Shown: positions 1 through 64,000 of the stretch, piece after piece
Numbering within the stretch: position 1 is the first letter of the stretch
Layout of the letters: each line of letters begins with the position of its first letter
Origin: the human T2T-CHM13v2.0 reference genome, Homo sapiens
NCBI RefSeq assembly: GCF_009914755.1
Contig: NC_060930.1
DNA: 64,000 bases
Direction: 5' to 3' (one strand)
Made by a program: the position numbers and the translations under genes
Notes under the pieces: generated by a model
The model's database searches: none
What the model was told of the DNA's origin: nothing
Seen by the model: only the letters and a program-made list of their open reading frames with translations

Positions 1-11749: not shown

Positions 11750-12775
11750 TGGATTTAAAAAAAAATGTTCACATGTTCAAATTCACTAGAAATCAAACAT
11801 TGCAAATGAAATTCCTAAAAGGTAACACTTTGCATATCACATTCGAAATTTAAAAATACCGTACGCCCAGTGTAGTTAGGTTTTGGAGGGAAAGGTAAAA
11901 GTACAGTGCTAATATACATTTTTGTAGGAGTCTAGATTGCCTTCACTTTTCTGGGAAACGATTTGAGGACAGTATCAAAAGCCTTAAAAATATTCATAAG
12001 AGCTGGGCGCAGTGACTCATGCCTGTAATCCCAGCACTTTGGGAGGCCACGGCGGGTGGATCACAAGGTTAGGAGTTCAAGACCAGCCTGGCCAAGATGG
12101 TGAAACCCCGCCTCTACTAAAATTACAAAAATTAGCCCTGCGTGGTGGTGCATGCCTGTAATTCCAGCTACTCGGGAGGCTGAGGCAGCGAATTGTTTGA
12201 ACCCAGGAGATGGAGGTTGCAGTGAGCCAAGATCATGCCACTGCACTCCAGCCTAGGCGACAGAGACTCCATCTCAAAAAAAAAAAAAATATATATATAT
12301 ATATATGTATATACATTCATGAGATTTTTTGCCCAACAATTCTACATGGAGAAATATTTCTTAAAAAGATGATTGCACAGAACCCATAGCATACAAAGCT
12401 TTATCATAGCTTTGTTTATAATAGCAAAACATTAAAAACAGCAATAGAAAATTGATTTTTAAGTGATGAGCTAAAAACATAATTGAATCCTATAAAATTA
12501 TTAGAAATATTTTTTATAGAGGTACATGTACTGACTTAGAAATAGTTACAAATATGTAGTTAAATACAAGAAAAAGAAAGTTACAAAATAACACCTAGAG
12601 TATAATGTTACTTTTGGGCAAAAGTGTTAAAATACATTTTGTATAAAAGTTAGAAATCTATACTGCAAAATGTAAAACAGGTGATATAAATTTTATTTAT
12701 GCTTACCTGTAGTTTCTAATTTATATAAGTATGTGTTGCTTGTGTAATTAAAAATTCAATAATAAAAGCATTAAA
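11750..12775 (+). mobile_element. L1ME-type 3' end, interrupted by an Alu
   Basis: cttttctgggaaacgatttgaggacagtatcaaaagcctt ... caacaattctacatggagaaatatt ... gtttataatagcaaaac. Confidence 0.6.
12001..12289 (+). mobile_element. Alu, AluSg-like, full length
   Basis: ggatcacaaggttaggagttcaagaccagcctggccaagatgg (2-nt deletion typical of Sg); A-tail runs into (AT)n. Confidence 0.95.
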
Positions 12776-13171
12776 TAGATAATTCAATATTTTAGCATAT
12801 CTCAGGTGCAGAATAGCCTCCTTTATAGCTATAAGTTGAATCATGGATTTTGTTTCTAAACTTTTCCCCTATCTCCAGAATCTCTCCTGGTGACTGTGCA
12901 CTCCTGATCCTACTGTTGTTTTATGTTTGACCTCAATAGTAATGGGTTCCTTGGCTCTTGGTTTCCCTGACAGTGTCACTGCCAAAACATAGAAAGATAG
13001 AAAAGGTAATGTGAATTTTACAAATTTAACATTATAATCAAATAAAACTTTCACTTCTCATTTTTTTTTCTAAATGCTCATATACAAACTTTTCTAATTT
13101 ACTCATATTATTCTTGCCATAATTTCCAAGAGATTATGAGAAGCCTTGGAATGATCATGAATGTAACAATC

Positions 13172-13996
13172 CAGTAAGTCCTCAATGTCATAGACAGGTT
13201 ATTGAAAACTACAACTTTAAATGAAACAACATACAACAGATTGAATTTTACTGTAGGCTAATTGATATAAATAAGAGTTAGGTTCCTATGGCATACTTCT
13301 GGTCATTTTTAAAGACCCAGAACACTTCTAATATTAAACATTGAGGTAAATGTGAGCTGTACATACATTTAACGAAGATGAATAAAAACAAGTAAGATAA
13401 TGATTTGCCTAGTTTGTAATTTGTGGTGAATCAGTTAGTGACTGCAGTCACAGTCCTGTGGATTAAGTCAAGGAATTAATGTTTGCAAAGTAACAACTGT
13501 AAGGTGCACCTCCTACCACTAGGCAGTTAAAAACAATCACAAATATTGTAGGGTTGCTGAGTGCTTTTGTAGTACATCATTTTGTGTTTGTATGATTATT
13601 ATATACTTTATGAATTTTTATTTCACAAATGATTTGTCTTCATTCATTCATTCACTCATTCATTTTCCAAGGACTTACTACAGTTTAAGATTGCGGGTGG
13701 CAGGAGGCTTTCCCCGCAGCTTAGGAGCAGGGCAGGAACCAGCCCTGGCCAGGCTGTCGTCCCATGGCAGGGCACACTCACACACCCCTGCACTCACTCA
13801 CACTGGGACCCTGTAGACATGCCAATTCCCCTAACATGCATAACTTTGGGATGTGGGAGGAAACTGCAGGAACTGGAGGAACCTACTTAGACACGCAAAC
13901 TCCACACTGATGGCCCAGGATGGAAATAAATACTTTTCTCATCAATGATATAAGGAAACTACATTGGGCAAAAGGATATCATTCGAGGACCTGCAG
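13172..13996 (+). mobile_element. MER6 (TcMar-Tigger non-autonomous DNA transposon), near full length
   Basis: Termini cagtaagtcctc... and ...gaggacctgcag|ta (inverted repeats, TA on the right); internal ctttgggatgtgggaggaaac motif; about 825 bp. Confidence 0.85.
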
Positions 13997-15218
13997 TAAA
14001 CAATTGACAGTTGTAATCACTGTAATACTGTTCATACTTCTTATTGCCTATTGTTATCATTAAGAGATGAAAGTAGGCAATCTGACTTTGCTAATGATCT
14101 TGAACATAAGGAAGTTAATTTCACAATTATATTTGAAAACAATCACAAATATGGCGGGATCACTGAGTGCTTTTGTAGCACACCATTTAGATGCACTGGT
14201 CAGAAGTTTTTTAGCCTTATCCACCCCACCATTGCAAAGAATGTTAAGTTAGGGCACAAGAGCAAATCAAACCTGAGTTCAGTAATTTTCTCATTGTTCT
14301 TCCCTGCTGGGAAGTGCAATCAATGTCCAATCTGCTGCCATAACTACATCTGTAGCCAATTCGGCTCAGTGCCTTGACAAATATAGAATTTTACTTTATT
14401 TTGATTAGTTTTTTTTTGTAATTATCTTTTGGTTAGAACTTCATCAGTTTCTCATCTTTTCTTTAAAAGTGTTCATATTTTCTTACATTGCCCAGCCACC
14501 AAATGGATTTCTTTTAACAGAAACTCTTAGTCATTGAGCTTAGAAACAGCTTCCCTTCTGCTATTTTAAGGAATCAAAGTACAAATTGAATGTGGGATTT
14601 ATTTAATGACTTTAGCTTGGTTTTATTTTTTGAGTAGTTCTCAGCTAAACACACTTCAAATATAGAAAATAATTACAAAGAACCTAGAAAATGATTTCTG
14701 AGTCTCCTCAGAAATGTCATTATTTCCCTTTTTCTAGCCACCAAAACAAATAGAAATAAAAGTCTACGACACATAGGAATAAGTACATTTAGGGGACTCA
14801 GATAGATGTTCTATACTAATTAATAATGCAGATGTAGGGATTTACCTAAGAAGTATTACTGAAAACTTCAGTATTTATTTATAGGAATATAAGTTTAAGA
14901 TAACAGCATGCAAGTATTTAAGATATTTTTAAGAATTTTGGGGAAGTATAAATCAGATCATCAGATCATTTAAGAAGGCATTAGATATAACTAGACTTCA
15001 ATGGATTCAATGTATTTTTGCAGTCCAGAAAGGGACATTTTTTCTTTCAAAGTTGAATTGTTACTGTACATCAGATGATTTTATTTTGCCAATAAAATGT
15101 AATTATTTTACTCATTCTAGTCATATGACCATCACCACTTAACTAGCTAGGTGACTTTTGAGTTATTGACATCTACAATTCTATGTTTCCAACATGAAAG
15201 AGGTTAAGTACAACTTCT

Positions 15219-15640
15219 TTTATTCATTCATCCAGATACTCATTTATTCTTCCCTTCATTCAACAGCTATGTGAGAGGCTAGTTTATGACAGGTCCTGAA
15301 GATATAAAAATGAACAAGACAGACAACGAATTGTTGCCTTTCTGCCTTGTCTGCCTTCAGAAAACTTAACTACTGGTGGGGAAATTCAACCCTGAGAACG
15401 ATTGTAAAACAGTGTAAATGGTAGGAGTGAAACATAGCGCCGTGGGAGCACTGGGGAGCGGCAACTGACCCAAACCATCCCATGCAAGTTTTCCCAGAGA
15501 GGCCTTATTTATGACATGACATATGAGTTATGAGAAATAAATAGGAACTCTTACGAACACTTCTCATAGCTCTTGTGAAATTATTATCTCTGTATGGACC
15601 AGCATAAGCTAAGTGAACAGGATCGCATGGTAAAAGAGAT
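15219..15640 (-). mobile_element. L2 fragment
   Basis: ttcattcatcc...cattcaacag...aaatgaacaagacagac...tgccttcagaaaactt...gggagcactggggag: antisense L2 3' region. Confidence 0.7.
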
Positions 15641-16023
15641 GTGAACATGTTTGCAGAAGTGGCTAAAATTAATCTGAAGTACTGCTAAGGGGAAAGGTAA
15701 TATTGTTAACACACATCAATTCCTTCCACCTTTTCTCTCCTTCAGTCTATACCTTTAGACTATATTTGACCCTAGCGGTTTATGTCTGAACCTAAAAATA
15801 CATTCTTTGAGGTTAGTGGAGGAGCAAAATTGGCAGTTTTCTAGAAGGCAAATTGATAATATTCGACGTGTTTATATATATGATCCCATACATCCCTTCT
15901 AAGAGTTAATCCTTAACAGGTACTCGTATATATAAACAGTAATTTCTACTCAATAATACTATTATAATAGCAACTTTAGGTAGAAAACTTAACAATGGGA
16001 GAATAAGAATGAGTATTCAGGAT

Positions 16024-16359
16024 TGATATGGTTTGGCTTGGTGTCCCCACACAAATCTCATCTTGAATTGTAATCCCTACATGAAAGAGGTGACTGGATC
16101 ATAGAGGCAATTTCCCTCATACTGTTTTCATGATAGTGAGTGAGTTCTCACGAGATCTGATGGCTTTGTAAAGCAGTTTTCCCTGCTCTTGCTCGCTCTC
16201 TCACCTGCTGCCATGTAAGATGTGTCTGCTTCCCATTCTGCTATAATGGTATAAGTTTCCTGAGGCCTCCCCAGTCTTGCAGGAGTCCATTAAACTTTCC
16301 TTTATAAATTACATAGCCTCAGGTATTTCTTTATAGCAGTGTGAAAACAGACTAATCCA
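16024..16359 (+). mobile_element. THE1D-like MaLR solo LTR with perfect 5-bp TSD
   Basis: tgatatggtttggc...agcagtgtgaaaacagactaatcca; TSD AGGAT at 16019-16023 and 16360-16364. Confidence 0.92.
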
Positions 16360-16714
16360 AGGATACACAGCATTAAGAAATTTTATTCTCAGAAAAATAA
16401 TGAAAAAATGTACTCTGTATATTGTTTTGCAAGATACAAAATGGAATAACATAAAGCTTTTCTACAATGAGTTCGCATTATTTTAATATTAAAAATCCTC
16501 TTTTTGTGTTCTATTTTATTTCATTTTCAAACATATATGCAACATTTGCACCAGCCCATTCTCTATATTTGGGGGCTCTATCAACCTCCCTAGTATTCTA
16601 ATCTATCAAAGTACTTTATGGTATATTATTAAGTCTACTTCATGAGCTTGAGAAAAAATGAGCTAAATTGGTAGCTCCTAAACTGGTAGAAATCTGTAGA
16701 ATTTGAAAAAAATT

Positions 16715-16960
16715 ATTAATATTTACTGAGCATTTATTCCCTGGAAGATACAATGTTCAGCAATTTACATCTATTACCCTGTTTAATCCCCTCGCGAAAT
16801 CAATCACATGTCCGTGAGCAAGGTGATATGAGTTCTCTTTTTCTGTTGAACAAGCTCAGGTTCAGAGATGTCAAGTGACTTTTCCAAGGTCAGGCAGCAT
16901 GTCGGTGCCAGGGCTGGAGTTTCAAACCAAGGTGTGTGAAGCTGCAACCTGAGCTGTTAT
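16715..16960 (-). mobile_element. MIR SINE (MIRb-like)
   Basis: atttactgagcattta...gctcaggttcagagatgtcaagtgacttttccaaggtca...gggctggagtttcaaaccaagg. Confidence 0.8.
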
Positions 16961-17619
16961 AAAGTAAGCGTTATGATGCTACCCACCTTCATTATGAAGA
17001 AACTGAAGTTATTTATCAGGAAGAAACGGAGCGATCTTATCTAACATAATCTAATCAAGCTGCTGCTGATTTTCAAATCTATGTGTTCTGATCATAAATT
17101 GTACGTGCTGTTCCACAACATTGTATCTATATGCTTGGGATAAAAAGTCCTTTCAGTTACTCCCAATGATGCATACAGATAGGTTTTCAAAAATAAGTAA
17201 AGTGCAAGGGAGAGCCTAAAAGAAACAATGTTCTGATGATTTCCCCATCATCTTCCTAATTCCTTACTTCTACAAGTAAATATGTTCGTGACTGGTTAGG
17301 CCTGAGACTCTAAGGCCTGATTTCAACAATTTGGGCTCAATGCAAGTCCTTTATTTCCTCTTTACACCCTTGTCTGCTGTGCCATCTTCACACTACAGGG
17401 TGATGCCATGTTGGGCTCCAGATCTTCCTCACTCTCAAATCCTTGAGATTTGAGAATCTCAAATTGGTCAAACATGAGCAATTTAAAAAACATGTATCTG
17501 GCCTGATTTGATAAGAAGCAAGACAAACAGATTTTTAAACGAACAAAAAACGTACAAAAATCTCAAACAGCATCTTATCTAGTTAATTAGAACGACAACA
17601 ATAACAACAAAAACGATAC

Positions 17620-17655
17620 CTGTCAATGTCTCAATGATCTTCTTCCTCAGTTCAC
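17620..17655 (-). CDS. Candidate 36-nt phase-1/phase-1 micro-exon, (G)ELRKKIIETLT; gene not identified
   Basis: gctttgttttccag|gtgaactgaggaagaagatcattgagacattgacag|gtatcg. Frame-preserving, the other two frames have stops, purine-rich GAAGAAG enhancer-like core, GU-rich tract after the donor, unique sequence. Confidence 0.5.
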
Positions 17656-19640
17656 CTGGAAAACAAAGCTTTCACATAAAAAGGTGACAACAACATACTA
17701 TAACTGTTAAATAAAAATAATGACTTTCTTCCACTTTGGCTGAAACGGGGCCATCCACAACTATATCATCACTCAGGTGGAAACCAATCATGGCTCAGCC
17801 TGCATTAGTGTCATGATATTACGATTGTGATTCACTGATGGCCAGCTGCAGATAGCTAGTCCCATAAATAAGCCCCCTCATTTAGAACGCCACAGAAAGT
17901 GCTCAGACAACTGGCAGAGGCAACATAAATATTGATCATCAGCATAATAATTGTAATTTACATTGGCATACAGTCTACCTCCTTAGGACCATTTAAATAG
18001 CTCTGAATATTTCTCTCTAATTTGTCCTAATTCAAATACAGATGCGACAGGTGTTTATCTCTGCCACAATATGAAAAATAAATTAAAAGTATAAACACAA
18101 TTTGTGTTTGAGGAGTAAGATGATATCTAGCTTTGTAGGAAACAAGCTGATTTTATAGTACTTTAAAAAACTACTTGTCAGTATTTATAATGCTGCAGTA
18201 TGCACCATGATAGTAAATTATTTTCATTTTCTCATTCAAGCATGTATAGTTATTATTCTTTTTGATTTCAGTCTATTTGTGGTTTGAACCTGAAATCCAT
18301 TTACTTATAAATATTGTGCAAAAACTTTTTCTTTCTTACGATTCACTCATCCCAAATTTCAAAACAAACCTCAAAATGGCATTTAAAAAAAGCTGTACAC
18401 AGATTTCTAAATGGAGATTATGCTATATAAATGCCATACAAATATTTCTATATCTAGTCTCTGGCTTTGGATCTGCTCATTTACATAGTTAAAATTTATC
18501 TTTCTTTACCGGATCATTCTCATCATAATACAAACATGCTCCAACATTCCCCATCATGAGATAAACCAACCAACCTGGTCCCTGGCATCTCCCTCCTAAA
18601 CGTTAATTCTCTATTCACGGACAATTTCTGAACCCATTTCCTCACCTTCTATTCTCTCTTCCATGCATTCCCAGTTCCTCTTCTTTCTTTACCATACCAA
18701 TGTTCTTTTCATGGTTATCAATGACTCCTAAAGTTAGCAATTAAAGTACACATTTCACTGTAGTCACTGGGCATAGCATTTTAGCAGCCTTTGCCATAGA
18801 GGCTAACTTCTAAGGAGGGATAATGATACTACACTGGCTTCTTTGTCTTCTGAGAAAACACTTTCTTGGTATTCCTCCTACCTCTCTGACAGTTCCTTCT
18901 CTATCTCCTTAACAAATGTCTTTTCTCAAAATGTTTATCGATTGTTGTGCTGCCCCAAGTGGGCTGACATCTCTTGCCTGTTGTATGTGCATGAAGTCTT
19001 AAAACATTCCATTCTGCCCCCATAGACTCAAAAACCACCTAAAGAGGCTTCTGCCTCCTAAATCGATATTTCCAGCTCTGACCTATTCTTTGCATTCTAG
19101 ATGCACTTGCCCAACTGCTTATACGCAACTCTACTTGGATGTCCTATAAATATCGCAAACTTACTCATTTTCCAAGCTGAAATCTTGCCTCTACAATCTC
19201 CCTAAATTTCTTCTGTCTCATTTCAATAAACAAACACCATTTACTGAGTTTCCTCAAGCCAGAATTCTACCCATGAATCTGCTAAGCAAGAGTGAAATGT
19301 ATCTTCAACGTACATCTCACGTTTTTCTACTGTTTCTGTTCCACTGTAACCACTCTAGTCCAACCCATGCCCCTCTTTCTGGAACTTCTGCAAATTCTAC
19401 TGTTGCTCATCCACTTTTAACCATGGCCTTCCCCTATTCCATTATTCATACAGCAACCACCGTGAGCTTTTTTAAGAACAAAATTCAGAACATGCCATTT
19501 TCCATCTTAAATCCTTTGATGGCTTCCCATATCCTTAAAATAACACACAAAGTGTCAACAAGGGTCTTCAAAAGCTGGCCTCCCACCTACCTTTCCCCCT
19601 GCATTTTGTACCACACTCTGCACTTTTCCTGATATCCTTT

Positions 19641-20223
19641 TGTGTCCAGAATTGGTTCCTTCCAGTGGGTTCTTGGTCTCGCTGACTTCAAGAATGAAGC
19701 CGCGGACCCTCTCAGTGAGTGTTACAGTTCTTAAATATGGTGTGTCCGGAATTTGTTCCTTCAGGTGTTCGGATGTGTCCGGAGTTTCTTCCTTCCAGGG
19801 GGTTTGTGGTCTCGCTGACTTCAGGAGTGAAGCTGCAGACCTTGGCAGTGAGTGTTACAGCTCATAAAAGTAGTGTGGACCCAAAGGGTGAGCAGCAGCA
19901 AGCTTTACTGTGAAGAGCAAAAGAACAAAGATTCCACACGTGGAGGCAGACCCCAGCGGATTGCCACAGCTGGCGCAGGTGACCAGCTTTTATTCCCTTA
20001 TTTGGCCCCGCCCACGTCCTGCTGATTGGTCCATTTTACAGAGCACTGATTGGTCCATTTTACAGAGTACTGATTGGTCTGTTTTACAGAGTGCTGATTG
20101 GTGCATTTACAATCCTTTAGCTAGACACAGTGTGCTGATTGGTGTGTTTACAATCCTTTAGCTAGACAGAAAAGTTCTCCAAGTCCCCACCTGACCCAGA
20201 AGCCCAGCCAGCTTCACCTATCA
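19641..20223 (-). mobile_element. LTR12-family (ERV9) solo LTR, short LTR12/LTR12F type, 4-bp TSD
   Basis: Minus strand TGATAGGTGAAGC...GGACACA; repeated gattggt units; TSD CTTT at 19637-19640 and 20224-20227. Confidence 0.95.
19987..20142 (-). promoter_or_regulatory. LTR12 U3 promoter module: five CCAAT boxes, GC box, AATAAAAG TATA-like element
   Basis: attgg at 20025, 20049, 20073, 20097 (24-bp period) and 20138; ccccgccc at 20006-20013; cttttattc at 19987-19995. Confidence 0.7.
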
Positions 20224-20788
20224 CTTTCACACAAACTTCCTTTCTGTAACTGGGCCTACCAAGGCCTTTTCTGCTGAGGGGTCTGCTGCTGAGAACACCC
20301 TTCCCATGGCACTTTGGCTTCTTGTTGCAGATCACAGGTGACCTCCTTACAGATGATGTCAATCACTAAGGTTCCTAAAATACTCCATCTGCAAAACTCA
20401 CCCACCCACCCAACGAGTCTCTAACACATATTTCTGTTTATTTCCTTCGTATCACTTCTTTTCTGCTCTCTAATTATCTATGTGTTTATGTGTTTAATTT
20501 TGTATTAATCTTTAAATACATAAATTAAACACATGAATTTATGGTGCATATTATGACCTCTGCCAGAGCAAGGAGCTTGTCTGTCTTTTAACATTTTTTT
20601 CACCACCACCTAAAAAAGTGCCTGGCACAGAGTAGATGCTCAATAAATATTCATTGAATTAACAGTAAGGCTAATCCCATCACATTTTACTTAACCTTAA
20701 TCTGTCCACTCACAAGTATTAAAGGAAAACTTATTATATGCAGTAGTTGATAAGGAACTAATGGCAAGGTATTAACCAGCTTCTAGAA

Positions 20789-21013
20789 CAGGAGTCAGCA
20801 AACTCCAGCCGACAGGCCAAATCCTGCCTGTTGTGTGTTTTTGTAAATGAAGTTTTATTGGAACACAGTCATGGCTATTCATTGACAAATTGTATCTGGC
20901 TGTTTGGGGGCTCCAAAGCCATTGTTAAGTGGTTGCAATAGAGACTATCTTAGCTTTCGAAGTCTACAATATTGGCTTTCTGATCCTTTACAGAAAAAAA
21001 ATGTTTTGACCTG
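20789..21013 (+). mobile_element. MER58A (hAT-Charlie MITE)
   Basis: caggagtcagcaaact...gtttttgtaaatgaagttttattggaacacag...cctttacagaaaaa; flanks contain tctag hAT target-like 8-mers. Confidence 0.85.
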
Positions 21014-21179
21014 TTCTCTAGGAGATCCTAGTGTGATAATTGCTTCAATAGGAAATCTTCTTTAGTTGGGTTGTCAAATCTAAAAGTTAAGCAAATAATT
21101 TGAAGGACAGTCTAGTATATCCCACACAAAATCAAGATCAGTGTCTGTTCTCCATCTTGACCTCTCCATATTTACAGTC

Positions 21180-21350
21180 CTGAGTCCACAATCAGAAGAT
21201 TCAGGTTTAGTTGAGACTCAACCATTAACATTTTAACCTTCAGCAAGTCCTTAAAATTTTTCCATTTCATTTTCATTATCTGTGAGATGAGAAGAATAAT
21301 ATTTGCTTTAACTAATTGACCAAATTCTTGTTAGGAGAGGTGAAGTGGTA
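21180..21350 (+). mobile_element. MIR fragment
   Basis: accttcagcaagtcctt...ttttcattatctgtgagatgagaagaataat. Confidence 0.55.
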
Positions 21351-21474
21351 CACACTTGTGGCAACATTTTGGTTTTGACTCCATCAACAAAACTTTCTGA
21401 GGGCTTCTTAAGTAATACCTCTCTTCTAATTTTTCCCTTATACTCTGTTTTTATTCTGGCAAAGGCTATTTAGA

Positions 21475-21708
21475 AGAAAGGTTATAAGCACGACTTCTGG
21501 AATTAGAATGTCTGTATTTAAATTCCAACTCTAGCATATTAGAGTTTTTGACCTTGATACATAACCTCTTCAAGTCTCAGATCCTTATTAGTAAAATGAG
21601 AAAAATAAGATCTAATGTTCCTATTGAGGTTACTGTGAGCCAGACAGTACTCTAAGCCCTTTAGATACCTAATTCATCTAATATTCCAATAACACAATGA
21701 TGTCCGGG

Positions 21709-21754
<46 letters not shown>

Positions 21755-21970
21755 TCCATTTTGTAAATAAGAAAATTGAGGCACTGAATAGTTAAATAAC
21801 TTGTCTAAGATCACTGACCAAGCAAGTACAAGAGCTGAGATTTGAACCCAGTCCTTGGGTTTTGCCTCTTATTTTAGCAGAAGATTCTTGTTAAGATTAA
21901 ATGAGGAAAGTGAGGAGAAGTTCTTGACAGTTCCCATATTAGAAAGCACACCATAAATGTTAGCTATTAC
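21475..21970 (+). mobile_element. MIR (+) interrupted by an antisense MIR (about 21612-21860)
   Basis: 5' half ends gtaaaatgagaaaaataa; antisense core aagaaaattgaggcactgaatagttaaataacttgtctaagatcac; 3' half resumes gattaaatgag...ataaatgttagctatta. Confidence 0.7.
21709..21753. repeat. (TCA)15 perfect trinucleotide microsatellite
   Basis: Counted directly. Confidence 0.97.
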
Positions 21971-22833
21971 TTTATCCCATCATCTATACTTTATTATTCT
22001 GAGAGGAAAATACCCTATGTTATTTTTTCAGAATTACTTTATTTCTAGATAAATTAAGTTGAAATGAGAATATTTAGTTGATCCATTCACATGGTACCCT
22101 TTAAATCACAACAAAACTGACTTTTTTTGTATATAATGTCACATTCTCTACTAAAAGATACTAATATGCAGATCAACCAAGTTTCTTGGTAGTCTCTCTG
22201 TATGCATCCTGAATAATCATGATTAAGTGAAAATTATCTTTTAATTTCTATTATAAGCCTATGTGTCTCTGAGATGTCTGCAATACACATTAGGCAACAG
22301 AGTGAAAAATCTATGATGAATAGGTAAAGTGAAGGGTTTTTAAAGTTGTTTCTCAGAATTTTAAAAATTTAGAAGTTCTAACAGGGCTTTCTTGGGAGCA
22401 TCAAGGATAAGGCTTCTTCTGTCAATGCTTATAAGAAGATGAAAAGAAACCAACAGCCAGTTTTTGTGGCAAGGCTTGACCAGTTATGTTGGGCATCTTT
22501 TCTAAGCTGCTGACTCATTATTGCAAAAGAACTAATTGAGTGAAGCTATCTGTGACCAGATCCTGTTGCTATCTGGGATGTAAACAATATGTATTCTTTC
22601 TCTCCAGCTTATGTTCTTTTCTTTCTGCTGGTATTTTGGGGAAACTTTTATTTCATTCTGTATGGTCTGGTGAGTCTGTCAGTCATAACGCCTCACTCAT
22701 GGCACAAGGATGGGAATGTGACACAAGATAACCATCTCACCCTAGCCTACCCTTTGTGTTTTGGGTACACATGAGGCAAATCACTCTTCCCTGGTATTGC
22801 AATTTGACAGTTGGAAGTAAGTGTACTTTACTA

Positions 22834-23450
22834 GTGTTCTGATTATCTACCACTGCATAACCAATCATCCCAAACTTTGTGGCTTTAAAAAGCAACCATT
22901 TTCTTATGATCAAGTCTTATGTGGTTTAAGAATTCTACTGGGGCAGAGCAGGATAACCTGTCTTTCTGTTCCACAATGTCTGAGTCATTCCCTTGGAAGA
23001 CTTGAATTGCTGTCTGGGTAGAAGCCAGAGTCATCTGGAGGTGTCATCACTTATTTATATGTCTGGTACCTGGGCTGGGATGACTTGAAGGCTGAGTACA
23101 ATTGGGACCATTGACCAGAATACCTACATATAGACTCTCCCTGTGTCCTGGGCTCCTCATAGCAAGGTGGCTTAGTCCCAGAAAGCAGTGATCTGAGAGG
23201 GATGGTCCGGAGAGGAAGTGTTACAAGAGACCCAGACTGAAGCTGCAAGGCTTTTCTGGCAGAGCCTTGGAAGTCACACAATGTCATTTCCCTTATATTC
23301 TCTTAATTGCAAGTTAGTCACTAAGGCCAGCCCAGATTCAGTTGGTGGCCGTAGCTAGGGTAGTTAGGGGGAAGGGGAGATTAGATTCTGTCTCTTAATG
23401 GGGGATTGCCAAAATGACACTGCAGAAGAGCATAAAAAATGAGGACCGTA
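22834..23450 (-). mobile_element. MaLR LTR, MLT1H/G-like
   Basis: ctgcataaccaatcatcccaaactttgtggctttaaa...gaagctgcaaggctttt...ccttggaagtcacacaatgtcatttc...ggccagcccagattca. Confidence 0.8.
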
Positions 23451-24186
23451 TGGGAGGACACAGCTTGGGTCTGTCAGCAGTCATCTTTCTCATCAAATGG
23501 GGTAGGCCTATTTGTATAACAACAATACAGGTAAGAATAAGCAAAATCAAGGAATGGACAAAGGACCACCAAAGAAATCACTCCAAGCTCTAATTAATCT
23601 GCACAATGTTATTTATACTCTTAAACTCTCTGGTAACGTAGAAGATTGTGTTCATGAGTGCAGTTTCTAATACTTGTTACCAAACTGAGTCTCAAACCGA
23701 AAAATTTATTTCTCTGCAAATTCACACTAATGAGCTTGCACCCTGGACTCAGGGAATAGAGTCTCGTACTGTATATTCTCTGATGTCTTCAGAACCTTGG
23801 CAAAGTCACTAATCCCTTAAAATTAAAGATTTATTAATTCATTAACCATTACAATCAAAATGTGATTGACAATCTCTTTTTTAGTAAGCCATAATTCTGC
23901 ATCATTTAACTTAGTGTTGTTTAAAATGAGTGAATGTGTTCATCAATAACAGATTTACCATTATGGTAAACCATGGCCAGGCCTTCTTTACTGAATCTCC
24001 AAGTAAACTCAATAATATATTGAAAACTAAAGCATTGAAGTACCTAAATTATGTAACATAAACTTTTGAGCTTATTCTGTTTTACAGGAGATGATATAGC
24101 AGTGTGAAAAATCTTTTCTGATCTTAAAAAATACTTCTAGAGTTAAACTCTATAATTTTGCTTCACATTTAAAAATTTTATTCTAC

Positions 24187-24482
<296 letters not shown>

Positions 24483-25309
24483 TTATTTTGCATAGCCCTA
24501 CACTCACCACCACAAGTAAATGGATGGCACAGGCTTTACTGTAGAGAACGTTGAGAATACAGATGCAAAAGAGAAAAGCACGTGTTAAGAAAATTTTTCC
24601 CAATTACATGAGTGTACTTTTTGATGGAACATGTTTTACATTATGAAGAGTGGTACTTTAAAACATGTATGTAATACATAGTGCATTGTAGAAAAAGATT
24701 AATTTTCTCAGATTTTTTTGGTCCCAAAATGGTACTTATATGAGCCTCTTTAAAAATGCAGGACTATGTTTTAGATTTGTAGTACTAACCATACATACAT
24801 GTGTACATACATCGTACATACATACGTAGTGCTGTGGCTGCTGAATTCCTCAGAAGACAGTTTGTGATAATGCACATCATAAGATGGTAGTGGTGAAAGT
24901 TATTTAAGTTGAAAGAAACCACCCGAAACATATCGTGAGAATATTTCACGAACACAGTGGCAGAGACTAGATTAAGCAATGCATATCCAAGGAAATTTGA
25001 GGTTTCCTTTCTAATGAAGCGGTTTAAAGAAGAGGGTAGTAGGAGATACTCTTGACTGAGTAGATTGAGGCCCCAAGAATAGGGCTTTGAATGCAGAGCT
25101 AAGAATTTTGGAGTAAGTGGAGAAGTATCAACAGATTTATCTCATAGCTCATTATTATGGTAAACACTGTAGCATTTTAAAGCATTTTTCAGCACAATGT
25201 GTTATCTATTTTGTTCAAAATCATATTTGCAGCCCATGTGCTCATGGATTTTGGTTTTCTTCTTTGAGCCTAGAGGGGACTCCAGTATCATCATTTTATT
25301 GATATAGAT

Positions 25310-26026
25310 CAGTGGTTCTTAGAATTTTCACGACCCATTTAAATTGTCATAATCTCCTCGTGCTTCAGACAGATGACAACAAAATGTGGTGGCCTAAACA
25401 ACAGAAATTTATTTTCTCACTGTTCTGGAGGTGGGAAGTCTGAGATCAAGGAGCCAGCATGGTCAAGTTCTGGTGAGGGCTCTCTTCCTGGCTCCTAGAT
25501 GGCCACATTTTTACTGTGTCCTCATGAGGTCTTTCCCCTGTGTTTGCGAAAAGACAGAGAGAGAGAGAGAAAGAGATCTTCTCTTCTTATAAGGTCACCA
25601 GTTCCAACAGATTAGGACCTTACTCTTATGACCTCATTTAACCTTAATTACTTCCTAAACATTCTATCTCCAAATATAGTCACATTAGGACTTAGGGCTT
25701 CAACATATGGATTTGGGGTGGGGGGCATGACAAAATTCAGTCCATCGCAACACTCTTTGGAATTACTGAGCATCCCAAAGAGCTTTTGCTTATATGGGTT
25801 ATATCCATTGATATTTATTATATTAGAAATAATATCAAAAGAATTTATAAACACTATGCTCCAATGCACATTTCATTCATTGTTGGAAAACTCCACTTAT
25901 ACTCATGGGAAAATAGAATGAAAAAGGCAAATAGCATTTTAGTATTATTATGACAATAGTTTTGACGTCACATACAACCTAAAAGGTGATTTCCAGTGGC
26001 CCCCAAACTAACTTTGGAAACCATTC
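25310..26026 (+). mobile_element. hAT-Charlie MITE (MER119/Charlie7-like) interrupted by an MLT1 LTR
   Basis: cagtggttct...actttggaaaccattc termini; 8-bp TSD atatagat (25302-25309) / atatagaa (26027-26034); internal cccaaagagcttttgcttatatgggttatatc. Confidence 0.7.
25345..25749 (-). mobile_element. MaLR solo LTR, MLT1A-like
   Basis: aaacaacagaaatttattttctcactgttctggaggtgggaagtctgagatcaagg...aaattcagtccatcgca. Confidence 0.85.
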
Positions 26027-27929
26027 ATATAGAAGAAAATTGAGCTATCTGAATATTTTTAAAATAAGCAATTCTTCCAAAAAGAAGTCATTGTTAAACT
26101 TCTTTTCTAGCAGCTATCTTGGATTCTAAGGATCTCCTTTGTTTGTTTGAAGATTAGGACAATACACAGAAATTAAAGGGCCAGTCCACCTTCCTGCATC
26201 CTGCCACCATGTTCACACACAAACCCTAAGCAGGTATAAGCTTTCATTCTTATCTTTATGATAGCCTACTCTTCTCTTAGAACAAATCAACTTCAGGGCT
26301 GTGCTCACAGGCCAGACAAAAGATAGGCAGATATTGATTTTACCAGGAATGGCAGAATGATTATGTCCTCATCTTCTCTTTGTACAGCAAACTCTTGTCA
26401 TCCTTAAAGCGCGTGGGTGCATAGGCACACACATACACACATCCCATCTTGATCTTCAAACATAGGAAAGCATTTATTGAAATCGTTTTCATAAGGAAAC
26501 ATCACTGTAATATTGAAATATAAATTCTTAAAAACACCATGATTTCTATAACTCATTTTTTCTAGTACTGGCATCAAAGTGAGTTTTCTTATTAAATGTC
26601 ATTGAATGTTTTGCCACCAAAGATTTGGCCTTATGTTCTTACAATCATATATTGTCTCTCTGTGTTTCTTTCAATATCAGCAATTAACATACTTGGAATG
26701 GAACTTCAATCTACAATATTACTCTCTTCTTAGAAACATGGGCATTTTAAATAATTATCAAAACCACTGCAAAGTTGGTACTCCAAGCTACTGAAAAATG
26801 ACTTTCATTAATTTGATATGCAAGAAAAATATATCCTGCTTTTTTACTTCATAATTTTTAATATTATGTTGACTTTTAAAAGACCTAAAAAGAATAAAGT
26901 TTACATTCTGACAGCTAGAGTCAAAATTAATGTAAAGAACAATGCCTGAGGTGAAAGTGATTTCATTAATAAATAACAGAACCTGGGTTGCGGAAGACAC
27001 TAGTTCTCAGTGTAAAAGAACCCCAAATATGCAATCATGAATATTTCCGTTCCCTTTTTTCAAGCAGATATTAAGATAAGTGGGCTGGCTCCCCAAACCA
27101 TTTTTATAATCATGTCTTCAATAAACACTTTTATGAACTTTATATTTGAATATCATCAAGACACATTTATTACTTAGAGGCAGGTATTAGGGATGGGAAT
27201 TGTAGGTCTTCAGTAATCAGAAGACAAACTTGTTGGAAGCTAGATAGTTTTCAGTTTATTTGTCTTATTCAAGAAGGTAGGAAATATAACTGCTGTAGTC
27301 AGAGAGTGATAGTAATCTTGTCATCAAAATCGCATATTTTCGACAGTTTTGAGTACATTTAATAGGATGTATATTGATTTAAGTTATTCTTAGAAAAAAG
27401 AAAGTGCTGCATTAAGAAAACAGCTAACTTCTATAATCTTTTGGTTGGAGAATGAAAAACTTAAGAGTATAATTAATATCAGTTATCTTCATTTCTCTCA
27501 ATCAAATCTTGCACTTTGATCTTCTGCCTAATTATTCTAGGAAAAAATCTAATTTTTTTCTAATATCCATCCTTGTTGATAGAAAAAAAATAAAAGAATG
27601 AATGCACAGCTCTTTGATTCTTTTGGCTCACTTTAGAGTATTTAGAAAATTATAGAAATCTCTTCTAAAAATCAAAGTCACCTGGATTCCTTCCACCTTG
27701 AGAGATCCAGTAATTTATTGTATTGTGGTATATTCCACAGAGCAATATTCTGTATCCCCAGACATCATTCTAAAGCATTATTTTCAATGGTAGAATGAGG
27801 TAAATAAATAAACAGTAAGTCATTTGCCTCATGGTTACAAAAGAATATCGAGTTCACAAAGATCTGATGTATCAATAGGAGGAGGCAGTTCTGAATGCTA
27901 AATCAAATTATACCTTTTCCTGTTGGGAT

Positions 27930-28080
27930 TTCAACATCTGCCTCAATGTAGATTGATGAGAATAAAGGAGGCCATCAGAGGCCCTTTGTCTGTGCTTGTT
28001 TGGGTGAAACAGCTGACAAGTGGCCATCAGATTACCCACAGAGGGGCAGCTGTGAGATAAGAGTTTGACAGCTGACTTCA
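27930..28080. promoter_or_regulatory. Candidate enhancer: bHLH E-box / GATA / TALE (TGACAG) motif cluster
   Basis: CATCTG 27935, CAGCTG 28010, 28047 and 28069, CAAGTG 28017, AGATAA 28055, TGACAG 28066 in unique, GC-raised sequence. Confidence 0.45.
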
Positions 28081-29519
28081 TTATAATTCCTAGGCTACAG
28101 ACTGCAATGGATTTGTCCTTTAATTGAGCTGGGCCAGAGAACTGCCCAGAGAGGAAATGGGAGGAAAATGCTTGGATACTGATAACAACGGCAAAAGTAG
28201 CAGGTAAATCCCACTCTATGACAGAACAAATAGTATCAGGACAATCCTGGGAAAAAAAAAAAAGCAAAACATGTTTTGGTATGTTGAGCATTTCAATCGC
28301 TTCAATTGAAATTCCTGTAAGTTGACTATTGGAATGTTTTTAGAAATTTCTTTATTAATCCGGATCATTTTCCCCTTAGCAGGCAATTGTCTGCTAAAAA
28401 AAAGCATAAAAATAATATTTGCCTATCACTTCCTTTGCCACATGCTTTTGAATGCTATGTATCAAGAGAAGTTTCTCGAAAGCATAGGAGCAACTAGGAG
28501 ATTTATGTACAAAAAAGCAAAGATTTTCTATGGTTAACAAGATTTTGGAGAAATTTGTGACAGAAAAAAGGAAACAAACTGTAGCTTGTCAAATTATATG
28601 GTTCACCATGATTCAACATGTATAGATATATTTAGGAACATAAAACAGCATAAGGTCAAATATTCCTTAGTGAAATCTTGCAAACTGAAATATCAAAGGC
28701 AACTGGATTTACCAAAACATGTATGTCAAAATAATTCACTATTTCATATTAAAACAAAGATAATTTAAAACTGCATACAATGTGAAAATGTTACAGATTT
28801 TTACTTTGGGAAATAACTTTGTAACGGGCTTTGGCATTTAAATATATGTGCTTCTGTAATTCACCTTCTTTTGCTTCTACTACATTTTTCTCCCCATTCA
28901 CGATAAGAGTCAGTGTGAAATCACTAAAAATTCACACTGGTCATAAATAAAATAATGCATATTGTTCAATGTCATTGTGATAAATGCTTTTTGTGAATAT
29001 ATCTATTTCTATTAGCTTATTATTTTATATATTGAAACTTTTATTATTTGCAAATATAGGATCAAATGAATAAATTAACCACAATAATTCAACCATTTTT
29101 TTGTTAATATTTTCTGTTTCCTTTCTCAGAAAATTTTTGCGAGATCATCACAAGAAGAAAAGTCTAAATGTATTATTATTGTTTACTCTTCCTGTCTATG
29201 AATGCAAAGCCAGAAATGTGAAATATTTAAATAATAATCAAAAGAAAATCTAGATGATGTTATATTGATAATTGTTTTTAGAATCATGGAATTTTATGCA
29301 CTCAAATATCTAATGATCATTTACTCAAATCACTCCTTTCTTTTGGGGAGCAAAAATCAATGTAGAGATGGAATTCATCATAAGACTCACAACTTGTTAA
29401 CAGAGATCTTCTGAACAGAGGAATTTGAAGTCCGCTTTATTGAGACCAAGAGTTGGATATCACTGTCAGGCTTTTCACACGATGTCAATACTTAATTCAA
29501 GAAGGACATTCCCTTAATA

Positions 29520-29785
29520 TAACATAGTGGTTGAGAATACAGGCTCTGAGCTAAATTGCCCAAGAGCAAATTCCACCTCTGCCATCTACTATTCATCTAT
29601 TCTTGGACAAGTCATTTTCAAATATCTTTGAACCTGATTCCTTATCTGTAAATTTAGTTGGCTAATATTATCTACTTTAAAATATTACAGGTTGTGTGTG
29701 TGTGTGTGTGTGTGTGATGATTAATACATGTATAACCCTTAGAACATGTATAAAGTAAGCTTAATATTAAAGGAAGTGTTAACTA
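29520..29785 (+). mobile_element. MIR with internal (TG)12 at 29693-29716
   Basis: atagtggttgagaatacaggctctgag...cttggacaagtca...ttccttatctgtaaa. Confidence 0.75.
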
Positions 29786-31559
29786 TGTTCCACTCTCTTC
29801 ACCCCAGTTATCCGATTTTTAGAATAAATAAACTAATTAATAAAAATGAGTACATTAAAAATTGCATTTTATGTTAATTTCTTAGAATAAGTAAAATAAT
29901 AATAAAATAAATATACAATATAAAAATAAGTGCTCTCTTATGAAAATAGTATCCAGTAATAGATTTTCCAAAACTATCTACCTATATTATTTGAGAAAAT
30001 AAACATTCAAGAATAAAATATCCAACTCAGAAGGATCAATTCTAGAGACAGTTTCTGATTTACTCTCCTGGAGATTTTGCTTCACTTGTTGCCCCCTTTT
30101 CTTGTAATGATTTCCACAGTTACTAATCCCTTCACATCCAGGGGAAAAAATGGAAAAATGAAAACAGAGAGAAAGGATACTAAAATTAGTCAAGCTCTGA
30201 TATGACCACGGCAAATCTATTGCCAGAGAAGGAGGTGCAGATTTATTTTATACCCTTATTTGAATTTTGGTGATGGGGTCCAGACTTCATCTTGTTTTCT
30301 GCTGTCTAGAATATTGTCTTCCTAGATTTTTTTTACCTCAATCAAATATTATTTTTAAACAACAATTGTTTTGCTGATATGCCCAATCAACTTGCCATTA
30401 TGAGAGAGACATGGTATTAGCACTATTTTATAAAATGGTGGCGATTAATACGTAGCCCTAAAAATCCCGTGGTTTTGTCTCTTTCCCTCCAACAGATAGG
30501 ACAATGATCTCTTGAAAGACTTCCCGTAATAGGTCACAGAATAATAATATCTTAATACCTCAACACCATAATTTACATGTGATAAAATTTAGCACACACG
30601 TAAGATGGGGCAGGTTTTCCCACAAACTCCAAAACACCAGTGACATTTTTAGAAATTAAATGTGTCTATTAAGTAACGGCCACTAAAATTAAATTACATG
30701 TATGCCATACACTGTGTTTCTTTACCAAGTAAGATAATGGAAAGAAGTACAGCTTATTGACCGCTAATGTAATGCCTTGCAATGCCTTGCTTGTAAAAAA
30801 TGCCAACCTAATTTTTTTCACCTCTAGGAGTTTGTCTGGTGGCTGTAATGCTAAAATGATGCTTCTTTGGTCAGGTCCAGGGTGGGTCCCTACTCTCAGA
30901 CATCAACATTGATATGAGGATCATACATAATCTCTTTCTCATTCTGAATTACCTAAACCCAGGCATTCAAATGAGTAGTTTAAAAGACTAAGGTTGGAAA
31001 ACCACCTTAAAATATAAAAGCCCTGAACGTGACTTTTAGCTTCACTTGAAGGGTATCTGTGAACCAGATACACATTTTCACAGTTACTCCTTCAGATGAA
31101 ATTTGGCTTTGGTAAGAAATGGCTGTAGGAATAGCTCACCGCAATCCTTCAGAGCTGTTACAATTTAATCTTCAGAAAATTCTATGAAAGTGATGTATTT
31201 ATGTCAGTACTGGTATAGATACTAGAACAAGAAGAACACTGAAAGCGACTAAAGATTAATTTAGCCTCCTATATTCAGGTACTGCTAATCAAGGACCCAA
31301 AATCAAGTGATGAGGGATAGAGAAGGAAGAAAAAAATGAAAAAAACAGGTGCACTCAATCCAAATTTGTCTAGTTAGCTAAATATTGGGACTTTTTTAGT
31401 CTGAGACAAAATACTTAAAAAATAAAAAGTCTAAGTTTAAGTAGGAACCATTTTCCCAAAAACATCACATAATCTGTTATGGCATTAGGGAACTTAAAAT
31501 TCACCTCATTCTGTTAGAGTTCTCCTTTATCTCTGACACAGAGTGATCATTATTTCATC

Positions 31560-34230
31560 TCAAGTATAAGCATTTAAAGCTGTAGTTTCCCATTTATCAC
31601 AGACTAAGCTGTATCCCACAAATTTTGATGTGCTGAATCACTATTACAATTCAGTTTGAAATAATTTTCAAATTTATTTGTGATTTTTTTCTTTGACCCA
31701 TGGGTCATATAGAAGTGTAGTGTTTGATTAGAAAATATTTTTAGTTATCCAGAGAATTGTGTGGTTTTAATCCCTTCTCACCAGAGAGTATACTCTATAT
31801 TATTTATTTTCAATTTATTAGGACTTCCTTTATATTTCCACATAGGGTCTCTCTTGGTGAACATGCCATATGCTCAAGAAAATCATATATTTTTTCTGTT
31901 TGGTGAATGCAGTGTTCTATAATATCAATTAGGTCAAGGCAATTGACACTATTATTGAAGCAATCTAGCTATTGATTTTTTTTGTTTGTTTCTTGGTCTA
32001 GGCATTCTATCAATTGACAAGAGTGATGTTAAAATTTCCAACTGTGATTGTGAAATACTGTCAGTTTCTGTTTCATATGTTTTAAAGTTCCGGTATTAGG
32101 CACATGAAGCTATATAATTGTATTTATTCCTGATAAATTGAACATTTTATCATTATGAAATATCACTCATTACCTTTGGAAATATTTTTCTCTCAAAGAA
32201 TAGGTTGCCTGATATTAACATAGCCATCTCAGCCTTCTTAGGCTTGCTGTAAGCATGACAAACCTTTTTCCATTGATTTGTTTTCAACTTATCTCTGTCT
32301 TTGTATTTAAAGGGAATCAATTAGAGATAACAGATAGTCAAGTCTTTCATGTTTTTTTAATCCTTTCTGATAGTCACTGACTTTTAATTGGAGTGCTTAG
32401 TCCGTTAACATTTAATATGATTATTGATGTAGCTGTGATTTAGTTCTTCCCTTTTGCTTTTCGTTTTCTGTTACTTGTTTCTATTTTTTAGTTCTTTCTT
32501 TCCTATATTCTACTTGATTAATTTGGTATTGTTAGTATTCTGTTTTAATGTTACAATAGGCTTTTTCGACTTCCCCATTTACATTAATTTTTAGTGGTGG
32601 TTGTAGGGATTATAATATATGTTCTTAATTTTTATGTGTATTTAGTGTTAATACTGTACCATCTCACATTATGTGTAGAAAACTTCTATCTTTCGTATTA
32701 AGTTGTTATATATATCACAAACACTTAAAATTGTAACCCCCCGCAAGAGACAATGTAATAATATTTGTTTTAAATCATCGTACTTTTTTTATTAAAGGGA
32801 ACAAAAATAGTACTAGTCTGTTGGAAATAAATTATCTTACTTTTTCTTCTTTTTTTAGAAAGTGGCATTATTTCATCTTCATTCTTAAAAGGTAATTTTG
32901 CTGGTTATAGAATTCAGAGTTGGGTTTGTTTTTCATTTTTGCTTTCAAGATATTGGTTCACTGCTTTCTTCGCTGCAGATTTTCTCATGAGAAATCAGTG
33001 TTAATTCAAATGACTCTTCCTCTGTAGATAATATGCTGGGGTGTTTTTTGTCTGCTTTCAAGATTTTTTCTATCTTTGGCATTTGTAGTTTCACCTAATG
33101 TGCCGTAGGCATGGTTTTCTTTGCAGTTATTCTGCTTGATATTTGCAAAATATTATGAATCTTTACATGTTTCACCAAATTGGAAAAATGTTGAACATTG
33201 TTTTCTTAAATATATTTCCCACCCCATTCTTACTCTTGTCTTCTTCTGGGACTGTTATTACATGAATGTTAGATCTTTTTATATAGTTCCATATGTTCTT
33301 GAAGATCTATTCTTTTTTATTTAATTTTTATCACTTGATTGATTAGGTTTATTTTCTGTCATCTGCATTATTCGTTAAGAGTTCACTTTTTACAAAATCT
33401 CAGATATTTTATGTTGTACTTATATAATATCTATTCGGTTTCTTTTTTAATAGTTGCTGCTTCCTTGCTGATAGTTCCTTTTGTTTTATTCATTGTAAGC
33501 ATAATTTCTCTTACATTCTTGAATAGTGTATAATTGCTGTTAAAAATATTTGTCTGCTCATTGTAATATCAATTATCTCAGGATTGTCTTTTCTATTCCA
33601 AATGGGTCAAATATTTTTGGTTTTTCATGTGTAGAATGATTTTAGATTGTATTTTGAGTATTGTTAAGTCATAGAGTCTTAGGACTTTGCTTTTTTCATT
33701 TGTAAAATTTTTAATTTTGTTGTTCTTTTTATTGTTTTAGCAGGCATTTAACTTGTAGAAATTCAACTGAAAATTCTTTATCTCAAATCTCAGTTTAGTC
33801 TAGTCTGTTTATCCTTTGCTGGAGTCTGTCATGAGCAGGTGTGAAAGTGTAGCAAAGAGAAGTGAAACAGATTCGGGCAGAGTTTATACAAAAAAATTTG
33901 GTTTTTATTTTTTTTCTAGCCTCACCTCTACTTGATCCCCTCTACTTTCAAGCATCTATTAATTGTCTCAAACTCAGTTCTCTTGCTCATCAGGACTCAC
34001 AATCATGTTTTCAAAGTTTTAGCTGCTTTGTGTGCAGCTCACTTTGACTAAACACTTAACAAATAGAAAATCATACAAGCTATCCTTTCTTCCAAGTTTT
34101 TACTCCTCCCAAAACCTGTCTGCTGTTGCTCACTTACTGTCACTGTGGTTTTTTTTAATTGACCTGTTGGTGGTTCTCATATGCATAAGGATTAGGTCCT
34201 GTTTGAAATTACTTTGTTATACCAGAAGTA
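31560..34230 (-). mobile_element. Ancient L1M (ORF2 endonuclease, ORF1 and 5' region)
   Basis: gcatttaaagct...gtatcccacaaattttgat, gttaaaatttccaactgtgattgtg, ttttgctggttatagaattc; heavily diverged. Confidence 0.75.
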
Positions 34231-34604
34231 GGACACCGATCTTTTTTTCCCATAAGTTATTGGGGTACAGGTGGTATTTAGTTACATGAGTAAGTTCTTT
34301 AGTGGTGATTTGTGAGAGTTTGGTACACCCATTATCCGAACAGTATATACTGCACTATATTTGTTGTCTTTTACCCCCCACTCCTCCCGCCAAGTCCCCA
34401 AAGTCCATTGTATCATTCTTATACCTTTGCGACCTCATAGCTTAGCTCCCACATATCAGTGAGAACACACCATGTTTGGTATCCCATTCCTGAGTTACTT
34501 CACTTAGAATAATAGTCTCCAATCTCATCTAGTTACTGCAAATGGTGTTAATTCATTCCTTTTTATGGCCGAGTAGTATTCCATCATATATATATACCAC
34601 AGTT

Positions 34605-35038
<434 letters not shown>

Positions 35039-36340
35039 TAACGACTTATTTTCCTCTGGGTAGATACCCAGTAGTGGGATTGCTGGATCAAATGGTAGTC
35101 CTACTTTCAGTTCTTTAAGGATTCTCCACACTGTTTTCCATGGTGGCTGTATTAGTTTACATTCCCACCAGCAGTGTAGAAGTGTTCCCTGATCAATGCA
35201 TCCACGCCAACATCACTGTTTTTATTTTTTGATTATGGCCATTCTTGTAGGAGTAAGGTGGTGTCTCATTGTGGTTTAGATTTGCATTTCCCTGATCATT
35301 AGTGACGTTTAGCATTTTTTCATATGTTTGTTGGCCATTTGTATATCTTCTTTTGAGAATTGTCTATTTATGTCCTCAGCCCACTTTTTGATAACGTTGT
35401 TTGTTTTTTTCTTACTGATTAGTTTGAGTTCATTGTAGATTCTGGATATTAGCTTTTTGTCAGATGTACAGATTGTGAAGATTTTCTCCCACTCTGTAGG
35501 TTGTTTACTCCACTGACTGTTCCTTTTGCTGTGCAATTGCTCTTTAGTTTAATAGGTCCCAGCTATCTATCTTTGTTTTTATTGCATTTGCTTTTGGATT
35601 CTTGGTCATGAAAGCCTTGCCTAAGCCAATGTCTAGAAGGGTTTCTCCAATGTTATCTTCTAGAATTTTTATAATTTCAGGCCTTAAGTCCTTCATCCAT
35701 CTTGAGTTGAGTTTTGTATAAGGTGAGAGATGAGGATCCAGTTTCATTCTCCTACATATGGTTAGCCAATTATTCCATCACCATTTGTCGAAAAGGGTGT
35801 CCTTTCCCCACTTTATGTTTTTGTTTGCTTGTTGAAGATCAGTTGGCTGTAAGTATTTGGGTTTATTTCTGCATTCTCTATTCTGTTTCATTGGTCTATG
35901 TGCCTATTTTTATACCAGTATCACCCTGTTTTGGTGACTATGACCTTATAGTATAGTTTGAAATCAGGTAGTGTGATGCTTCCAGATTTGTTCTTTTGCT
36001 TTGTCTTTCTTTGGCTATGTAGGCTCTTTTTGGTTCCATATAAATTTTAGAATTGTTTTTTCTAATATTCTGAAGAATGATGGTGGTATTTTGATAGGGA
36101 TTGCATTGAATTTGTAGATTGCTTTTGGCAGTATGGTCATTTTCACAATATTGATTCTACCCATTCATGAGCATAGGATGTGTTTCCATTTGTTTGTGTT
36201 GTCTATGATTTCTTTCAGCAGTGTTTGGTAGTTTTCCTTGTAGAGGTCTTTCAACTCCTTGGTTAGGTATACTCCTAAGTTGTTTTTTGTTTTTTGTTTT
36301 TTGTTTTTTTGGCAGCTATTGTAAAAGGGGTTGAGTTCTT

Positions 36341-36638
<298 letters not shown>

Positions 36639-39317
36639 AGGGGTTGAGTTCTTGATTTGATTCTCTGCTTGGTCGGTGTTGGTGTGTAGAATTTCTTTCT
36701 TCTACTTGTTCAATTCTATTACTGAGACTTTTCAGAGCATTTTGCATTTCTAAAAGTGTGTCAAAAGTTTCCTGAATTTTTTATTTTTTTTTCTTTAAGC
36801 TATCTATTTCCTTGAATATTTCTACCTTCACTTCTTGCATCGTTTTTTGGATTCCTTGCATTGGGCTTTGCCTTTCTCTGGTGCCTCTCTGATTAGCTTA
36901 ATAACTAACCTCCTGAATTCTTTCTCAGGTAAATCAAGGATTTCTTCTTGGTTTGGCTCCATTGCTGGTGAACTAGTGTGATTTTTTTGGGGGGTGTTAA
37001 AGAGTCTTGTTTTGTCATATTACCAGGGTTGTTTTTCTGGTTCCTTCTCATTTGGGTAGGCCCTGTCAGAGGGAAGGTCTAGGGCTGAAGGCTGTTGTTC
37101 AGATACTTTTGTCCCATGGGGTGTTCCCTTGATGTAGTATTCTCCCCCTTTTCCTAGGGATGTGGCTGCCTGTGAGCTGAACTGCAGTGATTGTTGTCTC
37201 TCTTCTGGGTCTAGCCACCCAGCGAGTCTACCCGGCTGTGGGCTGGTGCTGGGGGTTGTCTGCACAGAGTCCTGTGATGTGAACCATCTATGGGTCTCTC
37301 AGCTGTGGATACCAGCACTTGTTCTGGTGGAGATGGTTGTGGGGGCGGGGGGTGGCGGGGTGGCAATGGACTGCGTGAGGGCTCTTAGCTTTGGTGGTTT
37401 AATGCTCTATTTTTGTGCTTATTGGCCTCCTGCCAGGAGGTGGCACTTTCCAGAGACCCTCAGCTGTAGTAGTATGGAGAGGGATGAGCCATGGGCAGAG
37501 CCCTAGAACTCCCAAGATTATATGCCCTTTGTCTTCCACTACCAGGGAGGGTAGAGAAGGACCATCAGATTGGGGCAGGGTTACGCATGTCTGAGCTCAG
37601 GCTCTCCTTGGGCTGGTCTTGCTGCGGCTGCTGTGGGGAATAGGGATGAGACTCTCAGGTCACTAAAGTTGTATACCTACTGATTATGGGTGCCTCTGCT
37701 GACTCATGCTGGTTGTCAGGGAAGTGGAAGAAAGCCAGCAGTTACAGGACTCACTCAGCACTCACACAAACTGAAGGGCCCGGTCTCACTCCTACCGTGC
37801 CCCCCACAACAGCCCTGAGTCTGTTTCCAGGTGGTGGGCGAGAGGGGTTTGAAAATTTGCCCCAGGCTATCCGCCTCCCAGCTGGGCAAGAAAAGGGCGT
37901 GGTTGTTCCCCCACTGAGGAGTCTGCACACCGGATTTGCATCTTCCCCTGAGTTCTGGCCTGGAGGCTTCTCGCCCCTGCAAATTGTTACAAAGTTCAGC
38001 TAGAGGGTTCCTTCTTCCTGTGGAGTTTTACCTTCTGCTCCTCTGGCCACCCTCCTGATGGATCCCTGTGGTGCCAGGCAGGAATGACCTGCTTAAGGAC
38101 CCAGCGAGCTCCCAGGACCTTTCTGCTGCTTCCTCTACCCGTATATTTTGCTTGGTTCTCTACATTGACTCAGCTCCAGGTAAGGTTGGAAATTTCTCCC
38201 ACAAACAGCCCTTCAGTTTCTCCAGTGGGGGTGTGTGTTGTCTCGGGAGAGGAGGGTCTCTCTGTTTCTCACTTCCACAGTTGGGGCATTCACAGTATTT
38301 GGGGTGTCCCCTGGGTCCTGCAGGAGCAGCCCACTTCCCTCAAAGGGTCTGTGGGTCCTCCCAGGATTGCCGGTTTGTTCCTGCAGTCGATCGGGAGCTA
38401 AAATTCACAACGGGAGCCTCTGCACACCGCTCTGTCCGGAGCTGCAATCTAGTCCTGCCTCCTGTCTGCCATAATAGATCCTCCATTTGATCATTTTTTC
38501 TCCAAGCACAAGAAGCTTCAAACATCTAAGACTATTCGAGCTTATTGTGCTGGTTACCTAGTTCTATAAAGGATTATGAGTTGCCCAGTTATCATTTTCC
38601 TAAATGTCTATCAATAAATGGAGGCCGAGAAAGAGTTCTTTTGGGGCAGAAAGAATGCTATAGCCACATGTAAATATCCAAGAAACCATGGAAGCTGCAA
38701 TGCACATTCTAGTTTTAATATAAATAATTAAAAAACCTTAGAAACACAAGCAGAGAAGTGGGGGTATTTATCTATTTAACGATCTTTCTGAATTAAACTT
38801 CCTCTCCTTTATCCACCAAAATATCTGTAAATATTGCAAGGTTCTGTATGATAAAAGACATGGTGCAGTCTTTTGAATGAACTCTCAATAAGGAATGTAA
38901 TTAGAGTCATGTTGTCTGATAGCAGTGATGCTCTGAGTCAATCATCCATGGCATCTTAGCGATTTCATTGATAATAGAATTCATAGAATACATTCTTAAA
39001 ACTAGAGACTGAACATACAGTCACAAAAAAAAGGGTAACTGAGGAAAAAGAAATCAATTCAAAAAATAAGATTTTATTAAATAATGGGAGAATAAATGAT
39101 TATGGATTTATGTAAATCCTTAAGCCATCTTGATCTAAAACCATTATCATGTAGTTATCTAAGACTTAAAACTTGATCAAGGAAAGATATAAATTTTTTT
39201 GTTAAACAATGGATACAAAATTGATAGAAACAATTATTTGGGATTTCGAGGATATGTGTGTGTGTGTATATGCATGTGCAAATGTATTCAATAGAGTATT
39301 TTTAAAGCAAGACTTCC

Positions 39318-40081
<764 letters not shown>

Positions 40082-41839
40082 CTATTTTCATTCTAATTTA
40101 TCAATCCTACTGAAAAGCTTAGACTAAGGTTTAGTTTCTTAATATAATTTTCATTTTTATTATTTAATCCAATGTAAATTTTTATTAGACTACTCAATTT
40201 TAATACCAATTTCTCTGCATTTTCTAATGAGTTTCATCACTGTGGGGCACTGTATATTGCTATCAGATTGGTAGGGGGAGTGCATATTAGTTATCAGACT
40301 TCCCATAAATAATGCATATTCACTTAGGCAGTTTGGGTCAATACTGAAAGTTATTTCTTAAGGAAAGTAGAAATTGTCAAGTTAAAGAATAGGAGAAAGC
40401 AAATTGAAAAGAGAAAGGTGCTGAATTGTTGATCCTCCAGAGAGTAAGAATGTGTGATGAGTGCTGGAACACTCTGGGTAAATTTTTCTATTATGCTTTT
40501 GATGTTTAAATACTGAGCTTCATATTCAAAAGCTAGTTAATTGAAGAGGTTTTCCTGAAAGCTGTAGTAGAAAGACTCATGACCAAGCTACCTAATAACT
40601 TAATTATCTGGGTTTTATTTTATCATAATACCTAAATCAAAGAGAGGTTTCAAAAGAAATGGGAAATTTCCATGTTGGTTAGAGTTGAATGTGGCTGATT
40701 TCTCATTTACTATTAATGAAATAGAAGTTAGTTTAACTGGCAGGAAATTAATCAATATAAAGCTAAAATCATTACAGTTGTATGTTTTATTACGTATAGT
40801 AATTATACCTCTAGTAATATGCATTTTCTTACTTAACTCAAGGTAATAATTTAAAATATTATTAGGTATTAGATACATAGACATTCAGTATGTTGTTCAT
40901 TATGGGAAAAAAACAATATAAATGTCTAAAATTATACTGTTTTGGAAAAATATTTAACAACCCATAAAATGATCATAAAAATGATATTAAATTTAAAAGG
41001 ATAATAAAAATTAGTATATACCCTATGAATTCATTTTGTAAAATATCATTAAAAAATAATAAAACTATGCATATATAATACATTAACAATGCTTACCTCT
41101 CCATATAAGGATTATAAGTGTTTATAAATATTTTCTTCTATTGCTTATGTTTCTTTTGTGAGTGTCCTAAAATTAACATATTGCTTTTGCATGAGGAAAT
41201 GAAATGAATAAATTTTAAAAATATTTAATAAAATTTATTTTTCCATACAATTTATTTTTATTTTATTTAAATCAAATTTATTTTTCAATTCTTATATATT
41301 TACAGAACAAGTTAGCAGAAAGTACATAAAGTTTAGTATATCTACCCCACACCCATCCCAGACACACAGATTTTCCTATAATTAACATCTTGCTTTTATT
41401 TGGTACATTTCTTACAATTAATGAGCCAATACTGGTAAGTTTTTCAGAACTATCATTTATACTTTTGAATTTTAATAAAGTCAAATTTATCAATTTTTTT
41501 TCTTTAATCACACTGTTAGTGTTATATCTAAAAGCTCATTGACAAACCTAATGTCATCTAGGTTTTTTCCAATGCTGTATTCTAAAATTTTTATAGTTTT
41601 GTGTTTTGCACTTAGATTTATTTTATATTAATTTTTGTGCAATGTGTAAGGCTATGTCTAGATTCATATTTTTGCAAATAGATATCAAGTTGTTCCAGCA
41701 CCATTTGTTGAAAATATTATTCTTTCTCCATTAAATTGCCTTTGTTTTTTTGAAATAGATAAGTTGGCAATATTTGTGTTGCTCTCTATTCTGCTCTACT
41801 TATCAATTTGTCTATTACTTCCCCAATACATACTATCTT

Positions 41840-45159
<3,320 letters not shown>

Positions 45160-45817
45160 TAGTGTCATCCTTCTGACTTTGTTCTTCAATATTGTGTTGA
45201 TTACACTGGGTCTTTTGTCTTTCCTTAGAAACTTTAAAATCAATTTGTTGACATCCACAAAATAACTTGCTGGGATTTTGATGGGGATTATTATTGAATT
45301 TATAGATCAATTTGAGGAAAATTGGTATATTAAACATTTTTATGTCTTTCTATTCATGAATATAGAATATCTGTCCAATTTTAAAGATCTTTGATTATTT
45401 TAATCAAAATTTTGTAGATTTTCTCTAATACGTATAGTATCCTCTATATATATTTTGTGTCTCCCTTTTTTGGTGTTAATACAAATGGTGTGTTTAAAAT
45501 TTTAAATTCCAATTGTCCATTGTTACTATATAAGAGAGCAATTGACTTTTGCATACTGACTTTGTACCTTCAGTCTTGCTAAAATCATCTACTAGTTAAA
45601 AGATTTTTATGAAGAGGGCTAATTCATTGATATTTTCTACATAAACAATGATGTCATCTGTGAACAAAGACTATGCAAGTCCAAGAACATTTTCAAAAAA
45701 ACTATACTGCTTCAAAGATAGTACACATATAAATCAACAGAATACTTTAAATTCTTCCCTCAATTCTTATAACATTGTTGCCATTTTTTTACTTATCCAT
45801 ATGCTGTGGATGTGTGA

Positions 45818-45858
<41 letters not shown>

Positions 45859-47957
45859 AAATTGTTATTACTGTGAACAGATATCGGTTATATCAGATAG
45901 AAATAAGAAAAATAAAAGATTTATTTGCCTTTTTATGATTTCTTTTCTGGACTTCCTTCTTTAAGAAGATCCAAGTTTTTGACCTATATTATTTTTCTTC
46001 TCTCTGAAGAACTTCTTTTACCATTTTTGGCAAGACTGAGCTAATGGCTGCAATTACACTCAGTTTTTGTTTGAGAAAGTCTTTATTCTTCACCTTCAAA
46101 GTATAAATTTATTGGGTACAGAATCCTAATTTGCCAGTGTTTTGTTTTTTATTTTCTTTGAACACTTTAAATATTTGCCTTCATTTTTTTTCTTGCTTGC
46201 ATGTTTCTGAAGATAAGTCCAATATAACAATTTTCTTTATTTTCCTATAGGTAAGGTGTTTTTTGCTGTTGTTCTTGTTTTCTTTTGTTTTTCCTTCTGG
46301 CTTCTTTCACAATTTTCTCTTTGCCTTTGATTTTTCTATAGTTTGAATATGATATGCTATAATATATATCTTTTAATTTTTTTCTGCTTGGCATTCTCTG
46401 AGCTTCCTGCATTTGTGGTTCTATTTCTGACCTTAATTTTGGAAAATACTCAGCCATTATTATTTCAAGTATTTACTACTTTCTCTCTTTTTCCTCCTTC
46501 CAGTATTTCCATTATATGTATGTTATACCTTTTGTAATTGTCCTACAGTACTTGGATATTCTATCCCATTTTTAATTTTCCTTTTTTTTTTTTTAATTTG
46601 GCTAAGTTTCTGTTAACATATTGGCTGTGTCCAGCCTACTGATGATCTATCAAGGGCATTCTTAATTTCTGTGACAGTGTTTATGATTTTCAACATTTCC
46701 TTTTCATGCTGTTAGAGATTCCATTTCTCTGCTTACATTACTTACATATTCTTGCACGTTATCTGCTTTTACCATTTGATTCCTTAGCATATTCATCAGA
46801 GTTACTTTACATTTAGAGTGATAATTTCAAAATATTCACTGGTTTGGGTGTTTGCTTTGTCTCTTTAGTTCATTTTTTCTTTCCTTTTAGCATGCCTTGT
46901 AATTTTTTGTTGTAAACTATAAATAATGTATTGGTTAATAGGAACTAAGGTATGTAGGTCTTTAGTGTGAGATTTTATGTTTGTTTGCCTAAGAGCTCAT
47001 CTGTGTTTACTGTTTTCTGTAGCTGTAGTTGTCATAGGCTTCAATGGCCTCTGTTGTCGTTTTTGTCTCTTTGCTGTTTTTGGATTTCCCTAGAATCTCC
47101 TTCTTAAATAGAGTCTGAGGCTTGCAGTTCTTTCAGTAATCCACTGTTACTATACTGGAGCTCTGTGGTGAACAAGGGTAGGAAAGGTGAAGCAGTGTAT
47201 AACCTTATGATTAAGTCTCAGTCTTTTCAGTCTTATAATGGATTTGTGCTCCTTGGCTGTGACCTTCACAAGTACTTCTTGCCTGCTTTTCCCATTTATG
47301 AGAGGCAGCAAGGCTAGAGGGGGTGCATTTGGGTAATTTATTTCAATGCTCTGGTGTAGTTATTTCCGTTGCTAGGTAGGCTTCTGTTGTGGGGAATGCT
47401 CTGGATTATTTTAAATGGTTACTTTTCCTCAGGGTATTTCAGAATGGTTACTTTTTTCATCCCACTGGCTAAACAGTTTTTAAATCTTTACCTTGAGCAG
47501 TTTGTGGGGCTCCTGAAAGTAAAATTCACAAAAGTGTGGGGCCCCGGGGGATTGGCCCTCAAAGTCTTCTCACTGTCAAGTAGTCTGAAGTAAGTGTGCA
47601 AGAACTGGTCAAAGTTAAGCATTCTTATGAATTACTGGCTCCAGAGGCTTCATCTTCAGGGAAGCCAAACTATATTCTCTGTATTTGCCTGTTTCTCTAG
47701 TATTTAAGGTTGGTTTTTAAGGTTAGTGGTTTGTCCAGCTCAATTCTCATGGATCTAAGTCATTCATTTTCAGTTTAGTTTTTTGGTTGTTTGTTGGGTG
47801 AAGGTGGATGGGAATGACTTTTAAGTCCTACGTTCATCATAGTAGAAATCAGAATGTGAAAGCTCCAAAAGTTATTTTTTAAGTGGAACTTTAAAATGAC
47901 CCCAAATCACTTATTGTTAGTATTTATTGATATAAAGCCTCTACTACTAGGAAATTC

Positions 47958-48475
47958 TGAGTAGTGTTCAAGAGTAATAGGCTTGGAAGTCTAATTTCAA
48001 TTCAACCACTTACTGATTGTGTCAACTTGGCAGACTGGCTTTATTCCTGTGCTTTATTTTACTTATGAATAAGAGAGAGACACTGGTAGTATCAACCATA
48101 GTGTTCTTGTGAAATTTAAATGAAGGTGACACAGAACAAAATCTCAGAACAATGTAAGTTTTTGGTAATAAGAGCTGTAATTATTATTTTCACAAGCAAT
48201 TATTGTATACTACAGGAACTAAAGAAATGATTGTGTAGCATTCATCAGTGATATGGGATTCAAATTTATTTACACCTGATCTGGATTCCTAGCTTCAGTG
48301 TAACCTCGAGTATTTTAATCAACTGCTTGATCTCAGCTACTTTCTTTGTAAAGTAGTACTGATAATTTTTAACCTGATGTTGGTCATGAAGACAAATACA
48401 TTACGTATGTAGAGTTAGTTCAGCACAATGCCTGAAACTCAGCACTCAGAAAGTGCTGCTAATCCTTATCAGTAG
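47958..48475 (+). mobile_element. Two tandem diverged MIRs (about 47958-48190 and 48230-48475)
   Basis: ccacttactgattgtgtcaacttggcag...ttgtgaaatttaaatga; acctgatctggattcctagct...agcacaatgcctga. Confidence 0.6.
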
Positions 48476-49099
48476 CAAATAGTAACTAGGTTTGACCTAC
48501 ATTTTGACGTAGCTTTGTTTAGAGTCTCCTTTGTGTTATGTCGAAGTTGATAAACAGCTGGAAGAGGCCACAAGAATGTCTTAACTTGTTCATACCTTTT
48601 TCCCTATATCATTTGGGATTGGCCAATACAGTGATCAGTGACAGAAAATCTGTCTAAATTATTCTTGTAAAACATTGATTCATAAACTCAGCACATACTT
48701 AGTGAGTTTGTATTCTACAAATGTTAAAGGGTTTGCAATTTACAAATTGATGGTTTTTTTCCCTTAAAAAGCAATTAATTATTTTATATATTTGAAGAAG
48801 CAAATTTTTGTCTATCCTCAAAATTTGGTAAACTGTAGTTAAAAATGCAAGTTCCTTTTTTACTTAATTATCTTAATATTTCTATCAAATAAATTTTGAT
48901 GAGAAACTTCAGGGAGATTGATGTATTTGGGGGTAAACAATGAATGGTGAAAATCAAGATGTTTTGTGCAGATCCAGTGTTTTCCAATGTCCCTCTTGGT
49001 TAAGTAGATACCTGTAGTCAAAATGCTTGTGCTTTGTGGCCACACATCAGTGAATAATAATTGTCATCCAATTCACAAAGAAATACAATTATATATTTA

Positions 49100-49890
49100 A
49101 AAATATTGTAAAAATGCAGAACATAATAAAATGTACCATATTAACCATTTCTAAGTGTACAGCTCATTAGTGTTAAGTGTGGACCCATTGTTGTACAACC
49201 AATCTCCAGAACTTTTTCATTTGTAAAACTGACACTCTGTACTTATTAAATAATAACTTCCCATTTCCCTCTCTCACAGCCCCTGGAAACCATTCTACTC
49301 TCTGTCTCTATGAATTCAACTACTCTAGGTATCTCATATGAATGGAATTATACAGTATTTATATTTTTCTAACTGGCTTATTATGTTATAGCATGTTTCA
49401 GAATTTATTTCTTCTTTTAGGCGGAATAATATTCTATTGTGAGTATACACTGCATTTTGTTTATCCATTTGTCCATTGATGGACACTGAGGTTGCTTTCA
49501 CTCTTGGCTATTGTGAATAGTGCTACTGAATAGTGCTGCTATGGGCATGAATGTACAGATATCTCACTGAGATCCTTCTTTTAATTCTTTTGGACATATA
49601 CCCAGAAGTGGAATGTCTGGAGTATATAACTGTTCTATTTTTAAGTTTTTTGAAGAACTGCCAAATTGTTTTCCATAGTATCTGCATCATTTCACATTCC
49701 CACCAAGTCTCCAAGTATTCCAATTTCTCCACGTTCACACCAACACTTGTTATTTTCTGTTTTTTTTTTTTTAATGGATATGAGATAATATCTCAATGTG
49801 TTTTTTTACTTGCATTTCCCTAATGGTTAGGGATGTTAAGAATCTTTTTACATGCTTGTTGGCCATTTGTATATTATCTTTGGAGACATA
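49100..49890 (-). mobile_element. L1MB (MB2/3-like) 3' end
   Basis: caaccaatctccagaactttttcat...ccattctactctctgtctctatgaatt; ORF 49523-49738 is degenerate ORF2 C-terminus. Confidence 0.85.
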
Positions 49891-50809
49891 GAATTATACC
49901 TTATAGAAAAAGGTAAAGAAAATATAGTTTTGTGAACCACCTTTTTAAATAAAATGTGTGTTTTCATGGCCATTTATCTGCAAACTAATATATTTCTTAT
50001 ATTTTTAACATATCAGTCCCTCCCCATAGGTTTCTTTTAAGGGTGAATCAAGTTTCTACCATAATCTAGCACTTCCATCTTTTCCTGCTTCTCAATAATT
50101 TTTTTTACATTTAAAGTAGCCAATTAGCACTTCTTCCCATGATTTATGAGAATTAAAAAGATTGTTTAAAGCAAAAATAAAAAGAAAAAGAAATTGAACA
50201 ACATAGAAACTCCTAATGATATTTTTTGGCTAGCATTTTGTTCACTTGTGCCCAATATATGAGTAGTAGAAAGAGCAACAATCACCTTTAAAAAGTCAAT
50301 CTGGTTATTATATCCTAAATCCCTACCAGTACCTAAAAACTGCCTACTATAAAATGTCTACCAGTACCCAAGATGAGCAAGCCTGCCTTTTACTGCATTG
50401 CAAATATTTGTATTATATACACTCGTGGATTTTCTCACTATCCTACTTACTCTTAAACTTATGTGCACAGTACTAATCTAGCCATGTGATTCTCTGGGTA
50501 CAATTCAAAATTTTGCCTCCTAAGACCCTTAGGTAGATTTTATTCTTTGGTTATTTTTCTTTTGGCATTTTAATGATATATTTTTTAGAAGAAACTTGGC
50601 ATACTATATAAATTAAATTTATTTGAAAGACTTGAAGGAAATAAAGGCCCATAACCTCAAATTGTTCATAAAATTAAGCTTGAAAATGACCTGTGAGATA
50701 AACAAAAACACATTGATTTTATTCCAGTATCCCATGTCTTCCACTCTTGCACCATTGCCTCTCTCTTATCTCACATCTATGTTTGTATAGGGATTCTAAA
50801 TAATTAACT

Positions 50810-52849
<2,040 letters not shown>

Positions 52850-52850
<1 letters not shown>

Positions 52851-53090
52851 GTTGTCTATGGACATATGTCATCCAGATTCCCTTTCAGGAAAAACTTGAT
52901 GCACAGCTATGAGAAGTGAGGTCAACAGGCAGCCTCAACTTTAGACAGGGTTGGCTGCAACTCCAGAGAGCTGCTTCATTTAAGGTCATGCACTTTCCAG
53001 GACAGCCCACTTGTGGAGATCAAGCAAGATAAGGGTATAAAAGCCCAGCTATTTTGGTCTTAATGGGATCCCGCGTACTATTGCCTCAGA
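52850..53090 (+). mobile_element. LTR16-like partial 3' LTR
   Basis: ccagattccctttcagg...aaggtcatgcac...cagcccac...gggtataaaagccc follows directly after the ERVL internal region. Confidence 0.65.
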
Positions 53091-53094
53091 CTAA

Positions 53095-54320
53095 GATGAA
53101 TAAGGTGTGACAATGGACACATGGCCAGAGCAATCATTTGTTCTGCCATATGCAACATCACCCGGAGTAGCCAGTTAATAAGTTCTGGAAATGGATAATG
53201 GGGATAGTTGCGCAACATTGTGAATGCACTTAATACCACCAAACTGTACAATTAAATTGGTTATAAAGGAAAGTTTTATGTTATGTATATTTTACCACAA
53301 TGTTACAAATCAAAGACTTAAGTTGGTATAAGTATGTATAAGTTGGTATAAGTATGGTATAAGGATCTTAAGTTTCTTTTAGAATATAGAATCGAATTCA
53401 GAATATAGATAGCCATTTAAAATTCAGCTATGGTGACAGGTAGGAGAAAACTTTTTGCAGAACTGGGGTAGTATGTTCACATGCACAGTATGTGAAACTG
53501 AACTATTTGTGTAACTGGACCTTTATGGCAGTGTATCCCCAACAGCTAAAATACATGAGCCTGAGAACTCAGGAATTGAAGTATGATTAACCTCACTCAC
53601 CATCACTCATGTTGACTCATTTGTGTAATCTGTGCTTCCCATTTGTGCAACTTATGGGAACCAAGAAATCTGATACAATCAAAACCTTATGTAATGATCC
53701 CTTAAATAACCAACAACAACCAAGAAATCTTGCCTCTTGGTAGTAGGAGTGGGAGTGGAAGACAGAAAATTTCTGCAAGGGGATGAAATAAAAATACTAG
53801 TGAAATTGAGGAAACTAGGAACTACCTGCTTATTTGGGGCTTCTTATTCTGGTGTACTAACAGGCAAGTAAAGAATTTTATACATTAGTGATTATCTGAT
53901 CACCCTGATAACCCTTAGTAGGTAGAGATACATTAAGGGACCAAGGGATTCTTGATGGTTGCATGCCTGATAATAACTGGAAACTGATATTTGCAATAAC
54001 CATAGGCTAACAGGTAAAACTGAACTGAATGTTCCAACCACAAAATCAACCAAAGCCAAAGTACTGATTGGAGGTGGGTAAAAAGTAGACTGAGGGGCAC
54101 AGGAGAGAAATGATATTAATTATGACACAGGCCTGGCAGTAGCAGAGGAAACTGTATTTTACTCCCCCAACATTCTTCCATTGTGACTTGTGGAGATCAA
54201 GCATGCCAGCATCCTAAAGAGTCTATAATGAACTGGATATGCATAGATGATGAGGGAGAAGGCAGAGTTGGAGTGTATTATAAACCTCTTGTGCCCCACC
54301 TCAAAGCTCTGTTCTCAGCT
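53095..54320 (+). mobile_element. Second ERVL-class internal remnant (integrase to 3' end) ending in an LTR33-like start
   Basis: caatggacacatggcc...catcacccggagtagcc (integrase HHPEAA-like); 53490-53650 parallels 52095-52255; cctcttgtgccccacctca near 54285. Confidence 0.55.
53181..53301 (+). mobile_element. L1MB 3' tip
   Basis: agttctggaaatggat...caacattgtgaatgcacttaat...tatgttatgtatattttaccacaat. Confidence 0.8.
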
Positions 54321-55747
54321 GCTGTTTTTGTTTGTTTTGTTTTGTTTTTGCTTTGCTTTGTTTAGTCATGTGTTATTTTCACAACTGTGGGAAGAAAAAG
54401 TGATAGCACTCCTGAATACAAAATAGAAATTTATGTGATTTCTTATGCAAGATTTTGAATATTTTTGAGTATGAACAGTAAGTTAAGTGTGTGTGTTCAA
54501 AAGTTGTTAGGAAGTGATTTTACTAAAAGAATAAAATAATCTGATAAAATCAAAACCTTATGTAATATTCCCTTATATAGCCAACAACTGATTTTACTTC
54601 TAGAGTACAAAACTTAAGAATGTATATAACAGAATAGAAACTGACTTTGATGTATCTTAAATTGTTCTCTTCATCTATCTCTAACCTTGAAGGGCTGAAC
54701 AATTATACAACTCCAGGGGCAACTTTCAGATTGCATTTGATTTGAGTTTTCTGCCTGGAATTGTGCAATGAGAAAAGCCTCCACCAGCATCTGTTTTGAA
54801 GAATCTGTAGCTATTATCTAGTTTATTTCATTATCTTTCTAGCAAAAGCTGAGCCTTTCAGGACTGTTATAGTCATAGCTTTAAATACATTACAAAACCA
54901 TGATTTAAGGCCTGTTACAAGCCCATATATTAGAGAAGAAAAACCAGTGGGGAAATAATTGGCTCAAGTCCTCCAGTTGAGATCATGGTCAGAGGGTGTA
55001 ATGGTTGCCAGAAACCCTGGAAAAACTTCATATCTACACATCACTCCACCCTTCACCACAAATAAATAAGGCAATACAAGGCTAACATATTTCCACCTTT
55101 TCCAAAATCAAGGCAGTAACAACCACCCTGGGCAGGCCAGATTGTTAAGTTTCATGTCCAAATGCACAATGAAACGGCTTAAGTCATAGGTGAGAGAGAG
55201 CATCCTACAACCCATTTTAACAAGTGATTTTTCATGTGGTATTCTCTATGAACTAGAGTTATTAAATTTAAAAACATCCTGAAGTATAACAGCTAAAATG
55301 CTTAAAAGCATATCTTTGAGGAAACTGGGTGCATCTTTATTTTTATTTGGATCAAAACTGGAGCTAGAACTAGAAATAGTCTTCAATTCCGAGATATTGT
55401 AGAACTTGTTACTGCAATTTATCATGAACATTTGAGTAGACCCTATAAAAATATTGTTATTATAATTAACTTTTGGAAGAGAGGTATAGAGAGGTATAGA
55501 AAATAGAATTATTAAACATTACCATTATTTTAAAATACATTCTCATTATTGGATTATTCTGCCCTGGTTTTATTTAGTTATTTTATTTGTAATAATCAAC
55601 ACCCATGAACACATCACTCAACGGAAAAGCTAAAATCTCAACAATGAAATACAGCTGACCATTAGGTCTTCCTGCAGTGCATACACTTCAATCTCTGTAG
55701 TGGGATAAACATCCTCCAAAATGGTTTTTTATTCTTTTCTTGCTTTC

Positions 55748-58700
55748 ATTTTTGTAAACAGCTTTATTGAGATGTAATTGACATACAATAAACTGCACTT
55801 GTTTCAAGCATACAATTAAGTGAAATCTGACATTTACTTATGTATATACATATAAATTCATACAAATATATGTGCAATAATCAACACAAACTATCATCCC
55901 CAAAAGTTCCTCATGCCCCACTGTAATTTTATCATCCTTACCTGCTCCTTTTTGCGCCACTCCTTGATCCTCAGGCAATAACTGATCTACTTTCTGTCAG
56001 TATAGATTAGCTCATATTTTCTAGCGGTTAGTATAAATGTAAACATACAAAATATATTGGATTTTTTTTCCTCTGGCTTCTTTCACTGAGAATAATGCTT
56101 TGGTGACTCATCCATTTTGTTGTGTGTATCAATGTTCATTCCTTTCTGGTACTGAGTAGTATGCCAATATATGGACAGGCCACAATTTATCCATTCACTT
56201 GTGGGTGGATATTTGAATGTTTCAGATTTTTGGCTAATACAACCAAAGCTTCTACGAACATTTGTGTACGAGTCTTTGTATGGCCACAGGCTTTCATTTC
56301 TCTTGGGAATTTTCCCAGGAGCAGAATGGCTAAATTGTATGACAGGTATAATTTTTAAAGAAACCGCCAAGCTCTTTTCTGAAGCTTGTGTATCATTTTA
56401 CAGTTCTACCAGTGTTTGAATGTTCTAGCTGACACACTTCCTAGTCAGCCTTTGCTATAAGTTTTTTTTTTTTAACTTTTACAAATTTTAAAAGGTGTTT
56501 AACGTTGTTTCACTATGGTTTTAATTTGCTTTTCCTTAATAAGTAAATGATGTTGAACATGTTTTATCTACCTATTTGCCAATCATATATCCTCTTTGGT
56601 GAAATGTCTATTTAAATCTTTGCTCGTTTTTAAAATTAAACTGTTTATTTTCTTTTTGAGTTTTGAGAGTTCTTCATGTATTCTGCTTACAAATCTCTGG
56701 TCAGATCACGTTATTTGCAGATGTTTTCTCCAATGCTCTGATTGCCATTTCATTTTCTTGACAGTGTTTTCAAAGAGCATAAGTTCTTAATATTTATGAA
56801 GTTCAATTAGTCAATTTTTCATTAATGGATAATGCTTTTGGTGTATGTTTTAAAAAAATCTTTGAATAAAGTCACAAAGATTTTTTTTTTATCTTTTCTA
56901 GAAGTTTTATAGGTTAAGTTTAACATTTAGGTGTATGATCCATTTGATTTATTTTTATGTGGTGTATAGATCAAAGTTCACTTTTGAAGTGAATATGCAA
57001 TTGTTCCAGCAATATTCTTTGAAAATCTATTCTTTTCTGCTGAACTATATTTGCACCTTTGTCAGAAACCAATTTATAATATAAATTGGGACCATCTCTG
57101 GGACTCTCTATTCTGTTCTATTGATTTACTTGTCTGTCTTGATGACAACACTACACTTCCTTGATTACTCTTGATTAAGACTTGAAATCAGGTATTAGTC
57201 TTTCAAAAATATTTTTTCTTTTAAAAGTTGTTTTGATTCTTCTAGGTTCTTTGAATTTTTGTATGAAATTTATAATCAGTTTGCCATTTTCTACAAAGAG
57301 AACCCTGCTGATAGTTTGATTTAAAATATTTTAATTTACAGAACTCTTTTCAGGAAAATTTAAAACCTATCAGTGTTGAATTTTCCATCTATAAACACAG
57401 TATTCCATCTATTTAATTATTTAATTTCTCAGTAATATTTTGTAGTTTTCAGTATATATATCTTTCACACTTTTTTCAAGTTTATTCCTATGTATTGCAT
57501 ATTTTTGATGCTATTTTAAATGCTTTTAAAATTCAAGTTTGTTTTTTGTTGTTGTTATTGGTATTCCTGATCTTAGGGAGAAAATGTTTAATATTTATTC
57601 ATTAAGTATAATTTTAGTTATAGGGTTCTCATAAATATTCTTTATCAAGCAGAAATTCACTTTTATTTCAGTTTGCTATGCATTTTTATCAGGAATTAAT
57701 GTTGGATTTTGTGAAATGCTTTTTCTTCATCTATTGAGATGATTACATATATTTTCTTTTTGAGTCTGTTAATAATAATGAATTATTTTTATTGATTTTC
57801 AAATATTCAGTTAACCTTGTATTCCTGCAGCCAACCCCACTTGATAGATTACTGGCTCACTGTCTCCCTCTCTCTCCTCTCTCTCTCTGTCTGTCTCTTC
57901 TCACTCTGTGTGCATGTGTGTGTCTCTCCGTGATTTATTTGCAAAAATCAAGACTATAATTTTCTTGTAATGTCTCTGGTTTTGCCAATATTATTTGTTC
58001 TCTAAACATTTGGTAAAATACAACACTGGGTCTAACTGGGCCTGGAATTTCCTGTGGGAAGACTATTAACTACATATGCAATTTCTGCAGTAGATGAAGG
58101 GCTTTTCAGGTTGTTTCATCTTAAATGTGCTCTGGTCGTTTGTATCTTTCAAGAAATTTGTCCATTTCATTTATATTTTCAAGTTTATTTGCATAAAATT
58201 GATCATAATATTCCCTTAATCTTTTAATATCTGCAGAATCTAAGTGATGGCACTTCTCTCATTCCTGATATTGTTAACTTCAATTGTTTTCTCCTGATCA
58301 ATCTGGCTAGAAGTTTCTCATTTTTTTCCATCTTCTCAGTTAACACACTTTTTGTTTTTCTGCTGCTATTTGAGTGATTTTTTTCTGTAATATCTGTTTT
58401 ATTATCACTTCTAAGAACTTGAGATCTAATTTGTTCCTTTTTTTTCTATTTGCTTAAGGCGGAAACAGAGTTAATGGTTTGGACACCTCTCTGTCTTCTT
58501 TTCAATACAGGCATTTTGTAATATAAAACTTCCCTTAAATATTTTCTTAATGTCAACCAACATATTTTGCTATACTGTGTCTCCATTTTTGTTCAACTCA
58601 AAATACGTTCTATTTTCCCTTTTTCTTTCTTTGTTGACACAAGTTATTCAGCATTATGTTCTTTAGTTTCTAATTATTTAGAGGATATTTTGCTGTCTTT

Positions 58701-59340
58701 CTGTTTTTGATTTCTGATATGATTTCATTGTGGTTAGAAAACACCTTGTATGACCTAATTCATATTAAATAAATTAATACTTGTTTTATAACCCAGAATA
58801 TATTTTTATATATTGTATTCACTGTGTACTTTTCTGTCATTGGGTATTTTATAAATATTAAGGTAATTTTATTCATAGTATTGCTCTAATCTACATTCTT
58901 GTTCATTTTCTATCAACTTGCTCAATAATCTCCTGAAAGAAGTATGTTGAAATCTTTGGTAATATTTGTGAATTTCCCTATCTCTTCCTGCATTTCTATA
59001 AGCTTTTGCTCTAAATATTCTGAAGGTCTGTTATTAGTTACATTAAAACACAGAATTTTTATGTCTTCTTGATTAGCTGACTCTTTGATCATTATATAAT
59101 AAACATCTTTAATCTTTGCTTTCAAAAATACTTTGATATTAAATAGCCCCTTCATCTTTCTTTGATTAGGATTACAGTGACATATATTTTTCCATTTTAA
59201 AATGTGAATTCATTTATGTTTTTATATTTAAAGTGTATTTCTTGTGACCACTGTGTAGTGGGGTCTCAGTACATTATCTAATCTGACAATTTCTTTTAAT
59301 TGGAAGATTTATGCTACTTACTTATGTTTTGTTTAATTTA
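55748..59340 (-). mobile_element. Old L1 (L1MB7/8 or L1ME1-like), 3' UTR to endonuclease region
   Basis: aacagctttattgagatgtaattgacatacaataaactgcac; ORFs 56083-56370 and 58922-59155 are degenerate ORF2 pieces. Confidence 0.8.
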
Positions 59341-61042
59341 AATACCATTGTTATTATTTAAACTTCTTATGTTTAGAATGTTGTAGATTTATCATCAGCA
59401 CAAGTAAGCATCATGTTGATCTTACTTGTAGTCACAACTTCTTCTTTTTGCACCTACCTCTTCCTTAACCACTGGCAACCACTAATCTATTATTTTCTGT
59501 AATTTTGTTTTTTCAAGATTGTTACATAAATCAAACTGTACATCATCCTTTGGGATTGATTTTTCTCATGCAAAATAATTCTTTGGAGATTCATCCAGGT
59601 TATTGTGTGTATCAAAAGTCTAGTTTTTAAATAATGAATGGTATTCTATGTTACAGATATACAGCAGTTTGTTTAACCATTCACTCATTGAAAGGCATCC
59701 ATGTTGTTTCAAGTAATAAATAAAGAATAGCTTCCACTGACCATGCATTAGTGATCCAGATTCTTGCATCTTTTCTCACATTTGTTGTTGCCACTATTTT
59801 TTTTTATTTTAGCTATTCTAATAGATGTGTATGCTATATCATTGTGGTTTTAATTCACTTCCCCCTATGACGAATGATGTTCATGTTCTTGTTTGTCATC
59901 CATATAACTTCTTGGTTAAGTGTTTCTTTCAATCTTCTCATGGGCTTATTTGCCACCTATTTTACCTCTTTGATGAGATGTCTGTTTATGCCTTTGCAAA
60001 TTTTCTAATTGGATTGTTCATTTTTTTGCAGTTGAGTTTCGAGAGATCTTTATATATTACAGATACTAGTCTTTTGTAATATATGTAGTTTGTAAATATT
60101 TTCTCCCAGTGTGATTCTCATATTTTTATTTTCTTCAAAGTCTCCTTTGCAGAGCAAAAGTCTGTAAATTTTGATGTTCAATTTGTCATTTTTTTCACTT
60201 TTACATGATTTTGGTATCAAATCTAAGAATTCCTTGCCTAACATTGAATCCTAAAAATTATCTGTGTTTTTTCCTAAAGTTTTATAGTTTTATATTTTTT
60301 TCTGTGATCCTTTTTGAAGTAAATTTTGTGAAACGTGAGACTTACATTAAATGTAATGTTTTGCCCATGGATGTCTAATTGCCCTAACACTATTTTTTGA
60401 AAAGGCTGTATATATCCTTGATTGAATTACATTTGCACCTTTGTCAAAAATTGGTTGAACATATTTGCATGGTTCTAATGGGTTCTCTATTTTGTTCCAT
60501 TTATCTATGGATGTACTCCTTTGCCTTTATATAATATGACATAAAACTGAGTAGACTGATTTCTTATTTTTGCTCCCTTTAAAAATGGTTTTAGCTATTC
60601 TAAGTACTTTGCCTTTTCATATAAATTTTAGAATAATATTGTCTATGTCTACAAAAAGTCTTGCTGGGATTTGATTAAAATTATGCTAAAGCTGCATATT
60701 AATTTGAGGAAAATTAACATCTTTATTATGTTGAATCTTTTAATCCACTAATGGAATATGTCTCTCCATTTATTTAAATCTCCTTTGATTTCTTTCATCG
60801 GTGTTTATAATTTTTATTATACAAATCTTATACATGTTTTGCTAGATGTACACCTGAATATTTCACTTTTGATTGATTGTGAATCATACTCCATTGTTAA
60901 TTTCGGTGGACATATGGTTATTGCTAGTATATAAAATTATACTCTAATTGCATTGATATAGTAATACAATTGTTATGTACAGAAATCCAAAATATATCAT
61001 TCATCTTAGTACACTTTCCATGGGCACTTGAAAAGAAGGTGT

Positions 61043-61536
61043 CTCAATAGCAAAGACTTGGAACCAACCCAAATGCCCATCAATGATAGACTGGATAAAG
61101 AAAATGTGGCACATATTCACCATGGAATACTACGCAGCCATAAAAAAGAATGAGATCATGTCCTTTTCAGGGACATGGATGAAGCTGGAAGCCATCATTC
61201 TCAGCAAACTAACACAGGAACAGAAACCCAAGCACCACATGTTCTCACTCATAAATGGGATATGAACAATGAGAACGCATGGACACAGGGAGGAGAACAA
61301 CACACACTAGGGCCTGTCAGGGGGTGGGGGGCAAGGGGAGGGAGAGTATTAGGACAAATACCTAATGCATGTGGGGCTTAAAACCTAGATGATGGGTTGA
61401 TAGATGCAGCAAACCACCATGGCACATGTATACCTATGTAACAAACCTGCACATTTGCACATGTATCCCGGAACTTAAAGTAAAATTAAAAAAATATATA
61501 AATATATATATAAAATAAGTAAAAAAAAAATAAAAA
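61043..61536 (+). mobile_element. 5'-truncated L1PA8-like LINE
   Basis: ORF2 end ([21 protein letters not shown]) and 3' UTR ggacaaatacctaatgcatgtggggcttaaaacctagatg; A/AT tail. Confidence 0.92.
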
Positions 61537-61782
61537 TGCACTGAGGTGTTAGCAATACAATTAAATAGAGAAACATAAATACAGTTTTTCAGGATTTCAA
61601 AATGACTGCCTTCTTGCCTCTCAGAAAAGAAAGAAGACTCTATAATTCACAAAATGCCAGCATCTGTTGACAAGCCACATATATTTACTTTTATTTTTGT
61701 TATTATTGTCTTACTTATTTATCCTTATGCTCCTCCATTAAAACTGAGAGTTAACTGTTTATTACTTACATGAAAAAAGAAA
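61537..61782 (+). other. L1 3'-transduced segment with second A-tail
   Basis: Non-L1 sequence between the L1 tail and the downstream TSD; ATTAAA at 61737-61742; A-rich tail 61773-61782. Confidence 0.85.
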
Positions 61783-62471
61783 GAAAAGAAGGTGTATACT
61801 ACTGTTATTTTAGTGGAATGTTCTATAATAGTCAATTAAATACTACTGGTTCATGGTGTTAATTTCTTCTAGACTTTTGTTAATTTTCTAGTTATTCTAG
61901 AGAAAGGGATATTAAAATGTCCAACGATAATTATGGACTTAGCGATTTCTCCATTCATTTCTATCAATCAGTTTTTGCTTTACATACTTTGCAACTCTGT
62001 TGGTGCATTCACATTGACAATTGCTATTTTATACTTCTTGGTAGTTGATAATTTATCATAATATAATGTTCCTCTCTGTCTCTAGCAATTTTTTATGCTC
62101 TAAACTCTACTTTACCTGCTATCAATATAAGTAACCCTGTTTCATTTGATTAACATTTGCAAGATAAACCTTTTTGTATCTTTCTACTTTCAGCTCACCT
62201 ATATTTTAAGTGAGTCCTTTCTAAGCAGTATACAGTTGAGTCATGTTTTTCATTACATCCATCTAACCCATCTTTTTATTGGTATATTTAGATTGTTTAC
62301 ATATAATTATTGATATATTCTGGTATTACTTTCCTTCTGCTTGAAGAACTTTCTTTACATTTCTCATTCACATCTGATTCTGATTAATTCTCTTTGTTTT
62401 TTAAATTTCTAAAACAGGGTTTGATTTTTATTTTTGAAAGATGTTTTCACTTGGTAAATAATTTTGTGCTT

Positions 62472-62544
62472 CAGTTATACCTATGTAACAAACCTGCACA
62501 TTCTGCACATGTATCCCAGAACTTAAAGTAAAATTAAAAAAAGA
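62472..62544 (+). mobile_element. About 70-bp L1PA 3' tip with TSD
   Basis: tatacctatgtaacaaacctgcacattctgcacatgtatcccagaacttaaag; TSD taaa(t/g)aattttgtgctt at 62455-62471 and 62545-62561. Confidence 0.85.
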
Positions 62545-62828
62545 TAAAGAATTTTGTGCTTATAGTTCTTCTTTCAGTACTTTAAGGTGTTGCTTCACTG
62601 TTTTCATTCTAGCTTGCAATAGTTCCAACACATGTCTGCTGTCAGTCTCATGAATGTTTTTCTGTGTTTAGCATATCTTTTTCACTGAATGCTTTAAAAA
62701 TTTTGCATTGTTTCTGATTTTAAGCAAGTTGAATATATTGGTTCTTGACAGAATTTGCATCATATTTAGTGTTTGTGGGGGTGGGAAAGGGGTACACTAG
62801 GGATAGATAAGCTTTTTGGATCTGAGGG

Positions 62829-63191
62829 TGATATGGGTTTGCTGTGTCCTCACCCAAATCTCATTTTGAATTGTAGCTCCCATAATTTCCATGTATTATG
62901 GGAGGGACCCGGTAAAAGATATCTGAATCATGGGGAGGTTTTCCTCCATACTGTTCTCATGGTAGTGAATATGTCTCACGAGATCTGATGGTTTTATAAA
63001 GGGTTTCCCCTTTCACTTGGCTCTCATTCTCTTCTTGTCTGTCGCCATGTAAGATGTGCCTTTTACCTTCCGCCATGATTGTGAGGCCTCCATAGCCACG
63101 TGGAACTGTGAATCCATTAAACCTCTTTTACTTCATAAATTACCCAGTCTCAGGTATGTCTTTATCAGCAACGTGAAAATGAGCTACTACA
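62829..63191 (+). mobile_element. THE1B/C MaLR solo LTR
   Basis: tgatatgggtttgctgtgtcctcacccaaatctca...tatcagcaacgtgaaaatgagctactaca; about 363 bp. Confidence 0.92.
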
Positions 63192-63396
63192 GTTGGTTTA
63201 TAATTTTCACCAAATTTGGAATATTTTTGACCATTATTTTTTCAAATACTACCATTCCCCCTTTTGGGATTCCTATATATTTGGCTGCATTAATTTTTCC
63301 CACAGATCACAGATGCTATGTTCATTTTTTCAGTCTTTTTTTCTTTATATGTTTCACTTTGGAAATACCTTTTGCTAGGCATTCGAATTCAGTAAT

Positions 63397-64000
63397 GTTT
63401 TCTTTTTTTTATTATTATACTTTAAGTTCTAGGGTACATGTGCACAATGTGCAGGTTTGTTACATATGTATACATGTGCCATGTTGGTGTGCCACACCCA
63501 TTAACTCATCAGTTACATTAAGTATATCTCCTAATGCTATCCCTCCCCACTCCCCCCACCCCATGACAGGCCCCAGTGTGTGATGTTCCCCTTCCTGTGT
63601 CCATGTGTTCTCATTTTTCAATTCCCACCTATGAGTGAGAACATGCGGTGTTTGGTTTTCTGTCCTTGTGATAGTTTGCTGAGAATGATGGTTTCCAGCT
63701 TGATCCATGTCCCTACAAAAGACATGAACTCATCCTTTTTTTATGGCTGTATAGTATTCCATGGTGTATATGTGCCACATTTTCTTAATCCAGTCTATCA
63801 TTGATGGGCATTTGGGTTGGTTCCAAGTCTTTGATATTGTGAATAGTACTGCAGTAAACATACGTGTACATGTGTCTTTATAGCAGTATGATTTATAATC
63901 CTTTGGGTATATACCCAGTAATGGGATTGCTGGGTCAAATGGTATTTCTAGTTCTAGATCCTTGAGGAATCGCCACACTGTCTTCCACAATGGTTGAACT
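63397..64000 (-). mobile_element. L1PA4/5-like LINE 3' end, running off the window
   Basis: T-tail, ttaagttctagggtacatgtgcacaatgtgcagg, ORF2 C-terminus ORF 63730-63990. Confidence 0.93.

What the first reader, a model, noticed from the sequence alone, without database searches (positions are those of the whole stretch)
61030..61795. L1PA8 3' transduction carrying about 236 bp of foreign genomic DNA
Seen: a perfect 13-bp TSD gaaaagaaggtgt (61030-61042, 61783-61795) encloses the truncated L1, its A/AT tail, unique sequence 61537-61772, an ATTAAA 30 nt before a second A-tail, and that tail. The host old-L1 sequence reads continuously across the TSD (ccatgggcacttgaaaagaaggtgt|atactactgtt). Established: this is the signature of L1 read-through transduction. 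The tag should identify an ancient source element and any sibling insertions.
Basis: partly seen in the sequence, partly recalled or inferred. Interest (0 to 1): 0.7.

Follow-up and report, generated by a model that had tools for sequence, protein, structure and literature searches.

The report
L1 transduction with a vanished parent
An old jumping-gene (L1) copy on chromosome 6 carries about 240 bases copied from a unique spot on chromosome 3 where no L1 stands today, so its parent element was likely never fixed in our ancestors; it is a clean but ordinary case of a known process.

Summary
An exact 13-bp duplication encloses a 5'-truncated L1PA 3' end, an A/AT tail, a ~241-bp tag, an ATTAAA and a decayed 10-nt tail. 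Old-L1 paralogues read across the site with one copy of the duplication (11 of 11 that cross it; 19 examined). The tag has one other locus in the genome, C3:150310020-150310263 (-), 88% identical. That locus has the ATTAAA, a T-rich downstream stretch, no added tail and no flanking duplication, so it is the donor. Homology starts exactly at a TT/AAAA endonuclease motif: the donor looks like the empty insertion site of the source L1. Best reading: a 'parentless' 3' transduction, roughly 25-50 million years old, from a source L1 that likely never fixed. Parentless transductions are already described (dog, primates). The L1PA8 label could not be tested. Ordinary, with a neat, testable lost-parent prediction.

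The parts
61030..61042 (+). 5' copy of the 13-bp target-site duplication; the target reads TT/GAAAA, a one-base variant of the L1 endonuclease motif TT/AAAA
61043..61044 (+). two bases that do not match the L1 relatives (untemplated or mutated)
61045..61481 (+). 5'-truncated 3' end of an older primate L1PA element; best genomic relatives 91-93% identical; carries an 18-19-bp segment that two other L1PA 3' ends in the window lack
61482..61531 (+). first A/AT-rich tail (72% A), inferred to be the decayed tail of the source element
61532..61772 (+). transduced tag, homologous to G000:C3:150310262 down to about 150310018 (- strand); aligned part 61531-61770, 215 of 240 columns identical plus one 4-bp gap
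61737..61742 (+). ATTAAA poly(A) signal, conserved at the donor, 30 nt before the second tail
61773..61782 (+). second, decayed A-tail (10 nt), not aligned at the donor
61783..61795 (+). 3' copy of the target-site duplication

Best explanation
This is an L1 3' transduction whose tag comes from a unique locus on C3, and whose source L1 likely sat at that locus as a polymorphic insertion that never fixed. Shown: one duplication encloses L1, tail, tag and second tail; the donor is on C3, carries the poly(A) signal and has no L1 upstream; homology starts at a TT/AAAA motif. Inferred steps: a full-length older L1PA inserted at that motif, in sense to the tag. Transcription ran through its own weak signal and past one or two nearer hexamers (+29, +47), and ended about 30 nt after the ATTAAA at +210, ahead of a T-rich stretch. 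Target-primed reverse transcription at a TT/GAAAA site inside an old repeat on chr6 copied the tag and about 440 bp of L1 before truncating. The chr6 daughter fixed, and the empty C3 allele survived.
For: Exact enclosing duplication and one-copy host state. Single donor, E 1.4e-78, confirmed with three more queries. The donor has no added tail and no flanking repeat over 8 bp, which gives the direction C3 to chr6. The 5' homology boundary falls on five T followed by five A. 36 of 284 A-runs of 4 or more on that strand of the 19.4 kb are preceded by TT, and 5 of 284 by five T. The stretch 10-60 nt past the 3' boundary is 58% T, reached by 0.6% of 50-nt windows. Tag divergence (K2P 0.114, SE 0.024) is compatible with L1-relative divergence (mean pairwise 0.084, biased low by picking best hits). 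Parentless donors are common in print: 17 of 18 (PMC7980453) and 24 of 27 (PMC13141329) in dogs, and a 'no donor L1' class in primates (PMC4862182). Precise deletion of fixed elements is rare, 0.003% for whale SINEs (PMC10531181).
Against: The source element itself is not seen; its existence is inferred. No non-human primate genome could be read, so 'never fixed' is not separated from later loss. A boundary at an A-run is expected under any model that joins to a poly(A) tail, so the motif adds only about 8-fold (TT) of support. The second tail is short, and the donor has its own six-A run 8 nt past the last aligned base, so priming at that run cannot be excluded. The parentless cases in print concern recent, still-dimorphic insertions. 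The sibling search is seeded and gives lower bounds.
Confidence: 0.8

Rival explanations
1. The source L1 fixed at C3 and was later removed, either precisely by recombination between its two target duplications or by an ordinary deletion.
For: Precise removal would leave the same empty site. Precise deletions are documented (PMC10531181).
Against: Precise deletion is very rare for SINEs in that paper (0.003%). An ordinary deletion has no reason to end exactly at the tag start and leave an intact endonuclease motif. No L1PA residue lies upstream.
Confidence: 0.1
2. No L1 ever stood at C3: reverse transcription began on a polyadenylated RNA from the C3 locus and then switched to the poly(A) tail of an L1 RNA, or the two RNAs were ligated, giving a chimera in reverse order.
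For: No L1 at the donor. The donor has a good poly(A) signal of its own. An A-run at the junction would offer microhomology.
Against: The chimeras in the passages read from 10.1101/2025.02.02.635956 carry the non-L1 part 5' of the L1, although that pipeline looked only upstream. The junction is a full endonuclease motif, not just an A-run. No transcript of the C3 locus is known to me; this was not testable here.
Confidence: 0.07
3. Two separate events at one site (a tag-only retrocopy, then an L1 inserting at its 5' edge), or C3 is the copy and chr6 the original.
For: A second small L1 3' end of the same type lies 700 bp away, so the region took more than one insertion.
Against: Only one duplication, enclosing both parts; no repeat flanks the L1 alone among the direct repeats listed. 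The host repeat is interrupted by the whole block. C3 has no added tail or duplication.
Confidence: 0.03

Closest known systems
L1 3' transduction (Moran 1999, Goodier 2000, Pickeral 2000, Szak 2003: seen only as reference-list entries; definition read in passages of 10.1101/2021.07.12.451456 and PMC9311842)
   Same: One duplication around L1, tail, unique tag, poly(A) signal and second tail; interchromosomal donor; tag length inside the 7-997 nt range given in PMC9311842.
   Different: Older subfamily than the L1HS cases in PMC9311842; no source element at the donor; no sibling found.
'Parentless' 3' transductions (PMC7980453, PMC13141329, passages read; class 1 of PMC4862182, passages read)
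   Same: The tag maps to a locus with no adjacent L1; explained there by a source that segregated apart from its daughter.
   Different: Those are recent, dimorphic insertions whose parents may still segregate. This one is about 11% diverged from its donor, so the parent would be long extinct, and the empty site is resolved to the base.
U6/L1-type and mRNA/L1 chimeras (10.1101/2025.02.02.635956, passages read)
   Same: Single insertion joining L1 and non-L1 sequence within one duplication.
   Different: The non-L1 part lies 5' of the L1 there; here it lies 3' of the L1 tail.

Membership tests
L1 3' transduction (parentless class) | one target-site duplication enclosing L1 and tag | tested here: met
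   exact 13 bp, one copy in 11 of 11 crossing paralogues
L1 3' transduction (parentless class) | insertion at an L1 endonuclease-type site | tested here: met
   target TT/GAAAA, one base off TT/AAAA (motif as given)
L1 3' transduction (parentless class) | L1 3' end with A-tail, followed by non-L1 DNA in the same insertion | tested here: met
   no Rfam match in 59500-63000
L1 3' transduction (parentless class) | poly(A) signal in the tag 10-40 nt before a second tail | tested here: met
   ATTAAA 30 nt before a 10-nt tail; range from PMC9311842; the tail is short and decayed
L1 3' transduction (parentless class) | tag maps to another locus that lacks the added tail and an adjacent L1 | tested here: met
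   C3:150310020-150310263
L1 3' transduction (parentless class) | L1 and tag arrive together in the primate tree | not testable with these tools
   no related genomes are held
Transduction family with an identified source element | source L1 directly upstream of the donor, same strand | tested here: not met
   no L1PA in 9.1 kb upstream
Transduction family with an identified source element | sibling insertions sharing the tag | tested here: not met
   only chr6 and C3 in four searches; the 10 two-mismatch pattern hits do not extend
L1PA8 subfamily | best match to the L1PA8 consensus over L1PA7, L1PA8A and L1PA10 | not testable with these tools
   no repeat library. The element carries an 18-19-bp segment absent from two other L1PA ends in the window, and a 25-mer over it has 1687 genomic matches. 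That this segment marks L1PA8-age elements is my recall only
U6/L1-type chimera | non-L1 RNA copy 5' of the L1 | tested here: not met
   only 2 unmatched bases between duplication and L1

The most novel reading that the evidence does not exclude
No parent L1 ever existed at C3: the insertion is a reverse-order chimera, made when L1 reverse transcriptase started on a polyadenylated RNA from the gene-poor region beside the chr3 ZIC genes and jumped onto an L1 poly(A) tail. Some 'parentless transductions' would then not be transductions at all.
Probability: 0.07. Interest if true: 0.55.

Novelty: new member of a known kind. Interest (0 to 1): 0.27.

Why it matters
On its own, little: 3' transductions and parentless donors are both described, and the tag has no long reading frame (longest stop-free stretch 55 codons) and no annotated gene nearby. 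Its modest value is that it marks, to the base, where an extinct source L1 likely stood tens of millions of years ago. A genome-wide count of old transductions whose donors are empty endonuclease sites would measure how often ancient active L1s never fixed. That bears on selection against full-length L1s and on how well fixed copies represent past master elements.

Tried and rejected
Sibling search: the tag, its 3' half, the donor region with 1.6 kb of context (two weak hits fall outside the tag) and a 21-mer with up to 2 mismatches (12 hits, of which the 10 others do not extend beyond about 25 bp) all gave only chr6 and C3. Source search: the L1 part against 19.4 kb of C3 gave one 164-bp, 71% hit about 7.6 kb downstream and nothing upstream. 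A 10-mer from the donor start recurs 6039 nt away, an L1-like distance, but downstream of the tag with no L1PA between; rejected as chance. Shared variants: none of 29 best L1 relatives shares more than 4 of the chr6 copy's 16 differences from their majority, so no close sister. Rfam: nothing. An unbiased sample of the subfamily for dating was not obtained (one search gave places only). Szak 2003, Pickeral 2000, Khan 2006 and the journal version of Hoyt 2022 were not held. Two passages searched for an L1PA8 age gave only broad placements.

Full report
Observation. The anatomy is as described. The 13-bp direct repeat at 61030-61042 and 61783-61795 is exact, maximal and found only twice in the window. 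A recurring word that long was met at 4 of 5000 random positions. Between the copies lie two unmatched bases, an L1 3' end from 61045 (best relatives 91-93%; 40 of 10,794 candidates scored; junctions), a 72% A tail to 61531, unique DNA, ATTAAA at 61737 and a 10-nt A-tail at 61773-61782. To test that the repeat is a true target duplication, I aligned the flanks with 0, 1 or 2 copies to 19 paralogues of the host repeat (19 of the 39 found). Eleven reach at least 20 bp left of the site and all eleven prefer one copy; eight do not reach that far. The target reads TT/GAAAA.

Donor. The tag has exactly one other match in the genome, G000:C3:150310020-150310257 on the minus strand, 88% identical, E 1.4e-78. 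Local alignment extends it to window 61531-61770, with 215 of 240 columns identical and one 4-bp gap. The next two bases are TG on chr6 and CA on C3, which fits decay of one CpG on opposite strands (inference), so the tag likely ends at 61772. The donor keeps the ATTAAA, has a 58% T stretch behind the end point (top 0.6% of local windows), and has no added tail and no flanking repeat longer than 8 bp. C3 is therefore the original. One caveat: a genomic run of six A lies 8 nt past the last aligned base, so priming there cannot be excluded. The site lies about 144 and 159 kb from two ZIC-family zinc-finger exons.

The missing parent. There is none. The L1 part finds nothing in 9.1 kb upstream, only a 71%, 164-bp old fragment far downstream, and a single chance 12-mer upstream. 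Instead the homology begins in the middle of five T followed by five A, a TT/AAAA endonuclease motif. An L1 inserted there in sense would be followed by a duplication starting with those A's, which is what follows the first tail on chr6. So the human C3 locus reads as the pre-insertion allele of the source. The support is moderate. Any join to a poly(A) tail favours an A-run, and 36 of 284 local A-runs are preceded by TT, 5 of 284 by five T. Four searches found no sibling (checked); these searches are seeded and give lower bounds.

Age. Tag versus donor gives K2P 0.114, SE 0.024. With neutral rates of 1.2-2.2 per billion sites per year (recalled, not from a call) the centre lies at 26-48 million years, with a range of 15-67. 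The 29 best L1 relatives differ by 0.084 on average, an underestimate since they were picked as best hits. Both fit an older anthropoid or catarrhine L1PA. PMC5554003 places L1PA8 after the catarrhine-platyrrhine split (passages). The element carries an 18-19-bp segment missing from two other L1PA ends in the window; a 25-mer over it has 1687 matches with up to one mismatch, against 0 for the control. That this marks L1PA8 is recall; no repeat library was available.

Mechanism. Shown: single insertion, donor, direction, signal, empty donor. Inferred: a full-length L1 stood at the C3 motif and was read through past nearer hexamers at +29 and +47 to the signal at +210. The RNA was copied by target-primed reverse transcription into chr6 and truncated. 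The source then failed to fix (0.80). Rivals are fixation followed by removal (0.10; precise deletion was 0.003% for whale SINEs, PMC10531181, abstract and passages), a reverse-order RNA chimera with no parent (0.07; chimeras in the passages of 10.1101/2025.02.02.635956 carry the foreign part 5'), and two separate events (0.03).

Relation to what is known. 3' transduction is textbook. The T2T repeat preprint counts 183 high-confidence L1 3' events in this assembly (10.1101/2021.07.12.451456, passages). Its supplementary tables were not visible, so this locus may already be listed there in some confidence bin. Donors without an L1 are described as 'parentless': 17 of 18 in PMC7980453 (passages) and 24 of 27 in PMC13141329 (passages). 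PMC4862182 has a class with no donor L1 within 5 kb in macaque, orangutan and chimpanzee (passages). Those are recent insertions. Seven searches (listings only) showed no paper on this locus, but none searched its coordinates. Szak 2003, the paper most likely to discuss old human cases, was not held. I therefore make no claim that ancient parentless cases are unreported.

Verdict. A real, well-resolved L1 3' transduction of the parentless kind: new member of a known kind, interest 0.27.

Noticed in passing
window 62455-62561: A second, 71-bp 5'-truncated L1 3' end (62476-62546) on the same strand, 96% identical to 61429-61498, flanked by 17-bp direct repeats with one mismatch (62455-62471, 62545-62561): a separate small insertion of the same type about 700 bp downstream.
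   Followed up: partly
window 41837-42298 and 63404-63842 (- strand): Two other L1PA 3' ends that lack the 18-19-bp segment of the finding's L1 and are 14% and 10% from its relatives' majority; probably younger subfamilies.
   Followed up: partly
G000:C3:150151295-150166157: Two divergently oriented ZIC-family zinc-finger exons lie 144-159 kb from the donor site.
   Followed up: no
L021 (G000:C15:34992572-34993075): An L1 relative whose tail is followed at once by a second short piece of L1 3' sequence: a possible local duplication or second insertion.
   Followed up: no
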